NCBI GenBank assembly: GCA_027415345.1 | Contig: DAIBTC010000001.1 | Coordinates: forward strand, 12,555-76,554 | From: Nitrospirota bacterium | GTDB taxonomy: Bacteria > Nitrospirota > Leptospirillia > Leptospirillales > Leptospirillaceae | Length of the DNA stretch: 64,000 bases | Direction: 5' to 3' | Shown here: piece after piece, positions 1 through 64,000 of the stretch | How the letters are laid out: each line of letters opens with the position of its first letter | How positions within the stretch are numbered: position 1 is the first letter of the stretch | Notes under the pieces: model-generated | What the model saw: only the letters and a program-made list of their open reading frames with translations | Told to the model about the DNA's origin: nothing | Databases searched by the model: none | Position numbers and translations under genes: made by a program

Positions 1-1
1 C

Positions 2-790
2 AACTCCTATCGATACCGTCTCCCGCTTGCCTCCGATCCTGGCGGGGCCGCTCTATTCCTGTCCCTTGCCCGGGCGAACTGGAAGAACGGGGAGAAGGAA
101 AGGGCGGGGCGGGAGCTAGATTCTGTTCTTGCCCATGGTCAGGATCCGGTGCTTCTCGCAATAGCCAGGAAGGTCCGATACCGCTGGCTGATCCAGGACG
201 GCAAGAAATCTCGGGCCCTCGACTGGGCGATTACTTTTTCCGGCAATCGAACCATTCCCTCCCCCGAGCGGAGGGAATGGTTCGGCAAGGCTTTGGATCT
301 GGCCCGGCAGATGAAGAGACCTGAGATCGAAAGGGAGGTCCTGGCCAGCTGGGCCGTTTCCGGCGTGCCGATCGACCATCCCGGGGAGGTCCTGGCCCGG
401 CTGGGACTCCTTGAGATCGGATCGGGGAATCCGGATAAGGGACGTTCGGATCTTATGCGCGCCCTCCCTTTAATCGAAGGTCGAAAGGATGATCGTCCCC
501 TTCTGGCCCAGGTCCTTTTTCGGCTGGGGCAGGAGTCCCTTCTGAGGGGCGACAGGCCGTCCTCCAGGCGCTACTGGAAGGAGATGCTGGCGTGTTGTTC
601 CTCCGATCCCCACGGAGGGTGGGTCACCTACCAGATGGGGCAGATGGCCCTCTCCGAAGGTCATGCCGGGGAGGCTCTCGAATGGTTTGAGAAGACTGTC
701 AAAAAATATCCTGGGGAGGAGGTGGCCCGGGTGGCCAGGGAAAAAATTCGCGCCATGAGACTGGAGAATAAGAATGGAGAACCCAGATGA
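2..790 (+). CDS. TPR-repeat protein, 5' end outside window
   Basis: Frame is open from the window edge into the listed 149..790 ORF (no stop upstream). TPR-like helical repeats, e.g. GHAGEALEWFEKTVKKYPGEEVARVAREKI. Function unknown. Confidence 0.5.
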   Translation, partial: NSYRYRLPLASDPGGAALFLSLARANWKNGEKERAGRELDSVLAHGQDPVLLAIARKVRYRWLIQDGKKSRALDWAITFSGNRTIPSPERREWFGKALDLARQMKRPEIEREVLASWAVSGVPIDHPGEVLARLGLLEIGSGNPDKGRSDLMRALPLIEGRKDDRPLLAQVLFRLGQESLLRGDRPSSRRYWKEMLACCSSDPHGGWVTYQMGQMALSEGHAGEALEWFEKTVKKYPGEEVARVAREKIRAMRLENKNGEPR

Positions 791-2024
791 GATCGTCACA
801 TCCGCAACCGGTGGGGAGGCCAGGGAAGAGGTCCTGAGACAGGCCTTTCTCTCCTTTCAGTCCGCCTCGGAGTCCCTTGTCACCTCCTACGCCGCCCTGG
901 AAAAAAGGATTGCGGATCTCTCAGAGGCCCTTACCCGAAAGAATCTGGACTTCGACCGGCAGGGGAGTTTTCTGGAAGCCATCCTGAAGAGTCTTTCCGC
1001 CGGAGTTCTCGTTCTGACACCGGGAGGAGCGACCCTCTACCGGAATCCCGCCATGGACATTTTGCCCGTCCCGACAGAGGGGTCTTTGATCCCTATTCTC
1101 GAGCAAAAAGGCCTCTGGCCGCCTGGCGAAACGGAGAACGAGTCAGCCTTTGAAGACGGTGGACGTTCCTGGGCCGTGGTGCGCCGGCCTGTTTCCGGTC
1201 CCGATGGACGGCCGATCGGATATGTCTTCATCTTCACCGACGTGACACGAATCCGCGAGATGGAGGAGGAGGTGGCCCGGGACCGGAGACTCCGGGCCAT
1301 GGGAGAAATGATCGCCCAGATCGCCCACGAGCTCCGAAATCCCCTTGGAAGTCTGGAGCTTTTCAGCTCCCTTCTCTCCCGGGATTCTGCCACTCCGGAA
1401 TCACGGGAATACCTCGGCCATATGATCACCTCGATCGCCTCCATGGACCGTCTGATCGGCAATCTCCTCTACCATACCCGGACCCCGGAGCTCCAGGAAG
1501 GGAGGGTCGAGTCCGAAGTTTTCATCCATCGCCTCTCCGCCGACTTTGCCCGCATGGTTCGTTCCGCCGCCCGTTCCCGGGCTGCCAGAACCCTGACATT
1601 TCATTCCGATCCTGCCCCTGCGCCTGCCATGCTCCATGTCGACGAGGAACTTCTCTACCATGCCCTTTTCAATCTTGTCAGCAACGGGCTTGAAGCCCTC
1701 ATGGGGCTTTCTCCAGAGGAGGATGGCCTCCGGGAACTGCGTCTCGAGACAGGCCGGGGCCCGTCCGGAGAATACCTTTTTATCGTAAAAGACAATGGCA
1801 CAGGAATTGCTGAAGAGGTGTCGGGGCGGATTTTTGATCCCTTCTTCACGACGCGGGCCAAAGGGACGGGCCTTGGGCTTTCCATCGTTCACAATATTGC
1901 GGTGGCCCATGGAGGGGAGATTCGCTACTTTCGGGCCGGGGCCTGGACGACATTTTCCCTGTCCATCCCTCCGGGACGGGTCGAACCGGTCCTGGCAAAT
2001 GGAAATCAAGGAGGCGAAAGGTGA
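774..2024 (+). CDS. cytoplasmic PAS-type sensor histidine kinase (FlgS/FleS-like by context)
   Basis: H-box HELRNPLGSL; ATPase boxes KDNGTGI and GTGLGLSIVHNIAVAHGGEI; no obvious TM helices; GTGA overlap with the downstream sigma-54 response regulator. Confidence 0.85.
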   Translation: MENPDEIVTSATGGEAREEVLRQAFLSFQSASESLVTSYAALEKRIADLSEALTRKNLDFDRQGSFLEAILKSLSAGVLVLTPGGATLYRNPAMDILPVPTEGSLIPILEQKGLWPPGETENESAFEDGGRSWAVVRRPVSGPDGRPIGYVFIFTDVTRIREMEEEVARDRRLRAMGEMIAQIAHELRNPLGSLELFSSLLSRDSATPESREYLGHMITSIASMDRLIGNLLYHTRTPELQEGRVESEVFIHRLSADFARMVRSAARSRAARTLTFHSDPAPAPAMLHVDEELLYHALFNLVSNGLEALMGLSPEEDGLRELRLETGRGPSGEYLFIVKDNGTGIAEEVSGRIFDPFFTTRAKGTGLGLSIVHNIAVAHGGEIRYFRAGAWTTFSLSIPPGRVEPVLANGNQGGER

Positions 2025-3421
2025 GTCCTCAGGAAGCCGGAAGTGTTCTTGTCGTTGATGACGAGCCGGAAATGGCGATCGCCCTCAGGGAAACGCTGAG
2101 ACGGGACGGTTACAGGGTCAGTCTGGCCCAGAACGGGCAGGAGGCGATCGAAAAAATTTCCCGGGAAGACTATGGATGGGTGATCAGCGATGTCCGAATG
2201 CCCTCTGTTGACGGATGGGAACTCTTGTCGAGGCTTAAGGAGAAATCTCCCCTGACGCGTGTCATATTCATGACGGCCTATGGAACGGTTCCCCAGGCTG
2301 TCGAGGCAATGAAGCAGGGGGCAGTCAATTTTTTGACAAAACCCTTCAAGGCGGAGGATCTGAGAAAGATCCTCGATCCCTCTCCCCTTTGTCCTCCGGG
2401 AGATGGAAGCCTCTCCGGGACAGGAGGAAGAAGTCCCTGGGAAAATGTCTCCCGACCGATAAAAACCCGCAACCCTGCGATGATCAGGATTCTTGGAATG
2501 ATCGACGCTGTCGCCTCGACACCGGCGACAATCCTGATCGAGGGGGAGAGCGGAACGGGAAAGGAGCTTCTTGCCCGTTATCTTCACGAACGTTCGACGA
2601 GGGCCCACCGCCCATTCGTCGCAGTCAACTGTGCCGCTCTTCCGGACAACCTTCTCGAGTCTGAACTTTTTGGCTATGAAAAGGGGGCCTTTTCCGGGGC
2701 CATGGCCCGGAAAGCCGGAAAGTTCGAGCTGGCCCATACAGGGACCCTGTTGCTCGACGAGATCGGGGAGATGGAACTCGGCCTCCAGGCCAAGCTGCTT
2801 CGGGTCATCCAGGAGAGGGAAATCGATCGCGTGGGGGGAACCCGTCCCGTTCCCGTTGATATCCGGATCATTGCCACGACAAACCGGAACCTGAAAGAAG
2901 AGGTGAGGGCGGGCCGATTCAGGGAGGATCTCTACTACCGCCTGAGGGTCTTTCCTGTGACTCTCCTTCCCCTCCGGGAACGGATGGAGGATATTCCCCT
3001 TCTGGCGGAGCGATTCCGTCAGGCCTTTGAAAGGGAACATATGGCGGTGGGCCCCTTTGCTCCTGAAACACTGGATCTTCTTGGGCGCCATAACTGGCCC
3101 GGCAATGTCCGGGAGCTTGAGAACGTCGTGACCAGGGCCGCTTTTCTGGCAGAGGGGCGTACGATCCTTCCCGTCCATGTGGCAGACCTTCTGGATTCGG
3201 AAGTCGGGGGAGGTGAAGAGGGTTCGGAGGGTGGGGTCGGAATCCGCCCCGGACGTTCTGTCTGGGAGGTCGAGCGGGAACTGATCCTCCGGACACTTTC
3301 CTCCTGTGGAGGGAACAAGGCCCAATCGGCAAGGCTTCTGGGAATCAATGTGAGAACCCTCAGGAACAAGCTTGCCGAATACGGAATCTCAGGAGAGGGA
3401 GGGACGGAGGGGACGGAATAA
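2021..3421 (+). CDS. sigma-54-dependent response regulator, NtrC family (FlgR/FleR-like by context)
   Basis: REC domain (VLVVDDEP...SDVRMP); AAA+ Walker A GESGTGKE; GAFSGA loop (GAFTGA type); C-terminal Fis-type HTH NKAQSARLLGINVRTLRNKL. Confidence 0.9.
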   Translation: MSPQEAGSVLVVDDEPEMAIALRETLRRDGYRVSLAQNGQEAIEKISREDYGWVISDVRMPSVDGWELLSRLKEKSPLTRVIFMTAYGTVPQAVEAMKQGAVNFLTKPFKAEDLRKILDPSPLCPPGDGSLSGTGGRSPWENVSRPIKTRNPAMIRILGMIDAVASTPATILIEGESGTGKELLARYLHERSTRAHRPFVAVNCAALPDNLLESELFGYEKGAFSGAMARKAGKFELAHTGTLLLDEIGEMELGLQAKLLRVIQEREIDRVGGTRPVPVDIRIIATTNRNLKEEVRAGRFREDLYYRLRVFPVTLLPLRERMEDIPLLAERFRQAFEREHMAVGPFAPETLDLLGRHNWPGNVRELENVVTRAAFLAEGRTILPVHVADLLDSEVGGGEEGSEGGVGIRPGRSVWEVERELILRTLSSCGGNKAQSARLLGINVRTLRNKLAEYGISGEGGTEGTE

Positions 3422-3433
3422 CCGGGAAAATTC

Positions 3434-3450
3434 TTCCTGCCAGGCAGGAA
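3434..3450 (+). promoter_or_regulatory. 17-bp palindrome TTCCTG-N5-CAGGAA, candidate enhancer site upstream of the flgB sigma-54 promoter
   Basis: Perfect inverted repeat TTCCTGCCAGGCAGGAA, 64 nt upstream of the -24 TGG. Same hexamers as the sites at 33222 and 46404 but with half-sites swapped. Confidence 0.3.
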
Positions 3451-3514
3451 CCGATTCCCCTTGCAAGGAAAAAGTCTTTCATGAAAATCCATAAAAGATA
3501 ATATCTTGAGATAT

Positions 3515-3530
3515 TGGTATGTTTGTTGCA
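3515..3530 (+). promoter_or_regulatory. sigma-54 (-24/-12) promoter of the flgB operon
   Basis: TGGTATGTTTGTTGCA matches TGGCAC-N5-TTGCW with GG and GC at canonical spacing. Lies 27 nt upstream of flgB ATG 3557, after an AT-rich stretch. Confidence 0.7.
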
Positions 3531-3556
3531 CTTTTATTTGTCAATGGAGGGGAATC

Positions 3557-3931
3557 ATGAAGCAGGTTCATCTTTTCGACAGGACAACCGACCTTCTCAA
3601 GGTCACGATGGATCTTCGCTCAAGGAGACATTTGCTTCTTGTGAGCAATATCGCCAATCAGGATACTCCCGGGTACATGGCCCGCGACCTTTCCTTCAAG
3701 AAGGAGCTCTCGAAAGCTCTGGAATCTCCCACCCGAAGGGATCTGGATCGGACGGATGGGACGCTCACCGTCAACACCGACGAGACGGTCGGAAATGACC
3801 TCAATACCGTCAATATCGAGCTGGAAATGCAGAAGCTTGCTTCAAATACGGGAAACTACAATGCCCTGGCCTCCATGGCAGGATGGAAATACCGGATGAT
3901 GGGGGATGCCATCTCGGGTGAAGGGAGGTAG
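3557..3931 (+). CDS. flgB: flagellar proximal rod protein FlgB
   Basis: Rod N-terminal motif LLVSNIANQDTPGY; SD GGAGGGG upstream of ATG 3557 (listed ORF starts earlier at 3506); precedes flgC. Confidence 0.9.
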   Translation: MKQVHLFDRTTDLLKVTMDLRSRRHLLLVSNIANQDTPGYMARDLSFKKELSKALESPTRRDLDRTDGTLTVNTDETVGNDLNTVNIELEMQKLASNTGNYNALASMAGWKYRMMGDAISGEGR

Positions 3932-3933
3932 CC

Positions 3934-4371
3934 GTGGGATTTTCCGACGCACTCAGAATTTCGGGTTCGGGGCTCGAGGCTGAACGGGTGAGGCTCAATG
4001 TCCTTGCCGGCAACCTGGCCAACGCCGATTCGACCAGGGGAAATCCGCATGGAGTCTATGAACGTCGGGATGTCATTTTTGCGGCCGTGGCTCCAGGACA
4101 GTCGTTTTCAGACATTCTCAACTCCCCGGTCCAAAGTCCGGTCAAGGAGGTCAAGGTTCTTGGCATGGTCCGGGATCCCCGTCCGCTCACCCGGACCTAT
4201 GATCCCCAGAATCCCGATGCCGACAAGGACGGCTTCGTCTTTCGCCCGAATATTTCGAAGCTCGAGGAAATGACCAACCTGATCGACGCGTCCAGGGCCT
4301 ACGAAGCCAACCTGACCGCCCTCGACACCACAAAGCGGATGGCCTCCAAGGATCTGACAATCCATGTCTAG
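3934..4371 (+). CDS. flgC: flagellar rod protein FlgC
   Basis: MGFSDALRISGSGLEAERVRLNVLAGNLANADSTR N-terminus and ASRAYEANLTAL C-terminal rod heptads; 145 aa. Confidence 0.95.
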   Translation: MGFSDALRISGSGLEAERVRLNVLAGNLANADSTRGNPHGVYERRDVIFAAVAPGQSFSDILNSPVQSPVKEVKVLGMVRDPRPLTRTYDPQNPDADKDGFVFRPNISKLEEMTNLIDASRAYEANLTALDTTKRMASKDLTIHV

Positions 4372-4403
4372 AAGGGGCTCACGCCGGGAAAGGGAGGGAT
4401 CGT

Positions 4404-4724
4404 ATGATTGATGAACCACGGATCGGAAGCGGAGGACCGCTTCAATCGGGACCTTTGGGGGAGGCGCAGGAGGGTCTTCCTTCGGCACCTCCTTCGGGGG
4501 AGGAGTCCTTCGTCCATGTCCTGAAGGATTCCATTGCGCGGGTCAACTCCCTCCAGACCGAGGCGGACAAGACGATCCAGGAGTTCTCGACCGGACAGGA
4601 GGGTGTGACCCTCCACCAGACAATGATCGAAATGGCCCAGGCCGATGTCTCCTTTCACCTGATGATGCAGGTCAGGGACCGGATCGTGAAGGCCTACCAG
4701 GAAATGAACAACATGCCGCTGTAA
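4404..4724 (+). CDS. fliE: flagellar hook-basal body protein FliE
   Basis: C-terminal FliE signature TLHQTMIEMAQADVSFHLMMQVRDRIVKAYQEMNNMPL; position between flgC and fliF. Confidence 0.9.
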   Translation: MIDEPRIGSGGPLQSGPLGEAQEGLPSAPPSGEESFVHVLKDSIARVNSLQTEADKTIQEFSTGQEGVTLHQTMIEMAQADVSFHLMMQVRDRIVKAYQEMNNMPL

Positions 4725-4742
4725 GGGTTAAGAGGGCTCGAT

Positions 4743-6338
4743 ATGGACATTTTGCGCAAGATTTTCGAAACGGTTTCCCTGTGGTTTGGCCGCCTTTCCC
4801 TCGGACAGAAAATCGTGGCGGGGGTTCTGGGCGTCCTCCTGGCGGGAGTCATGATATTTCTGGGAGTCGCAGGAAAGAACGTCGACCAGGCAGTCCTCTA
4901 TTCGCGACTTTCTCCTGTGGATTCCTTTGAGATCCAGCAGAAACTTGACAGGATGGGGATTCCCTATGCGGTCTCTACCAAGGGTGGAGTCATCCGCGTT
5001 CCCAAGAGCCAGGTTTACACCCTCCGGATGGAGCTCGCTGACGAAGGACTTCCGCGGCATCACGGAGCCGGATTCGACATCTTCGATCATCCTTCCCTCA
5101 CGACGACGGACTTTGTTCAGCACGTCCAGTACCTCCAGGCCCTCCAGTCTGAACTCGACCGCACCATCGAAGAGATGAGCCCGATCGCCCTGGCCCGGGT
5201 CTCCATTGTCCTTCCCCGCCGATCGGTCTTTCTTCGGCATCAGGCGGGGGCCCACGCCTCTGTCCTTGTCCGCCTGAAGCCCGGCCGGACTCTCGATCAA
5301 GGCCAGGTGAACGGGATCGTCCATCTTGTTGCCAACGCGGTTGAAGGTCTGACTCCCGAGCATGTGACGATTGTCGACAACACGGGAACGATCCTGAACA
5401 GGAAACGTCAGGGTCTGGTCCCGGGGGAGCTGACGAAGGCCCAGCTGGCCTACCAGTCGATGGTGGAACATCGCCTGAGAAGAAGAGTCCAGACCATGCT
5501 GGACCAGGTTCTGGGAGAAGGACAGTCTGTGGTTCGCGTCAATGCGACCCTGAATTTCCGCCGGGTCGAGGAGACCAGCGAGCAGTTCGATCCCAAGGGA
5601 CGGGCTCTTGCAGAACGGGAGAAGCTTCGGGAAAAATCCTCCGGATCCCGGATCGTTCCCGTGGGGATTCCCGGTGTCCTGAGTAACATTCCCGGTCCCA
5701 GCGGGAAGGTCGCCAGTCCTCCACTGGGGCCAAAAAACGGCACAGAATCAAGGTATTCCAAGAAAAAGGATATCGAGCATTACGACGTGAGCCACACCAT
5801 GAGCCATATCGTCGAACCGACCGGGACCGTTGCAAAGATCTCCGTCTCGGTCCTCGTAAATGGAAAGACCCGGACCGTGGCGGGCAAGCAAGGGGAAACG
5901 ACGGTCTACGAACCGAGGACCCCCGAGGAAATCGCTTCCTTTACCCGGATCGTCCAGAATGCCATCGGTTACGATGCCTCCAGGGGGGATACCGTGGTTG
6001 TGGATTCCGTGCCCTTTGTCAGACCGGAATCGGAAGGGGCAAAAAACCAGGAAGCCCGGATGGCCGAGCGCCTCAAGCCCTTCCTGCCGCTTCTGGAGAT
6101 ATTCCTGGGTGGACTTTTGGTCCTGGTCTTCAGTCTCTTCATCCTGAAACCGATTCTCCAGAGCATGGTCACGAAGGCGGTGCCCCTTCCGGCCCAGGGG
6201 CCAGGGGTGATGCCGATTCCCGTGCGGGAGAGCGAACAGGAGGTCGTCCGTTCCAGCAAGGAGGATATTGCCCAGATGACTCAGGAGGATCCCTCCCAGG
6301 CGGCCCAGGTCCTCAGGCTGTGGCTCAAGGAAAAGTAG
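4743..6338 (+). CDS. fliF: flagellar MS-ring protein FliF
   Basis: 531 aa with N-terminal and C-proximal TM segments and a YscJ/FliF-type periplasmic region; synteny fliE-fliF-fliG. Confidence 0.95.
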   Translation: MDILRKIFETVSLWFGRLSLGQKIVAGVLGVLLAGVMIFLGVAGKNVDQAVLYSRLSPVDSFEIQQKLDRMGIPYAVSTKGGVIRVPKSQVYTLRMELADEGLPRHHGAGFDIFDHPSLTTTDFVQHVQYLQALQSELDRTIEEMSPIALARVSIVLPRRSVFLRHQAGAHASVLVRLKPGRTLDQGQVNGIVHLVANAVEGLTPEHVTIVDNTGTILNRKRQGLVPGELTKAQLAYQSMVEHRLRRRVQTMLDQVLGEGQSVVRVNATLNFRRVEETSEQFDPKGRALAEREKLREKSSGSRIVPVGIPGVLSNIPGPSGKVASPPLGPKNGTESRYSKKKDIEHYDVSHTMSHIVEPTGTVAKISVSVLVNGKTRTVAGKQGETTVYEPRTPEEIASFTRIVQNAIGYDASRGDTVVVDSVPFVRPESEGAKNQEARMAERLKPFLPLLEIFLGGLLVLVFSLFILKPILQSMVTKAVPLPAQGPGVMPIPVRESEQEVVRSSKEDIAQMTQEDPSQAAQVLRLWLKEK

Positions 6339-6350
6339 GAGGGAGTCGCG

Positions 6351-7355
6351 TTGGCCAAGAGGAAGCTGTCCGGTCTGGAGAAGGCGGCGATCTTTATCGC
6401 GGCTGTCGGGCCGGAGGTCGCCGCCGAGATCCTGAAGCAGCTTGACATCAAGGAGGTCGGGGTGATTTCGAGTTTGATCGCCCAGATGGGAGAGGTCAGC
6501 ACAGAGGAAATCGACGAGGTGATGGGGGAGTTCTCCGTCGTCTACAAGGCCACCCGAGGTCTTCCGCGCATGGGTGAAAAGTACATGCGCGAAATTCTGG
6601 AGAAGTCCCTTGGCAAGGAGCAGGCCGACCAGATCTTCGAGTCCATGAATGATCAGGAAGGGACCAATCTCCAGTCCCTCAAGTGGATGGATCCCAAGTC
6701 GATCGCGAACCTGATAAGAAATGAGCACCCCCAGACGATCGCCCTGATCCTGAACTACCTGAATCCGAACCAGACGGCCAACGTCCTGGCCTACCTTCCG
6801 GAGGCCCTCAAGGCGGATGTGGTTTTTCGCATGGCCACACTGGAGGATATCAATCCCCAGGTGATTCGTGACCTTGAGGAGGTCATTTCAACCGAGATCC
6901 AGATGATGGGAGGGTCATTGACCAGCCTGGGTGTCAGCCGGATTGAAAAGACGGCCAACCTGTTGAATGAAATGGACCGGTCAACGTCGGAGGGAATTCT
7001 CGACTACATCGGCCAGAACGATCAGGCTGTGGCCGAACAGATCCGGGCGCTCATGTTCGTCTTCGACGACCTTGTCATGGTGGACAACCGGGGAATCCAG
7101 GCTCTCCTCCAGAGCGTTTCACGCGATATCCTCACCAAGGCGATGCGGGGTGCGGGGGATGCCGTCAAGGAAAAGATCCTGTCGAACATGTCGACAAGGG
7201 CGCAGGCGGCTCTCAAGGAAGATATCGACTCGATGGGGGGCATCCCCCTCAAGGATGTGGAATCCGCCCAGGCCGAGATCATGAAGGCCGTCCGCCGTCT
7301 CGAGGCCGAAGGGAAGCTGGTGATCCTCGGGCGGGGAGGAGAACAGATTGTCTAG
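6351..7355 (+). CDS. fliG: flagellar motor switch protein FliG
   Basis: 334 aa; NEHPQTIALIL and MFVFDDL motifs typical of FliG; TTG start. Confidence 0.95.
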   Translation: MAKRKLSGLEKAAIFIAAVGPEVAAEILKQLDIKEVGVISSLIAQMGEVSTEEIDEVMGEFSVVYKATRGLPRMGEKYMREILEKSLGKEQADQIFESMNDQEGTNLQSLKWMDPKSIANLIRNEHPQTIALILNYLNPNQTANVLAYLPEALKADVVFRMATLEDINPQVIRDLEEVISTEIQMMGGSLTSLGVSRIEKTANLLNEMDRSTSEGILDYIGQNDQAVAEQIRALMFVFDDLVMVDNRGIQALLQSVSRDILTKAMRGAGDAVKEKILSNMSTRAQAALKEDIDSMGGIPLKDVESAQAEIMKAVRRLEAEGKLVILGRGGEQIV

Positions 7356-8067
7356 CACCGGCCGGGGTTTTCAAGGGTGGAGCCAGGAGAGCCTTGAAGG
7401 ATCGGGATGGTCCGGGAATGGCGGCAGGGAAGGTGAGGCCCGGGGCGGATCCCGGGATCAGAAAGCTCAGATATCCTCCTCCCGGATCGAGGAAGACCTT
7501 TTTCTCCGGTCGGAAGAGGTAGCCCGTGTGGAGGAAGAGGCCCGGAAAATCGGCTATGAGGCCGGATATGCCGAGGGATTCGAAAAGGCCCGGGCCGACA
7601 TGGAACCCCTTCGCCAGGCCTGGCTCGACTGGGCTTCCCGGATGCACCGATTCGAGGCCGAACGTCTCAGGGGGCTTCTTCCGGTCCTGGTGGAGCTTCT
7701 GGAAAAGGCGCTTCAAAAGGTACTCGGAGAGGAGGAGGACCGCCCAAAGATCCTGAGGAAGCTCCTTGAACGCATGGTGGGGGACTATGCCTCCGGCCGC
7801 GAAGGGGAGCTTCTGGTGCCGGAGTCGGATTATCAGCTGGTCACCCGGTCCGATCCCGGATTTCCGGAAGAGCTTGCAACCCGGGGAATTCGGCTCGGAG
7901 TTGGTCCGGATCTGCCTCCCCGGCACGTGGAACTCCGTTTTGCCGACAGGATTGTCTCCTTCGACCCTGCCTCTGCCGGAGGCTCTTTTCGAAGAACGCT
8001 CTCCCGGGTCAATCCTGGTCCGATCAATGAAAGCCCTGGGGAAAACGAAGGGGAGGTTCATCCGTGA
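7348..8067 (+). CDS. fliH: flagellar export ATPase regulator FliH
   Basis: EEEARKIGYEAGYAEGFEKARAD FliH-type helical region; overlaps the fliG stop and the fliI start; start codon (TTG 7348) uncertain. Confidence 0.8.
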   Translation: MSSTGRGFQGWSQESLEGSGWSGNGGREGEARGGSRDQKAQISSSRIEEDLFLRSEEVARVEEEARKIGYEAGYAEGFEKARADMEPLRQAWLDWASRMHRFEAERLRGLLPVLVELLEKALQKVLGEEEDRPKILRKLLERMVGDYASGREGELLVPESDYQLVTRSDPGFPEELATRGIRLGVGPDLPPRHVELRFADRIVSFDPASAGGSFRRTLSRVNPGPINESPGENEGEVHP

Positions 8068-9431
8068 GGGTCGGGATGGAGGACGCCCTTTTCGACGGGT
8101 GGCTTGCCCAGGCGGGAGAGTCGATGGATCGCCTTCTTTCGGGGTGGAGTCCGGACCAGGAAGGGGGACTGGTGGTCCAGGGAGTAGGGCTCATGATCGA
8201 GGCCAAGGGAATGAATCTGGGGGTCGGGGAAATCTGCACGCTCCTCTCCGATCCTCCGATCGATGCCGAGGTGGTGGGGTTCCGGGAGGGGAGGACTCTC
8301 CTGATGCCGCTCGGAGATCTCGAGGGGGTCAGGCCGGGAACCCGTCTCATGAGGAAAAGCCGGATAACCTCGGTCTTTCTCTCTCCGGAATGGCTGGGAC
8401 GGGTCATCGATCCGCTTGGACGCCCCCTGGACGGTAGTCCTCTCCCGGAAGGAACGGTCGAGATGCCCCTTCGTGGACGGCCCATCAATCCGCTAAAGCG
8501 CCAGAGGATCGACCGTCCTCTCGACCTTTCGGTTCGCTCGATCAATGCCCTTGCCACGGTGGGTATCGGCCAGAAGATCGGGGTCTTCGCCGGACCGGGG
8601 GTCGGGAAAAGCACCCTGATCGGGATGATGGCCCGGAATGCCGCCGTGGATGTCAATGTCATCGCCCTGGTCGGAGAACGGGGTCGGGAGGTCCGGGAAT
8701 TTCTGGAGAGGGACCTGGGGCCGGAGGGGTTGTCCCGGTCGGTTCTCGTGGTGGCCACAGGAGAACAGCCGCCTCTTCTCAAGACCCGTGCCACCCTTTT
8801 GGCCATGGCCATTGCCGAAATGTTCCGGGACATGGGGAGACAGGTCCTGTTTGTCATGGATTCCCTGACCCGGTATGCCGGAGCGCTTCGGGAAATCGGG
8901 CTGGCAACGGGAGAACCTCCCTCAGCACGGGGATATACCCCTTCCGTCTTTGCCCAGCTTCCCCGGCTGGTGGAACGGGCTGGCTGCGGAGAAGGGGCCG
9001 GGTCCATCACCGGGATCTTTACCGTTCTCGTGGAGGGGGACGATATCCCCTCTGATCCCCTTTCGGAGGCCCTGACGGCCATTCTTGACGGCCATGTCCA
9101 CCTGTCGCGCTCCCTGGCCCAGGAAGGCATTTTCCCTGCCGTCGATCCTGTGGACAGCCTCTCGCGGGTGATGGTGGACATCGTTCCGGAGGAGATCCAG
9201 ACATTGTCCCGGGAATGGCGACGTCTTTATGGCCTTTACCGGCGCTCCGAGGACCTGATCCGGATCGGGGCCTATGTGGCAGGGACCGATCCGCTGCTCG
9301 ACAGGGCGGTCGGCCTTCACGAGGCAATGACGGATTTTCTGCGCCAGTCCAGGGAAGAGCGGGTCTCCCTCGATCGGGCATTCGAGGATCTTGCCCTCTC
9401 TTTGGAGGAAGTGCCGGAGGAGATCCCATGA
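8064..9431 (+). CDS. fliI: flagellum-specific ATPase FliI
   Basis: Walker A GPGVGKST, Walker B LFVMDSLTR; F1-beta-like throughout. Confidence 0.97.
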   Translation: MRVGMEDALFDGWLAQAGESMDRLLSGWSPDQEGGLVVQGVGLMIEAKGMNLGVGEICTLLSDPPIDAEVVGFREGRTLLMPLGDLEGVRPGTRLMRKSRITSVFLSPEWLGRVIDPLGRPLDGSPLPEGTVEMPLRGRPINPLKRQRIDRPLDLSVRSINALATVGIGQKIGVFAGPGVGKSTLIGMMARNAAVDVNVIALVGERGREVREFLERDLGPEGLSRSVLVVATGEQPPLLKTRATLLAMAIAEMFRDMGRQVLFVMDSLTRYAGALREIGLATGEPPSARGYTPSVFAQLPRLVERAGCGEGAGSITGIFTVLVEGDDIPSDPLSEALTAILDGHVHLSRSLAQEGIFPAVDPVDSLSRVMVDIVPEEIQTLSREWRRLYGLYRRSEDLIRIGAYVAGTDPLLDRAVGLHEAMTDFLRQSREERVSLDRAFEDLALSLEEVPEEIP

Positions 9432-9458
9432 CAGGCCTGACCCTGGACGGGGCGGGTG

Positions 9459-9920
9459 ATGGCTGAAAGGACCTTTTCCCTGGAGGCTGTCCTGGCTCTC
9501 CGGGAGGCGGAGCTTGAGGCGGTCGAGCGCGATCTCGCCAATATCGGGAGGGAGCGGGCCCGGGAACAGGAGAAGACCCGGGAGATGCGTCGAAGGAAGG
9601 CGGCAGGGATCGCCTCCATCGAAGACGCCACCGGGAAAAGGGAGGCAGGGTTTCTTGTGGCCTTGTATGGCTGGCTTGAGCATATGGAGCTCCGGATCCG
9701 GGAGCAGGAGCAGAAGGAGCGTCTCATGGACGGGGAGCTCGAACGGGTCCGGGGGCTCTGGAAGAAGGCAAGGATGGAAAAGGAAAAGGTTCTCATTCTC
9801 CGGGAGCGTTTCCGCGGGGAAGAACGAAGGAGGGCCCTCCGAACTGAGGAGCGCTCCCTGGAGATCTGGATTGAGGCCAGGGAAGCGAACCGGAAGCTCT
9901 CCGGGAGAAGGGATCCATGA
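9459..9920 (+). CDS. fliJ: flagellar export chaperone/stalk protein FliJ
   Basis: About 153-aa highly charged coiled coil immediately after fliI; ATGA overlap with the next gene. Confidence 0.75.
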   Translation: MAERTFSLEAVLALREAELEAVERDLANIGRERAREQEKTREMRRRKAAGIASIEDATGKREAGFLVALYGWLEHMELRIREQEQKERLMDGELERVRGLWKKARMEKEKVLILRERFRGEERRRALRTEERSLEIWIEAREANRKLSGRRDP

Positions 9921-10393
9921 CGGACAGGAGGACAATGGCTCCGTTCCTCGGGAGGGTGGCGGTGACCTTGATGTTGTCTCTGCTTATCATTTCCGGGCAG
10001 GAGTCCCTTCCGGTCGCGGTCGCCGGAAGTTCCGGCCAGCCCGCGGCCTCCTCTAGCTCGGAGGAGCGTCGCCTGCTCCTGATGAAGCAGGACCTCGACC
10101 GGGAAATCGAGCGCAACAGGAAGATTCTTGCGGAGATCGACAAGAAGCTTGAGCTCTATCGTTCCCTCAGGAAAAAAAATGTCAGAAGGCTCATAAGGCT
10201 CTATGAATCGATGGCCCCACGGACGGCGGCCTCCCAGATCAATGCCATGCCGAAGTCTCTCCGGTTGACATTGTTTTCGGGAATGAATCCACGGAAGGCA
10301 TCACGCATCATGCAGTACGTGGACCCTCGCGTGGCGGCGGAAATCTCGGCCCAGATGGCTGGAGAATCCCGCGCACAGGGAGGCGGTCGTTGA
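9917..10393 (+). CDS. YlxF/MotE-like flagellar protein (MgtE_N-like C-terminal domain)
   Basis: N-terminal hydrophobic segment; C-terminal LIRLYESMAPRTAASQINAMP...ASRIMQYVDPRVAAEISAQM. Same fliJ-x-fliK position as B. subtilis ylxF. Confidence 0.6.
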   Translation: MTDRRTMAPFLGRVAVTLMLSLLIISGQESLPVAVAGSSGQPAASSSSEERRLLLMKQDLDREIERNRKILAEIDKKLELYRSLRKKNVRRLIRLYESMAPRTAASQINAMPKSLRLTLFSGMNPRKASRIMQYVDPRVAAEISAQMAGESRAQGGGR

Positions 10394-10417
10394 ACCTCTT
10401 TCGGAAGGGGCATCGTG

Positions 10418-11980
10418 ATGGGCACAGCACCAGCATCCATTTTAAGGAAAATTCCGGACTCGGGGGGAGCCAGGGAGCCGGAAGAGACATCTGCCAAGGA
10501 CAACCCTAAAGAACCGGCCGGCCCGGACTCTTCCAAGTCGACCCGTTCCGGAAAGGATGTCCGGTCGGACAAGACCTCGGGACACAGAAAGGGTTCCTTC
10601 GCCGCACTTTACCGGAGGGCTCTGGAAAAAAATGCCGGGCCTGTCCAGGAACCGGAGATCCCCCAGGAGGCTCCTCAAGGCCCTTCCGTCCGCCGGACGG
10701 GCTCCCGAAGCCTTCCTCCAAAATCTGCCGGCCATAGCCGGAAAAAGAAGGAAAATCCTTCAGAAGCGGCCCTTCTGCCGCTTCTGGAATCTCCCGCGGA
10801 ACTTTCCCGGAAAAAGGATCCGGCGGTCTCCCGCACCCCCCGGGAGGCCTCCGCCCGTCCCTCTCCTGCCCTGTGGGGACCTCTTGCCCTCACGAAGGAG
10901 GCTCCCTCTCCGTCAGTTGCAACCAGGACCAAGGTCATGTCTCCTCCGGCACCCCCCCCTTCTGTGGAAGGCCCGGAGGAGCGTCCCCTGCCGGAGGCAT
11001 TTCTTTCGCTTTCGGGCGAGTCCGGAAAGGCTGCCAGTTCCTCCCTGTCAGGAAAATCTCAGGCAATGTCTGCGGCTGGACTGAAAGATCTTCCAAAGGG
11101 AGAGAAGGATTCCTCCCAGAAAGAGAGTCGCCCGTCTCCGGACGCTATCACGGCGGGACGTCCACTTTTGCCCGAACCGGGCCCCCTTTTCGGAGAGACC
11201 CGCAAGCCCCTGGAGGAGATTCACTCTGCAACCGGAACCGGAGGATTTGCCTCCCAGGAAAAGGCGACACCGTTGACAGGAACATCCTCCCACGGATCCG
11301 GTGCGCATTCCGATTCTGCCTTTCAGTCAATGTCTTCCGGGGTGGCCGAGGGGGCAGGGGCCGGAGTGTCGGTCACCGGAGGTATGGAAAATTCCTCTGC
11401 CTCCCTTCCCGACGGCTTGTCCTCCCGCGTTGGGACGATGGCCCGGGAAGGGGGAGGGCAGGTGGCTCTCGAAGTGAAGCCACCCCACCTGGGCCCTGTC
11501 GGAGTCCGTGTCCATGTCGATCCCCACTCCCGGCTCGTGAGAGTCGAGCTTTCTTCCCATGATCCCCAGATCAGAAGTCTCCTGTCAGAAAAGGAGGGAA
11601 GCATCAAGGAATCGCTCTCACAAAGCGGATACGTTCTCGATCGCTTCCAGGTTGTCTCCCAGAGTCCCCCCGGTCCGGATTCTGCCTCAATGCAGGCAAT
11701 GGCCGGAGCCGGGCCCGGAGGAACAGGGGCCGGTTCCGAGGGAGGATCCTCTTCGGGAGACCAGGGATCCCTGATGGCCCAAGGCGGCTCCGGAGGGCAG
11801 GATCCGGGAGGCCAGGGGCGCCCGGAACCAGGGGCCGCCGGCCGGGAGGGAAACCGGGAAGGCTATTCTGGCGCCTCCGGGGGCGAAACCCCCGATCCGG
11901 ACCGGATGGCTGGGGGAATCCTTCCCGGAGAACCTGAGGGGGAAGGGGCAAAAAGCGCAGGGTATCACAGAATCGCCTGA
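10418..11980 (+). CDS. fliK: hook-length control protein FliK
   Basis: Pro/Ser/Ala-rich ruler region; C-terminal Flg_hook-type domain ALEVKPPHLGPVGVRVHVDPHSRLVRVELSS; precedes flgD. Confidence 0.8.
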   Translation: MGTAPASILRKIPDSGGAREPEETSAKDNPKEPAGPDSSKSTRSGKDVRSDKTSGHRKGSFAALYRRALEKNAGPVQEPEIPQEAPQGPSVRRTGSRSLPPKSAGHSRKKKENPSEAALLPLLESPAELSRKKDPAVSRTPREASARPSPALWGPLALTKEAPSPSVATRTKVMSPPAPPPSVEGPEERPLPEAFLSLSGESGKAASSSLSGKSQAMSAAGLKDLPKGEKDSSQKESRPSPDAITAGRPLLPEPGPLFGETRKPLEEIHSATGTGGFASQEKATPLTGTSSHGSGAHSDSAFQSMSSGVAEGAGAGVSVTGGMENSSASLPDGLSSRVGTMAREGGGQVALEVKPPHLGPVGVRVHVDPHSRLVRVELSSHDPQIRSLLSEKEGSIKESLSQSGYVLDRFQVVSQSPPGPDSASMQAMAGAGPGGTGAGSEGGSSSGDQGSLMAQGGSGGQDPGGQGRPEPGAAGREGNREGYSGASGGETPDPDRMAGGILPGEPEGEGAKSAGYHRIA

Positions 11981-12002
11981 TCCACTTTCTAAGGAGAAAC
12001 CC

Positions 12003-12833
12003 ATGATCGTCAAGACCCCGCAAAATGATATCCGGACAATCCGCAAAGAGTCAGAGAAACGACTCACGCCGGCCAAGCTTCCGCCTCCCCTGAAAAAGAA
12101 ACTGGGGATGGAGGATTACATGAACATCATGATCCGGCAGCTCCAGTACCAGGACCCCTTCCATCCGATGGACAACCGGAAGTTTGCCTCCCAGCTGGCC
12201 CAGTTTTCCCAGCTGGACCAGCTGGTCCACCTGAACAAGAAGATGGAGGGAATGGCAAGCCAGGGGAAGGAATCCGATTCCCTTCAGATGGTCGGATTCC
12301 TCGGACGGGAGGTCTTCCTGAAGGGAAACCGCTTCCTCAAGAGCCCCGGGGAATCCGCGAACCTCGTCTTCCGGCTTGATCGCCCTTCCGGGAAATCCAC
12401 CGTCTATATCTACGGAGCCAAGCACCAGCTGGTTCGGACGCTCAAGGTGGGGGCCATGGAGGCAGGAAATCAGCATGTGGCCTGGGACGGCCTGAGCAAC
12501 CGGGGAACGATGGCTCCGGCAGGAGGGTACGAATTCGAGGTTGTGGCCAAAGATGCCAGGAATCGTCCCGTTCCGGCCTCCCCCCTCCGGACGGGAATCG
12601 TCACGGGAGTTGTCTTTTCCGGAACCCGACCACGCCTCGAGGTCAACGGGGAGAAGGTCGACCTGTCGGACATCACCCATGTGGGCATCGTCCGGGGCCC
12701 TTCCGCCCCTCCCCGTCCTTTGGAAGCCTCTATCCCTCCTGTCGGGCATCATGTCCCCGGAGGGCGTCCCACACCGGCTCCCTATGCGAAAACGGCTGGA
12801 AAGTCGAAGCCCTCGATCCACCATACCCTCTAA
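12003..12833 (+). CDS. flgD: hook capping/scaffold protein FlgD
   Basis: MNIMIRQLQYQDPFHPMDNRKFASQLAQFSQLDQL FlgD N-terminal motif; SD AAGGAGA upstream. Confidence 0.9.
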   Translation: MIVKTPQNDIRTIRKESEKRLTPAKLPPPLKKKLGMEDYMNIMIRQLQYQDPFHPMDNRKFASQLAQFSQLDQLVHLNKKMEGMASQGKESDSLQMVGFLGREVFLKGNRFLKSPGESANLVFRLDRPSGKSTVYIYGAKHQLVRTLKVGAMEAGNQHVAWDGLSNRGTMAPAGGYEFEVVAKDARNRPVPASPLRTGIVTGVVFSGTRPRLEVNGEKVDLSDITHVGIVRGPSAPPRPLEASIPPVGHHVPGGRPTPAPYAKTAGKSKPSIHHTL

Positions 12834-12917
12834 CCCTGTCCCCTGACGCCTTCGGAGGGTCCGGAGGCCAGGGCAAAAGGCAGGCAACAACCATCATTTT
12901 GTCCAGGAGGAAATGCC

Positions 12918-14294
12918 ATGGGTATTCTTTCGTCGATGTATGTGGCCAACAGCGGGCTCTCCGCCATGGGAACCGACATGTCGGTGATCGGAAACAACAT
13001 CAGCAACATGAATACAGTGGGATTCAAGTCAGGGCGAGCTGTTTTTGCCAATATCTACGGACAGACCCTGGCCGGAAAATCCAATGCGGTCGGTCCGTCC
13101 CAGCCGGGATCCGGAGTCTATGTGGAATCGATCGAGCCGCTCTTTACCCAGGGGTCGGTTCAGTCCACAAGCAACGCCCTCGACCTCGCGATCCAGGGGA
13201 ACGGGTTCTTTTCCTTCCGGGATGCCAACGGAGCAATCCTCTATGGCCGGAATGGGGCCCTCTCTCTCGACAGGAACGGCAGGATCGTAGACCAGGGAGG
13301 GCATATCCTCCAGGGGTATTCCGCCGACGCCGCCGGGAGAATCCAGCCCAAGGTCGGGGATCTGGGAGTTCCCCAGTCGACCATTCCTCCCAAGGCCTCA
13401 CAGAACGTCTATTCCCGGATCAACCTCGATGCCAACATGACGGAAAAGCTGAAGGCCGGAAAGACCTTCTCGAAGTCGAGCAACATTTTCGACTCCCTCG
13501 GAATCGAGCATCTTCTGACCTACAAGTTCCACCCCACCAATACCGTCGGACAGTGGGCGGTGGAAGCGACCCTCGACGGAGCGAAGCTGACCAAGGGAGG
13601 GGGAAGCGTCACCTATACCTCCTCTGCCGGAGGAAAGGCCACAACCATTAACGGGATGGTGGCCATGGTCAATTTTGACGGCAACGGCAACGTGGCCAAA
13701 GTCAACTACGGAGGATCCCCCACCAAGCTCGATGCCTCCGGGGTCCAGAGCGTGGACTACACCATGGCGCTCGACGACAAGGCCTCCACGCCGGTCACCC
13801 TGGCCCTCTTCATCCCCAAGCCCGGACAGAAGGTGCCGGAAAACACCAAGGACGGGATCACCCGCCAGGTTCTTGACCTGACCCAGTATGCCGAGCCTTC
13901 CACGACGATCGAGGAGACCCAGGACGGATACAAGGCGGGAGACCTGTCGAACATCGCCATTGACCGGGCGGGTCGGATTGTGGGCTCCTTTTCAAACGGG
14001 ACGGAGCACAACCTGGGAGCGATCGCCGTTTCGACCTTCAACAACCCCAACGGTCTTGTCAGCATCGGGGCCAATCTCTACCAGGAAAGCATCGGGTCCG
14101 GAATCGCCAATATCGGCCGTGCCAACCAGGGGGGCCGGGGCCAGGTTCTGGCGAATTCGCTTGAACAATCCAATGTTGATCTCGGCCGTCAAATGATTGA
14201 CATGATTTCGGCGGAAAGAGGGTACCAGGCCAACGCCTCGGTCATATCCGCCGATAATCAGCTTATGAACACTCTTTTGACGCGTATCGGATAA
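12918..14294 (+). CDS. flgE: flagellar hook protein FlgE
   Basis: N-terminus MGILSSMYVANSGLSAMG..IGNNISNMNTVGFK; C-terminus SNVDLGRQMIDMISAERGYQANASVISADNQLMNTLL. Confidence 0.95.
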   Translation: MGILSSMYVANSGLSAMGTDMSVIGNNISNMNTVGFKSGRAVFANIYGQTLAGKSNAVGPSQPGSGVYVESIEPLFTQGSVQSTSNALDLAIQGNGFFSFRDANGAILYGRNGALSLDRNGRIVDQGGHILQGYSADAAGRIQPKVGDLGVPQSTIPPKASQNVYSRINLDANMTEKLKAGKTFSKSSNIFDSLGIEHLLTYKFHPTNTVGQWAVEATLDGAKLTKGGGSVTYTSSAGGKATTINGMVAMVNFDGNGNVAKVNYGGSPTKLDASGVQSVDYTMALDDKASTPVTLALFIPKPGQKVPENTKDGITRQVLDLTQYAEPSTTIEETQDGYKAGDLSNIAIDRAGRIVGSFSNGTEHNLGAIAVSTFNNPNGLVSIGANLYQESIGSGIANIGRANQGGRGQVLANSLEQSNVDLGRQMIDMISAERGYQANASVISADNQLMNTLLTRIG

Positions 14295-14324
14295 GTTCGA
14301 AACAGCAATATCCTGTCCTCTTTT

Positions 14325-14362
14325 AAGGGTCTTCCGGAGCCGGCTCCGGAAGACCCTTTTTC
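14325..14362 (+). terminator. rho-independent terminator after flgE
   Basis: Perfect 34-nt palindrome AAGGGTCTTCCGGAGCCGGCTCCGGAAGACCCTT followed by a T run. Confidence 0.8.
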
Positions 14363-14365
14363 AAT

Positions 14366-14381
14366 TGGTACAGCTTTTGCT
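14366..14381 (+). promoter_or_regulatory. sigma-54 (-24/-12) promoter of the fliL operon
   Basis: TGGTACAGCTTTTGCT with GG/GC at canonical spacing, directly after the flgE terminator. Confidence 0.65.
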
Positions 14382-14468
14382 AATTTATAGGCAGAAGAAG
14401 GTGGCGGAACGGCTTCCGGAGAGACCCTGCGGTTGTCCGGAGAATCGGAACCAATTCGGGAGAGCGCG

Positions 14469-14978
14469 ATGGCTGACGAGGAAGAAGGCGGAGAAGAACA
14501 GGGAGAAGAGAAAAAGGGCTCCAAAAAGCTGGTGGTCATTGCCGTGGCGGCGATCTTGCTTCTCCTGGGAGGAGGGGGAGCCTTTTTCTTCCTCCACCAC
14601 AAGAAAAAGGCAGAGAATCACGAGCACCTCCATCACTTGACCCCCAAGGAGATGGAGAAGATGATCAAGGAACATCCGATCGTCGATCTCAAGCCCTTCG
14701 TTGTCAACCTCTCCGGTCCGGCCGGCTCCGCACCTCAATACCTGAAGATACGGATCGCCCTCAAGCTTGACAGGGCGCTGACGTCCAAGGAGATCGACTA
14801 CCGGCTGCCCGAGATCCAGAGCGCGATCCTGATCCTTCTCGGGGCCCAGACGGTGGGAGACCTCCAATCGACGGGGGGAAAACTCGCCCTGAAGGATGAA
14901 ATCCGCCACAGGATCAATGCCAGGCTCGACTCGGGAAAGGTGACCGATGTCTACTTTACCGAATTTGTGATCCAGTAG
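14469..14978 (+). CDS. fliL: flagellar basal body-associated protein FliL
   Basis: Acidic N-terminus, one TM helix, FliL domain (LKIRIALKLD...ALKDEIRHRIN...VTDVYFTEFVIQ). ATG 14469 preferred over TTG 14433. Confidence 0.85.
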   Translation: MADEEEGGEEQGEEKKGSKKLVVIAVAAILLLLGGGGAFFFLHHKKKAENHEHLHHLTPKEMEKMIKEHPIVDLKPFVVNLSGPAGSAPQYLKIRIALKLDRALTSKEIDYRLPEIQSAILILLGAQTVGDLQSTGGKLALKDEIRHRINARLDSGKVTDVYFTEFVIQ

Positions 14979-15033
14979 GGAAAGGTCGGCCGGCATGGTC
15001 GGTCTCTTTTAATTCACAGGAATGGGAGGAACG

Positions 15034-15411
15034 ATGGCAGACGAACCGCTTGACGAGGAGGCCCTGGCCCGGGCCTGGGAAGAGGACCTGGCCAAGAATG
15101 ACGCAGGAAAAGACCGGGACGAATCCTCCGGGCCTCCGAAGACACATGAACCTCCGCTGAGCCTGGATTATCTTCTGGACGTGCCTCTGACCATCTCTGT
15201 CCGGGTGGGCGAGTCCCGGATGCTGATCAAGGATCTCCTCCAGCTGGGTCAGGGGTCGGTTGTCGAGCTGGACAAGCTGGCAGGGGAACCCATGGAGGTT
15301 CTGATCAACGATCAGCTGGTGGCCAGGGGGGATGTGGTCCTTGTCAACGACAAGTACGGAATCCGTCTGACCGACATCGTCAGCCCTATTGACCGGGTGA
15401 AGAAGCTCTGA
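15034..15411 (+). CDS. fliN: flagellar motor switch protein FliN
   Basis: SpoA/FliN domain LLDVPLTISVRVGESRMLIKDLLQLGQGSVVELDKLAGEPMEVLINDQLVARGDVVLVNDKYGIRLTDIV; SD GGGAGGA before ATG 15034. Confidence 0.9.
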   Translation: MADEPLDEEALARAWEEDLAKNDAGKDRDESSGPPKTHEPPLSLDYLLDVPLTISVRVGESRMLIKDLLQLGQGSVVELDKLAGEPMEVLINDQLVARGDVVLVNDKYGIRLTDIVSPIDRVKKL

Positions 15412-15450
15412 TCCCGGTTTTTGGGGATCCATGCACAGGGAGGAAGATTC

Positions 15451-15939
15451 ATGATCACGACGTCCCAGGGACACGACGCGAGTCTTTTGCTTATCGGAGC
15501 CAAGCTTGCTGGGTCCTTGTTCTTTGTTCTGGCTCTTTTCCTCGTGGGAGTGTGGCTGGTGCGCCTCCTTCAGCGCCAGAAGCTGATCTCTCCCCGGAAG
15601 CCGGAAAACGAGATTGAAATCAAGTCGACACGGTCTCTCGGTCCCCGCTCCCAGATTGCCCTTGTGAGCGTCGGAGGAAACTCCTTTCTTGTGGGAATCG
15701 CCCCCTCGGGAATCTCCCTTTTGGGAAAGATCGACGAATCATCCCCCCGGTCCGCTCCTCCCGCGACAACCCCTTCCGTCTCCTCCCGTCCCCCGGCCCA
15801 GGCTCCGTCATCCTCCGGCCGGGAGGCAGGATCTGATCCGACCTCTTTCGATGCCGCCGTACGGGAGGCCCTGGACCGAATCGGGGCTCTTTCAAGGGAA
15901 CGCTCCTCCCGCGAAAGGACGAGTCGGTGGACGGTTTGA
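15451..15939 (+). CDS. fliO: flagellar export apparatus protein FliO
   Basis: Single TM helix plus [29 protein letters not shown] FliO-type motif; located between fliN and fliP. Confidence 0.75.
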
Positions 15940-16727
15940 AATCGGGATCCGGCAGGGTCGCCCTGACGTTTTTGGTAGTCCTGGGACTTCTTGGCGCCTG
16001 GCCGGAGATGGGTCTGGCAAAAGATCTCACGGTTGCCCCCGTGGCACCCCTTCCCGACATCCACCTCTCCTTCGGAAACGGGAATCCGGAACCCTCCCAG
16101 GTGGCGATGACGGTCGAGCTCTTCCTTCTTCTGACCGTTCTCTCCCTGGCCCCGGCCATCCTGGTGATGATGACCTCGTTTACGAGGATCGTGGTGGTCC
16201 TTTCCTTTCTTAGACAGGCCCTCGGGACGGCTCAGGTCCCTCCCAACCAGGTCCTGATCGGGCTCTCCCTCTTCCTGACCTTCTTCATCATGGCTCCGGT
16301 CTGGCAGACCATGAACAGGACTGCGATCACCCCTTATCTGGACAAAAAGATCGGCTCCGATGAGGCGCTGGCCCGGGGGATGGCCCCGGTCCGGGAATTC
16401 ATGTTCCGCCAGGTGCGGAAAAAGGATCTGGCCATGTTCGAACGGATCGCCCACCTGCCGGAGAGCCCGAAGACACGGGAGGAAATCCCCACCTACGTCC
16501 TGATCCCGGCCTTTGTGGTGAGCGAACTTTCTACCGCCTTCGAGATGGGCTTCATGATCTATCTTCCCTTTCTCATCCTCGATGTGGTGGTCTCCTCGGT
16601 CCTGATGTCCATGGGTATGATGATGCTGCCGCCGACCGTGGTCTCTCTTCCCTTCAAGATATTGCTTTTTGTCCTGGTGGACGGGTGGAACCTGATCATA
16701 GGCTCCCTTGTCCAGAGCTTTCACTAG
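15927..16727 (+). CDS. fliP: flagellar export gate protein FliP
   Basis: [19 protein letters not shown] and [23 protein letters not shown] signatures. Confidence 0.97.
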
Positions 16728-16738
16728 AGGAGGAGCCC

Positions 16739-17008
16739 GTGACTCTCCAGACTGCCGTGGACCTGACCCATGAAGCCATGCGAGTGGCCCTCGTCCTGAC
16801 CCTTCCTATCCTTCTTGTGAGTCTTCTGGTGGGGGTGGTGATCAGCCTTCTCCAGGCGGTAACCCAGATCAACGAGATGACCCTCTCCTTCCTTCCCAAG
16901 GTGGCCGCGGTGGGAGGGGTCCTGCTGGCCCTCATGCCCTGGATGGTCCGCCTGATGGTGGACTATACCCAGGGTCTCTTTGCCCAGCTTCCGGGACTGA
17001 CGCGGTGA
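16739..17008 (+). CDS. fliQ: flagellar export gate protein FliQ
   Basis: 89-aa two-TM protein; GTG 16739 follows SD GAGGAGG (listed ORF starts upstream at 16685, inside fliP). Confidence 0.92.
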   Translation: MTLQTAVDLTHEAMRVALVLTLPILLVSLLVGVVISLLQAVTQINEMTLSFLPKVAAVGGVLLALMPWMVRLMVDYTQGLFAQLPGLTR

Positions 17009-17814
17009 ACACCAGCCCTTTTCTGCACCTTTTTTCTTTTTCCCGATTTGATCCGGAACTTTTCGTCCTGATTCTCTCAAGGACGAGTGGGGTCCTGATC
17101 GCGATGCCCGCATTCTCGGCCAGGGCCGTCCCCACCCGGATCAAGGCTCTGGCGGCGGTTGCTCTGTCAGCCCTCCTGTTTCCCCTGATCGGGGGGCATA
17201 TCCCCTTCCGGGATACCGGGTACGACACCCTTCTCCTTGATATTGCCTCGGAATTCCTCATCGGGATTTCCATCGGCTTCTGCGCCTATCTGATCTTTGC
17301 GGCGGTTGCTCTGGGGGGACAGCTCGCAGGGGTCCAGGCCGGCTTTGGCATCGTGGATGTCATTAATCCCCTGGGTGTGGCGGAGGTTCCTCTCCTGGGA
17401 AATTTCCAGACCCAGGTGGCATTCCTCGTCTTTCTTGCCACAAATGCCCAGTACGCCCTTCTCTGGACCCTGGCCCGTTCCTATGAGGTGATCAATGTCG
17501 GGGGAGGCCGTTTTTCCGACACCTATTTTTCCGGAATCGCCCACCTTTTCGGAGGGATGATGACCCTCGGGCTGGTCCTGGCCTCTCCCTTCATTGTCGG
17601 GGGGCTGGTCTTAAATCTTGTGCTGGGATTTCTGTCGAAGATGATGCCCCAGATGAACCTCATCTCGCTGGGACTTCCTGTGATGGTTCTGGGAGGCCTT
17701 CTCCTGACCCTTCTGGGCCTTCCGTTTTTCACAGCCGTCCTGGCCCGGTCCATGGGCGGACTGGGCGTGACCCTGGACGACCTTCTCAAGGTGATGGCAG
17801 GCCATGGCGGATAA
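17005..17814 (+). CDS. fliR: flagellar export gate protein FliR
   Basis: 269-aa polytopic membrane protein; GTGA overlap with fliQ; followed by flhB. Confidence 0.9.
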   Translation: MNTSPFLHLFSFSRFDPELFVLILSRTSGVLIAMPAFSARAVPTRIKALAAVALSALLFPLIGGHIPFRDTGYDTLLLDIASEFLIGISIGFCAYLIFAAVALGGQLAGVQAGFGIVDVINPLGVAEVPLLGNFQTQVAFLVFLATNAQYALLWTLARSYEVINVGGGRFSDTYFSGIAHLFGGMMTLGLVLASPFIVGGLVLNLVLGFLSKMMPQMNLISLGLPVMVLGGLLLTLLGLPFFTAVLARSMGGLGVTLDDLLKVMAGHGG

Positions 17815-18892
17815 CGACAGCTCCGGTCAGCTTAAACAGGAGGAACCGACCAGCCGGCGCCTCGAAAAGGCGCGCGAGGAAGGCCAGGTCGCCCGTAGTC
17901 GGGAGGTCGGATACCTCTTCTTTCTGATGGCGGCCCTGATCCTCATGGTCGGCTACGGGTCAAGGCTCATCACGAATCTCCGGGCGGACATGGCCTTCTA
18001 TTTCAGCCATGCCGGAACCCTGCGGGTCTCCGCGGATTCGATCACGCCCTTTGTCAAGGGGCTGGTCTTCCGCGAAATGGCCACGACCCTTCCCGTTCTC
18101 CTGGGATTCCTTCTTTTCGGTGTCGCCGCATTCCTGGTCCAGGGAGGATTTGTCTGGAGTCCGAAGGCCGCATCGATCCGATGGAACCGGATCTCTCCGG
18201 GCCAGGGAGTCCGGCGCCTCTTTTCGATCCGCTCCCTGGAGGAACTCTTCCGATATCTCATCAAGGTGACGCTCTCCCTTCTCATCCTTTTCTATGCCCT
18301 AGAGAAAAACTGGCTCACTCTTCCCGCCCTTGTCGAGACGGGGCCCCACCGGATGATCGGCGCCCTCTACCGGATGTCCTTCCTCGTCCTTGTGGCCTTT
18401 CTCCCGCTCTATCTGGCCTTGGGGCTCGGGGACTACCTCTTCCAGCGCTTTGTCCTGATGAGGAGCCTCAGGATGACCCGCACGGAGGTCAAGGAGGAGA
18501 CAAAGGAGACCGAAGGAGATCCCCAGGTCCGGGCCCGGATCCGGTCGATCCAGAGAGCGATGGCGAGACGGCGCATGATGTCCAAGATCAAGGGGGCCAC
18601 GGTCGTCATCACGAACCCGACTCATTTTGCCGTAGTCCTTCGGTACCATCCGGAGACGATGGTTGCGCCTGTCCTTGTCGCCAAGGGTGCGGACGAGGTG
18701 GCCTTCCGGATCCGGGAAGCCGCCCGGGAACTCGGTGTTCCCGTGGTGGAGGATCCGCCGTTGGCCCGGGGCCTTTACCGGGACTGTCGTCTTGACCGGG
18801 AGATCCCGGTCTCCTTCTATGCGGCCGTCGCCCGGATTCTTTCAATCCTTTACCAGAGAGCCGGCGGGCCGGCTCCCGTCAGGGAAGGGTAG
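17804..18892 (+). CDS. flhB: flagellar export switch protein FlhB
   Basis: N-terminal TM domain; autocleavage motif NPTH (VVITNPTHFAVVLRY). Confidence 0.95.
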   Translation: MADNDSSGQLKQEEPTSRRLEKAREEGQVARSREVGYLFFLMAALILMVGYGSRLITNLRADMAFYFSHAGTLRVSADSITPFVKGLVFREMATTLPVLLGFLLFGVAAFLVQGGFVWSPKAASIRWNRISPGQGVRRLFSIRSLEELFRYLIKVTLSLLILFYALEKNWLTLPALVETGPHRMIGALYRMSFLVLVAFLPLYLALGLGDYLFQRFVLMRSLRMTRTEVKEETKETEGDPQVRARIRSIQRAMARRRMMSKIKGATVVITNPTHFAVVLRYHPETMVAPVLVAKGADEVAFRIREAARELGVPVVEDPPLARGLYRDCRLDREIPVSFYAAVARILSILYQRAGGPAPVREG

Positions 18893-18895
18893 ACC

Positions 18896-20977
18896 ATGAA
18901 GGGACTCATCCAGGGCCGGTCGGCAGACCTTTTCGTCTTCATAGGGGTGGTGGGGCTCCTGTCCATCATGATCGTCCCCCTCCCCCCCCTCATGCTCGAC
19001 CTGCTCCTGTCGACCAATATCGCCTTTTCCCTGATCATTCTCCTGGTCGCCCTGACGACGCGCTCCATCCTCGAGTTCAACCTCTTTCCGACGATCCTCC
19101 TCCTCTCCACGCTCTTTCGTCTGTCTTTAAATGTCGCCAGCACCCGCCTCATCCTTCTGCACGGACAGGACGGGACCGTTGCCGCAGGCCATGTCATCGA
19201 GTCCTTCGGTCGTTTTGTCATCGGTGGGTCCTATGCCGTGGGTCTTGTGATCTTCCTGATCTTCGTCGTCATCAACTTTGTCGTGGTCACCCGGGGGGCC
19301 GGCCGTATCGCCGAGGTTGCGGCCCGATTTACGCTCGATGCCCTGCCGGGAAAGCAGATGGCCATCGATGCCGATCTCAATTCGGGGTCGATAAAGGAAG
19401 AAGAGGCCCGCAAACGGAGAAAGGAGCTGACGCGGGAATCGGAGTTCTACGGGGCGATGGACGGGGCTTCGAAATTTGTCCGGGGGGATGCCATTGCGGC
19501 GGTCATGATCCTTTTCATCAACATCATCGGCGGTCTGGTCATCGGGACCCTTCTGATGGGGATGGCCGTGGGAGATGCCCTGCAGGTCTATACCCTCCTG
19601 ACGATCGGCGAAGGGCTGGTGGCCCAGATTCCCGCCCTGATCGTCAGCGTGGCGGCCGGGATCGTCGTGACACGTTCCTCCTCCACCAACGAGCTTGGGA
19701 TGGACATGCGGGAACAGCTTTTTTCCCGGAGCCGGGCGATGGGGGGGACCTCGGCGATCCTTCTCTTCCTTTCGGCCGTCCCGGGACTGCCCCATACGGC
19801 CTTTCTCCTGATGGGAGGCCTTCTTGGGGGAATCGCCTGGTCGATCAGGAAGGCCCGTCTCAAGACCGAGAGCGCCCGGAAGGAGGAAGAGTCCAAGGCT
19901 CCTCCGGCTCCGGAAAACATCGAGCAGTTTCTGTCCCTGGACCTCCTCGAGATCAATGTCGGATATGGTCTGGTAAGTCTTGTGGAAGGGGGGGCGAGCG
20001 GAGACCTGACCGAGCGGATCAAGGGGATCCGGCGCCAGCTGGCGGGTGAACTGGGGATCATTGTCCCCCCGATCCACATTCGGGACAACCTTCAGCTCAA
20101 ACCTGAAGAATACATGATCCTTCTCAAGGGCAATCCGGTCGGACGCTGGGAACTGAAACCCGGATCCATGCTGGCCATGAATGCCGTCGGCACCCTCGAC
20201 GAGATCACCGGTACCCCTGTCAAGGAACCGACATTCGGCCTTCCCGCCCTCTGGATCTCCTCCGAGCAGCAGGAGGCCGCCGAGGCATCGGGGCTGACGG
20301 TCGTCGACCCCGTGACGGTCCTGGCCACACACCTGACGGAGATACTCCGGACCCATGCCGACGAGCTGGTGGGTCGCCAGGAGACCCAGCGGCTGCTCGA
20401 TGCCCTCGCCCGGGATTATCCCAAGCTTGTCGAGGACCTTGTTCCTGGCCAGATTTCGCTCGGAACGCTGGTCTCGGTCCTTCACGCCCTCCTCTCCGAG
20501 AGGGTCTCGATCCGGGATCTCCGGACGATCCTGGAATCCCTGTCGGACCAGATCGCCTCCGGGCGGGATGCCAAGGATGTGACACTTCTGGCCGAAGGGG
20601 TTCGGCAGGCCCTGGGGCGGACGATCGTCAATCCCTATCTCACAGGCCGAGGACGACAGCTGTCCGTCATCAGCCTCGACAGCCGATGGGAGGAGCAGCT
20701 CCAGAAGGTCCTGTCCGGCGGGGGAGGGGGAACAGGGCGGCCATTGGCCCTCGATCCGGGTCTGGTCCAGAAATTGCTCACAAATCTCGGAAAGATTCTG
20801 GAATCCCAGGGTAAAAGGGGGATACAGGGAGTCCTGCTCGTGGCCCCGCAGGCGCGCTTCGGGATCCGTCGGCTGGTGGAGCGCTATTTTCCCTCCCTCC
20901 CCGTGCTGTCTCCCCAGGAGATCCCGGCGGACATTCCGATCCAGGCGTCAGATGTCGTACGATACCAGGAGGCATGA
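18896..20977 (+). CDS. flhA: flagellar export gate protein FlhA
   Basis: 693 aa; conserved GAGRIAEVAARFTLDALPGKQMAIDADL loop; polytopic N-domain plus cytoplasmic C-domain. Confidence 0.97.
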   Translation: MKGLIQGRSADLFVFIGVVGLLSIMIVPLPPLMLDLLLSTNIAFSLIILLVALTTRSILEFNLFPTILLLSTLFRLSLNVASTRLILLHGQDGTVAAGHVIESFGRFVIGGSYAVGLVIFLIFVVINFVVVTRGAGRIAEVAARFTLDALPGKQMAIDADLNSGSIKEEEARKRRKELTRESEFYGAMDGASKFVRGDAIAAVMILFINIIGGLVIGTLLMGMAVGDALQVYTLLTIGEGLVAQIPALIVSVAAGIVVTRSSSTNELGMDMREQLFSRSRAMGGTSAILLFLSAVPGLPHTAFLLMGGLLGGIAWSIRKARLKTESARKEEESKAPPAPENIEQFLSLDLLEINVGYGLVSLVEGGASGDLTERIKGIRRQLAGELGIIVPPIHIRDNLQLKPEEYMILLKGNPVGRWELKPGSMLAMNAVGTLDEITGTPVKEPTFGLPALWISSEQQEAAEASGLTVVDPVTVLATHLTEILRTHADELVGRQETQRLLDALARDYPKLVEDLVPGQISLGTLVSVLHALLSERVSIRDLRTILESLSDQIASGRDAKDVTLLAEGVRQALGRTIVNPYLTGRGRQLSVISLDSRWEEQLQKVLSGGGGGTGRPLALDPGLVQKLLTNLGKILESQGKRGIQGVLLVAPQARFGIRRLVERYFPSLPVLSPQEIPADIPIQASDVVRYQEA

Positions 20978-20980
20978 GGG

Positions 20981-22171
20981 ATGATGATCAAGTCATTCGA
21001 AGGGGGCGACATGAACGATGCCCTCAGGAAGGTAAAGAAGGAGCTGGGGCCGGATGCTGTCATCCTCTCCTCCCGGAAAACCGAACGATCCGGATCCTCC
21101 GGCGCTCCCGGTGTCGTCGTGACGGCCGGTCTTCCCCAGATGGATCCTCCCTGGGCCCTGGACCTTCCGGGGGCTCCCGAGGAGGCCCCGGATGGGGTCC
21201 GTCTGTCGGAGATGGATGCCCTCCGGGAAATCATCGCCAGAATGGAGCGGGAGTGGGGGGCCGGCTCTTCGCGGGAAATCCAGGGATTGTTGGCCCGGGC
21301 CGGACACCTGTCCGGTGGGCTCCTTTCGCCAGGCCTGCCCCCCTTCGATCCGGTGGAGGAGGCCAGGAAGATCCTGGCGGGGTCAGGATTTCCGGGGGAA
21401 GAGCAGGACGATCTGGTCGAGGCCTTTCGCCTCCTCTCCTACCATCCCGTGGACTGGAGTTCTTCCCAGGTCCAGTCCCTTCTCCAGTTTCTTGTGGCCC
21501 AGAAGCTCGACGTTTCCGGCTCCCTTTTTTCAGGGGAACGGCCGGCCGGTCGTCCCCAGGTCATTCTTTTTGTCGGGCCCACAGGGGTGGGGAAGACCAC
21601 GACCATTGCCAAGATCGCCGCGATGCTCGTGGCCCGTCAACGCCGTCCGGTGGGTCTCGTGAATCTTGACACCTATCGGATCGGGGCTGTGGAGCAGCTT
21701 AGAATCTACGGAGACCTGATGGGTGTCCCGGTGGAGGTCGTGAGCAGTCCTTCGCGCCTCTCCGGGGCCATCGGACATCTCCGGGAGAGCGAGGTCATTT
21801 TGGTGGACTCTGCCGGACGTTCGGAGGGGGGAGCCGACGACCTTTCCCCATTCCTGTCTGTCCTGGGTTCGGGGGGGACATGGGATTTCAAGTCCGTGCT
21901 GGTCGTCTCGGCCACTCAGAAGTCGGACGACCTCAACCGGACCCTCCATCGATTCGCCAAGATCAGGCCCGAGGCTCTCGTGGTGACAAAGGTTGACGAA
22001 ACGGGATCCCTGGGGTCCCTGTATCCGCTTCTGGCCCACAGCCGGATCCCGGCGGCCTATGTGGGCACGGGTCAGAAAGTTCCCGAGGACATCGAGCTGG
22101 CTCACGGAGGTCGGCTGGCACAATGGATGATTGAAGGATGGAGTCGCGATGGATCAGGCATCCGGACTTAG
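20981..22171 (+). CDS. flhF: SRP-like GTPase FlhF
   Basis: G1 GPTGVGKTTTIAKIA, G3 DSAGR, G4 TKVDE; N-terminus MMIKSFEGGDMNDALRKVKKELGPDAVIL. Confidence 0.9.
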   Translation: MMIKSFEGGDMNDALRKVKKELGPDAVILSSRKTERSGSSGAPGVVVTAGLPQMDPPWALDLPGAPEEAPDGVRLSEMDALREIIARMEREWGAGSSREIQGLLARAGHLSGGLLSPGLPPFDPVEEARKILAGSGFPGEEQDDLVEAFRLLSYHPVDWSSSQVQSLLQFLVAQKLDVSGSLFSGERPAGRPQVILFVGPTGVGKTTTIAKIAAMLVARQRRPVGLVNLDTYRIGAVEQLRIYGDLMGVPVEVVSSPSRLSGAIGHLRESEVILVDSAGRSEGGADDLSPFLSVLGSGGTWDFKSVLVVSATQKSDDLNRTLHRFAKIRPEALVVTKVDETGSLGSLYPLLAHSRIPAAYVGTGQKVPEDIELAHGGRLAQWMIEGWSRDGSGIRT

Positions 22172-23033
22172 AGGCGAGGGAATGGGTTCACATGCCGAGA
22201 ACAGGAGGATCCATCTTCCCCGGGTGATTTCGATCACCAGCGGGAAGGGGGGAGTCGGAAAGACCAATGTTTCCGCGAACATGGCCTACATCATGGCCAC
22301 GCGCTTCGGACTCAGGGTCCTGGTTCTTGATGCGGACCTGGGACTGGGAAACATGGACGTCCTCTTCAATATCCGGCCGAAGTATACCCTTCAGGATGTT
22401 CTCATGGGGGACCGCTCCCTTCCGGAAATCCTCGTGAGGGGGCCCGGCGGGATCCTTATCCTTCCTGCCGCCTCCGGGGTCGAAGAGATGACCAGCCTGA
22501 GCCGGGACCAGAACCTCCGTCTTCTTGAGGAATTCGAGAACCTCTCTTCGGATCTCGATGTTCTCCTCATCGATACGGGAGCCGGCATTTCCGAAAATGT
22601 CCTGACATTCAATCTGGCCAGCCGGGAGACGATTGTCGTCGTCACTCCGGAGCCGACGAGCCGGACTGACGCCTTTGCCCTCATGAAGGTTCTCTTCAGA
22701 CGGCAAGCCGACAAGCCCTTTCTCTTCCTGGCCAACATGGTCCGGGACAGGCAGGAGGGAGTGGCCCTCTTCGATCTGGTCTCCCGGGTTGCGGATTCCT
22801 ATCTTCCTGGACTCTCTCTTTCATTCGCCGGCCATCTTCCCGCCGACCCTTCGCTCACCCAGGCGGTCAGGGCCCAGAAAGCCATTGCCGAGATGCTTCC
22901 GGGGGCTCCCTTTTCGAAGGGTATGGAGGGGGTCGTCCGGAGCCTTCTGTCCCGTCCTCCCAAAAGCGGAGGAGAGGGAGGGATCGGACTTTGGATGAAA
23001 AGGCTGGCCGGGGCGGGACTGGAAACGCCGTGA
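22149..23033 (+). CDS. flhG: MinD/ParA-type ATPase FlhG (FleN/YlxH)
   Basis: Deviant Walker A SGKGGVGKT; N-terminal DQASGLR activator-helix motif, which favours ATG 22149 over the listed TTG 22131. Confidence 0.9.
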   Translation: MDQASGLRGEGMGSHAENRRIHLPRVISITSGKGGVGKTNVSANMAYIMATRFGLRVLVLDADLGLGNMDVLFNIRPKYTLQDVLMGDRSLPEILVRGPGGILILPAASGVEEMTSLSRDQNLRLLEEFENLSSDLDVLLIDTGAGISENVLTFNLASRETIVVVTPEPTSRTDAFALMKVLFRRQADKPFLFLANMVRDRQEGVALFDLVSRVADSYLPGLSLSFAGHLPADPSLTQAVRAQKAIAEMLPGAPFSKGMEGVVRSLLSRPPKSGGEGGIGLWMKRLAGAGLETP

Positions 23034-23042
23034 CGGATCTTG

Positions 23043-23071
23043 TTGTGAACTAGCTGTGGATTCGGTAGAAT
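23043..23071 (+). promoter_or_regulatory. sigma-70-like promoter upstream of fliA
   Basis: TTGTGA-N17-TAGAAT in the 124-nt flhG-fliA spacer. Confidence 0.45.
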
Positions 23072-23157
23072 GTATTTTGTTTAAAATCCGTGCTGATGGA
23101 TTTCCTGGGAAGAGTGAGGGCTCCTTTTGGGGACCTCTTTTGACATGAAGGCGGGAG

Positions 23158-23895
23158 ATGGCCTTGGAACTCGATGAGGCGATGATCAAGGAATTCGCCG
23201 GGACAATCAAATATCACGCCATGAGATATGCGCACAGGCTCCCACCCGAGATCGGGGTGGAAGACCTGATCAGCGTCGGACTCCAGAGCCTTGTTGAAAG
23301 CGCCCGACGGTTTGATCCTTCCCGCGGACTCAAATTCAAGACCATGGCCGAGCACAGGATTCGGGGCGCCATGCTCGATGAAATCCGGTCCATGGACTGG
23401 GTTCCGAGATCCGTGCGCGAAAAGCAATCCGAGGTTGCTGCCATCCGGACACTTTTGGAGAAGGAGCTTGGCCGGGAGCCGCGAGAAGACGAAATCGCCA
23501 GGAAGATGGGGCTTTCAGAGGAAGCGATGGCCCAGCTTCTCTGGGAGATCGATACCCACCCGGCCCTTTCCCTTGACGAATTTTTCTCTCCGGAGGAGAC
23601 AGAGGGGGAGTCCCTGGGGGACAGGCTTCCTGAAACCCGCCAGGAGGATCCCTTAGGCCAGCTGATCCGTGTCGACGGTGTGGAGAAGCTTACGCGGGCC
23701 CTGGAATCCCTTCCGGACAAGCAGCGGCTGGTCCTGACCCTTTATTATTACGAAGAGCTGACCATGAAGGAAGTGGCCCAGGTTCTCGAGGTCAGCGAAT
23801 CGCGGGTCTCCCAAATTCATGCCCAGGCCCTTCGGGCCGTCAAATCCATCCTCAGAAAGACGATGGGGGAAGCCTCTCACCCTTACGGAGAGTGA
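23158..23895 (+). CDS. fliA: flagellar sigma factor sigma-28 (FliA/SigD)
   Basis: Regions 2-4 recognisable; region 4 HTH ELTMKEVAQVLEVSESRVSQIHAQALRAV; follows flhF-flhG. Confidence 0.9.
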   Translation: MALELDEAMIKEFAGTIKYHAMRYAHRLPPEIGVEDLISVGLQSLVESARRFDPSRGLKFKTMAEHRIRGAMLDEIRSMDWVPRSVREKQSEVAAIRTLLEKELGREPREDEIARKMGLSEEAMAQLLWEIDTHPALSLDEFFSPEETEGESLGDRLPETRQEDPLGQLIRVDGVEKLTRALESLPDKQRLVLTLYYYEELTMKEVAQVLEVSESRVSQIHAQALRAVKSILRKTMGEASHPYGE

Positions 23896-23952
23896 TTTGC
23901 AAGTCCTTCCGGCCCTAACGGGAGGCTTGCGATCAGGATCCTGAACAGGGGG

Positions 23953-23980
23953 TTGAGAAGTGTCAAATTGTGTCCGATAA
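23953..23980 (+). promoter_or_regulatory. possible sigma-28 promoter of the che-mot operon
   Basis: -10 TCCGATAA (7/8 to GCCGATAA) with a weak -35 TTGA 16 nt upstream. Confidence 0.4.
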
Positions 23981-24086
23981 GAGACTATCGGAAGGAGCGG
24001 GACTCTGTCGGCCGAAAAGGGCGTACACAGGCCGGGGCCGAAAGATCCTGTCCGGCCGGTATCAATGAGTGAAGGAAGGAGTTCCG

Positions 24087-24470
24087 ATGATCAATTTTGG
24101 GATGAAGGTTCTGGTTGTGGATGACTTTTCCACGATGCGCCGGATCGTCAAGAACACCCTTCGCCAGATCGGGTTCACGAATATCGAAGAGGCGGAGGAT
24201 GGCCAGAAGGCCTATGACCGGCTGATCGTAGAGAAGTTTGATTTCGTTGTCAGCGACTGGAACATGCCGAACATGACGGGGATCGATCTTTTACGGAAGG
24301 TTCGGGCGACACCGCAGATCAAGGATATTCCGTTCCTTATGGTGACGGCGGAGGCCAAGCAGGAAAACATCGTCGAGGCGATCAAGGCCGGCGTGTCGAA
24401 CTACATCGTCAAGCCCTTCACCGTGGCGACACTCGACGAGAAGGTGAAAAAGATCTTCAAGGAAAAGTAA
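24087..24470 (+). CDS. cheY: chemotaxis response regulator CheY
   Basis: KVLVVDDFSTMRRI...DWNMPNMTGIDLL...VTAEA...YIVKPFT; SD GGAAGGAG before ATG 24087. Confidence 0.95.
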   Translation: MINFGMKVLVVDDFSTMRRIVKNTLRQIGFTNIEEAEDGQKAYDRLIVEKFDFVVSDWNMPNMTGIDLLRKVRATPQIKDIPFLMVTAEAKQENIVEAIKAGVSNYIVKPFTVATLDEKVKKIFKEK

Positions 24471-24507
24471 CTCCCGGGTCCGGGAGAGGACGGGTGGAGG
24501 GTGGACG

Positions 24508-26469
24508 ATGAGCGAGGGATTCGATAACGACGAAATGAAGGAAATTGTCCAGGACTTTCTGCAGGAAGCCTCCGAGATGCTCGAGGGGCTCGACAACTAC
24601 TTCGTCCAGCTTGAAAACAACCCGGAAGACAGGACCCTCCTCAATGAAATTTTCCGGACGGCCCACAGCATCAAGGGATCGGCGGGTTTCATCGGCTTGA
24701 ACCGGATCGTGGAGGTGGCCCATCACGCGGAAAATGTCCTGAATCAGCTCCGGACGGGCAATATGCGGGCCGAGCCGGCGGTGGTCGACATCATTCTTGA
24801 GTCCATGGATGCCCTCAAGGTTCTCGTCAATGAAGTCCGGACCGGTGAGCAGGCCGATGTCGACATCGACGGCATCAACATGAAGCTCGACCTCCTTCTC
24901 CAGTGGGGGGAGGACACGCATTCGGAAACTCCCGGGGAGGAGGCAGGAGGGGCCGATTCGGAGATGGCCTCTGCCGTCCGGGAGGAGAAGGTCCTGGACA
25001 CCCGGGCGATGCCGAAGGAGGAGGCCTCCTTGGAGGAATCCTCCCTCCCGGAAACCTCCGTTGTGCCACCCCCCTTACCTCCACCCCCCCCTTCCCCTCC
25101 CCCCGTTTCCCATCCCGGTCCTCAGGTGGTCCGTCCTGCCTCCTCAAGGGAGGAAGCCCAGAATGCCGAGGCCGGATCCCCGAAAGGGGCCGAAGGAGGA
25201 GGCGGGGGAGAGGCAGACCAGACGATCCGGGTCGAGATCAGCCGTCTCGACAGTGTGATGAACCTCGTTGGCGAGCTGGTCCTCGGACGGAACCGTCTGG
25301 TGAAACTCTCGGGCGACATCGACGGAGTGACTGATTTCGAGCGAAGGATCAAGGAAGTCGCCGAGGCAATTTCCCAGCTGAATCGGGTGACCACAGATTT
25401 GCAGACCGCCGTGATCAAGACCCGCATGCAGCCCATCAAGAAGGTGCTGGGAAAGTTTCCGCGCATGGTTCGGGACCTGTCCCGGAAGATGGGGAAGAGT
25501 ATCCGGCTCGAACTTTCCGGAGAGGAGACCGAGCTCGACAAGTCGGTCATCGAGGAAATCGGGGATCCCCTGGTCCACATCATCCGGAATTCGATCGATC
25601 ACGGGATCGAGATGCCCGACGACAGGATTGCCCAGGGAAAGGATCCGGAGGGCGTTGTCCGGATCTCGGCCTACCAGGAGGGGAATTCGATCGTCATCGA
25701 GATCTCGGACGACGGTCGAGGGATCGATGCGGAGAAAATCAGGAGAAAGGCCGTCGAGAAGGGGATCATCACCGAAGCCGATGCCATGAGACTCACCGAC
25801 TCCGAGGCCGTCAACATCATTTTCATGCCCGGCTTCAGTACCGCGGAAAAGGTGACCGATGTCTCCGGCCGGGGTGTCGGGATGGATGTGGTCAGGACCA
25901 ATATCAACAAGATCAACGGTTCTGTGGAGATTTCCACCCAGAAAGGAGCCGGTTCGACCTTCACCATCCGCCTTCCCCTCACGATCGCCATCATCCAGGC
26001 TCTCATGGTGACGATCGGACCGGAAACTTATGCCATTCCCCTCGCCAGTGTTGTTGAAACCGTAAAAATTACCGAAAAGGATATCAAGACACTTTCCGGG
26101 AGTGAAGTGCTGAATCTGAGACAGCAGGTCCTTCCCCTGATCCGGCTCAGAGACGAGTTCAAGGTCCCCCATCAGGGAGACGGAACCGGCATTCCCGAAG
26201 GGCAGTATGTCGTGGTCGTTCAGGTCGGTTCCAAGAACCTGGGTCTGGTCGTCGACCGGCTGCCCTATCAGGAAGAGGTCGTCATAAAGTCCATGGGCCA
26301 GATCCTCTCGGGAATACGGGGGCTGGCCGGAGCGACGATTACCGGGGATGGCCGGGTCGTCATCATTCTCGATGTGGGGGAGATCCTCCAGGATGTTTCG
26401 TTGCGGGTGAAGAAGGGGGTGACCTCCCTCGACTCCGTGTCCTCGGAACGCCTGGAAGCCGGTGTCTAG
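24508..26469 (+). CDS. cheA: chemotaxis histidine kinase CheA
   Basis: Hpt P1 ([12 protein letters not shown]); Pro-rich linker; kinase core ([16 protein letters not shown]); C-terminal CheW-like domain. Confidence 0.95.
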
Positions 26470-26518
26470 CCGGGTCGTGGACGCATTCGTTGCGGCCCTT
26501 GCAACTAAGGAGGAAAAG

Positions 26519-28213
26519 GTGAGCGGTCCCGAGAGAAGAAGGTCCATCCGGATGCGTCTTTCGGCCAAGGTCGGCCTTTCAACGGCCGTAGCTCTCGTCC
26601 TGGTCCTGGGTGCGACCTACACGCTGTTCTACCGGTCGGCAAAGACTGACCTCGCCCAGATCGAGACAGGAAAGATGACGATGATGGGCCATTCGATTGT
26701 CCGCGGGTTGGGGACCATCATGTACTCAATCAATGCCCCGGCGCTTTCTCAGAAGCTCGTGGTCGACCAGAAGACCCTCCCGGGAATCGTCAGGGTCCAG
26801 GTCCTTCGTCCGGACGGAACCCAGGCCTTCTACGACAACACGGCGATCGAGAGGGTCAACACGTGGCGCCATTACAAGGCCTATTCTCCCAGGATGTACC
26901 TTCTCCATCCGAAGCATCAGGAGCAGGCACTTTCTCATGACCCCCGTTTCCAGGATGTTGTGAAGTATGCCAAGTCGGCCACATTCGAGCAGGTGGTTGA
27001 CGGAAAGCCGGTTCTGACTCGGCTCTTTCCTGTACGTTACGAAAAAAATTGTGCCCTCTGCCACGGTTATGCCTCCCACGAACCGACCCTCGCCGTTCTG
27101 CGGGTGAGCATGGAGCGGAGCTCCTTCGAGGGAGACCTCTCCCGGCTCAAGCTTCAGGCGGCCATCTATGCCCTGGCGACGATCGGGATCCTCCTTCTCC
27201 TTCTCATTGTTCTTGTCCGGATGATTGCCGTCCGCCCGCTGGGAGAGCTCGTCCGGGTTATCGGGAAGACGGCCGAAGGGGACCTGACCCAGCACCTGAC
27301 AAGCCACGCCGGGGATGAGGTGGGAGATCTGGTCAACCATTTCGGGCGGATGGTTGACAACCTCCGTGACCTGGTGAAGAAGGTGGCGAACGAGTCGGAG
27401 TGCGTAGGCGAAGGATCACGCAACATGATCATCTCCCTCGAATCCATCCGGGGCAAATCGACCGCCCAGATGCAGCAGATCGAGTTGGCCAAGACGGCCG
27501 TCGACGAACTGGGCCGATCTCTGGCCGATGTGGCCCAGGTGACACGCGCCGTTTCCGAGATCTCTTCACGGGCGAGCCAGGAAGCCAATGCCGGAGGGGA
27601 AACGGTCTCCGAAATGGTCCGGGAACTCTCCCGCATCGAAACGGTCATCTCCGAAGCCGGGGAAAAGATCCTCGACCTGGGGAAACGATCAGACCAGATC
27701 TCCCAGATTGTCAACATCATCAACGAGATCGCCGAGCAGACCAATCTTCTGGCCTTGAATGCCGCCATTGAAGCGGCCCGGGCCGGTGAACAGGGACGAG
27801 GGTTCGCGGTGGTCGCCGACGAGGTCAGAAAGCTTGCGGAGCGGACAACGCGCTCCACCCGGGAAATTTCCGAGACCATCTCCCAACTCCAGGGGTTGAC
27901 CGACCAGTCGGTCAAGGTGATGGACCGGGGATCGAAGGAGATGAAGCTTCTGATCGGGGAGACAAAAAAGACCGCAGAGGTGTTTTCCCGGATTGTGGCC
28001 TCCTCCTCCGACGTCTCCGGCCGGGTGAATCAGATTGCCGAGACGACCGGGCAGCAGACCCAGGCCATTGCGCAGGTCGGGAAGGTCGTCGAGCAGACGG
28101 CCTATGATGCCAGGGAAACGGTGGAGAATGTCTCTGGAGCGGTTCAGGCCGGCGAGGGTCTCCAGAAGCAGATGGAAGAGCTCAACGACTATCTGTCCCG
28201 CTTCAAGGTCTGA
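26519..28213 (+). CDS. methyl-accepting chemotaxis protein with CxxCH-containing periplasmic domain
   Basis: Two TM helices flanking an approx. 200-aa periplasmic domain, then HAMP and the signalling hairpin [38 protein letters not shown] 26519 follows SD AAGGAGG. Confidence 0.92.
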
Positions 28214-28249
28214 GAGGATTCTCATGATCCCCTATCCAGGAGTGCACTG

Positions 28250-28807
28250 ATGGAAACGACAGGGATGGCCATTGCGCCTCTCGGAAGACAGGAAGAGACA
28301 ACCAGGGAATTGTCCCGGGAGATTTCCGGCGTCCCGGGAGGAGTGGACTTCGGGGAGGGGATTCTCCAGCTGGTGAGCTTCCGTCTGGGGGAGGAGGAAT
28401 ACGCTCTCGATGTCATGAACGTTCACGAGATCAACCGGATTTCGGAAGTGACACGGGTGCCCAAGGCCCCCTATTTTGTGGAAGGGGTGATGAACCTCCG
28501 GGGAAAGATTCTTCCCGTGATCAACCTTCGCAAGCGGTTCGGCTTTCCCCCTCCCACAACCGACCCGGAGGAGGCCAGGACCATTGTCGTCTTCCATGAG
28601 GGTCTGACGGTCGGTCTTGCGGTGGACCAGGTCTTTCAGGTCATCCGGATCGGCCGGGAGAAGATCGAAAAGAACGAGGGAATCGGCCTGGGAAATGTCC
28701 TCGATGCTGTGATGGCCGGCGTGGCCCATCTCGGGGAGAATCTGGTTGTCCTTCTGGATCTTCCCAAGCTTCTTGCGGCGATCCAGAAGGATGCGGGAAA
28801 GCGATAG
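28250..28807 (+). CDS. cheW: chemotaxis coupling protein CheW
   Basis: CheW domain LVSFRLGEEEYALDVMNVHEINRISEVTRVPKAPYFVEGVMNLRGKILPVINLRKRFG. Confidence 0.9.
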   Translation: METTGMAIAPLGRQEETTRELSREISGVPGGVDFGEGILQLVSFRLGEEEYALDVMNVHEINRISEVTRVPKAPYFVEGVMNLRGKILPVINLRKRFGFPPPTTDPEEARTIVVFHEGLTVGLAVDQVFQVIRIGREKIEKNEGIGLGNVLDAVMAGVAHLGENLVVLLDLPKLLAAIQKDAGKR

Positions 28808-28839
28808 ACGGCAAATAGTCCGATCTTCGGGGGAGTTTC

Positions 28840-29634
28840 ATGGATATCACAACGATCCTCGGACTGGTTCTGGGACTGGGGGGGATTCTTCTGGGAGCCA
28901 CACTGGAGGGGCTTCCCCTGTCGACAATCATCCAGCCCACCGCCGCGATGATCGTCTTCGGGGGGACCTTCGGAGCGACCCTGCTCCAGTTCCCCCTGGG
29001 GTTCGTGATGAAGTCCCTCAAGCTGATCCCGCGGATCTTCTTTTCGAAGGGCGGAGATCCGGGGCCTGTCATCCGGAAGATCCAGGATCTCTCCAAGACC
29101 AGCCGTAAGGAAGGACTCCTGAAGCTCGAAGCCCACCTCGAGGATCCGGAGATCAAGGCCGATCCCTTCTTTGCCCGGGGGGTACGGATGGTCATGGACG
29201 GAACCGAGATCACCAAGGTCCGCGAAGCCCTCGAGGTCGAGGCCCATTATATCGAGGAGGAAGAGGGGGTCGCCTTCAAGGTCTATGAATCGGCAGGGGG
29301 GTATGCCCCGACCATCGGAATCCTGGGTGCCGTCCTGGGGCTCATCCATGTCATGAGCAACATGGGGGATCCCAATAAACTGGCCGAAGGAATTGCCACG
29401 GCATTCGTGGCGACGGTCTACGGGGTGGGGTCGGCAAACCTCGTCTATCTTCCCATCGGGGGCAAACTCAAGCTCAAGGCCCGGACGGAAGGAAAAATCC
29501 GGGAGATCATCGTGGACGGACTCGTGGGCATCGGCCAGGGGGAAAACCCCGGAATGATCGAGGAGCGCCTTTTGGGTTTTCTGAACGAGGCCGAGCGGGT
29601 CAAGTACGAGCAGACCTACCGCAAGGGCAAGTAG
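28840..29634 (+). CDS. motA: flagellar stator protein MotA
   Basis: Four TM helices; conserved GAVLGLIHVM...ATAFVATVYGVGSANLVYLPI channel region. Confidence 0.9.
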   Translation: MDITTILGLVLGLGGILLGATLEGLPLSTIIQPTAAMIVFGGTFGATLLQFPLGFVMKSLKLIPRIFFSKGGDPGPVIRKIQDLSKTSRKEGLLKLEAHLEDPEIKADPFFARGVRMVMDGTEITKVREALEVEAHYIEEEEGVAFKVYESAGGYAPTIGILGAVLGLIHVMSNMGDPNKLAEGIATAFVATVYGVGSANLVYLPIGGKLKLKARTEGKIREIIVDGLVGIGQGENPGMIEERLLGFLNEAERVKYEQTYRKGK

Positions 29635-29661
29635 ACGGCGGGGGATTGAGGGGAGCAGCTC

Positions 29662-30468
29662 ATGGCCAAGAAGGCCAAGCACGAGGAACATGAAAACCTC
29701 GAACGGTGGCTGGTCTCCTATGCCGACTTCATCACCCTCCTCTTTACCTTCTTCGTGATGATGTATGCCATCTCCGCGGTCAACACCGGCAAGTACAAGG
29801 TCCTTTCCCATGCCATCGTCGCCACCTTCAACCATCAGACCTTAAATGAACACCTTCACATCATCATTCCCCACAACCGGACCCAGGCGGGAAAGGCCTC
29901 GCCCCAGGTCAGGACGGTCCTTTTCCGGGCCATGCAGCTGATCCAGGAAAAATCCTCTTCCCATGGGGCGATGAAGGTTGTCCAGACCAGCCAGGGGATC
30001 CGGATCCAGATTCAGGCGGCCTTCCTCTTTCGGTCCGGACATGCGGCCATCCGGAAGGAGGCCCTCCCGACCCTCAAAAACATCGCCGGGATCCTTGCAC
30101 GGACCAAAAGACCGATCCGTGTCGAGGGGCACACGGACAATGTCCCCATCCGGGGCCGTTACAAGAACAACTGGGCCTTGTCCACCATGCGGGCCGTCAA
30201 TGTTCTGACGGAGCTGATTGCCCTGGGACCGATCGATCCACGTCAGGCCAGCGCGGCGGGGTACAGCCAGTACCGTCCCCTCGTGCCAAACGATTCCGAT
30301 GCCGACCGCCAGAAAAACAGAAGGGTGGAGATCGTGATTTTAAAGGGAGCGGAGAAGTCCCTTCCGTCCCCCACCCCTGTCAACAGTCCGGAGGGAATCT
30401 CCGAAGCCCCCGCGCTTCCGGCCCCGGCCCCTCCGGCCTCGACCGACCTTCCGGCTCCGAGAATCTGA
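29662..30468 (+). CDS. motB: flagellar stator protein MotB
   Basis: N-terminal TM with the conserved Asp (WLVSYADFITLLFTFF); C-terminal OmpA-like domain (NWALSTMRAVNVL...NRRVEIVIL). Confidence 0.9.
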   Translation: MAKKAKHEEHENLERWLVSYADFITLLFTFFVMMYAISAVNTGKYKVLSHAIVATFNHQTLNEHLHIIIPHNRTQAGKASPQVRTVLFRAMQLIQEKSSSHGAMKVVQTSQGIRIQIQAAFLFRSGHAAIRKEALPTLKNIAGILARTKRPIRVEGHTDNVPIRGRYKNNWALSTMRAVNVLTELIALGPIDPRQASAAGYSQYRPLVPNDSDADRQKNRRVEIVILKGAEKSLPSPTPVNSPEGISEAPALPAPAPPASTDLPAPRI

Positions 30469-30479
30469 AGGAGGCATCC

Positions 30480-30821
30480 GTGGGAATCTTGCCCGTTGTG
30501 GGTCTCGAGCAGGTTATCGCCCAGTCGCCGGCCCTTATAGGAGAGCGGGTCCGGGAACAGAAAAAAGAGGAGGGGTCCCCTGAAGGGGCCCGGAAGGCGG
30601 TGACAGCGGATGAGCCGGTTCCCCCTCCGGCCGGTGGGGTCGAGCCCGTCCAGGCAATATCTAAAGGAGAGACCCCGGAAGAAGGGCTGGAGAAAGAGGA
30701 AAAATCGGTGTATCCTCCGGGAAGGAAGCGGGGAAGGCGAGAGCAGAGGCCCGGGTCCGCCGGAGGTCCAAAGAGAGCCGGAGACGGAGCGAGGGGCCAT
30801 CGCCTGGATATCGAAGCCTGA
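30480..30821 (+). CDS. hypothetical charged/Pro-rich protein
   Basis: GTG start 6 nt after SD AGGAGG, directly downstream of motB. No family recognised. Confidence 0.4.
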   Translation: MGILPVVGLEQVIAQSPALIGERVREQKKEEGSPEGARKAVTADEPVPPPAGGVEPVQAISKGETPEEGLEKEEKSVYPPGRKRGRREQRPGSAGGPKRAGDGARGHRLDIEA

Positions 30822-30839
30822 GACTCTGGAGCCGTCCGA

Positions 30840-31412
30840 ATGCCCTGGGCACGATTTGAAATGATTTCGGGACTGGTCGATGTTCTCCTGATCCTGAGCG
30901 CGGTTGTTCTGATGGTCCAGGTCAGGATCCTCAGAAAATCTGTCAGGAAGCTGAAAGGTCGACATCCTGAGACTTATGAAGTTCCGCAGTCGTCTCCCCC
31001 CTCCCGGGTTCTGGCGGTGCCTCCTCCCAAGTCGACGGCCATGGAGGAAGGCCTTGAAGTGGAGCGGCGGCGGCTTGAAACCCTGGTCCGGGAGGCCGAA
31101 CAGCTCCGCTCCGAGCTCTCGATCCTCTTCTATGATGTCCAGCGATTTCTGGACGATCTCACTCCGATCTCCCGTGGCCCGGCTCCGGTCGACACGGGGG
31201 CCCAAGAGGAGGCCGGGAGAATGTTTCCCCTGCCGGATGAGGGGGAGACTCCGGATCCGGGTAGGCTTCCTCATCCAAAGGAGTCAATGAAGGAGACCGT
31301 TCTTCGTCTGTCGAGGGAAGGACGATCCGTACCGGAGATCGCCTCCGCCATCGGCCGGGGGGAGGGGGAGGTGGCCTTTCTCCTCTCCATGGAAAAGGTG
31401 GGGCGCACCTAG
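30840..31412 (+). CDS. DUF2802-like membrane-anchored protein with C-terminal HTH-like motif
   Basis: N-terminal TM (LVDVLLILSAVVLMV), coiled coil, C-terminal VLRLSREGRSVPEIASAIGRGEGEVAFLLSME. Architecture and the position after cheW/motB resemble DUF2802 proteins of proteobacterial flagellar loci. Confidence 0.45.
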   Translation: MPWARFEMISGLVDVLLILSAVVLMVQVRILRKSVRKLKGRHPETYEVPQSSPPSRVLAVPPPKSTAMEEGLEVERRRLETLVREAEQLRSELSILFYDVQRFLDDLTPISRGPAPVDTGAQEEAGRMFPLPDEGETPDPGRLPHPKESMKETVLRLSREGRSVPEIASAIGRGEGEVAFLLSMEKVGRT

Positions 31413-31469
31413 GGGGTGCGGTTTTGGGGGAGGGGGAGACCGGGCAAGCTCTCCAGGGAGGAGTTCGGG

Positions 31470-32387
31470 ATGGAACCGGTTGGCCAAAAGCCTCCTTTCG
31501 GAGATCGTATCCCCTTCCTAAACGCCCTGCCTGAGGAGTTTCTCCTTCGTCTCGTCGATCTTTCCCGCGCCTCCCTGCCCGGACCGAAAATCTCTCTCCT
31601 CCTTCCTGCGGACCTCCTTGCACGGCTCTTCGGACCTTCCTCCGTCCCCGTCCGCTTCGAACTTCGGAGCCCGGAGGCGAGAAAGGCCCTGGAAGCTCTC
31701 CTGGACAAATCCATGGCGGGGGTTCCACAGCCCAGGCTCTCTCTCGAGGTCGCACGGGAGGGGAACCGTCTTCTCTGGAGTGTTCGGGGGAAGGGAGGGG
31801 AGATCCTCCTGACCTCTCCCCTTCTAGCGGTTCGCCCCGGCGTCATCCCTTTAGAGGGAACCCGGACACCTCCTGCGGAATCCTCCCTTCTGGAACCACC
31901 CCTCCCCCTTCTCCTCTCTCCTGCCCCCATCATGACCGGCCCCCTTTCCCGGGAGGAATCGGTCACGATGAGAGGTGGGGCCCTGGCTCTCCCCGCATCT
32001 GCCCCTCTTGCCTCGGGGGGGCCGGTGGCCGCCTGGCCGGCTTTCATTTCCGGGCGGACACCGGAGCTTTCTGTCCGGTGGATGCCGGAAGAAGAAAGAA
32101 AGGGAGCTTTTCCGGGCAGGTCCGGAGGAAATGTGGTCTTTTCGCTCGATATTCCCTGGAAAGGAGGCTCTGATGGACAGCCTTCTTCCGAAAAGGTCCG
32201 CCTGACCGGGTTCTTTGGCCCGGACGGACTCACCCTCATGGGGCGGAACCTTCCGGAAGACTTTCTCCTGCATTTTGGACAACGGCAGGAGATTCTTTCA
32301 GAGAGTCTCAGGATCTTCCCGGGTGTGGAGCTGACAGTCCGGCTGGGTGGGCGAGTCCCTGAAAGGGAGGAAGGTCGAGGTGAATGA
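31470..32387 (+). CDS. hypothetical Pro/Leu-rich protein, possible FliK-like C-terminal domain
   Basis: ATG 31470 follows SD GGGAGGAG. The C-terminal segment VVFSLDIPW...VRLTGFFGPDGLTLMGRNLPEDFLLHFGQRQEILSESL loosely parallels the Flg_hook pattern. GTGA-coupled to the FlhB-C-like gene. Confidence 0.4.
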   Translation: MEPVGQKPPFGDRIPFLNALPEEFLLRLVDLSRASLPGPKISLLLPADLLARLFGPSSVPVRFELRSPEARKALEALLDKSMAGVPQPRLSLEVAREGNRLLWSVRGKGGEILLTSPLLAVRPGVIPLEGTRTPPAESSLLEPPLPLLLSPAPIMTGPLSREESVTMRGGALALPASAPLASGGPVAAWPAFISGRTPELSVRWMPEEERKGAFPGRSGGNVVFSLDIPWKGGSDGQPSSEKVRLTGFFGPDGLTLMGRNLPEDFLLHFGQRQEILSESLRIFPGVELTVRLGGRVPEREEGRGE

Positions 32388-32697
32388 GTCTTTAGGCCGG
32401 GCCGAAACCCGGGATGTAAACACATCCGGGGCCGGAAGAGAGCTCTCGATCGCGCTTCGGTATCTTCCCGGGATCGACGAGGCCCCTCTTGTCCTGGTGA
32501 GCGGCCAGGGAGAAATCGCCCGATCGATCGTCCTCCTTGCACGAAGCCTCAGGATCCCGGTTGTCCGGGATGAAGACCTCTCTCATAAGCTCCTGCGGGT
32601 CCCCCCCGGCCATCCTATCCCGGTTGAGCTTTACGAAGCGGTCGCGGTCATCCTTGCGGTTCTCACCCGGGATAAAGCCGGGGGAGAAGAAGGCTAG
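32380..32697 (+). CDS. FlhB C-terminal-domain-only protein (YlqH/EscU-C-like)
   Basis: SIALRYLPGIDEAPLVLVSGQGEIARSIVLLARSLRIPVVRDEDLSHKLL...PVELYEAVAVILAVL aligns with FlhB of this window from just after NPTH (FAVVLRYHPETMVAPVLVAKG...). It has no TM domain and no NPTH. Confidence 0.75.
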   Translation: MNESLGRAETRDVNTSGAGRELSIALRYLPGIDEAPLVLVSGQGEIARSIVLLARSLRIPVVRDEDLSHKLLRVPPGHPIPVELYEAVAVILAVLTRDKAGGEEG

Positions 32698-33221
32698 ACC
32701 GGAATTTTTTTCCTTCTCTCATTTTTCCCTTACTCTGACCTTCCTCGACAATTTTCCCTTGGCGCTTGCGATCCCGGATGGTCTGCTCCCAGAGGGGGGA
32801 TTTTTTAGAATTGCAAAATCTCCCTTTCCCCTTCGGGATCGGCATTTTAAGGCTGTTATCCCTCGGTTCAGGACAATCTATGCCAGGGACCGGGTCCTGG
32901 CCGGACAAACGCATTGGTCTCTCCGGAGACAGCCCGGCTGGGGACCGGTCCGACAATGAATGCCATCTTCAAAGGGAGCCATCCCTTTCCCCTTGCCGAT
33001 GGCCCAGAAGGGTCTTTGACATTCGGGGCAGCCTCCCTGTGTGGTTTTTTCCTTTGAGGTCAGTAGGGGAGATTTGATTGTTCCTCCGATCTTCAAGGCC
33101 CAACCTTCCATTCCCGAATTTCTCCTATCACTTTCCGGAGCGTCATAATTGTGGCACTTCAGTTCCCTCCTCCAAAGCCGACTTTTCCTGGATCCCCCTG
33201 ATTATTAACCAGATGGAAAGA

Positions 33222-33238
33222 GAGGAATTTTTTTCCTG
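33222..33238 (+). promoter_or_regulatory. 17-bp palindrome GAGGAA-N5-TTCCTG, candidate enhancer site for the flgF sigma-54 promoter
   Basis: GAGGAATTTTTTTCCTG ends exactly 75 nt before the TGG of the flgF -24 element, the same geometry as the 46404 site. Confidence 0.4.
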
Positions 33239-33313
33239 TCCAGAGGTGAAGAAATTTCCAAAAATTCGGGACATATTCATGTATATTATTGCTGTATAAT
33301 GAAATTATAGAAA

Positions 33314-33329
33314 TGGCATGAGCCTTGCT
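33314..33329 (+). promoter_or_regulatory. sigma-54 (-24/-12) promoter of the flgF operon
   Basis: TGGCATGAGCCTTGCT, a near-consensus TGGCAY-N5-TTGCT, 28 nt upstream of flgF ATG 33357 and preceded by an AT-rich tract. Confidence 0.75.
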
Positions 33330-33356
33330 TGGTTCAGGGGGCAAGGAGGACCTTCG

Positions 33357-34157
33357 ATGAGACGCGCCGAATTCGCACTTGTGTCAGGAGCCCAGGGGCA
33401 GGAAAAGATGATCGAAGTCCTGTCGAACAACCTGGCCAATGTGAACACCCCGGGATTTAGGAAGGACCGGGTGACCTTCCGGACCTACCTTCCCCATCGG
33501 GAATATCTTCACAAGACTCCCTCCGATCGTCCGGGATTCCGGATGACGCCCTTCGGGACCTTTCCGACCCCCTGGGGCATGGCCGGATCCGACATCCCCC
33601 ATGCCGGGGTCGACCGGATCTATGTCCGCTACGAGGAAGGAGAGTTCCAGGGAACCGGAAATCCTCTCGACGTCGCCCTGTCGGGAAAGGGTTTTCTGAC
33701 GGTCCGCACGGCGGGAGGAACATTCCTGACCCGGAACGGCCACCTGACACTAGACCAGGAGGGGCATCTGGTGACACACGAAGGTCATCCTGTCCTGGAT
33801 CCTTCCGGAAAGCCCATTCTTCTTCCTCCGGCCTCCCGGGAAAAAATTCGTATCGACGGATTCGGTAAGGTCTACTCCGGAGAACGGATGATGGGGCAGA
33901 TCGGAATCTTCGAGCCCGCCGGGGGCAATGACAGCCTGGTGAAAGTCGGGGAGGGGCTCTTTTATTCCCCGGGAGGACTCCAAAGAGGTGAAGCCCGGGT
34001 CCAGGCCGGGGGAGTGGAAGGGTCGAACGTGAAGGGAACCTCCGAGATGGTCCGGATGATCCAGGGGATGCGGACCTATCAGACGGATCTTCAGGCACTC
34101 CATACCCTGAACGATCTGACGAACCGGACCGTCAACGACATGACAGTGATCGCCTGA
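33357..34157 (+). CDS. flgF: flagellar rod protein FlgF
   Basis: LSNNLANVNTPGFRKDR N-terminal rod motif and C-terminal SNVKGTSEMVRMIQGMRTYQ; immediately upstream of flgG; SD AAGGAGGA. Confidence 0.85.
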   Translation: MRRAEFALVSGAQGQEKMIEVLSNNLANVNTPGFRKDRVTFRTYLPHREYLHKTPSDRPGFRMTPFGTFPTPWGMAGSDIPHAGVDRIYVRYEEGEFQGTGNPLDVALSGKGFLTVRTAGGTFLTRNGHLTLDQEGHLVTHEGHPVLDPSGKPILLPPASREKIRIDGFGKVYSGERMMGQIGIFEPAGGNDSLVKVGEGLFYSPGGLQRGEARVQAGGVEGSNVKGTSEMVRMIQGMRTYQTDLQALHTLNDLTNRTVNDMTVIA

Positions 34158-34177
34158 GCGATCGGAGAGGAGAATCC

Positions 34178-34963
34178 ATGTTTCGGGCCCTCTGGACCGC
34201 TGCCTCCGGGATGGAGACGCATCAGTCCAACCTCGATGTCATCACCAACAATCTGGCGAATGTGAATACCACCGGTTACAAACGACAGCGGGCAAATTTC
34301 CAGGATCTGATGTACCAGACCATGATCCCGGCCGGTGAAGCCCAGTCGATCGAGGGGAATCAGGTCCCCACTGGCCTCCAGGTCGGAATGGGAAGCCGCC
34401 TGGCCTCTGTCCAGAAGGTCTTCCTCCAGGGATCGCTCAGGACGACCAACAATCCCCTTGATGTCGCAATCCAGGGAAATGGTCTCCTGGTCGTGAAACT
34501 GCCGGACGGAAGGCAGGCCTACACTCGGGACGGAACCTTCAACATTGACAGCAAGGGGCGGATGGTCACTCCGGATGGCCTGACGACCGATCCCCAGATC
34601 GTCGTTCCCAAAAATGCCAAGTCGGTCCACATCTCCCCGGACGGGGAGGTGACCGCCACGGTTGCCGGGCAGACGGCCCCTCTCAGGTTGGGTCAGCTCG
34701 TACTGGCGCAATTCATCAATCCGGCGGGACTCGAGGCCCGGGGGAACAATCTCTTCATGGAGACGGCCGCCTCAGGCAAGCCGTCCCTCTCGAGCCCCGG
34801 CGTCAACGGGGCGGGCCATCTCCAGTCGGGTTTTCTTGAAGCGTCGAATGTCAATGTGGCCGAGGAGCTTGTCAACATGGTGATCGGCCAGCGGGCCTAC
34901 CAGATGGATGCATCGGCGATCCGGACCGTCAACCGGATGCTGGGCTATACTGCCACCCTATAG
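34178..34963 (+). CDS. flgG: flagellar distal rod protein FlgG
   Basis: MFRALWTAASGMETHQSNLDVITNNLANVNTTGYKRQR and C-terminal SNVNVAEELVNMVIGQRAYQMDASAIRT. Confidence 0.95.
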   Translation: MFRALWTAASGMETHQSNLDVITNNLANVNTTGYKRQRANFQDLMYQTMIPAGEAQSIEGNQVPTGLQVGMGSRLASVQKVFLQGSLRTTNNPLDVAIQGNGLLVVKLPDGRQAYTRDGTFNIDSKGRMVTPDGLTTDPQIVVPKNAKSVHISPDGEVTATVAGQTAPLRLGQLVLAQFINPAGLEARGNNLFMETAASGKPSLSSPGVNGAGHLQSGFLEASNVNVAEELVNMVIGQRAYQMDASAIRTVNRMLGYTATL

Positions 34964-34971
34964 GAGAAGTC

Positions 34972-35607
34972 ATGCCGACCTGGATGTTTGTCGGGTTTCT
35001 GGGAGCCATGCTCTTTCTTGCCCCCCCCGTTCCCGGAAGGGCGGAAGGTTCCGGAGAGGGTGTGGAGCTTATCCGGGAGGGGACGGGGCTTCTCTCCTTT
35101 GATCGGCGGGAGCTTGCGGCGCGGGTCCGGGAGGATCTCGGGCTTTCCCCCGATGCCCGGATCGAGATCGGGAACCTCCCCCGGCATTTTCATGGGCCTC
35201 TGGGGAACAATCTTTCAGCCAAGATGACGGAGGAAGGGCGGCAGACAGGCGGAAGGTACGTCTTTCTGCTCAATATCCTGGAAGGAGGTGTCGCCCGGGA
35301 GTCCTTTTATATTCCTGTCAAAGTGTCGGAAGGAGCCGGAGGAGAAATGATTCCTTCGAGAGCTCCCAAAGCGGAGAAGAATCCGGTCGACAAGGAGGGG
35401 GAAGGATCCCTGGTCCATTCGGGGGACACGGTGCGCGTGACGGTGATGGGGGCGGGCTTTTTGATCCGCTTCTCCGGAATCGCCCAGGGGGGAGGGTTTG
35501 CGGGAGAGAGGATTCCCGTGGTCAATCCCGTATCCGGACGTAGTCTGACGGGCCTTGTGACGGGCCATGATCAGGTGGTGATCCGTCTCTCCGGGAGCCC
35601 GTCGTGA
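34972..35607 (+). CDS. flgA: P-ring assembly chaperone FlgA
   Basis: Signal peptide; C-terminal SAF/FlgA domain VHSGDTVRVTVMGAGFLIRFSGIAQGGGFAGERIPVVNPVSGRSLTGLV. Confidence 0.8.
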   Translation: MPTWMFVGFLGAMLFLAPPVPGRAEGSGEGVELIREGTGLLSFDRRELAARVREDLGLSPDARIEIGNLPRHFHGPLGNNLSAKMTEEGRQTGGRYVFLLNILEGGVARESFYIPVKVSEGAGGEMIPSRAPKAEKNPVDKEGEGSLVHSGDTVRVTVMGAGFLIRFSGIAQGGGFAGERIPVVNPVSGRSLTGLVTGHDQVVIRLSGSPS

Positions 35608-36197
35608 GGGGGAGGGCAGGAATAACTTCTTGTCTTTCGAGTCTTTTATTGATCCTGGGACTGGGAGGGTGCGCAAAGACGCCTCCTCCGACGCCGGTCA
35701 CCTATGAGGACGGGGCGCCCCATCCCCTCCCTCCCGTCCCCAGGGAAAGGGCCTTCGACGGATCCCTGTACGCGCCGGGAGGGCTGGGAGACCTGGCCTC
35801 CGACCACGTGGCCCTCTCCCCGGGAGATCCTGTGATCATCCGGTTCGGACTGAAGAACGGGTACCCGGGGATTCCCCAGGGACGTGTGACACGCCTGGTG
35901 GGTCAGGTGGTGCGGGTGAACTCCTCCGGGAGCCTCCTCGTGTCGGCCCAGAGGACAGTCAGGGACAGTTCGGGAGTCCGAAGGGTGGTTCTTGTTGGCC
36001 GGGTGGCCCATGAATCCCTCGAGACGGGTAACGAGGTCCCCGTCTCCCTGGTCTCCATGCTCAGGTTTCGCTCAGACAGTCCCTCCGATCATAAAAAGGC
36101 TCCGAATTTCCAGCCTCCTGGAATTCCGGGAAAGGCCGCGGTTCCTCCGGTGGGCTCCGGAGGGCAAAAGAGGAAAGGGCAGGGAAGGACGCCATGA
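35604..36197 (+). CDS. flgH: L-ring lipoprotein FlgH (short form)
   Basis: Lipobox LGLGGC; GSLYAPGG..LASDHVALSPGDPVIIRF and VGQVVRVNSSGSLLVSAQRTV...LVGRVAHESL FlgH blocks. 197 aa is shorter than usual. Confidence 0.75.
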   Translation: MRGRAGITSCLSSLLLILGLGGCAKTPPPTPVTYEDGAPHPLPPVPRERAFDGSLYAPGGLGDLASDHVALSPGDPVIIRFGLKNGYPGIPQGRVTRLVGQVVRVNSSGSLLVSAQRTVRDSSGVRRVVLVGRVAHESLETGNEVPVSLVSMLRFRSDSPSDHKKAPNFQPPGIPGKAAVPPVGSGGQKRKGQGRTP

Positions 36198-37279
36198 GCA
36201 AGGTTAACGTGAGAGGGGCCGGAATCGTGCTCCTCCTGATCCTTGAGGTGTTTTTCTCCGGAACATGGAGGGAGGCCTGGGCCGAGCGGATCGGGGATAT
36301 CGCCCGGGTCCAGGGAATGACCGACAACCTTCTGGTCGGCTACGGCCTCGTCATCGGCCTTCCCGGAACGGGGGACACAAGCCGGAGTCCGTTTACCCGC
36401 CAATCCCTCGTGTCGGCTCTCACCCGGCTTGGCGTCAATGCCAGGGCCCTGGCATCGGCGATCAAGGGACGTAACGTGGCCGCGGTCATGGTTACGGCCC
36501 GCCTCTCTCCCTTTCAAAGGAAAGGGGCCCGATTTTCCGTCCGTGTGGCCTCCGTCGGCGATGCCACATCCCTTCAGGGAGGAACGCTCCTGCTTGCCTC
36601 CCTCAAGGCCCCGAACGGCCAGGTCTATGCCACAGCCCAGGGCCCCGTCGATGCCGATGCCCCGGGAAGGGTCGGGGAGAGGGTCCGGAATTCGGATCCT
36701 CCTGAGGGAAGGCGGACAAGCGGGCTGGTCTCCGAAGGGGGGCTGGTTGTTACGGGGGTTCCGGTTCCCTTCAATGGCCGCCATCATCTGTGGATCAGCT
36801 TGAACAAGGCAAATTTCACTACGGCGGCGAGGATTGCCAGGGCCATCAATGCAGCAATGGGCGGTCGTCCGGCGGTGGCCCAGGATGGCCGGAGCGTTCA
36901 GGTCTCGATCCCGGAGGAATCACGGGGAGAGGTTGTGGGATATATGGCTCGTATCCTGAACCTGCCCGTCACCCCCGACCGGGCTCCTCTGGTCGTGATC
37001 AACCAGCAGACCGGAACGATCGTCATCGGGCGGGGTGTGGAGGTTTCGGAATGTGCCGTCAGCCACAGGGATCTTTCGGTCGTCGTCACAGGAAAGAGGG
37101 TCGTTCCTCCCGCTCCCGACCGGAGCATTCCCCTCACTTATGTGCCCAGAACGGTGACCCTTCGCTCTCTGGTGACCGCCCTTTCCGCACTGGGAACCCG
37201 GACGGGGGACATGATTGCGATCCTGGAGGCGCTCAAGGCATCAGGAGCCCTCGAGGCTGAAATCCGGGTCGTCGGGTAG
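36194..37279 (+). CDS. flgI: P-ring protein FlgI
   Basis: Signal peptide then RIGDIARVQGMTDNLLVGYGLVIGLPGTGD; C-terminal LKASGALEAEIRVV. Confidence 0.95.
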   Translation: MSKVNVRGAGIVLLLILEVFFSGTWREAWAERIGDIARVQGMTDNLLVGYGLVIGLPGTGDTSRSPFTRQSLVSALTRLGVNARALASAIKGRNVAAVMVTARLSPFQRKGARFSVRVASVGDATSLQGGTLLLASLKAPNGQVYATAQGPVDADAPGRVGERVRNSDPPEGRRTSGLVSEGGLVVTGVPVPFNGRHHLWISLNKANFTTAARIARAINAAMGGRPAVAQDGRSVQVSIPEESRGEVVGYMARILNLPVTPDRAPLVVINQQTGTIVIGRGVEVSECAVSHRDLSVVVTGKRVVPPAPDRSIPLTYVPRTVTLRSLVTALSALGTRTGDMIAILEALKASGALEAEIRVVG

Positions 37280-37287
37280 GAGGATTC

Positions 37288-37656
37288 ATGAGATCCGACA
37301 GGCTTCCCCAAATTGCTGACGGGTCCGGAGGGAGATTGCCTCCGGAGGCTCCGGTCCGGAGCGGATCGAAGGAGGATCCTCTCGCAAAGGCGGCCCGGAA
37401 ATTCGAAGCGATGGTTGTGGAGGGAATGGTGCGCGAGATGTGGAAAACCATCCCGTTTTCGAAGGAGGAAAGTGGCTCTCCGGGCCTTTCCATTGCCCAG
37501 GAAATGTATCAGAAGGAGCTGTCAAAGGAGCTGGTGGGTGCGGGAGGATTCGGACTCGCCCGGCAGATTGTCGAAGATACCCGGAAGGGCGAGGGATTGC
37601 CGGAATTGCCGTCTCCGGCCTCGGTTCGTCCGAGCGTATTGTCCGTCACTGTATAG
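37288..37656 (+). CDS. flgJ: FlgJ-like rod-binding protein (no muramidase domain)
   Basis: Rod_binding motif AARKFEAMVVEGMVREMWKT...GGFGLARQI. Only 122 aa, with no glucosaminidase part. Confidence 0.8.
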   Translation: MRSDRLPQIADGSGGRLPPEAPVRSGSKEDPLAKAARKFEAMVVEGMVREMWKTIPFSKEESGSPGLSIAQEMYQKELSKELVGAGGFGLARQIVEDTRKGEGLPELPSPASVRPSVLSVTV

Positions 37657-37666
37657 GAGGTTAATC

Positions 37667-38527
37667 ATGAGTGGACTGGTCATCAACACCAACGCGGCGT
37701 CTCTGGGCGCCCAATACAACCTGAACGAGACCCAGAACCGGATCAACCAGACGATCAACCGCCTGTCGTCCGGCTACCGGGTGAATGCTCCTGCCGACGA
37801 TCCGGCCGGTTATGCCATCGGGCAGGTCATGACCGCCTATATGAAGTCCGTCCAGCAGGCTGTCCGGAATGCCAATGACGGGGCAAACCTGATCCAGACG
37901 GTCGGAGGGGCCCTCCTGACCGACAACGAAATCCTGATCAAGATGAGGTCTCTTGCGATCCAGGCGGCAAACGGGACCTATAGTCCGACCGATCTGTCGA
38001 CGCTTCAGAACGAGTATCAGAATCTCATGAGTGAAATCAACCGGATTGCCAAGGTGGCCAACTTCAACGGTCGTAAGGTGCTTGACGGAAGCCTCGAGAA
38101 CGGCCTGACATTCCAGGTCGACGTCGGGACTCAGGGAGAGAACCGGCTCGTGATCGCCGTTCCTTCCATCAGCAGCGACGTCCTGGGACTTTATAACGGG
38201 AGCACCCTTGTCATGCCCCTCGGGATGACCTCGGTCATCAACGGCGACATGGCCCTGTCGGCTATCTCGGCCATTGATGGCGCGCTCGACGAGCTGAACC
38301 GCATTCAGGGAACCCTGGGCGCCTTCCAGCAGAGAATGACCTGGACGATCCGGAACCTGAACACGGCCCTTGTGAACATTGCCGCGACCAAGTCCCAGAT
38401 CAAGGACGCCAACTTTGCCAAGGAGACCTCACGATTCGTCAGGGACAGGATCCTCCAGCAGTCGGGAACGGCGGTCCTTGCCCAGGCCAACCAGATTCCC
38501 CAGGCGGCCATCAAGCTGATTCCCTAA
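37667..38527 (+). CDS. fliC: flagellin paralog 1 (286 aa)
   Basis: MSGLVINTNAASLGAQYNLNETQNRINQTINRLSSGYRVNAPADDPAG and C-terminal LQQSGTAVLAQANQIPQAAIKLIP. SD TAGGAGG; ATG 37667, not the listed 37313 start that overlaps flgJ. Confidence 0.95.
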   Translation: MSGLVINTNAASLGAQYNLNETQNRINQTINRLSSGYRVNAPADDPAGYAIGQVMTAYMKSVQQAVRNANDGANLIQTVGGALLTDNEILIKMRSLAIQAANGTYSPTDLSTLQNEYQNLMSEINRIAKVANFNGRKVLDGSLENGLTFQVDVGTQGENRLVIAVPSISSDVLGLYNGSTLVMPLGMTSVINGDMALSAISAIDGALDELNRIQGTLGAFQQRMTWTIRNLNTALVNIAATKSQIKDANFAKETSRFVRDRILQQSGTAVLAQANQIPQAAIKLIP

Positions 38528-38564
38528 GAAATTGCCAAGGATGGATTTGGGAAAATGACCCTGC

Positions 38565-38592
38565 TAAAGTCTGAAGTGTGAAATGCCGATAG
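38565..38592 (+). promoter_or_regulatory. sigma-28 promoter of the flgM operon
   Basis: TAAA-N16-GCCGATAG (consensus TAAA-N15-GCCGATAA), 44 nt upstream of the flgM ATG. Confidence 0.65.
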
Positions 38593-38635
38593 AGGACTTG
38601 AGGGATTCTGTTTTCCAGATCCAAGGAGGATCAGT

Positions 38636-38980
38636 ATGAGTGACCCCAAGGTGACGCCTTCGGGATCGGCCCGGATTCCGGACCGGCCTGAGAAGCTGGC
38701 CAAAAAATCGGGTGTCGGCGAAACCGGCAATGAAGGGAAGAAGGCTCCGGACAAGGCGGCCCGTCTCGTGGAGTCCGACGTCCTGGAGATATCGGGACCG
38801 GCGAGACAGGTGGCCCGGTTGCGCGAGGAGTTGTCCAAAGTGCCCGAGGTTCGTGAGGAACGGATCGCCGAGTTGCGTGAGCGGATCAAGGACGGGATCT
38901 ATTCCGTCCCCGCCAGCCTGGTGGCGAAAAAAATGATTGCATGGGGAAAAAACCACGGAGGAGCCTCCTCCGGCAGCTGA
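38636..38980 (+). CDS. flgM: anti-sigma-28 factor FlgM
   Basis: C-terminal VREERIAELRERIKDGIYSVPASLVAKKMI FlgM signature; small disordered N-terminus. Confidence 0.85.
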   Translation: MSDPKVTPSGSARIPDRPEKLAKKSGVGETGNEGKKAPDKAARLVESDVLEISGPARQVARLREELSKVPEVREERIAELRERIKDGIYSVPASLVAKKMIAWGKNHGGASSGS

Positions 38981-39003
38981 AGCGACCGGGAAGGATCGGG
39001 ATC

Positions 39004-39459
39004 ATGGACAGACATGACACAAGCTCGGCCGGGCATGAGGAAAATGACGGGATCCTACCCAGGTCTCCGGAGGCCTCCGCCCTGGAGGCTTTTTCCGAGG
39101 TTTCCCGTCTTGTGACCGTTCTCGAGACGGAGAGGGATCTTCTCATTTCGGGAGACTGGGAGAAGCTCGACCCGGTCCTTGAGGAAAAGTCCCGAAGATC
39201 CCGGAGGCTTAGCGAGCTTTTGTCAGGACTGTCTCCGGATCAGGCCGGGGAAGATGAGGAAACGTCCCTCCGGAGTGCCCTCATGCATCTTTCCGAACTC
39301 GCTTCGGTCAATCTTGTCCTTGCCCGGGAATCCTCCCTGATGGTCGAGCAGGTTCTGAGAGAAATCACGCTCGATGCGGAAGGCGGAGGGACGTACGGTG
39401 CAAGCGGAGAGGTCGGAACCGCACGTCCGTCTCCCGCCATGGTCTCGACAAGGGGCTAG
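39004..39459 (+). CDS. flgN: FlgN-like export chaperone for FlgK/FlgL
   Basis: Helical protein (LEAFSEVSRLVTVLETERDLLISGDWEKLDPVLEEK) between flgM and flgK. ATG 39004 preferred; the listed 38941 start overlaps flgM. Confidence 0.65.
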   Translation: MDRHDTSSAGHEENDGILPRSPEASALEAFSEVSRLVTVLETERDLLISGDWEKLDPVLEEKSRRSRRLSELLSGLSPDQAGEDEETSLRSALMHLSELASVNLVLARESSLMVEQVLREITLDAEGGGTYGASGEVGTARPSPAMVSTRG

Positions 39460-39491
39460 TGGCCCGGTCCGGATAATTCTGGAGGTAGGCA

Positions 39492-41171
39492 ATGTCGGGT
39501 ATCATCGGCGTCATGAATATCGGTCAGACCGGGATAGAGGCCAACGAGGCTGCCCTGAAGACGGCCGGCCACAATCTATCCAATGTCAACACTCCCGGAT
39601 ATTCGCGGGAGCGGGTCATCTTCGAACAGCATGTGCCTGATAACGGCCATCCGGGAATGATGGGCTCCGGGGTCGATGCCCGCCGCATCCGCCGGGTCGT
39701 CAATCACTTTCTGGAAAACCAGTCCGCACGACAAAAGACAACTCTGGGGTTCTGGGAATCCTCCCGAACCTCTTTGGGTGAAATCGATTCCTACTATTTT
39801 CATGCCCAGTCGGAGGGTCTTTCCCGGGATCTGTCGCGCTTTTTCAACCATTGGGAGACGGTGGCCAACCATCCGGCAGATCGGGCCGCCCGGGCCACCC
39901 TGGTCACCTACGGCCACAATCTTGGCCAGGACTTCCACCAGATGACCGCCCTCTATGCAGAGGCCCGGAACCGGCTTGGACTCCAGATCGATGACCAGGT
40001 CACAAAGATCAATACCCGCATTGCCCGGATTGCTGCCCTGAACCATAGCATTCTTGCAGCCCGGGGCCGGGGAGAGGATCCCAACACCTTTCTCGACGAG
40101 CGAAGCCGCCTCGCGATGGAGGTTTCACACCTCACCAATGCCCACTTTTTCCTGGACAAGGATGGTTCCCTGAATCTTCATCTGGGGGGGCAGTCGGCCT
40201 TTTCTGCGGAAAAAGTCGGCCACATGACCTCCGTTTTCGATCCCGTCCACGACCGCTACAGGATCATTTTCGCCCCTCCGTCCCATTCCGGTCCACCGAT
40301 CGACATCACCGACCGGGTCCGGGGAGGCACTCTTGGCGGGTATATCGATGTCCGGGATCACAAGATGAAGTCCATGCAGCACCATCTCGACCTTTTGGCT
40401 TATCAGCTGGTCAACAGTCTCAACGCGATCCATGCAAGGGGTTTCGGCCTGTCGGGACAGACCGGGGTCAATTTTTTCCGGCCGACAGTCGAAGTGGCAC
40501 GGACAAAGGGGGAAGGGACCGGCAGGCTGGTCGCGAATGTGGAAGATCCCGCCCAGGTGCTTCCGGAGGTGGATGTCGAGGTGGACCAGGCGGAGGTTAG
40601 GGTTTATTCCCACACCGACCATGTCCTCCTCGAAAGCGCAGCCATAAAGGATGGTCTTGGGGAGGTCAATGCGGGAGGGTACGCCCTGCGGGTCCTGGCT
40701 CCCAAAAAAGGATCGGAGAGCTTTCTCGTCTCCGGCGGTGGACATGTTGAAGGGACGGCGCTCCATCTGGATGTCGAGAAACTGACAGCGGACGACATTG
40801 CGGCCGCCCACTCTCCGGCATCCCCCGGCAGTAACGAGGGGGACAACGCCAATGCCCACCAGATATTTTACCTCTCCCAGAAGCATCTTCGGTTTCCCGG
40901 TGAGGACGAGCCTGCCTCGATCTACGAATACTATGCCTCCGGTGTGGCCCGGATCGGGGCCTGGGCCCGTCAGGCCCGGTTGAACGACAAGGCCCAGGCC
41001 GCGATCTCCCAGAGTCTCGAGAACCAGAGACTCTCGGTGTCGGGGGTATCGATCGCCAACGAGTCAGCCAAGATCATCCGGTTCGAAAAGGCCTACCAGG
41101 CTTCGGCCAATCTCATCCAGATGGTGAACAGGCTTCTCGACACACTTGTTCGCCTGCCCAACAGCGGCTGA
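39492..41171 (+). CDS. flgK: hook-filament junction protein FlgK (HAP1)
   Basis: MSGIIGVMNIGQTGIEANEAALKTAGHNLSNVNTPGYSRE N-terminus; C-terminal SIANESAKIIRFEKAYQASANLIQMVNRLLDTLV. Confidence 0.93.
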   Translation: MSGIIGVMNIGQTGIEANEAALKTAGHNLSNVNTPGYSRERVIFEQHVPDNGHPGMMGSGVDARRIRRVVNHFLENQSARQKTTLGFWESSRTSLGEIDSYYFHAQSEGLSRDLSRFFNHWETVANHPADRAARATLVTYGHNLGQDFHQMTALYAEARNRLGLQIDDQVTKINTRIARIAALNHSILAARGRGEDPNTFLDERSRLAMEVSHLTNAHFFLDKDGSLNLHLGGQSAFSAEKVGHMTSVFDPVHDRYRIIFAPPSHSGPPIDITDRVRGGTLGGYIDVRDHKMKSMQHHLDLLAYQLVNSLNAIHARGFGLSGQTGVNFFRPTVEVARTKGEGTGRLVANVEDPAQVLPEVDVEVDQAEVRVYSHTDHVLLESAAIKDGLGEVNAGGYALRVLAPKKGSESFLVSGGGHVEGTALHLDVEKLTADDIAAAHSPASPGSNEGDNANAHQIFYLSQKHLRFPGEDEPASIYEYYASGVARIGAWARQARLNDKAQAAISQSLENQRLSVSGVSIANESAKIIRFEKAYQASANLIQMVNRLLDTLVRLPNSG

Positions 41172-41182
41172 GGGGGGGAAGG

Positions 41183-42121
41183 ATGATTCGGGTCACAGGG
41201 CTGATGACCGATCGCTCCCTCATGGCAAACCATGACCGTGCCACGGAGAATCTTTATGAAGCGGAGCGCCAGGTCTCGTCAGGGAAGAGAGCCGACACTC
41301 CGGGTGATGCCCCGGAGGCCGTGAGCGAGGTTCTCCGGATCAACCGTTCGCTGGCGGTGACGGGCCAGATCATCCAGAATGCCCGTGAAGGGGCCAGCCG
41401 GATCTCCCTTATGGAAAGCATTCTGACCCAGATCGATAATGTGATGATCCGGGCCAAAGGGCTGGCCATTCGCCAGGCCAACGGGACGATGGATGCCGAA
41501 GACCGGCGGATCGCCGCCGAGGAGGCGGCCCGTCTTCTGGAGCAGACAGTGGCCCTGGCCAATACCCGGGGAGGGGAGCAATACCTTTTCGGGGGAACAA
41601 ACATCAGCATTCCTCCCTTTCTTCTTGGGGATCCGCAAAAAGAGCCCTTTGTCGTCTCCTACAAGGGCAATCACAGGAGCTCGACCATCCAGCAGGGGTT
41701 CACCCCCAGTTTCCGCCAGGCGGGACTTATGAAGACGACCGTCTCGGGAGACAGGATTCTGGGGGACTCAAAGAAAAATCCCGATGCGAACCTGGCCTTC
41801 CCGGCCCTCAGGCGTTTTGTCCTGGGGCTCAGGAGCAATGACGAGGTGGCCATCCACAATGCCATCGGAGAGCTCGATCTGGCTATCCGGTCCATCTCCG
41901 AGCGTGCTGCGGTCCTGGGAACCTACGAGAGGTCTCTCAGAAGCACCATCGCGAGACTCGAAAAATACCGGACCGACCTCAAGGTTCTGAGGAGCGAAAC
42001 GGAGGATGTGGACATCCCCAAGGCGGCTTCTCGCATGGCCTTGTCCCAGAACCTGCTTGAGGTGTCGGCCAAGGCGAGCCGGAACATCCTCCAGAATGTC
42101 CAGAACGTTCTTTTTCACTAG
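41183..42121 (+). CDS. flgL: hook-filament junction protein FlgL (HAP3)
   Basis: Flagellin-like N and C termini (MIRVTGLMTDRSLMANHDRA...; DIPKAASRMALSQNLLEVSAKASRNILQNV); follows flgK. Confidence 0.9.
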   Translation: MIRVTGLMTDRSLMANHDRATENLYEAERQVSSGKRADTPGDAPEAVSEVLRINRSLAVTGQIIQNAREGASRISLMESILTQIDNVMIRAKGLAIRQANGTMDAEDRRIAAEEAARLLEQTVALANTRGGEQYLFGGTNISIPPFLLGDPQKEPFVVSYKGNHRSSTIQQGFTPSFRQAGLMKTTVSGDRILGDSKKNPDANLAFPALRRFVLGLRSNDEVAIHNAIGELDLAIRSISERAAVLGTYERSLRSTIARLEKYRTDLKVLRSETEDVDIPKAASRMALSQNLLEVSAKASRNILQNVQNVLFH

Positions 42122-42151
42122 AAGAGACGTTCCTTTGAAGGGAGAAGGCCC

Positions 42152-42391
42152 ATTCTTATCCTGACACGTAAGATCGGGGAGGGAATCCGGATCGGCCATT
42201 CGGTTCACGTCGTTGTTCTGGAGGTGAAGGGGGGGGCGGTCCGGATCGGGATCGAGGCTCCGGACGGCGTCCTCATTCACCGGGACGAGGTTCTGGCCCG
42301 GATCACGGAGGAGAACAGAAAAGCGACCGGGACCTCCCGGGACAGGGTGGAGGGAGAGACCGTGATTCCCCCCCAAACAGGAGGGAGTTCG
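42152..42391 (+). CDS. csrA: carbon storage regulator CsrA, apparent ATT start, no stop codon (reads into fliW)
   Basis: ILILTRKIGEGIRIGHSVHVVVLEVKGGAVRIGIEAPDGVLIHRDEVLARITEEN is a complete CsrA core. There is no ATG/GTG/TTG between the flgL stop and GTG 42224. SD GGGAG lies 7 nt before ATT 42152. The frame stays open into fliW. Confidence 0.7.
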
Positions 42392-42853
42392 ATGAAGACC
42401 TTCGACACCAGGCGATTCGGGAAGATTCCGGTCGAGGACGAGAGGGTCATTGTCTTCCCCGACGGTCTACTGGGATTCCCGTCCTCCCGAAGGTTTGTCC
42501 TCCTCGAAACGGCCGAAAACGGGTTCTTCTACTGGCTCCAGTCCATTGACGATCCCTCCCTCGCCTTTGTCGTCATCGATCCCGTGCTCCTGGTTCCCGA
42601 CTACAAAAGTCGTCTCGTGCTTCCGGAATGGGATCGGGATTTTTTTGAGCCTGAGGGGCCCTCCACTCTTCATGCCATGGCGATTGTCACCTTCCCCGAA
42701 GGGGACGACGCCAGAGCAACGGCAAACCTGCAGGGGCCGCTGCTCGTCCGGGAGAGCGATCGCCTGGGCCGTCAGGTCGTTCTCGCCGAATCGGATGCCT
42801 GGCTTCGAATGCCCGTCTTTCCTCCGGAGGACAGAAGCGGGGGAGCTTCCTAA
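42392..42853 (+). CDS. fliW: flagellar assembly factor FliW (CsrA antagonist)
   Basis: MKTFDTRRFGKIPVEDERVIVFPDGLLGFPSSRRFVLLE...FYWLQSIDDPSLAFVVIDP; own SD AGGAGGGAG before ATG 42392. Confidence 0.9.
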   Translation: MKTFDTRRFGKIPVEDERVIVFPDGLLGFPSSRRFVLLETAENGFFYWLQSIDDPSLAFVVIDPVLLVPDYKSRLVLPEWDRDFFEPEGPSTLHAMAIVTFPEGDDARATANLQGPLLVRESDRLGRQVVLAESDAWLRMPVFPPEDRSGGAS

Positions 42854-42877
42854 AGTTTTCCGGGATCCTGCCGAAGA
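42851..42877 (+). promoter_or_regulatory. sigma-28 promoter of flagellin 2
   Basis: TAAAGTTT-N11-GCCGAAGA versus consensus TAAAGTTT-N11-GCCGATAA. The -35 TAA is the fliW stop codon. Confidence 0.75.
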
Positions 42878-42935
42878 GATCCTTGGAACGGTGAGGACCG
42901 TTGTCCCGGTTGAGTCGCCGGGTGACCAAGGACAA

Positions 42936-42967
42936 GGCCAGGGATGAGGCCGGAAAACCCAAGGAGG
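42936..42967 (+). promoter_or_regulatory. candidate CsrA binding sites in the flagellin-2 leader
   Basis: Hairpin GGCC-AGGGATGA-GGCC presents GGA in its loop. A second GGA lies within the SD AAGGAGG (42961-42967). More GGA motifs occur at TGAGGAC and CAAGGAC upstream. Confidence 0.4.
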
Positions 42968-42972
42968 GTACC

Positions 42973-43800
42973 ATGAGCGGTTTGATCATCAACGACAACA
43001 TGGCATCGCTGAATGCCCAGTACAATCTGAACGAGACCCAGCGTGCCTTAAACAAGCACATTAACCGGCTCTCCTCAGGCTACCGCGTGAACACTCCCGC
43101 GGACGATCCTGCCGGGTATTCGATTTCCCAGCGCATGGGAGGTCAGATAAAATCCTATGCGGCGGCGATCCGGAATGCCAATGACGGATCGGCACTTCTG
43201 CAGACGGCGAACGGGGCCCTTCAGACCGACAACACCATTATTCTGAAGATGCGACAGCTGGCCATCGAGGCGGCCAACAGCACCTATTCGCCAAAGGATC
43301 TCAAGGTCTTGAATCAGGAGTACCAGCATCTAAAGTCGGAAATCACGCGTATCGCGAAAGTGACCGACTTCAACGGGATGAAGCTTCTTGATGGAAGCCA
43401 TCAGGACTTCAAGTTTCACGTCGGTATCTACACGACCTTCAGCGACCGGTTGCATGTCAAAGTTGGAAAGCTGGATTCCGATGAGCTGGGAATAAGCGGG
43501 ACAGATATCCTAAACCGCAATGATGCCAAGCATTCGGTGGACCAGCTCGACAAGGCCCTCGACCGGATCAACGAACTGCAGGGAAACATCGGTGCCATCC
43601 AGAACCGGATGGAATGGACGATCCGGAACCTGAACACCGCAACGACCAATGTCCAGGCGAGCCGTGCCGGAATCCGGGACGTGGATTTCGCCGGAGAAAC
43701 CGCCAAATTTACAAAACGCCAGATCCTGTCCCAGTCCGGCGCCGCCGTGCTGGCCCAGGCGAACCTTATTCCACAGGCAGCCATCAAACTGCTCCCTTAG
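42973..43800 (+). CDS. fliC: flagellin paralog 2 (275 aa)
   Basis: MSGLIINDNMASLNAQYNLNETQRALNKHINRLSSGYRVNTPADDPAG and C-terminal LSQSGAAVLAQANLIPQAAIKLLP. ATG 42973 follows SD AAGGAGG; the listed start 42901 lies in the leader. Confidence 0.95.
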   Translation: MSGLIINDNMASLNAQYNLNETQRALNKHINRLSSGYRVNTPADDPAGYSISQRMGGQIKSYAAAIRNANDGSALLQTANGALQTDNTIILKMRQLAIEAANSTYSPKDLKVLNQEYQHLKSEITRIAKVTDFNGMKLLDGSHQDFKFHVGIYTTFSDRLHVKVGKLDSDELGISGTDILNRNDAKHSVDQLDKALDRINELQGNIGAIQNRMEWTIRNLNTATTNVQASRAGIRDVDFAGETAKFTKRQILSQSGAAVLAQANLIPQAAIKLLP

Positions 43801-43857
43801 CTAGGCCCGCCCGTCGGGCCTAGGGACTGGCCGGCGATCGCCGGCCAGCCCTATTTT
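43801..43857 (+). terminator. tandem hairpin terminator after flagellin 2
   Basis: CTAGGCCCG-cccgt-CGGGCCTAG, then the perfect 22-nt palindrome CTGGCCGGCGATCGCCGGCCAG, followed by CCCTATTTT. Confidence 0.75.
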
Positions 43858-43932
43858 CCTGAGACGACCTGCCCTTTGCGGGTCTTTTGCGTTTCAGGGC
43901 TTTTATGAAAGACGGAAGTCTGGAGGTGCAAT

Positions 43933-45384
43933 GTGAGCGGAATTTCCGGAGCGGTCCCGGGTGCCGGAGGCCCCCAGGACGCATCCACGCATCGCATGCG
44001 GATCACCAACATGGCGGCGCTCTCCCAGGGGCTGGACACGGAGAAGCTTGTCGAGGCAAACCTCCAGGCGGCGGCCGTTCCTCTCGAGCAGATGGAGCAG
44101 CACCAGGCCAACCTTGAAGCCCAGGGATCCATATGGCGAAAGGTCCAGCAGAAGCTGGACGGTTTCCTCAAGGTTTCAGGGAACCTGAACCTCAGGCAGG
44201 ATTTCAATGCCTTCAAAAGCATCGTCCCCCCCCATGCGGCCTTTACCGTGACCCCCGGTCCCGGTGCCTCCCTCGGTTCCTACAGCGTCTCCGTCGACTC
44301 CCTCGCCAAGCCGGGAGTTCTTGTCTCCTCGGGATTCCCCGACAAGGACCGGACCTCCGTCCTCAATATACCTCCGGACGGGGCCTTTTCCCATGCGAGC
44401 CTCACCTTCCTGATCGGAGACCACCTGATCGGCGGAAAGCTCCGGACGGTCCGCCTCGACAAGGATACGGGCTTCACCATGGAGGATCTGGCCCAGGCCA
44501 TCAACAATGCCAATATCGGAATCCACGCCATGGTCATGAGGACGGGAGCTCCGGGGGCTCCCTACTCCCTTTCGCTCTCTTCGACGAAGAACGGAATGAA
44601 TTTCCGGGTCATGGAGCAGGAAGGACTGGATTTCTCCTTCAAGACGGTCCAGAAAGGAAGCCTTGCCCGCTTGCAGGTCAACGGAGTTCCTGTCCAATCT
44701 GAGTCCAACGACGTGGTCGATGCCATCCCCGGTTCAGTGATCCATCTCAGGCAGCCCACCGGTCCGACACCGACAACCGCCTCCATCGTCCACAACACGA
44801 AGACGATCAAGACAAACGTCGGAGGGCTCGTCAAGGCCTACAACGACCTCCTTGATTTTCTCGACAAGGAATCCCGCGTGAATCCTGCCACGGGCCAGGG
44901 AGGTCCGCTTCTGGGGGCCTATTCGGTCATCGATCTGAGAAACCGTCTGGGGACCGCCCTGACCCGGGCCCTTCCCGACAAGATTCCTGGCAGGTTCCGG
45001 ACCCTGGCAGACGTGGGCATCACCTTCCAGAGAAACGGACATCTCTCCCTTGATCAGGGCAAGCTCGACAAGGCCCTGGCTTCGGACTACGACGATGTTG
45101 TCCATCTCATGACGGGGGCGGGAGAGACTCCCGGCATCGGCTCTGCTCTCCACGACATCCTGACGGAGTTTGCAAATCCTGCCAGTGGCCCTCTTGCAGG
45201 GGAAATCGCCGATGTCAATGCCCAGGAGCGAACCAATGTCCGCCAGATGACCCGGAAGCAGGATGAACTTTCCAACCTGAAGGACCAGCTCGAGGAGAAG
45301 TATTCAGGTCTCCAGAGTCTGCTGGGGGGCTTAAATGCCAAACAGGCTTATGTCAGCCAGCAAATCGCCCGAGGAGTGATCTAG
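43933..45384 (+). CDS. fliD: filament cap protein FliD (HAP2)
   Basis: N-terminal LSQGLDTEKLVEANLQAAAVPLEQME and C-terminal coiled coil (LSNLKDQLEEKYSGLQSLLGGLNAKQAYVSQQI). Start uncertain (GTG 43933 or the downstream ATG of MRITNM). Confidence 0.88.
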   Translation: MSGISGAVPGAGGPQDASTHRMRITNMAALSQGLDTEKLVEANLQAAAVPLEQMEQHQANLEAQGSIWRKVQQKLDGFLKVSGNLNLRQDFNAFKSIVPPHAAFTVTPGPGASLGSYSVSVDSLAKPGVLVSSGFPDKDRTSVLNIPPDGAFSHASLTFLIGDHLIGGKLRTVRLDKDTGFTMEDLAQAINNANIGIHAMVMRTGAPGAPYSLSLSSTKNGMNFRVMEQEGLDFSFKTVQKGSLARLQVNGVPVQSESNDVVDAIPGSVIHLRQPTGPTPTTASIVHNTKTIKTNVGGLVKAYNDLLDFLDKESRVNPATGQGGPLLGAYSVIDLRNRLGTALTRALPDKIPGRFRTLADVGITFQRNGHLSLDQGKLDKALASDYDDVVHLMTGAGETPGIGSALHDILTEFANPASGPLAGEIADVNAQERTNVRQMTRKQDELSNLKDQLEEKYSGLQSLLGGLNAKQAYVSQQIARGVI

Positions 45385-45385
45385 G

Positions 45386-45416
45386 GGTGGGGGGGTGCCT
45401 TTTCATTCCCCCCACC
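45386..45416 (+). other. G/C homopolymer hairpin between fliD and fliS
   Basis: GGTGGGGGG-13 nt-CCCCCCACC directly after the fliD stop, with no T tract. Confidence 0.35.
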
Positions 45417-45454
45417 GGTATCCTTCGACCACTTCGCCTTGAGAGGACGTGTCC

Positions 45455-45901
45455 ATGACGCATCATGCCGCCGCAACCTATCGCCAGACCATGGAAAGTA
45501 CCATCTCCCCCGCCGATCTCCTGATCCGCCTGTATGAGGGAGCTGTCCGGTGCGTGGACCTCATCAAGGAATCCTCCCGGACCGGAGACATTTCCCGGAA
45601 GGCCGATGCTGTCAACAGGCTGACGGGAATTCTTTCGGAGCTGGCCTCCGCCGTGGACGGCCAGGATCCGAGAGATCTTTCCGATTCCCTCGTCTCCCTG
45701 TACCTTTTCCTCATCCAGGAGGTGACCCTGGCCAATGTGGCCGGGGAGACCTTCCGCCTTGATCCCGTCCGGGAAATCCTGTCCGAGCTTCTCGGAACGT
45801 GGAAGAAAGCGGCCAGTGCCTCCAGGATTCCCCCCATGGGGACGACCCCGACGGCTGGCGTCCCCGAAATTCCACGTCGGTCCCTGTCGGTGCGCGGATG
45901 A
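45455..45901 (+). CDS. fliS: flagellin chaperone FliS
   Basis: YRQTMESTISPADLLIRLYEGAVRCVDLIKE... four-helix FliS pattern; follows fliD; SD GAGAGGA. Confidence 0.85.
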   Translation: MTHHAAATYRQTMESTISPADLLIRLYEGAVRCVDLIKESSRTGDISRKADAVNRLTGILSELASAVDGQDPRDLSDSLVSLYLFLIQEVTLANVAGETFRLDPVREILSELLGTWKKAASASRIPPMGTTPTAGVPEIPRRSLSVRG

Positions 45902-54978: not shown

Positions 54979-55686
54979 ATGGCCAATTTCGAGGAGGAAG
55001 AGATGGAGACACGGGAAGCTGGCATGAAGCAGGAAATTTTTCTGGATGGGGAAAGCGTCGACCTAAACAGGGCGGAGGGAGAATCCTGGGTTCATGCCCT
55101 GGACAGGCTTCTTTTAAAGATTCCCGGCGGGAGGACACTTTCGGGGGTTCTTTTGAATGGGATGGCCGCGGGAAGACCTGAAATCGAAAAACTCGGAACG
55201 GGGGACCCCTTTCTCCTGGAGATTCGGACAGAATCGCTGGAGGTTCTCCTGAAGGAGGTGCTGACGGACCTTGTGGCCCATCTGGACAGTCTTATGGTGG
55301 TTTTTCAGGAAATCGGGAGCAACTTGCGGCGAGGGAATCTCCAGGCGGTCTTTGCTCCCCGGGACAAGAACCAGCCCGATGGGGGAGTCTACATGCAGGG
55401 TCTTGAAGGCATGGTCGCAGCCCAGGTTCTGGTGGAGGAAATCGGGCGCATCGAGACGCAATCGGGCCACGACAGTTTCCGGGTCTCTTTCATCGAGGAG
55501 ACTGACCGGATCGAATCCCTGCTTGGGGGAATGCTCAAGGCTCAGGAATCCCAGGACTGGATCCTCCTCGCCGACCTGGTTGAGTACGAGATCCTTCCTG
55601 TCCTGCAACGCGGAAGGGTGAAAACCTCCCGGGCCCTGGGGATTGTTCTCGAGGCCTGGCGAAAGGGAAACCTGGTCGTGGCCTGA
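54979..55686 (+). CDS. hypothetical protein, last gene of the island
   Basis: Clean ORF with protein-like composition. Start could be ATG 54979 or 55024 (the listed 54718 start overlaps the GT9 gene). No family recognised. Confidence 0.5.
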   Translation: MANFEEEEMETREAGMKQEIFLDGESVDLNRAEGESWVHALDRLLLKIPGGRTLSGVLLNGMAAGRPEIEKLGTGDPFLLEIRTESLEVLLKEVLTDLVAHLDSLMVVFQEIGSNLRRGNLQAVFAPRDKNQPDGGVYMQGLEGMVAAQVLVEEIGRIETQSGHDSFRVSFIEETDRIESLLGGMLKAQESQDWILLADLVEYEILPVLQRGRVKTSRALGIVLEAWRKGNLVVA

Positions 55687-55889
55687 TATTCCAGTTTCAC
55701 GGCCGGATAATCCCGCCTCTCGGCAACAAGTAAGAGGCGAAAGAGACTCCTGCCGCGAAAAATATAGGGAGAAGGATCTTCCCACCTAACCGAATTATGT
55801 CGGAAAAGACAAGTGGACATGATTGAAAACCCTCAAGAGGGGTCTTTCTCCATGCGCCGCAGGAGACCGGAGAGGGACCGAAGAGGACA

Positions 55890-58304
55890 GTGCACGACAT
55901 TGATCGTCAAGACGGGGAGCATCAGGGGGGAGGTGAGACGGGTTGGAGACGGATGGTTCCGGCCGATCTCCGGCAGTGGTTGAAAAGCCTCAATGGCCGG
56001 AAATTAACGGGCCTTTCCAGTTTCCGGGGCGGGCCAGTCTTTCCGGAAGGTTCGGGAGAGACATCCTTCCTTTTGCCCCGGGGAGAGACAGGGACCGGCT
56101 CCAGAGGATTTCTTCCGGCGATTGTTTTTTTGGCAGGAATGGTTGCGGGTAGTCCGGCCCCCGTTCTTGCCACCCCTCCCGGATATTGTAATCCGGCGGG
56201 CTCTCTCGGGACGACGATGGGGGGATGCCAGAGACCCCCAGCCCCTCCTGGACCCCGTGCAAGTTCGGGGCTCTCTGCTGGAAAGACATATTTCCTGACT
56301 CCGATGCGTTTTAGGGTCCGGACGAGGAAAAAGGACTGGAAGCCGGAGGCGAGGAGAAGCATCGTCGCCTGGGTGGCAAAAAGTCTGGTCTCCCGTCCAA
56401 CACCCGGAGAGACCGCCCTTCTCACCCCGACGGTGGGTTTTCTCGCTCAGACCGGATTCCCGGTCAGGACAATGAAGATCGGTCCATCGCTCTATTCGGT
56501 CACGGTCGATTCGAAGACCCTGAACGCTCTCGCCTACCGTCTTGTCCAGGCTATCGCGTCCGGGCCTCTCTCCTACCGGGTGAACCGCGCCGCCTTCACC
56601 GGAGGGGGAGAAAAGGAAAACAGGTTTGTCGAGAAGAATCTCCATATTTCTCCCGGGGGGGTGGTGGACATACAGAAGCTCTCCCACAGCCTTTACGCGT
56701 TGGGTCAGGTGCCGGGTTTTGTCCGGGCCGATGCAGTCTTTTCGCCCGCGGTGGGGGTAAAAGATGTCCGATTCGACCGTGCCGTCACTCTGGCCATTTC
56801 CGACCGTCAGTCGCATTCGCTTCCCCAGATCCGTTATCTGATTGCGCTCTACGTGGGAGGACGGGTGCTCGAAATGTCGAGCCGGCAGGCACGTGCGATC
56901 GTTCGGGAGGTGGCAGAGAGAGCATCGGAGCCCTGGTGGCAGCCGATGGAGATGATCTTTGCCCGGGACAAAAAGGGACGGATCACCCGGGTGACGGTGT
57001 CGCCGGAAGCCCTCGAAAACCTGAAAATCAGCCTTATTGAAATGGCACAGACGGGAGTGGACAGAAACAAAAGCTTTCAGGATCTGAAGCTTTCGACCGG
57101 AGAAATCCTTTCTGTGAAATTCCAGGAAGCCGGCCTTTCTGATGAGCCTGTCCAGCCCACGACCGGGGAGATCTTCCGTCCGCAGACCCAAGCTCCCGCC
57201 CTCGAGAATCTTCTGGTCCACGTCACCCCGGCCCCGCCTTTTGCCGGCTCACAGATCGAGATCGACAATTATGGCTACGCCCCGACAGGCGCCCTCATGC
57301 TCAACGCCACCGGGAATGTCAACAATGCCGGAGTTGCCGGGGGACTTTTCACTGTCATGGCCACGACCTCGTTTGGCGGCATGAACTCCGGGACGATCTC
57401 CTACTCTCTTCCGCTGGACCTCGCTAACCGGGTGGGAATTGACCTCTCTGCCATGAATTACACGCTGGGGGAAGGATTCTCCCCCTGGGGCCATGGGGCC
57501 AACTCAAGCCAGCTTGCCGCTCTGGGGGTCTCGGGAAGCAACTGGTCGGGAGAGGCCTGGGCCGTCCAGACCCTCTTCCAGAAGCCGGACCGGAGGCTGG
57601 TCCTCAAGGAGATTCTTTTCCTCAAGGAGTTCCAGGACACTTACTCTCCGACCTCCCAGAATGACCGGAGCCTTCTGGGAGGAACCCTCGATCTTTCGGG
57701 GTTCAAGACCGCAGGAAATATTACGGCCTCCTTTGATCTTTCCGACACGGAGTACGATCTGACCCAGGGGACGGGGTCAAATCCCGAAAACCCCTTTTTT
57801 TATGATACCCAGGGGCTCCAGAACTATCTGACGGCATACGGCCAGTTCAAATATGCCATCACCTCCCTCTGGTCGGTGATGCTCGGTACGGTGGACCAGC
57901 AGTCCTTCGGAGCCGGCGTGATCGACCCGATGCTCCAGGCGACATTGGGCGGTGTCTCGAATGTGATGGCCCTTCCCACAGCATCGCTTTTCGGAAACGA
58001 TCTTTATGTGGGAACGTTCTCCCTGACCCGGACCGACGCCGCAAAGCCCGGAACTTTTGCCTCCTCGCTCTTCTTCGATGTGGGAGAGGTGTCGGGGATC
58101 GGATTTGAGTATAGCGCCATGGGACCGGGGGTGGAGGAGAGCTTTTCCGCGCAGCACTGGTTTGCCCGGGCTGATCTGGCCATTCCAGTGGGGGCTCTTC
58201 CCACGCAGGCTCTAGGGTCCGACATCACGGCCCTGACCGGAGGAAACATAGGACAGGGAGGGATCCCTCTTCAGGTGTGGCTTTCCGCGGGGCTCAGATA
58301 TTGA
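55890..58304 (+). CDS. TpsB-type outer-membrane transporter (ShlB/FhaC family) with extended N-terminal region
   Basis: The C-terminal approx. 335 aa look like an Omp85/TpsB barrel (QIEIDNYGYAPTGALMLNATGN..., terminal ..WLSAGLRY). POTRA-like segments lie upstream. Start uncertain; a hydrophobic signal-like segment FLPAIVFLAGMVAGSPAPVLA is internal to the listed ORF. Confidence 0.65.
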   Translation: MHDIDRQDGEHQGGGETGWRRMVPADLRQWLKSLNGRKLTGLSSFRGGPVFPEGSGETSFLLPRGETGTGSRGFLPAIVFLAGMVAGSPAPVLATPPGYCNPAGSLGTTMGGCQRPPAPPGPRASSGLSAGKTYFLTPMRFRVRTRKKDWKPEARRSIVAWVAKSLVSRPTPGETALLTPTVGFLAQTGFPVRTMKIGPSLYSVTVDSKTLNALAYRLVQAIASGPLSYRVNRAAFTGGGEKENRFVEKNLHISPGGVVDIQKLSHSLYALGQVPGFVRADAVFSPAVGVKDVRFDRAVTLAISDRQSHSLPQIRYLIALYVGGRVLEMSSRQARAIVREVAERASEPWWQPMEMIFARDKKGRITRVTVSPEALENLKISLIEMAQTGVDRNKSFQDLKLSTGEILSVKFQEAGLSDEPVQPTTGEIFRPQTQAPALENLLVHVTPAPPFAGSQIEIDNYGYAPTGALMLNATGNVNNAGVAGGLFTVMATTSFGGMNSGTISYSLPLDLANRVGIDLSAMNYTLGEGFSPWGHGANSSQLAALGVSGSNWSGEAWAVQTLFQKPDRRLVLKEILFLKEFQDTYSPTSQNDRSLLGGTLDLSGFKTAGNITASFDLSDTEYDLTQGTGSNPENPFFYDTQGLQNYLTAYGQFKYAITSLWSVMLGTVDQQSFGAGVIDPMLQATLGGVSNVMALPTASLFGNDLYVGTFSLTRTDAAKPGTFASSLFFDVGEVSGIGFEYSAMGPGVEESFSAQHWFARADLAIPVGALPTQALGSDITALTGGNIGQGGIPLQVWLSAGLRY

Positions 58305-58371
58305 AAGCGATTCTGATAAAAGGGATGACGGCCCCGCTGCTTCCCTTCGACCTTTTCCAGGAGGAACCAAC

Positions 58372-59670
58372 ATGAAACGGACCCGGAGGCTCCAGACCTT
58401 TTCTCTCTTTCTGAAGGTCGTGGCCTGTACGCTCACCTTGGCCCTTCCGCTTGGGACAGGACCTTGGGTGGCCCTAGCTCTTCCGCACGGAGGGATCGTC
58501 GCAAAGGGAGCGGCCCCGGCCCCGCCTCGCCACAGTACGGGCAAACTTCTGGTATCCCGGAATCCAAATTCTGCCACCTTCATTTGGTCCTCTTACAAGG
58601 TGAAGGCGGGGCAGAGCGTGATCTACCTGATCCCCGGGTCGAAGGCGGTCTCGCTCAAGTATATCGGGGAAACCACTCCATCTTCCCTCAGCGGCCCGCT
58701 TACCAGTAACGGGATCCTGGACTTCATGAACTCTAACGGACTGCCCTTTGGCTCGGGGAGCCTGGTCAGCGGGTTCGGGGCCATGGCCTCCGGAAGCGCC
58801 AAGATGTCGAAAAGTCACACAGGGCCAGTTTCAAATGCCGGAAAGATCACCGTACCGAAGGGAGGGAGGGGGAGAGTGTCGGGGTCCTCGCTCGCCAACT
58901 CCGGGACGATCAAGGCCCCTGAGGGCAAGGTGCACTTGACAGCAGGGTTCACCGTCACACCGATTGCGACCACGGGAGTATCGTCCGTCGTCGTTATCAC
59001 CCCGGGAAAGGGCCTGGTGGATGATTCGGGCATTATCTCGGTTGAGCCAGTGAGTTTAAAGGCTGGAAGGAGTGTCTCTGATGCCGGGACAACGATAGCT
59101 TTCAAGGCCTCGGGCGATGGGTTGATTGGTCTTTCCCAAAAACAACTGTTGAAAAATGGGGCTGGTCGACCCGATGGCTCAGGTGGGACGAATGGACCCG
59201 GTGGCTCCGGGGGGTCGGGCGGTGTGAAGGGAACCGGGAATTCCGGAGGAGCGGGTGGGGCAAGTGGTCTTCTGGGTTCCGGCGGCGCCGGAGGGACGAA
59301 TGGATCTGGAAGCTCCGGAGGAACTGGAGGATTGAATGGCTCCGGGAGTTCCGGGGGTTCAAGTGGTTCCGGGGTCACTGGAAATCAAAGTACGATGGGC
59401 AGCAGCTTCAGCGGGTCTATCGGGACGTTGGGTATCACAATTGACAAATTTAACCCTGTCTTCCAGACTGTCAACAATATTCAGAGCCTTTCAGCCATTC
59501 CTGCCCCTTCTGCAGGGGATTCTTCCGGAGGTGACCTATCCCAGGCCGCATCTACGTCCAGTTTGTCAATTACGCTTGACGAGTCTAATTCAAGCTCCGT
59601 GACGGTCCTTCAACCGGCTTTGACAGGAATAGAGGATGGCGAAATCCTCTCCGCCCAGCAAGTAAAATAA
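58372..59670 (+). CDS. small TpsA-type exoprotein with TPS secretion domain and Gly/Ser-rich repeats
   Basis: Signal peptide; TPS domain LPHGGIVAKG...NPNSATFIWSSYKVKAGQSVIYL...LTSNGILDFMNSNGLPFGSGS (NPNL/NPNGI-type motifs). Confidence 0.7.
   Translation: MKRTRRLQTFSLFLKVVACTLTLALPLGTGPWVALALPHGGIVAKGAAPAPPRHSTGKLLVSRNPNSATFIWSSYKVKAGQSVIYLIPGSKAVSLKYIGETTPSSLSGPLTSNGILDFMNSNGLPFGSGSLVSGFGAMASGSAKMSKSHTGPVSNAGKITVPKGGRGRVSGSSLANSGTIKAPEGKVHLTAGFTVTPIATTGVSSVVVITPGKGLVDDSGIISVEPVSLKAGRSVSDAGTTIAFKASGDGLIGLSQKQLLKNGAGRPDGSGGTNGPGGSGGSGGVKGTGNSGGAGGASGLLGSGGAGGTNGSGSSGGTGGLNGSGSSGGSSGSGVTGNQSTMGSSFSGSIGTLGITIDKFNPVFQTVNNIQSLSAIPAPSAGDSSGGDLSQAASTSSLSITLDESNSSSVTVLQPALTGIEDGEILSAQQVK
59158..59382 (+). 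repeat. imperfect in-frame Gly/Ser/Asn-rich tandem repeats inside tpsA
   Basis: GGTNGPGGSGGSGG..GGAGGTNGSGSSGGTGGLNGSGSSGGSSGSG, read from the translation. Confidence 0.6.
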
Positions 59671-59704
59671 CCCGGTTCATTTCTCCGGAACATGTGGGTT
59701 GAAG

Positions 59705-59971
59705 GTGCTTCACATTCCAGCCGTCATGCTGAAGACGATATTGTTCGACCAGCGCCAGGGCTTCATCGACCGGAGCTCGTCGTGCAGAGACCTGGGTGAG
59801 GCGTTTGTCGAAAATCCCTTTCATCCCTTCTTCCTCGACCTGCCGGACATATCGGCGAAAGGTCCGTTCACTCATCCCCAGAATCCGACCGGCCTCTTCC
59901 TGCGTCAGCCGTCCTTTCTTCCATTCGTTCCACGTCTCTTCAAAGCGCATCTTCCGGATCTCCTGCAGCAC
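59705..59971 (-). mobile_element. truncated transposase fragment (N-terminal HTH only; ISNCY-like by recollection)
   Basis: MRFEETWNEWKKGRLTQEEAGRILGMSERTFRRYVRQVEEEGMKGIFDKRLTQVSARRAPVDEALALVEQYRLQHDGWNVKH resembles the HTH N-terminus of integrase-core IS transposases. Similarity stops at about 59705, and the rest of the listed ORF runs antisense into the tpsA 3' end. Confidence 0.55.
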
Positions 59972-60166
59972 GGTCGTTCAGTCCATCGGGGGCCCTCCTT
60001 TGACCCCTTATTGAACCGGACAACTGTTGTGCTAGAAAACCGGACAGATCATGAATCCTCTACAAATCAATCGTATCTTCTTGACCTCCCGGAATAAGGT
60101 GGTAAAATAAGAGTGTGGAAATCCGTGGGAACATCGTCTGATTGATCATCTGCCGGGGGAATCCGG

Positions 60167-60628
60167 GTGAGTGTCCAGACATTGGGAAGCCATGGAATTG
60201 AAGGATTGTCGGGGAGAGGGCGAATGCCTTTCTCTGAAAGCGCTGTTGCGCCGTCTTCGGTTTCCGGTCCTGGTTTTAGTCCGGCCTCTTCTCGTCAACA
60301 GGAAAATTTTTCGGATACGGGAGTCGTTTCAAGGGTTCTTGCGGGAATCGATACCGTGGGATCCCTTCCTGCCGTTGTTTCGGTTTACTCCCAGCCAATG
60401 GGTCGAAGCATTGTCACTGATGTTGTCGTCCACCAGACCGACCAGAACGATGGATCAAAAAATGTGGCAAACCATTGGCAGGGAGCCACCCTTCCCCTTC
60501 CCGAAACACCGGTCCAGGACGGAATAAGTGTCTCGGGGCTTCGTGTTGGGGCCTATGAGGAAAGTCGCATGGCCGCGAGGGAAGCATATATGATGTTCCA
60601 GGGGATGAAAGTTAATCAGACCGTCTGA
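60167..60628 (+). CDS. hypothetical protein
   Basis: 153-aa ORF in a lower-GC patch. No family recognised; a competing ORF in another frame (60171..60527) looks less protein-like. Confidence 0.35.
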   Translation: MSVQTLGSHGIEGLSGRGRMPFSESAVAPSSVSGPGFSPASSRQQENFSDTGVVSRVLAGIDTVGSLPAVVSVYSQPMGRSIVTDVVVHQTDQNDGSKNVANHWQGATLPLPETPVQDGISVSGLRVGAYEESRMAAREAYMMFQGMKVNQTV

Positions 60629-60654
60629 TTCTGAACCGGACTTTGGAGCCGAAA

Positions 60655-60864
60655 ATGGCCTTTGGAGTGAACGACGTCACGAACCTTGATCAGCCAGTGG
60701 GGCGCTCCGAACCCCAAAACCGTTCTGCCGAAAGGGTTGCGGTTAGAAGATCGGAAGAGACTCAGCGCCGTGATGAGGAAAGATCCAGAGTCCATGAGCA
60801 GGAGGCTCAAAGAGAGGAGCGGAAAAGCTCCGGAAAAGGTGGTAAGGTGGATTTTTTTGCCTGA
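60655..60864 (+). CDS. hypothetical small highly charged protein
   Basis: 69 aa, Arg/Glu-rich (RRSEETQRRDEERSRVHEQEAQREERK); GGAG 4 nt upstream of the ATG. Confidence 0.3.
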   Translation: MAFGVNDVTNLDQPVGRSEPQNRSAERVAVRRSEETQRRDEERSRVHEQEAQREERKSSGKGGKVDFFA

Positions 60865-60900
60865 GATTTCCCGTTTTCAATTTCCACGAAGGTCGGAACT

Positions 60901-61467
60901 GTGAGCGGGGAAGAAAGGGCGAAGAAGTTCTTTCATTCTTCCCTAAATGTCGATGACCGGCTCCCGCTTCTTTTCCTTCCCGGAATTCCGGCCACTGCAG
61001 CAAATCCCCCGTTTTCCCGCCGTAGACGACCACTGATCGCCTTTCCCCGGGCGTCGACCCTTCCCGAGTCGGAGATCCCGTGGGTTGGTCTTTATCAATC
61101 TCTCGATCTGCGCATGGGCCGAATCCTGGACAGCCTCGACCGCCTCTCCAAGGGGGAGCCCCTTCGTCTTCCCCGTGTCGTCCCTGTCAGGATTTCGGAA
61201 GGTGCGCTGACCTTCTTTTCGACGGAGGCCTTTGAAACCGGGGTCAAGGGAGGGCTGATCCTCGAGCTCCCCACGCTTCCACTTTGCGAAATTGATTGCG
61301 ACCTCTCCATCGTTCATTGCGATTCCTGGGACATTGACATGGAATCCTCTCCAGGAGGCTTTGCCGTGACGGGGCTTTGGAGCGGTCTCGAGGGGGAAAT
61401 GCGCGAGTCCCTTCTTCAGTATCTTGTTCTGCGTCAACGCGAAATTCTTGCCTTCAAGGGAAAATAA
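60901..61467 (+). CDS. PilZ-like domain protein (degenerate c-di-GMP motifs)
   Basis: Arg cluster SRRRRP, then a helical insert, then VRISEGALTF (xSxxG-like), a beta-rich core and C-terminal LLQYLVLRQREIL, as in PilZ domains. The canonical RxxxR and D/NxSxxG motifs are not exact. Confidence 0.45.
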   Translation: MSGEERAKKFFHSSLNVDDRLPLLFLPGIPATAANPPFSRRRRPLIAFPRASTLPESEIPWVGLYQSLDLRMGRILDSLDRLSKGEPLRLPRVVPVRISEGALTFFSTEAFETGVKGGLILELPTLPLCEIDCDLSIVHCDSWDIDMESSPGGFAVTGLWSGLEGEMRESLLQYLVLRQREILAFKGK

Positions 61468-61504
61468 CGCCTTCTCCTGTCCCAATTCCGTTCTATTTGA
61501 TCTG

Positions 61505-62677
61505 TCAGGGAAAGAGACCTTGGCCGGTGTGGCCGCGGGTTCCCTGATCCCGGACAATAACCCGTTCGCCCTCCGAAAGATTTCCGGTGACCATCGATAC
61601 GAGACCGTCTGTCGGGCCGATTTTGACCGGAACAGGGACGACCTTCCACTTCCCGGAAGATTCCTTCAAAAGAAAGACGAAATTGGTGTTTTTCTTCCGG
61701 ACCAAGGACTGGTCCGGGAGAAATTTTCGGGGAGGACGGTAGACAAAGGCCCCATTTGCAACGAGAAGGGCATTGGGGACATCTCCCGTGTGGATGGTGA
61801 CCATGGCCGTCATCCCCGGTTTCAGGAGTTTGTCGGGATTCGGGACAGTGGAGAGGACATCATAGGTCACGACGTGGGACACGGTCCGCGGGTGGTCCCG
61901 GACGACAGTGACCGATCCGTGAAAGATCCGGTCGGGGTAGGCCGGAACCTGGAACGAGACCTCCTGTCCTGGCGTGACCGCTCCGATGTCCGCTTCGGAG
62001 ACCCGGGTGTCCAGGCGCATCTCCCGGAGGTCATGGGCGATGGTGAAGAGGCGGGGTGTCTTGAAGGCGGAAGTGACCGTTTGCCCGATCTGGACCTTGC
62101 GTGCGATCACCACCCCGTCGATAGGGGCCCGGATCGTCGTATAGGACAAGTCGGTTTTGGCGAGTTTCAATGCCGCTTCGAGCTGTTTCCGGGTTGCAAG
62201 ATCCATCATGAGCTGGGCCTGGTCGGTGTCGAAAGTGCTTCGCGCAATAATATGATGGTCGAGCAGATCCTTGTCCCGGGACATCTGGATCCGGTCTAGG
62301 GTGATCTTTGTCTCCATCTTTGCAAGATTCGATTCGGCTTGGGAGACCTGGGCCCGGTAGATGGCGGGATCGATCTGGGCCAGGATCTCCCCGGCATGGA
62401 CGCGGGAGTTGAAGTCCACATTGATCCGGGTGATGATGCCGCTGACCTGGGTCCCCACATGAACTGTCTTGAGAGCCTTGAGGCGACCTGTGGCTGTCAC
62501 GGTCCTGTGGAGGGTTCCCCGGTGGATGGTCCGGGTGATGAAGGGAGGAGATGAGGGAGCGGTTTTCCTGAAATGGAAAAAGAGTAACCCTGCCCCGAAG
62601 AGGGCCACGAAAAGGATTGCGAGAGTCTTCGGATTTTTGAAAAATCTTTTCAAACGTTCATGCTCCAGACCTTGCAA
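61505..62677 (-). CDS. HlyD/MacA-family periplasmic adaptor (membrane fusion protein)
   Basis: N-terminal TM; lipoyl/barrel-sandwich motifs (VGTQVSGIITRINVDFNSRVHAGEILAQID, YTTIRAPIDGVVIARKVQIGQTV); coiled-coil hairpin. Confidence 0.88.
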   Translation of the reverse strand: MQGLEHERLKRFFKNPKTLAILFVALFGAGLLFFHFRKTAPSSPPFITRTIHRGTLHRTVTATGRLKALKTVHVGTQVSGIITRINVDFNSRVHAGEILAQIDPAIYRAQVSQAESNLAKMETKITLDRIQMSRDKDLLDHHIIARSTFDTDQAQLMMDLATRKQLEAALKLAKTDLSYTTIRAPIDGVVIARKVQIGQTVTSAFKTPRLFTIAHDLREMRLDTRVSEADIGAVTPGQEVSFQVPAYPDRIFHGSVTVVRDHPRTVSHVVTYDVLSTVPNPDKLLKPGMTAMVTIHTGDVPNALLVANGAFVYRPPRKFLPDQSLVRKKNTNFVFLLKESSGKWKVVPVPVKIGPTDGLVSMVTGNLSEGERVIVRDQGTRGHTGQGLFP

Positions 62678-62752
62678 GGGTTGACCCGATGAAGGGGCGG
62701 GGCCTTCAGTCCTGATTATACCGAAGTCTCCCTCTCTGTGTTTGTCCTGGAA

Positions 62753-63961
62753 TCACTCATATCTCAGCGCTTCCATCGGATCGAGCCTGGAGGCCCTCCA
62801 CGCCGGATAGAGCCCGAAGAGTATGCCGAGAAAGGTGGCCCCCACAACTGTCAACAGGGATCCCTCCCAGGGAATGGGGGCGGGCCAGCCGAGAAAGGAG
62901 CGGATGGCCAGGATCGACAGGATCCCCAAAAGCCCTCCCGCCAGTCCACCAAAAAATGAAAGCGCGGCACTTTCCGTCAGAAACTGCAGGAGGATATCCC
63001 GGGGCCGGGCCCCGATCGCCATCCTGATCCCGATTTCCCGTGTCCGTTCCCTTACTGAGACGAGCATGATGTTCAGGATTCCGATCCCTCCCACGAACAG
63101 GGAGATGGAGGCGATGAGCGCTAGCAGAACCGTCAGGATGAGGGAGAGCCGGTTGGCGGTCTTCGCAATGTCCGAAAGGGCCTGGATGTCGAAATCTGGG
63201 CGCCCTCCCGGAGGGATGTGGTGCCGGAGCCTCAGCAGATCCCGGATTTCGCGCTTGGCGTCGTCAACTCTCTCAGGACTTCCTGCTGCCGCCAGAATCA
63301 CGCCGACATAGGTGACCCCCATGATCTGGCTCTGGAGGGTGGAGAGGGGAATGACCACCATGTCATCCTGGTTCATCCCCATCGGGGACTGGCCTTTAGA
63401 GGAGAGGAGGCCGATAACCCGGAAGGGGGAATGGTTGATCTGTATGAAATTCCCGACCGGATTTCCAAGACCGAAGAGACGGGATGCGACGAGGCGACCC
63501 AAAACCGCGACGCGTGCTGCAGAGTCTTCCTCCTCAGGTCCAAAAAAACCGCCATGGGCAAGGTGCCAGTCTCGAACAGGGAGGTAGTTCGGTTCGGCCC
63601 CGAGGATGACCGTGGACCAGTTGGCATGAGGAGACTGGACCTGGGCCGCCGTCCGGAGAGCTCCTGAGGCATTCCAGACATCGGGACAGTCTTCCCGGAT
63701 CGCCTGGGCATCCTCGACGGTCAGGGTTGTATCGGTTCCTCCGCCCACTTGCGCGCCCGAATCGGTCACGCTTCCGGGAATGACGACGAGCAGGTTCGGA
63801 CCGAGGTTCTGGATGCTCTGGAGAACCAGGGCCTTGGCTCCGAGGCCGATGCTGACGAGGACGATGACTGACAGGACCCCGATAACGATTCCCAGGGAGG
63901 TGAGAATCGAGCGGTACGGATTTCTCAGGAGGGCCTTGAGACCTAAAAAGACCAGGAGCAT
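62753..63961 (-). CDS. MacB/FtsX-type ABC transporter permease
   Basis: N-terminal TM, large periplasmic domain, C-terminal FtsX domain (ILNIMLVSVRERTREIGIRMAIGARPRDIL...GLYPAWRASRLDPMEALRYE). Confidence 0.9.
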   Translation of the reverse strand: MLLVFLGLKALLRNPYRSILTSLGIVIGVLSVIVLVSIGLGAKALVLQSIQNLGPNLLVVIPGSVTDSGAQVGGGTDTTLTVEDAQAIREDCPDVWNASGALRTAAQVQSPHANWSTVILGAEPNYLPVRDWHLAHGGFFGPEEEDSAARVAVLGRLVASRLFGLGNPVGNFIQINHSPFRVIGLLSSKGQSPMGMNQDDMVVIPLSTLQSQIMGVTYVGVILAAAGSPERVDDAKREIRDLLRLRHHIPPGGRPDFDIQALSDIAKTANRLSLILTVLLALIASISLFVGGIGILNIMLVSVRERTREIGIRMAIGARPRDILLQFLTESAALSFFGGLAGGLLGILSILAIRSFLGWPAPIPWEGSLLTVVGATFLGILFGLYPAWRASRLDPMEALRYE

Positions 63962-64000
63962 CAGGACCCCTCCAGGAGACCATCCCTGACGCGGACGGTT
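63961..64000 (-). CDS. 3' end of an upstream gene, probably the cognate ABC ATPase (partial)
   Basis: The minus-strand frame ends ..VRVRDGLLEGS-TGA, overlapping the permease ATG by 1 nt. Only 12 codons are visible. Confidence 0.35.
   Translation of the reverse strand, partial: TVRVRDGLLEGS

What the first reader, a model, noticed from the sequence alone, without database searches (positions are those of the whole stretch)
33222..33329. Recurrent CAGGAA-N5-TTCCTG palindrome exactly 75 nt upstream of sigma-54 promoters: candidate enhancer for the cluster's NtrC-type activator
GAGGAA-TTTTT-TTCCTG (33222-33238) lies 75 nt upstream of the flgF -24 TGG (33314). The perfect palindrome CAGGAA-TAATA-TTCCTG (46404-46420) lies the same 75 nt upstream of the -24 TGG at 46496. 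The intervening DNA is AT-rich in both cases, as expected for a bent or IHF-type spacer. A 6-N5-6 (17 bp) palindrome matches the usual footprint of Fis-type HTH dimers in NtrC-family activators, and the activator encoded at 2021-3421 retains such an HTH. With rough base frequencies of 0.3 G/C and 0.2 A/T, a perfect 12-base match is expected about 0.003 times in 64 kb. Two copies with identical promoter geometry are therefore unlikely to be chance. I know of no described binding site for this type of flagellar activator with this sequence.
Basis: partly seen in the sequence, partly recalled or inferred. Interest (0 to 1): 0.7.

Follow-up and report, generated by a model that had tools for sequence, protein, structure and literature searches.

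The report
Flagellar sigma-54 enhancer box GGAA-N5-TTCC
A short palindrome (GGAA, five A/T bases, TTCC) sits at a fixed distance upstream of three sigma-54 flagellar promoters in this Leptospirillum-like genome; it is most likely the docking site of the cluster's own activator protein and is a one-base variant of the known FlbD-type flagellar enhancer, also found across many distant bacteria.

Summary
A third copy (3423-3439) lies the same 75 nt upstream of a third sigma-54 promoter, flgB at 3515.

The conserved core is 13 bp, GGAA-W5-TTCC. The window holds 3 exact cores against 0.03 expected.

In 276 kb from 11 Leptospirillia loci, 11 of 12 exact cores lie 64-107 bp upstream of a -24/-12 element. 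These include all flgF and most flgB promoters examined, down to about 60% protein identity.

A metagenome scan for box plus sigma-54 promoter returned over 120 hits. Of the 104 with enough downstream sequence, 53 precede flagellar genes only 25-40% identical to the window's.

The closest known elements are GGCA-N5-TGCC boxes: the Caulobacter FlbD ftr element and the D. vulgaris DVU1063 motif. The box here differs by one base per half-site.

The REC-AAA+-HTH_8 activator at 2021-3421 is the most likely binder, but this is inferred, not shown. Relatives carry a second, REC-less activator, which appears to use a different FleQ/FlrA-type box, GTCA-N6-TGAC.

Verdict: a genuine enhancer and a new sequence variant of a known kind, of moderate interest.

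The parts
3423..3439 (.). flgB enhancer box CGGGAAaattcTTCCTG (core GGAAAATTCTTCC, 3425-3437). Its centre lies 85 bp before the GG of the -24 element.
   Evidence: PWM 21.3. Orthologous boxes occur in L081, L082, L083, L089 and L091.
3515..3530 (+). Sigma-54 promoter of the flgB operon, TGGTATgtttgTTGCA. The real flgB start is probably ATG 3557.
   Evidence: Orthologous promoters were found.
33222..33238 (.). flgF enhancer box GAGGAAtttttTTCCTG (core 33224-33236). Its centre lies 85 bp before the -24 GG.
   Evidence: PWM 23.2. GGAATTTTTTTCC is invariant in the window, L001 and L002. Boxes are also present in L084, L086 and L087, where the upstream genes are different.
33247..33259 (.). Weaker second box TGAAGAAATTTCC, 23 bp downstream of the main flgF box. 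Relatives have GGAA-N5-TGCC at the same offset.
   Evidence: PWM 6.7 here and 11.5 in L001. GGAAGAAAATGCC in L084 and GGAAAAAAGTGCC in L087 lie at +22 to +23.
33314..33329 (+). Sigma-54 promoter of the flgF operon, TGGCATgagccTTGCT. The RBS AAGGAGG and ATG 33357 follow.
   Evidence: (FlgF, TIGR02490).
46404..46420 (.). Enhancer box CAGGAAtaataTTCCTG (core 46406-46418), 85 bp before the -24 GG of the glycosyltransferase operon.
   Evidence: PWM 23.7. L001 has CGGGAATAAAATTCCCT at the same distance. L002 has CCTGAAGAAATTTCCTG at -62.
46373..46389 (.). Distal second box AGGGAAagaaaATCCCG, 31 bp upstream of the main box. It is conserved in the window, L001 and L002.
   Evidence: PWM 12.5, 17.5 and 18.0. 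The two boxes are spaced 31-32 bp apart in all three genomes.
46496..46511 (+). Sigma-54 promoter TGGCATaaaaaATGCG. It precedes an unknown 220-aa gene (46535-47197), a glycosyltransferase-methyltransferase-like gene, two GT9 genes and a Maf-like glycosyltransferase gene.
   Evidence: (nearly invariant in 3 genomes).
32701..32713 (.). Orphan high-scoring box GGAATTTTTTTCC, just after the stop of the flhB-C-like gene and 608 bp upstream of the flgF promoter. No sigma-54 element lies nearby.
   Evidence: PWM 22.5. L002 has GGAGATTTTTTCC at the equivalent place. Its role is unexplained.
2021..3421 (+). Gene for the candidate binder, a response-regulator-type sigma-54 activator (REC + AAA+ with a GAFSGA loop + Fis-type HTH_8).
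   Evidence: The canonical receiver residues D13, D14, D57, T85 and K107 are invariant in alignment A3.
774..2024 (+). Cognate histidine kinase gene (HisKA + HATPase_c). It overlaps the activator gene by 4 nt.
   Evidence: The TPR-HK-RR-flgB gene order is conserved as far as Nitrospira.

Best explanation
GGAA-W5-TTCC is the upstream activating sequence (enhancer) of the sigma-54-dependent flagellar promoters of this Leptospirillum-type bacterium.

Proposed mechanism:
1. The kinase (774-2024) phosphorylates the response-regulator activator (2021-3421).
2. Activator dimers bind the palindrome through their C-terminal Fis-type helix-turn-helix. At flgF and the glycosylation operon a weaker second box lies 23 or 31 bp away.
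3. The protein assembles into an AAA+ ring about 110 bp upstream of the start site.
4. The AT-rich, probably bent, spacer lets the ring touch RNA polymerase-sigma-54 held at the -24/-12 element.
5. ATP hydrolysis opens the promoter.

This would switch on the flgB-flgE operon (flgBC, fliEFGHIJK, flgDE), the flgF operon (from flgFGAHIJ onwards) and a putative flagellin-glycosylation operon together.

What is shown: the boxes, the promoters, their geometry, their conservation, their specificity for sigma-54 flagellar promoters, and the domain make-up of the activator.

What is inferred: which protein binds, phosphorylation, looping and activation.

The element works like, and is a sequence variant of, the FlbD ftr / DVU1063 box GGCA-N5-TGCC.
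For: - Three of the four intergenic sigma-54 promoters in the window carry the box at an identical offset. The chance expectation is 0.03-0.14 sites per window.
- Conservation: all 15 flgB, flgF and glycosylation-operon promoters in 11 Leptospirillia loci have a box scoring 16.8 or more, 48-116 bp upstream of -24. This holds even where the upstream gene context is different, as in L086 and L087.
- Specificity: 11 of 12 exact cores in 276 kb lie upstream of sigma-54 elements and none lies in a coding region.
- Other phyla: GG[AC]A-N5-T[TG]CC occurs at 4.4 per kb in the -160 to -30 region of 44 sigma-54 promoters, against 0.18 per kb overall. Twenty of the 44 promoters have one.
- Metagenome scan: 53 of 104 hits with enough downstream sequence precede flgF, flgB, flagellin, flgI, flgD/E or flgK genes at 25-40% identity, on contigs of 32-69% GC.
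- L197 and L181 repeat the layout of FlrC-like gene, then box plus promoter, then flgBC.
- The activator has REC, Sigma54_activat and HTH_8 domains.
- Literature: the FlbD homologue DVU1063 binds GGCAxxxxTGCC by DAP-chip, and the FlbD ftr element is CCCGGCAxxxxxTGCCGGG (PMC3333781).
- Hybrid GGAA..TGCC boxes occur in Leptospirillia. A GGCAATTTTTGCC box upstream of flgB in Nitrospira bockiana bridges the two forms.
- The other flagellar activator type (FlrA/FleQ/DVU2894) is assigned GTCA-N6-TGAC (PMC4641369). That box precedes the TPR-kinase-regulator operon in L083, L091 and L090.
Against: - No binding or expression data exist for this organism.
- A second, REC-less sigma-54 activator is encoded 4.5 kb upstream of the kinase in every relative examined. 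It presumably exists in this genome too, so the binder is assigned by analogy and exclusion.
- The GTCA box was found in only 3 of 6 relatives.
- The recognition helix of the 2021-3421 family (V/I-RTLRNKL) does not differ visibly between GGAA-type and GGCA-type organisms, so no protein-DNA co-variation was demonstrated.
- The box-to-promoter distance is not constant across relatives. One case, L089 at 48 bp, is out of helical phase.
- The fliL sigma-54 promoter has no box.
- An orphan box at 32701 has no promoter nearby.
- About half of the metagenome hits precede non-flagellar or unrecognised genes.
Confidence: 0.72

Rival explanations
1. The box is a real enhancer, but it is bound by the second flagellar activator. 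This is the REC-less Sigma54_activat + HTH_8 protein of 340-375 aa encoded upstream of the TPR-kinase-regulator operon in all relatives. It would act as a FleQ/FlrA-like master regulator on all structural operons.
For: This activator is conserved next to the cluster in L081, L082, L083, L089 and L091, and as a REC-containing form in Nitrospira L090. Its HTH is as well conserved as that of the 2021-3421 protein. The flgB operon here includes fliEFGHI, which are FlrA/FleQ-dependent genes in Vibrio and Pseudomonas (general knowledge).
Against: - Its HTH (LGINRTTLIEKLKRFG) is of the same kind as that of the only other activator of this HTH type recovered in the loci (L003, LNMNRTTLVEKIKKQG).
- The FlrA/FleQ-like DVU2894 is assigned yGTCA-N6-TGACr, and V. 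cholerae FlrA a GTCA-N6-TGGC site (PMC4641369).
- Exactly that palindrome, not a GGAA box, precedes the sigma-54 promoter of the TPR-kinase-regulator operon in L083, L091 and L090.
- GGCA/GGAA-N5 boxes are the experimentally mapped motif of the other family, FlbD/DVU1063.
- In L197 and L181 the box follows a REC-containing FlrC-like gene.
Confidence: 0.13
2. The palindrome is the operator of some other DNA-binding protein that is not a sigma-54 activator. Examples are a repressor, an anti-activator target or an architectural protein that modulates flagellar promoters. The real activator would act from solution or from another site.
For: Some flagellar sigma-54 activators, such as H. pylori and C. 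jejuni FlgR, need no enhancer (PMC3930126). FlbD also uses ftr sites to repress. The orphan box at 32701 has no promoter nearby.
Against: The position, about 110 bp upstream of the start site, is typical of an enhancer. So are the dyad symmetry matching an HTH dimer, the second boxes 2-3 helical turns away, and the near-exclusive link with -24/-12 elements across phyla. The activator retains a conserved HTH_8 domain. No other candidate regulator is encoded in the cluster.
Confidence: 0.1
3. The matches are chance, or reflect an RNA hairpin or terminator, or a recently duplicated sequence, rather than a protein-binding site.
For: Two of the boxes directly follow stop codons (3421 and 32697). 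The flgF and 46.4-kb copies share 12 further bases (TTCCTGTCCAGA).
Against: - Shuffles give 0.03-0.14 expected sites.
- The predicted hairpins are no more stable than shuffled sequence (z from -0.4 to -1.5) and lack T-runs.
- The extra shared bases are not conserved in L001 or L002, while the 13-bp core is.
- The core recurs in front of flagellar genes in unrelated genomes.
Confidence: 0.02

Closest known systems
ftr (flagellar transcription regulation) elements bound by FlbD in Caulobacter crescentus
   Same: Both are inverted repeats with 4-bp arms and a 5-bp spacer (GGnA-N5-TnCC). Both lie near sigma-54 flagellar promoters (rod, hook, flagellin classes) and are recognised by an NtrC-family activator with a C-terminal HTH. 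Some promoters have multiple sites (PMC3333781 quoting Wu et al. 1995; PMC3930126). The window activator scores 394 bits on the NCBIfam FlbD model over its AAA+ and HTH regions.
   Different: The third base of each half-site is A/T here, giving GGAA..TTCC instead of GGCA..TGCC. The GC-rich flanks CCC/GGG are absent and the spacer is strictly A/T. The activator here has a canonical receiver and an adjacent kinase, whereas FlbD has an atypical receiver and is controlled by FliX. The FlbD model score is below its 750-bit cut-off.
DVU1063 flagella regulator motif of Desulfovibrio vulgaris (DAP-chip; Rajeev et al. 2011, Kazakov et al. 2015)
   Same: It is the experimentally mapped motif, GGCAxxxxTGCC, of a sigma-54 response-regulator activator that controls about 12 flagellar operons. 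It is conserved across Desulfovibrionales. It coexists with a second, FlrA/FleQ-like activator that uses GTCA-N6-TGAC, the same two-activator layout seen in the relatives here.
   Different: The half-site base differs (C against A). Several DVU1063 sites lie 40-70 bp downstream of the promoter, whereas all sites here are upstream. DVU1063 has an atypical receiver.
FlrC (Vibrio), FleR (Pseudomonas) and FlgR (Campylobacter, Helicobacter) two-component control of rod and hook genes in polar flagellates
   Same: The logic is the same: a kinase plus a REC-AAA+-HTH regulator encoded in the flagellar cluster activates sigma-54 promoters of flgB- and flgF-type operons. FlhF and FlhG are also present (where JGI names several homologues FlrC, 54; PMC7064773).
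   Different: No GGAA-N5-TTCC site is described for these proteins in the papers I could search. FlgR works without an enhancer. From my own recollection, FlrC sites at flaA and flgK lie downstream of the promoter; the paper was not available.
NtrC enhancer at glnAp2 (E. coli and Salmonella)
   Same: The mechanism and geometry are generic: dyad sites for HTH dimers about 100-140 bp upstream, paired sites about three helical turns apart as at the 46.4-kb promoter, and activation by looping (general knowledge).
   Different: The sequence is unrelated (TGCACC-N5-GGTGCA) and the regulon is different.

Membership tests
Sigma-54 (-24/-12) promoter | GG and GC elements exactly 10 nt apart, matching TGGCAC-N5-TTGCW | tested here: met
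   Sites 3515, 33314 and 14366 match TGGYRY-N5-WTGCW exactly, with 4 hits against 0.24 expected. Site 46496 has TGGCAT-N5-ATGCG.
Sigma-54 (-24/-12) promoter | Placed just upstream of an RBS and start codon, and conserved in orthologous regions | tested here: met
   Start codons lie 27-28 nt after the promoter end at flgF and flgB, and 24 nt after it at the 46.5-kb operon. The element is conserved in L001, L002, L081-L091.
Sigma-54 (-24/-12) promoter | rpoN present and transcription dependent on it | not testable with these tools
   rpoN was not seen in the 64-kb window. No expression data are available.
Bacterial enhancer (UAS) of a sigma-54 activator | Dyad-symmetric site about 80-150 bp upstream of the start site, shared by several sigma-54 promoters of one regulon | tested here: met
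   Three promoters carry it at an identical offset. All 15 orthologous promoters have it. Eleven of 12 exact cores are promoter-associated.
Bacterial enhancer (UAS) of a sigma-54 activator | A cognate activator with a DNA-binding domain is encoded nearby | tested here: met
   The 2021-3421 protein has REC, Sigma54_activat and HTH_8 domains. It is the only such gene in the window.
Bacterial enhancer (UAS) of a sigma-54 activator | The activator binds the site and the site is needed for activation | not testable with these tools
   This needs EMSA, footprinting, DAP-seq and reporter mutagenesis.
FlbD ftr / DVU1063-type flagellar box | Consensus GGCA-N5-TGCC | tested here: not met
   The main boxes are GGAA-W5-TTCC. 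Only secondary or hybrid sites have a TGCC half. The arm length and spacing are the same.
FlbD ftr / DVU1063-type flagellar box | Located at sigma-54 promoters of flagellar genes | tested here: met
FlbD ftr / DVU1063-type flagellar box | The binder is an FlbD orthologue with an atypical, phosphorylation-independent receiver | tested here: not met
   The NCBIfam FlbD model scores 394 bits against a cut-off of 750. The receiver keeps D13, D14, D57, T85 and K107, and has a cognate kinase.
FleQ / FlrA / DVU2894 box | Inverted repeat GTCA-N6-TGAC | tested here: not met
   None of the three sites matches. That palindrome occurs instead before the TPR-kinase-regulator operon of L083, L091 and L090. 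A 1-mismatch copy lies at 46359-46372.
Intrinsic terminator / structured RNA | A stable GC-rich hairpin followed by a T-run | tested here: not met
   z-scores range from -0.4 to -1.5 and there are no T-runs.
IHF-assisted sigma-54 promoter | WATCAANNNNTTR between the enhancer and the promoter | tested here: inconclusive
   No match was found in the window's three spacers, and only loose matches in two relatives. The spacers are 58-71% AT, so intrinsic bending or a divergent IHF/HU site remains possible.

The most novel reading that the evidence does not exclude
GG(A/C)A-N5-T(T/G)CC may be an ancient, cross-phylum flagellar enhancer code read by one orthologous group of sigma-54 activators (FlbD, DVU1063 and FlrC-like two-component regulators). 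The GGAA/TTCC form would be a widespread but undescribed specificity variant, present in Nitrospirota, Thermodesulfobacteriota and many uncultured lineages. It would sit at helically phased positions of about 62, 72, 83 and 92 bp from -24. If so, the late flagellar regulon could be predicted from sequence alone in uncultured bacteria, and FlbD-type and FlrC-type systems would be linked by a shared DNA-recognition module despite different signalling inputs.
Probability: 0.45. Interest if true: 0.55.

Novelty: new variant of a known kind. Interest (0 to 1): 0.45.

Why it matters
The finding gives a concrete, testable cis-element for flagellar gene control in Leptospirillum-type acidophiles and their Nitrospirota relatives. 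I found no published work on flagellar transcriptional regulation in this group.

It places a putative flagellin-glycosylation operon in the same regulon as the rod and ring genes.

The comparative data also suggest that the FlbD/DVU1063 box family extends well beyond Alpha- and Deltaproteobacteria, with a one-base half-site variant that is common in metagenomes. That would be useful for predicting regulons in uncultured bacteria and for studying how activator-DNA specificity drifts.

It is not a new kind of mechanism.

Tried and rejected
- **RNA hairpin or terminator.** Folding energies do not differ from shuffles, and the terminator scan found nothing at the boxes.
The outer CA/TG and the shared TCCAGA extension are not conserved in relatives.
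- **Strict 75-nt spacing as a family rule.** It holds only in the window, L001 and L002. Distances elsewhere are 48-107 bp.
- **Helical-phasing test.** Distances in the metagenome set cluster at 62, 70-72, 81-85 and 91-92 bp. However, the Rayleigh test is significant for every period from 9.5 to 12 bp and the sequences are not independent, so this is only suggestive.
- **Protein-DNA co-variation.** Recognition helices of GGAA-type and GGCA-type organisms show no consistent difference.
- **GTCA-N6-TGAC as a universal mark of the kinase-regulator operon.** It was found in only 3 of 6 relatives.
- **Nitrospira bockiana flgB.** It has a GGCAATTTTTGCC box but no recognisable separate sigma-54 promoter.
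- **Second boxes as a general rule.** Only 7 of 52 metagenomic flagellar promoters have one.
- **Match at 1796.** The perfect sigma-54 match here is coding sequence for the kinase G1 box, not a promoter.
- **Primary papers.** Those on FlrC enhancers (PMC1082837) and FlbD ftr (PMC177017) are not held. The ftr consensus is therefore cited second-hand from PMC3333781.
- **Control metagenome scan.** The share of flagellar genes downstream of hits serves as the internal control instead.
Full report
**Observation**

GAGGAAtttttTTCCTG lies at 33222-33238 and CAGGAAtaataTTCCTG at 46404-46420. Each ends 75 nt before the TGG of a -24/-12 element: TGGCATgagccTTGCT at 33314 and TGGCATaaaaaATGCG at 46496.

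A one-mismatch search turned up a third copy, CGGGAAaattcTTCCTG at 3423-3439. It ends exactly 75 nt before TGGTATgtttgTTGCA at 3515. This is a sigma-54 promoter that follows the activator gene and precedes flgB.

Three of the four intergenic sigma-54 promoters of the window therefore carry the palindrome at an identical offset. The fourth, before fliL at 14366, has none.

The counts exceed chance. Dinucleotide-preserving shuffles give 0.14 expected matches for SRGGAA-N5-TTCCTG and 0.03 for GGAAWWWWWTTCC, against 3 observed. A position-weight scan of the window is bimodal: four intergenic sites score above 21 and everything else scores 15.4 or less, mostly in coding sequence.

**Context**

The window is a flagellar and chemotaxis supercluster. 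Its gene order is:
- a TPR protein (C-terminal part), a histidine kinase (774-2024) and a REC-AAA+-HTH_8 sigma-54 activator (2021-3421);
- flgBC-fliEFGHIJK-flgDE, followed by a terminator;
- fliL and the downstream export-apparatus genes fliPQR-flhBA, then flhF, flhG, fliA, che and mot genes;
- flgFGAHIJ, flagellin, flgMNKL, flagellin, fliDS;
- an operon with an unknown 220-aa protein, a glycosyltransferase-methyltransferase-like protein, two GT9 glycosyltransferases and a Maf-like glycosyltransferase.

The nearest relatives are Leptospirillum-type Nitrospirota. Homologues of the activator run from 99% down to 58% identity in 'Nitrospirae', 'Leptospirales' and 'Leptospirillum sp.' assemblies, and about 53% in Nitrospira.

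**Conservation**

I collected orthologous promoters from the genome collection and by exact-protein look-ups:
- L001 and L002, syntenic across 26-47 kb of the window;
- L081, L082, L083, L089 and L091 for flgB;
- L084, L086 and L087 for flgF.

In the flgF alignment the only conserved islands upstream of the ribosome-binding site are GGAATTTTTTTCC and the -24/-12 element. L086 and L087 have entirely different upstream genes (arginine and lysine biosynthesis), yet GGAAAAAAATTCC and GGAAAATATTTCC still precede the flgF sigma-54 promoter.

flgB promoters carry GGAAAAAATTTCC (L081, L082), GGAAATTTTTTCC (L083), GGAAGAAATTTCC (L089) and GGAAAAATTTGCC (L091).

Aligning 12 sites shows the conserved unit is 13 bp, GGAA-W5-TTCC, with T avoided just outside it.

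Across 276 kb of Leptospirillia sequence there are 12 exact cores. Eleven lie 64-107 bp upstream of a -24 element and none lies in a gene.

Weaker second boxes recur at fixed offsets. One lies +22 to +24 bp from the main box at flgF, usually as GGAA-N5-TGCC. Another lies 31-32 bp upstream at the glycosylation operon. In L002 the whole pair sits 22-23 bp closer to the promoter.

**Alternatives for the sequence itself**

The predicted hairpins are no more stable than shuffled controls and lack T-runs, so a terminator or RNA element is not supported.

The spacers are AT-rich: 58-71% in the window against 41% overall, and 70-90% in the 40 bp before -24 at flgB and flgF in the window and its closer relatives. 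They contain no E. coli-type IHF consensus.

**Spread beyond this lineage**

I scanned the metagenome collection for GGAAW5TTCCB, then 53-83 nt, then TGGYAY-N5-TTGCW.

Translated comparison of the DNA downstream of each hit with the window's proteins found flagellar genes in 53 of the 104 hits that have at least 400 nt downstream. By best match these were FlgF (20), FlgB (7), flagellin (9), FlgI (3), FlgG (3) and FlgM (1), plus 10 hits whose first flagellar gene (FlgD/E, FlgK, FlgG or FliF) starts further downstream, typically at 25-40% identity. Chance matches cannot produce that outcome.

The remaining hits precede heterogeneous or unrecognised genes, including PEP-CTERM, pilin-like, TPR and GGDEF proteins.

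Two contigs, L197 and L181, reproduce the window's layout: a FlrC-like gene (46-48% identity), then box plus sigma-54 promoter, then flgBC.

I also examined 78 taxonomically labelled flagellar loci from other phyla (Desulfobacterota, Thermodesulfobacteriota, Alphaproteobacteria and others). There the generalised box GG[AC]A-N5-T[TG]CC is 24-fold enriched in the -160 to -30 region of sigma-54 promoters (4.4 against 0.18 per kb). Twenty of 44 promoters have one. GGCA..TGCC, GGAA..TTCC and mixed forms all occur.

**What is known**

Rajeev et al. 2011 (PMC3333781) mapped the targets of the D. vulgaris sigma-54 response regulator DVU1063 by DAP-chip. They named it a flagella regulator homologous to FlbD, with the motif GGCAxxxxTGCC. 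They noted its resemblance to the Caulobacter FlbD site CCCGGCAxxxxxTGCCGGG.

Kazakov et al. 2015 (PMC4641369) assigned a second flagellar activator, the FlrA/FleQ-like DVU2894, the motif yGTCA-N6-TGACr. They related it to the V. cholerae FlrA site.

The box here has the same arms and spacing as the FlbD/DVU1063 box, with A instead of C at the third position of each half-site. I found no paper describing GGAA-N5-TTCC for a flagellar activator, nor any on Leptospirillum flagellar regulation.

**Which protein binds**

This step is inferred. The 2021-3421 protein has a canonical receiver (D13, D14, D57, T85, K107), a GAFSGA AAA+ domain and a Fis-type HTH. Its helix, V/I-RTLRNKL, is conserved as far as Nitrospira.

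All relatives also encode a second sigma-54 activator, REC-less and 340-375 aa long, upstream of the TPR-kinase-regulator operon and just outside the window. Its HTH (NRTTLIEKL) belongs to a different type from the V/I-RTLRNKL helix of the 2021-3421 family. The other such protein in my loci, in L003, has the same type.

In L083, L091 and Nitrospira L090, the sigma-54 promoter of the TPR-kinase-regulator operon is preceded by GTCA-N6-TGAC, the FlrA/FleQ/DVU2894-type box, and not by a GGAA box.

The simplest model is a two-tier cascade as in Vibrio, Pseudomonas and Desulfovibrio. The REC-less activator would turn on the kinase-regulator operon through GTCA boxes. The phosphorylated regulator would then turn on the flgB, flgF and glycosylation operons through GGAA boxes.

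Two weaknesses remain. The GTCA box was seen in only 3 of 6 relatives. I also found no co-variation between the HTH and the box type.

**Verdict**

The element is a new sequence variant of a known kind of enhancer. Its apparent breadth across uncultured lineages is the most interesting aspect and the one most worth testing.

Noticed in passing
window 32701-32713: An orphan copy of the box, GGAATTTTTTTCC, identical to the flgF core. It lies 4 nt after the stop of the flhB-C-like gene and 608 bp upstream of the flgF promoter, with no sigma-54 element within 150 bp. L002 has GGAGATTTTTTCC at the equivalent place. It could be a distal auxiliary enhancer or a relic.
   Followed up: partly
L081 5529-6605, L082 4131-5258, L083 5258-6277, L089 5344-6423, L091 5380-6408, L090 4923-6341: A second flagellar sigma-54 activator is encoded upstream of the TPR-kinase-regulator operon in all relatives, just outside the window. 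It is REC-less in Leptospirillia and has a REC domain in Nitrospira. In L083 (6318), L091 (6439) and L090 (6463) that operon's own sigma-54 promoter is preceded by GTCA-N6-TGAC, the FleQ/FlrA/DVU2894-type box.
   Followed up: partly
window 46359-46372: GACAATTTTCTGAC, which is GTCA-N6-TGAC with one mismatch, abuts the distal GGAA-type box of the glycosylation-operon promoter. It is conserved in the window, L001 and L002. Both activators may therefore control this operon. Similar exact GTCA boxes lie upstream of the flgF boxes in L086 (9799) and L087 (9797).
   Followed up: partly
window 1796-1811: A perfect sigma-54 consensus match, TGGCACAGGAATTGCT, lies inside the kinase gene. It encodes DNGTGIA, the G1 box of the ATPase domain, and is conserved in L081 and L082 as coding sequence. 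It is probably not a promoter.
   Followed up: partly
window 14325-14381 and 14188-14201: The flgB-flgE operon ends in a strong hairpin plus T-run at 14325-14358. The fliL sigma-54 promoter at 14366 follows immediately and has no GGAA box. A GTCAAATGATTGAC palindrome lies 172 bp upstream, inside the flgE 3' end.
   Followed up: no
window 42224-42850: A single ORF joins a truncated CsrA (Pfam profile positions 26-53 only) to a complete FliW. L084 has the same fused gene of 213 aa, while L086 and L087 have separate csrA and fliW genes. This may be a fusion of the regulator and its antagonist, or a frameshifted csrA.
   Followed up: no
window 32698-33356; L001 6182-6838; L084 9056-9691: A 211-aa gene of unknown function lies between the flhB-like gene and flgF in L001 and L084. 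It is absent from the window and from L002, leaving a 659-bp non-coding gap.
   Followed up: partly
window 46535-54955: The third box-bearing sigma-54 promoter drives an unknown 220-aa protein with no Pfam or NCBIfam hit. After it come a glycosyltransferase-methyltransferase-like protein, two GT9 glycosyltransferases and a Maf-like flagellin glycosyltransferase. This suggests that flagellin glycosylation is co-regulated with the rod and ring genes.
   Followed up: partly
window 3506-3931: The mechanical ORF start of flgB (TTG 3506) overlaps the sigma-54 promoter. The real start is probably ATG 3557, which gives 124 aa as in L081.
   Followed up: yes
L093, L094, L195, L150 and others (metagenome hits): The same box plus sigma-54 promoter architecture also precedes non-flagellar genes in metagenomes. 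These include PEP-CTERM proteins, a pilin-like protein, TPR proteins and a GGDEF protein. Their box-to-promoter distances cluster like those of the flagellar hits, so some may be real targets of related activators.
   Followed up: partly
L090 11463-11475 (Ca. Nitrospira bockiana): A perfect FlbD/DVU1063-type box, GGCAATTTTTGCC, lies about 40 bp before the flgB start. There is no recognisable separate sigma-54 promoter, so its role there (activation or repression) is unclear.
   Followed up: no

What the first reader, a model, noticed from the sequence alone, without database searches (positions are those of the whole stretch)
42122..42853. csrA has neither a canonical start nor a stop: an AUU-aligned CsrA reads in frame into FliW across a C7 tract
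After the flgL stop (42119-42121) the same frame encodes a full CsrA core (ILILTRKIGEGIRIG...VRIGIEAPDGVLIHRDEVLARITEEN). There is no in-frame ATG, GTG or TTG before GTG 42224. Starting at 42224 would delete the beta1 strand (LILTR), which carries conserved RNA-binding residues. The codon aligned with the usual Met of MLILTR is ATT (42152), 7 nt downstream of GGGAG. At the 3' end there is no stop. The frame runs through a 25-aa linker into FliW, which has its own strong SD (AGGAGGGAG) and ATG 42392. The result is one 233-aa ORF (42152-42853, stop included). The linker contains a C7 homopolymer (42368-42374). Deleting one C makes CsrA end ..VIPPKQEGVR at a TGA overlapping the fliW ATG (ATGA coupling), which is the textbook arrangement. 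The options are a homopolymer base-calling error, a slippage-prone tract toggling between free and tethered antagonist, or a genuine CsrA-FliW fusion. The csrA-then-fliW order is also the reverse of B. subtilis fliW-csrA. A covalently tethered regulator/antagonist pair would be a new twist on the flagellin-FliW-CsrA partner switch.
Basis: partly seen in the sequence, partly recalled or inferred. Interest (0 to 1): 0.8.

Follow-up and report, generated by a model that had tools for sequence, protein, structure and literature searches.

The report
Natural CsrA–FliW fusion, AUU start
In this Leptospirillum-like bacterium the flagellin translation repressor CsrA and its protein antagonist FliW are encoded as a single conserved protein that starts at a rare AUU codon, so it is a real and apparently undescribed one-polypeptide version of a known flagellar feedback switch, not a sequencing error.

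Summary

- **Reading frame.** After the flgL stop, one frame runs from ATT 42152 to TAA 42853. It encodes a full CsrA core, a 22-residue variable tail and a full FliW.
- **Not a C7 artefact.** The same in-frame fusion is found in 15 relatives' loci from independent assemblies (9 distinct sequences, 63-95% protein identity). Their linkers differ. The C-run is C7 here, C8 in L001, broken in L002 and absent elsewhere, and the frame is always kept.
- **Origin.** Fused lineages are monophyletic (99% bootstrap). Their sister lineage and Leptospirillum proper carry separate csrA and fliW genes overlapping by ATGA. This points to a single ancestral fusion.
- **AUU start.** ATT is invariant at the Met position in all fused lineages except one derived ATG lineage, and also in the unfused outgroups. 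A Shine-Dalgarno sequence lies 6-7 nt upstream, and coding constraint begins at codon 2.
- **Selection.** dN/dS is 0.00-0.18 for CsrA, 0.06-0.21 for FliW and 0.12-1.08 for the linker.
- **Interface and target.** The CsrA-FliW contact residues are kept. The downstream flagellin gene has a sigma-28-like promoter and a conserved leader rich in GGA motifs.
- **Inferred mechanism.** A tethered, self-inhibited flagellin sensor; free FliW may also be made from the retained internal SD+ATG.

I found no paper describing natural CsrA-FliW fusions.

The parts
41183..42121 (+). flgL (hook-filament junction protein). Its stop, TAG 42119-42121, lies 30 nt upstream of the csrA-fliW start.
   Evidence: Flagellin_N and Flagellin_C hits, 312 aa. 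The gene order flgM-flgN-flgK-flgL-csrA/fliW-fliC-fliD-fliS is shared with relatives. flgL is in the same frame as csrA only in the window's subclade, not in L010 or L014. Readthrough of the flgL stop is therefore not a conserved route into csrA.
42140..42144 (+). Shine-Dalgarno sequence (GGGAG) for the AUU start, with a 7-nt spacer.
   Evidence: A GGGAG, GGAGG or GAGGGGG motif sits 6-7 nt upstream of the first codon in every relative, whether that codon is ATT or ATG.
42152..42154 (+). ATT (AUU) initiation codon of the csrA-fliW ORF.
   Evidence: It aligns with Met1 of CsrA. ATT is found in the window, L001-3, L010-17, L021, and in the unfused L022/23 and Leptospirillum L024/25. ATG occupies the same position in L004/5. 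ATT is never replaced by ATC or ATA, although ATC makes up 70% of Ile codons here and the Ile at codon 3 does vary between ATC and ATT. The sequence upstream is not conserved as protein, and the frame relative to flgL varies between lineages.
42152..42325 (+). CsrA core (residues 1-58): beta1 LILTR, R44, helix 44-59 with I51 and N55.
   Evidence: Pfam and TIGRFAM scores are above their cutoffs. There is a gap-free alignment to CsrA/RsmA structures. dN/dS is 0.00-0.18. Codons 2-24, upstream of the first canonical GTG, show 264 synonymous against 133 non-synonymous codon differences. L2, L4, R6, R44 and N55 are invariant across 24 fusion proteins.
42326..42391 (+). Variable tail and linker (residues 59-80). 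This is the former C-terminal extension of CsrA, now continuous with FliW. It contains the C7 run (42368-42374).
   Evidence: AF2 pLDDT is below 50 for residues 60-78. dN/dS is 0.12-1.08. Sequence and length vary among relatives but the frame is always kept. The C-run is C7 here, C8 in L001, interrupted in L002 and absent elsewhere.
42379..42394 (+). Internal SD (AGGAGGGAG, 42379-42387) and ATG (42392-42394). This is the ancestral fliW start, and a possible internal initiation site for free FliW.
   Evidence: A start codon is kept at this position in all nine distinct fused relatives: ATG in eight and GTG in L014. All have a purine-rich SD-like motif 4-11 nt upstream, although the encoded residues differ. 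The unfused L022 and L024 have the same SD+ATG overlapping the csrA stop as ATGA. NCBI annotates 153-aa and 145-aa FliW proteins from this ATG in some MAGs. Use of this start is inferred, not shown.
42392..42853 (+). FliW domain (residues 81-233) and the stop codon TAA 42851-42853.
   Evidence: Pfam FliW scores 103 bits. The AF2 domain has pLDDT 70-88 and matches the FliW structures 5DMB_A, 5DMD and 2AJ7 with TM 0.82-0.89 and rmsd 2.0-2.5 A. dN/dS is 0.06-0.21. The equivalents of the B. subtilis/Geobacillus CsrA-contact residues F58, N108, G122 and Q124 are F139, N192, G206 and Q208, all invariant. K123 corresponds to R207.
42851..42877 (+). Sigma-28-like promoter of the flagellin gene (TAAAGTTT-N11-GCCGAAGA). 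Its upstream element includes the stop codon of the fusion ORF.
   Evidence: It is conserved in all relatives, and L022 has GCCGATAA. The pattern TAAAG-N14/15-GCCGA occurs twice in the window against 0.07 expected by chance. The other copy lies upstream of flgM. The consensus it is compared with comes from general knowledge of FliA promoters.
42887..42902 (+). Leader hairpin 1, with GGA in the loop (loop TGAGGA). Candidate CsrA site.
   Evidence: RNAalifold predicts the helix. Three of its five pairs show compensatory double changes in 3-4 sequences, and the GAGGA loop is conserved.
42936..42951 (+). Leader hairpin with loop AGGGATGA (GGA at 42942-42944). Candidate CsrA site.
   Evidence: The GGCC/GGCC stem is invariant in 10 loci. 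Leptospirillum L024 has GGTCC-AAGGATT-GGACC at the homologous place. An unpaired GGA at 42930-42932 (CAAGGACAAGG) is also conserved.
42961..42975 (+). Flagellin SD (AAGGAGG, 42961-42967, contains GGA) and ATG (42973-42975).
   Evidence: CCAAGGAGGG is invariant in all 11 aligned leaders.
42973..43800 (+). Flagellin gene (fliC/hag-like, 275 aa). Presumed mRNA target of the CsrA domain, and its product is the presumed ligand of the FliW domain.
   Evidence: Flagellin_N scores 128 bits and Flagellin_C 82 bits. A flagellin gene immediately follows csrA-fliW in every relative of the clade.

Best explanation
Positions 42152-42853 are one genuine gene. Translation starts at AUU 42152 and gives a 233-aa protein made of three parts: a complete, RNA-binding-competent CsrA; its former C-terminal tail, now a disordered linker of about 22 residues; and a complete FliW.

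The gene arose once, in the ancestor of a Leptospirillum group-IV-like clade. The starting point was the ATGA-overlapping csrA-fliW pair still present in sister lineages, and a frame change removed the csrA stop. The AUU start is older than the fusion and is shared with Leptospirillum proper.

Inferred mechanism:
- The protein dimerises through its CsrA domain.
- Each tethered FliW docks on the CsrA helix around I51/N55 and holds CsrA off RNA.
- Unsecreted flagellin binds the FliW domains. This frees the CsrA dimer to bind the GGA hairpins and the SD in the leader of the adjacent sigma-28-driven flagellin mRNA, and so to repress its translation.
- Export of flagellin reverses this.

The tether fixes the regulator:antagonist ratio at 1:1 per chain. 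The weak AUU codon keeps the CsrA-containing product scarce. The retained internal SD+ATG probably adds free FliW from the same reading frame.
For: SHOWN
1. The ORF is continuous, with both domains above their family cutoffs.
2. The fusion is conserved in frame in L001-5, L010-17 and L021. These come from independent NCBI, ENA and Logan assemblies at 63-95% identity. Their linkers differ, indels are multiples of three, and the C-run is not conserved.
3. Fused loci are monophyletic (99% bootstrap on FlgK+FlgL). Unfused L022 is the sister and Leptospirillum L024 the outgroup, both with an ATGA overlap.
4. Both domains are under purifying selection: dN/dS is 0.00-0.18 for CsrA and 0.06-0.21 for FliW. 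This includes codons 2-24, which lie upstream of any canonical start. The linker is relaxed.
5. ATT is invariant at codon 1 or replaced by ATG, with an SD 6-7 nt upstream in all loci. ATT accounts for only 25% of Ile codons.
6. Interface residues are kept. On CsrA these are I51 and N55. On FliW they are F139, N192, G206, R207 and Q208, which correspond to F58, N108, G122, K123 and Q124. Their roles in B. subtilis and C. jejuni come from bioRxiv 10.1101/2020.07.02.184341 and PMC7829508.
7. In C. jejuni the last 15 residues of the CsrA tail are dispensable for FliW binding (PMC7829508). The tail can therefore serve as a linker. AF2 predicts it to be disordered.
8. The flagellin leader has a conserved sigma-28-like promoter, two GGA-loop hairpins (one with compensatory changes) and a GGA-containing SD.
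9. In B. subtilis, strict FliW:CsrA stoichiometry is needed and is enforced by translational coupling (PMC6529632). This gives a rationale for a fusion.

INFERRED: dimerisation, docking of the tethered FliW, displacement by flagellin, weak AUU initiation and use of the internal start.
Against: - No expression or protein data exist. All loci are from metagenome-assembled genomes.
- The residue at CsrA position 41 is L here, R in the L010 clade and V in the distant clade. In B. subtilis this position is D41, which forms a salt bridge with FliW K123 that is needed for inhibition though not for binding. The allosteric step may therefore differ or be weaker.
- The FliW P26 equivalent is L107 in the window.
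- The AF2 monomer model gives low confidence for the CsrA domain (pLDDT 50-68) and no usable information on contacts between the domains.
- The fliC leader fold is not significantly more stable than shuffled sequences (z = -1.1).
- A permanently tethered antagonist could keep CsrA off at all times unless flagellin competes effectively.
- Other CsrA-FliW fusion clades lie outside flagellar loci, so the fusion is not necessarily tied to flagellin.
Confidence: 0.75

Rival explanations
1. Dual-product gene in which the fusion is secondary. The main functional output is free FliW from the internal SD+ATG (42379-42394). The AUU-initiated full-length protein is a minor species, so the system still works mostly as separate partners.
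For: SD+ATG (GTG in L014) is kept in all fused lineages although the surrounding amino acids vary. It is the ancestral fliW start. AUU is a poor initiator in model bacteria (general knowledge). NCBI calls FliW from this ATG in some MAGs.
Against: There is no free CsrA in this scheme, because every CsrA chain carries a FliW. The fusion is therefore the only CsrA form whatever its abundance. The CsrA core is under strong purifying selection. Distant fusion clades have no Met at the junction, so the fused protein works without an internal start. Retention of the SD and ATG could be partly historical, or could reflect selection for Gly-rich linker residues.
Confidence: 0.4
2. Homopolymer base-calling or assembly error. 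The true sequence has C6, and csrA and fliW are separate genes coupled by ATGA.
For: Removing one C would give a CsrA ending at a TGA that overlaps the fliW ATG. That is exactly the arrangement seen in L022 and L024.
Against: The same fusion occurs in 15 independently assembled loci of relatives (9 distinct sequences). Only two have any C-run, and L001 has C8 and is still in frame because of a flanking substitution. Loci with no run at all (L003-5, L010, L014, L017, L021) are also fused. A 99%-identical fused protein cluster has 22 member sequences.
Confidence: 0.02
3. Slippage-prone C7 tract (phase variation, transcriptional slippage or programmed frameshifting) that toggles between free and tethered CsrA.
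For: A C7 run lies inside the linker, and a +1-frame TGA overlaps the ATG in the window and in L001-L005.
Against: Outside the window the tract is present only in L001, is interrupted in L002 (CCT CCC C) and is absent in the rest of the clade. The ATGA is lost in L010, L014, L017 and L021. No frame-shifted variant was found among relatives. C7 is short for efficient slippage (general knowledge).
Confidence: 0.03
4. The csrA part is untranslated or decaying, or translation starts at GTG 42224 and gives an N-terminally truncated, RNA-binding-defective CsrA remnant attached to FliW.
For: There is no canonical start before 42224. Automatic gene callers produced 201-216-aa truncated models (P0001, P0004-6, P0010-14).
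Against: Codons 2-24 are under clear coding constraint. LILTRK is invariant while its codons vary, and there are 264 synonymous against 133 non-synonymous codon differences. dN/dS for residues 2-58 is 0.00-0.18. An SD is positioned for ATT. L004 and L005 have ATG at exactly that codon. The position and kind of downstream canonical start codons differ among lineages.
Confidence: 0.03

Closest known systems
Hag-FliW-CsrA partner-switch of Bacillus subtilis (also FlaA-FliW-CsrA in Campylobacter jejuni and FliC-FliW-CsrA in Clostridioides difficile)
   Same: - A FliW-type CsrA with a C-terminal extension and N55.
- A FliW with the N108/Q124-type contact residues.
- Both are encoded together in a late flagellar locus next to a flagellin gene.
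- The flagellin leader carries GGA motifs in hairpin loops and over the SD.
   Different: - The two proteins are one polypeptide, so the ratio is fixed at 2 FliW per CsrA dimer. B. subtilis has about 1 FliW per dimer (PMC6529632).
- The gene order is csrA then fliW.
- csrA starts at AUU.
- The CsrA D41-FliW K123 salt bridge is not conserved (L41/R207).
- No experiment has been done on this system.
Crystal structure of the FliW-CsrA complex of Geobacillus thermodenitrificans (PDB 5DMB)
   Same: The FliW domain model superposes on 5DMB_A with TM 0.89 and rmsd 2.0 A. Both chains of the entry are sequence-matched by the single ORF: 5dmb_A at E = 3e-15 and 5dmb_D at E = 2.5e-10.
   Different: The crystal contains two separate chains, here joined covalently. 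Whether the 22-residue tail allows docking on the same chain, or forces docking across the dimer, could not be tested.
AUU-initiated bacterial genes (infC, pcnB of E. coli; infC of B. subtilis)
   Same: A conserved ATT at the first codon, a normally placed SD, and no canonical alternative start. Such genes are normally expressed at a low, IF3-sensitive level (general knowledge).
   Different: csrA has not been reported among them. No paper in the library links CsrA with an AUU or ATT start codon. IF3 dependence is untested here.
ATGA-coupled csrA-fliW of Leptospirillum and of the sister lineage (L022-L025)
   Same: Orthologous locus with the same neighbours, the same ATT start, the same fliW SD+ATG and the same type of flagellin leader.
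   Different: There csrA ends at a TGA that overlaps the fliW ATG, so two proteins are made. In the window's clade the stop has been lost.
Other database proteins with a CsrA+FliW architecture (P0026-P0051, P0121-P0251)
   Same: The same domain order and the same invariant interface residues.
   Different: - They are 30-43% identical to the window protein.
- Their linkers are about 35 residues long.
- They use canonical GTG, TTG or ATG starts and have no Met at the junction.
- The four loci inspected sit in non-flagellar neighbourhoods: mfd, surA, hdr-like, fdh, serA, asnB.
- They probably arose by independent fusions.

Membership tests
CsrA/RsmA family (Pfam PF02599, TIGR00202) | Profile score above the curated cutoff | tested here: met
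   PF02599 scores 65.9 bits against a cutoff of 27. TIGR00202 scores 80.2 against 70.1.
CsrA/RsmA family (Pfam PF02599, TIGR00202) | Conserved RNA-binding residues in beta1 (L2, L4, R6) and R44 | tested here: met
   LILTR and HR44 are present and invariant in 24 fusion proteins. There is a gap-free alignment to E. coli, Yersinia and Pseudomonas CsrA/RsmA structures. The roles of these residues come from general knowledge.
CsrA/RsmA family (Pfam PF02599, TIGR00202) | Interdigitated homodimer that binds GGA-containing RNA | not testable with these tools
   Only a monomer could be modelled, with pLDDT 50-68 for the CsrA part. Candidate GGA sites exist in the fliC leader.
FliW family (Pfam PF02623) | Profile score above the cutoff, and the FliW fold | tested here: met
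   PF02623 scores 103 bits against a cutoff of 25. Foldseek gives TM 0.82-0.89 to 2AJ7, 5DMD, 5JAK and 5DMB_A. The NCBIfam FliW equivalog models are all below their strict cutoffs (for example 105.5 against 223). It is therefore a family member but not an equivalog of the curated subgroups.
FliW family (Pfam PF02623) | Residues needed for CsrA binding and inhibition in B. subtilis (P26, F58, N108, A111, K123, Q124) | tested here: inconclusive
   F139, N192 and Q208 are identical and invariant. K123 corresponds to R207, A111 to G195 and P26 to L107 in the window; the L010 clade and the distant clade have P at that position.
Flagellin-FliW-CsrA partner-switch system | CsrA of the FliW-regulated type (C-terminal extension, N55 and I/V51 in the helix) | tested here: met
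   I51 and N55 are present, and N55 is invariant. A helix spans residues 44-59.
Flagellin-FliW-CsrA partner-switch system | Flagellin mRNA leader with CsrA sites, one of them overlapping the SD | tested here: met
   There are two conserved GGA-loop hairpins, plus AAGGAGG as the SD. One hairpin has compensatory changes. This is met at the sequence level only. Binding was not tested.
Flagellin-FliW-CsrA partner-switch system | CsrA and FliW are separate, freely exchanging polypeptides | tested here: not met
   A single ORF without an intervening stop is conserved across the clade. This is the defining difference, so the locus is filed as a variant.
Flagellin-FliW-CsrA partner-switch system | Core-proximal salt bridge (CsrA D41-FliW K123) required for allosteric inhibition in B. 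subtilis | tested here: not met
   CsrA position 41 is L (R or V in other fusions), opposite R207.
Flagellin-FliW-CsrA partner-switch system | FliW binds flagellin in competition with CsrA | not testable with these tools
   This needs binding assays or multimer modelling.
Genes initiated at AUU | Conserved coding sequence begins at an ATT, with an SD and no in-frame canonical start upstream | tested here: met
   In L010 (-27) and L017 (-15) there are upstream ATGs, but they are not conserved in sister loci and lack an SD.
Genes initiated at AUU | Direct evidence of initiation (N-terminal peptide, toeprint, initiation-site profiling) | not testable with these tools
   No expression data are available.
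Phase-variable homopolymer (contingency) locus | Tract length differs among close relatives and switches the reading frame | tested here: not met
   C7, C8, an interrupted run and no run are all in frame. No frame-shifted relative was found.

The most novel reading that the evidence does not exclude
One reading frame encodes the whole flagellin-homeostasis module as two nested products. The first is a scarce, AUU-initiated CsrA-FliW protein that inhibits itself. The second is a more abundant free FliW, made from the internal SD+ATG, which buffers flagellin. CsrA would then be released onto the fliC leader only once flagellin has saturated both FliW pools. The AUU start, conserved across the whole class Leptospirillia, would tie CsrA dosage to initiation fidelity (IF3). 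In other phyla the same fusion has been moved out of flagellar loci, which suggests FliW-gated CsrA regulation of non-flagellar targets.
Probability: 0.35. Interest if true: 0.75.

Novelty: new variant of a known kind. Interest (0 to 1): 0.62.

Why it matters
The CsrA-FliW-flagellin switch is the best-studied case of a protein antagonist of CsrA. It is known to depend on exact stoichiometry, which B. subtilis enforces by translational coupling.

A natural covalent fusion, conserved and under selection, offers several things:
- It is independent evolutionary evidence for the interaction, of the gene-fusion ("Rosetta stone") kind.
- It is an extreme solution to the stoichiometry problem.
- It provides a ready-made single-chain construct for asking how FliW inhibits CsrA and how flagellin displaces it when the antagonist cannot diffuse away.

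The class-wide AUU start of csrA adds a clean, comparatively supported case to the short list of bacterial genes that use a non-canonical initiation codon.

It also explains why this gene is mis-annotated in most MAGs. It is truncated to 201-216 aa, or split off as a 145-153-aa FliW. As a result the CsrA of these organisms is largely missing from protein catalogues.

Tried and rejected
- **flgL readthrough into csrA.** Rejected. flgL is in the csrA frame only in the window's subclade, not in L010 or L014.
- **Upstream ATGs as starts.** The ATGs in L010 (-27) and L017 (-15) are not conserved in sister loci and have no SD.
- **Stability of the fliC leader.** Folding the leader alone gave no significant stability (z = -1.1). 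I relied on the alignment and covariation instead.
- **Rfam.** There is no family hit anywhere in the window, so the leader is not a curated RNA family.
- **Domain docking from AF2.** The monomer model gave a good FliW domain, a poor CsrA domain and a disordered linker. No contact information is returned, and a dimer cannot be submitted.
- **C6/C7/C8 variants in metagenomes.** An exact search for the window's junction with each run length in JGI metagenome contigs found nothing. There is therefore no strain-level data on tract length.
- **Bootstrap values.** They were meaningless because of a rooting artefact. They were recomputed with rooted replicates.
- **Literature.** Three searches found no paper on natural CsrA-FliW fusions or on an AUU-start csrA. 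The library lacks the two 2016 PNAS papers and the 2011 Mol Microbiol paper. A passing mention there cannot be excluded.
Full report
**1. The observation**

- flgL (41183-42121) ends at TAG. The same frame then stays open for 244 codons, to TAA 42851-42853.
- The first in-frame canonical start is GTG 42224.
- The translation contains a complete CsrA. Pfam gives 65.9 bits against a cutoff of 27, and TIGR00202 gives 80.2 against 70.1. Profile positions 2-53 match, starting at the codon after ATT 42152.
- It also contains a complete FliW, at 103 bits against a cutoff of 25.
- GGGAG lies 7 nt upstream of the ATT. The C7 run is at 42368-42374. AGGAGGGAG (42379-42387) precedes ATG 42392.
- One small correction: that Met is residue 81 counted from the ATT.

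**2. The fusion is real, not an artefact of the C7 run**

A protein search returned many two-domain CsrA+FliW proteins. I fetched the DNA of relatives from three sources: NCBI MAGs, ENA assemblies and Logan assemblies.

All loci of the clade (L001-L005, L010-L017, L021) have one continuous frame. They are 63-95% identical to the window at protein level.

The linker differs in sequence and length between them:
- GETVIPPQTGGSS in the window
- GETLLPASSGGKS
- [13 protein letters not shown]
- GGGLRPAADGGGK
- SGGVPQAVGTTGKGRES
- GGGVLQTPKEGREK

The C-run is C7 in the window. It is C8 in L001, which is still in frame because the preceding codon is ATC rather than ATT. It is interrupted in L002 and absent in all the others. 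A base-calling error or a slippage switch at this tract therefore cannot explain the architecture.

**3. Origin of the fusion**

They are the nearest unfused relatives (L022/L023, FliW 67% identical) and Leptospirillum proper (L024/L025). In both, csrA ends at a TGA that overlaps the fliW ATG (ATGA), preceded by a strong SD.

A neighbour-joining tree of the flanking FlgK+FlgL proteins (874 columns) gives this picture:
- All fused loci fall in one clade, with 99% bootstrap support.
- L022 is the sister lineage.
- Leptospirillum is the outgroup.

A single loss of the csrA stop is the simplest history. A cluster member is named Leptospirillum sp. Group IV 'UBA BS', which places the clade.

**4. 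The AUU start**

- The codon aligned with Met1 is ATT in the window, L001-3, L010-17 and L021. It is also ATT in the unfused L022/23 and in Leptospirillum L024/25. It is ATG only in L004/L005, a derived pair within the tree.
- An SD (GGGAG, GGAGG or GAGGGGG) sits 6-7 nt upstream in every case.
- The sequence upstream is not conserved as protein. The frame relative to flgL differs between subclades, so readthrough of the flgL stop is not the route into csrA.
- Coding constraint begins at codon 2. LILTRK is invariant while its codons vary (CTT/CTG/CTC/TTA, ACA/ACG/ACC, CGT/CGA/AGA/CGC).
- Codons 2-24 lie upstream of any canonical start. They show 264 synonymous against 133 non-synonymous codon differences among eight lineages.
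- ATT is never replaced by ATC or ATA, although ATC makes up 70% of Ile codons in this window and the Ile at codon 3 does alternate between ATC and ATT.
- The upstream ATGs in L010 and L017 are lineage-specific and have no SD.
- NCBI's own model for L021 (P0009, 232 aa, starting with M) uses this ATT.

I regard AUU initiation as well supported by comparison, though not shown biochemically.

**5. Both halves are functional**

Selection:
- CsrA residues 2-58: dN/dS 0.00-0.18.
- FliW: dN/dS 0.06-0.21.
- Linker: dN/dS 0.12-1.08.

Structure:
- The AF2 model gives a FliW domain with pLDDT 70-88. It superposes on 5DMB_A, 5DMD and 2AJ7 with TM 0.82-0.89.
- The linker is disordered (residues 60-78, pLDDT below 50).
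- The CsrA part has low confidence, as expected for a monomer of an obligate dimer.

Interface residues:
- CsrA keeps the RNA-binding residues, plus I51 and N55. N55 is the residue that contacts FliW Q124 in B. subtilis. V51 and N55 are the two residues required in C. jejuni.
- FliW keeps the equivalents of F58, N108, G122 and Q124 (F139, N192, G206, Q208), all invariant in 24 fusion proteins. It has R207 in place of K123.
- Two differences stand out. CsrA position 41 is L rather than the D that forms a salt bridge with K123 in B. subtilis. The equivalent of FliW P26 is L107.

In C. jejuni the last 15 residues of the CsrA extension are dispensable for FliW binding. This fits the idea that the tail now serves as a linker.

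**6. The target**

The flagellin gene (42973-43800) follows directly.
- The stop codon of the fusion ORF is part of TAAAGTTT-N11-GCCGAAGA (42851-42877), a sigma-28-type promoter. It is conserved in all relatives.
- That pattern occurs twice in the window against 0.07 expected by chance. The other copy lies upstream of flgM.
- The leader of about 95 nt contains a hairpin at 42887-42902 with loop TGAGGA. Three of its five pairs change on both sides in the L010/L014/L021 group while the loop is kept.
- It also contains a conserved unpaired CAAGGACAAGG.
- A second hairpin at 42936-42951 has loop AGGGATGA. Leptospirillum has GGTCC-AAGGATT-GGACC at the homologous place.
- The SD is an invariant AAGGAGG.

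This is the arrangement of CsrA sites described for the B. subtilis hag leader (PMC13443453). Binding itself is inferred.

**7. Mechanism (inferred)**

- The protein should dimerise through CsrA.
- Each chain brings its own FliW, which docks at the I51/N55 helix and keeps CsrA off RNA.
- Cytoplasmic flagellin binds FliW and releases CsrA onto the fliC leader.
- Secretion of flagellin reverses this.

In B. subtilis the system depends on precise FliW:CsrA stoichiometry, enforced by translational coupling, and it is hypersensitive to excess CsrA (PMC6529632). A fusion hard-wires the ratio, and a weak AUU start limits CsrA dosage.

The ancestral fliW SD and start codon are retained inside the ORF in all fused lineages. 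The codon is ATG everywhere except L014, where it is GTG, which is still a start codon. The neighbouring residues vary. This suggests that free FliW is also made. I put this at about 40%.

**8. Distribution and novelty**

An exhaustive representative search plus local domain HMMs gave these counts at the 50%-identity cluster level:
- about 16 clusters with CsrA-FliW
- one with FliW-CsrA
- one with CsrA-CsrA-FliW
- six with FliW-FliW tandems

The four distant fusion loci I inspected lie in non-flagellar neighbourhoods. The architecture is therefore present in databases and recurrent.

Full-text searches found no paper describing a natural CsrA-FliW fusion or an AUU-start csrA. Three key subscription papers could not be read.

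Annotation is inconsistent. The gene appears as truncated 201-216-aa models, as 145-153-aa 'FliW', or as a 232-aa 'CsrA'.

**9. Verdict**

This is a genuine, conserved, selected gene fusion of a regulator with its antagonist. It has a class-wide non-canonical start codon. It is a new variant of a known system and does not represent a new kind of system.

The sequence-level claims are close to certain. The tethered partner-switch mechanism and the nested second product are reasoned inferences that need protein-level tests.

Noticed in passing
L018 6001-6759, L019 4294-5052, L020 827-1540, L026 6001-6669: Distant CsrA-FliW fusion proteins (33-37% identical to the window's) sit in non-flagellar neighbourhoods: mfd/surA/aspS with hdr-FlpD-like genes, formate dehydrogenase, and serA/asnB/ccm. 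They use GTG, TTG or ATG starts and have no Met at the domain junction. This suggests independent fusions, possibly with non-flagellar roles.
   Followed up: partly
Proteins P0184, P0220, P0124, P0126, P0129, P0154, P0156, P0267: Other unusual architectures turned up in the representative library: one FliW-CsrA (reverse order), one CsrA-CsrA-FliW, and six FliW-FliW tandem proteins of 260-326 aa.
   Followed up: no
window 38565-38589: A second sigma-28-like promoter match (TAAAGTCT...GCCGA) lies about 50 nt upstream of flgM (38636-38980). This fits a FliA/FlgM class-III circuit in this organism.
   Followed up: partly
window 37668-38527 and 42973-43800: There are two flagellin paralogues, 56% identical. 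The upstream one directly follows a small ORF, with only a GGAGG SD and no long leader. Only the paralogue downstream of csrA-fliW has the conserved GGA-hairpin leader and its own sigma-28-like promoter.
   Followed up: partly
window 42229-42236 and 42640-42646: The same ORF contains two more homopolymers, a G8 run inside the CsrA core (codons for KGG) and a T7 run inside FliW. Relatives have G6-G8 and T6 at the same places, all in frame.
   Followed up: partly
window 45799-46284: A 161-aa ORF after fliS has no Pfam hit. A gene of similar size without a Pfam hit occupies the same position in relatives (L010 7797-8279, L021 7768-8265). It may be a FliT-like or other flagellar chaperone.
   Followed up: no
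window 1-64000: No Rfam family reaches its gathering score anywhere in the 64-kb window. The window is 59% G+C and largely a flagellar gene cluster (flgF/G, flgA, flgH, flgI, flagellin, flgM, flgN, flgK, flgL, csrA-fliW, fliC, fliD, fliS), followed by glycosyltransferase/methyltransferase genes.
   Followed up: partly
Database entries P0001, P0004-6, P0010-14, P0271, P0273, P0009: The orthologues are annotated inconsistently. Gene callers truncate them to internal GTG or ATG starts (201-216 aa). NCBI lists 153-aa and 145-aa 'FliW' models that start at the internal ATG, and one 232-aa 'CsrA' that uses the ATT start. In most of these MAGs no CsrA is annotated at all.
   Followed up: yes
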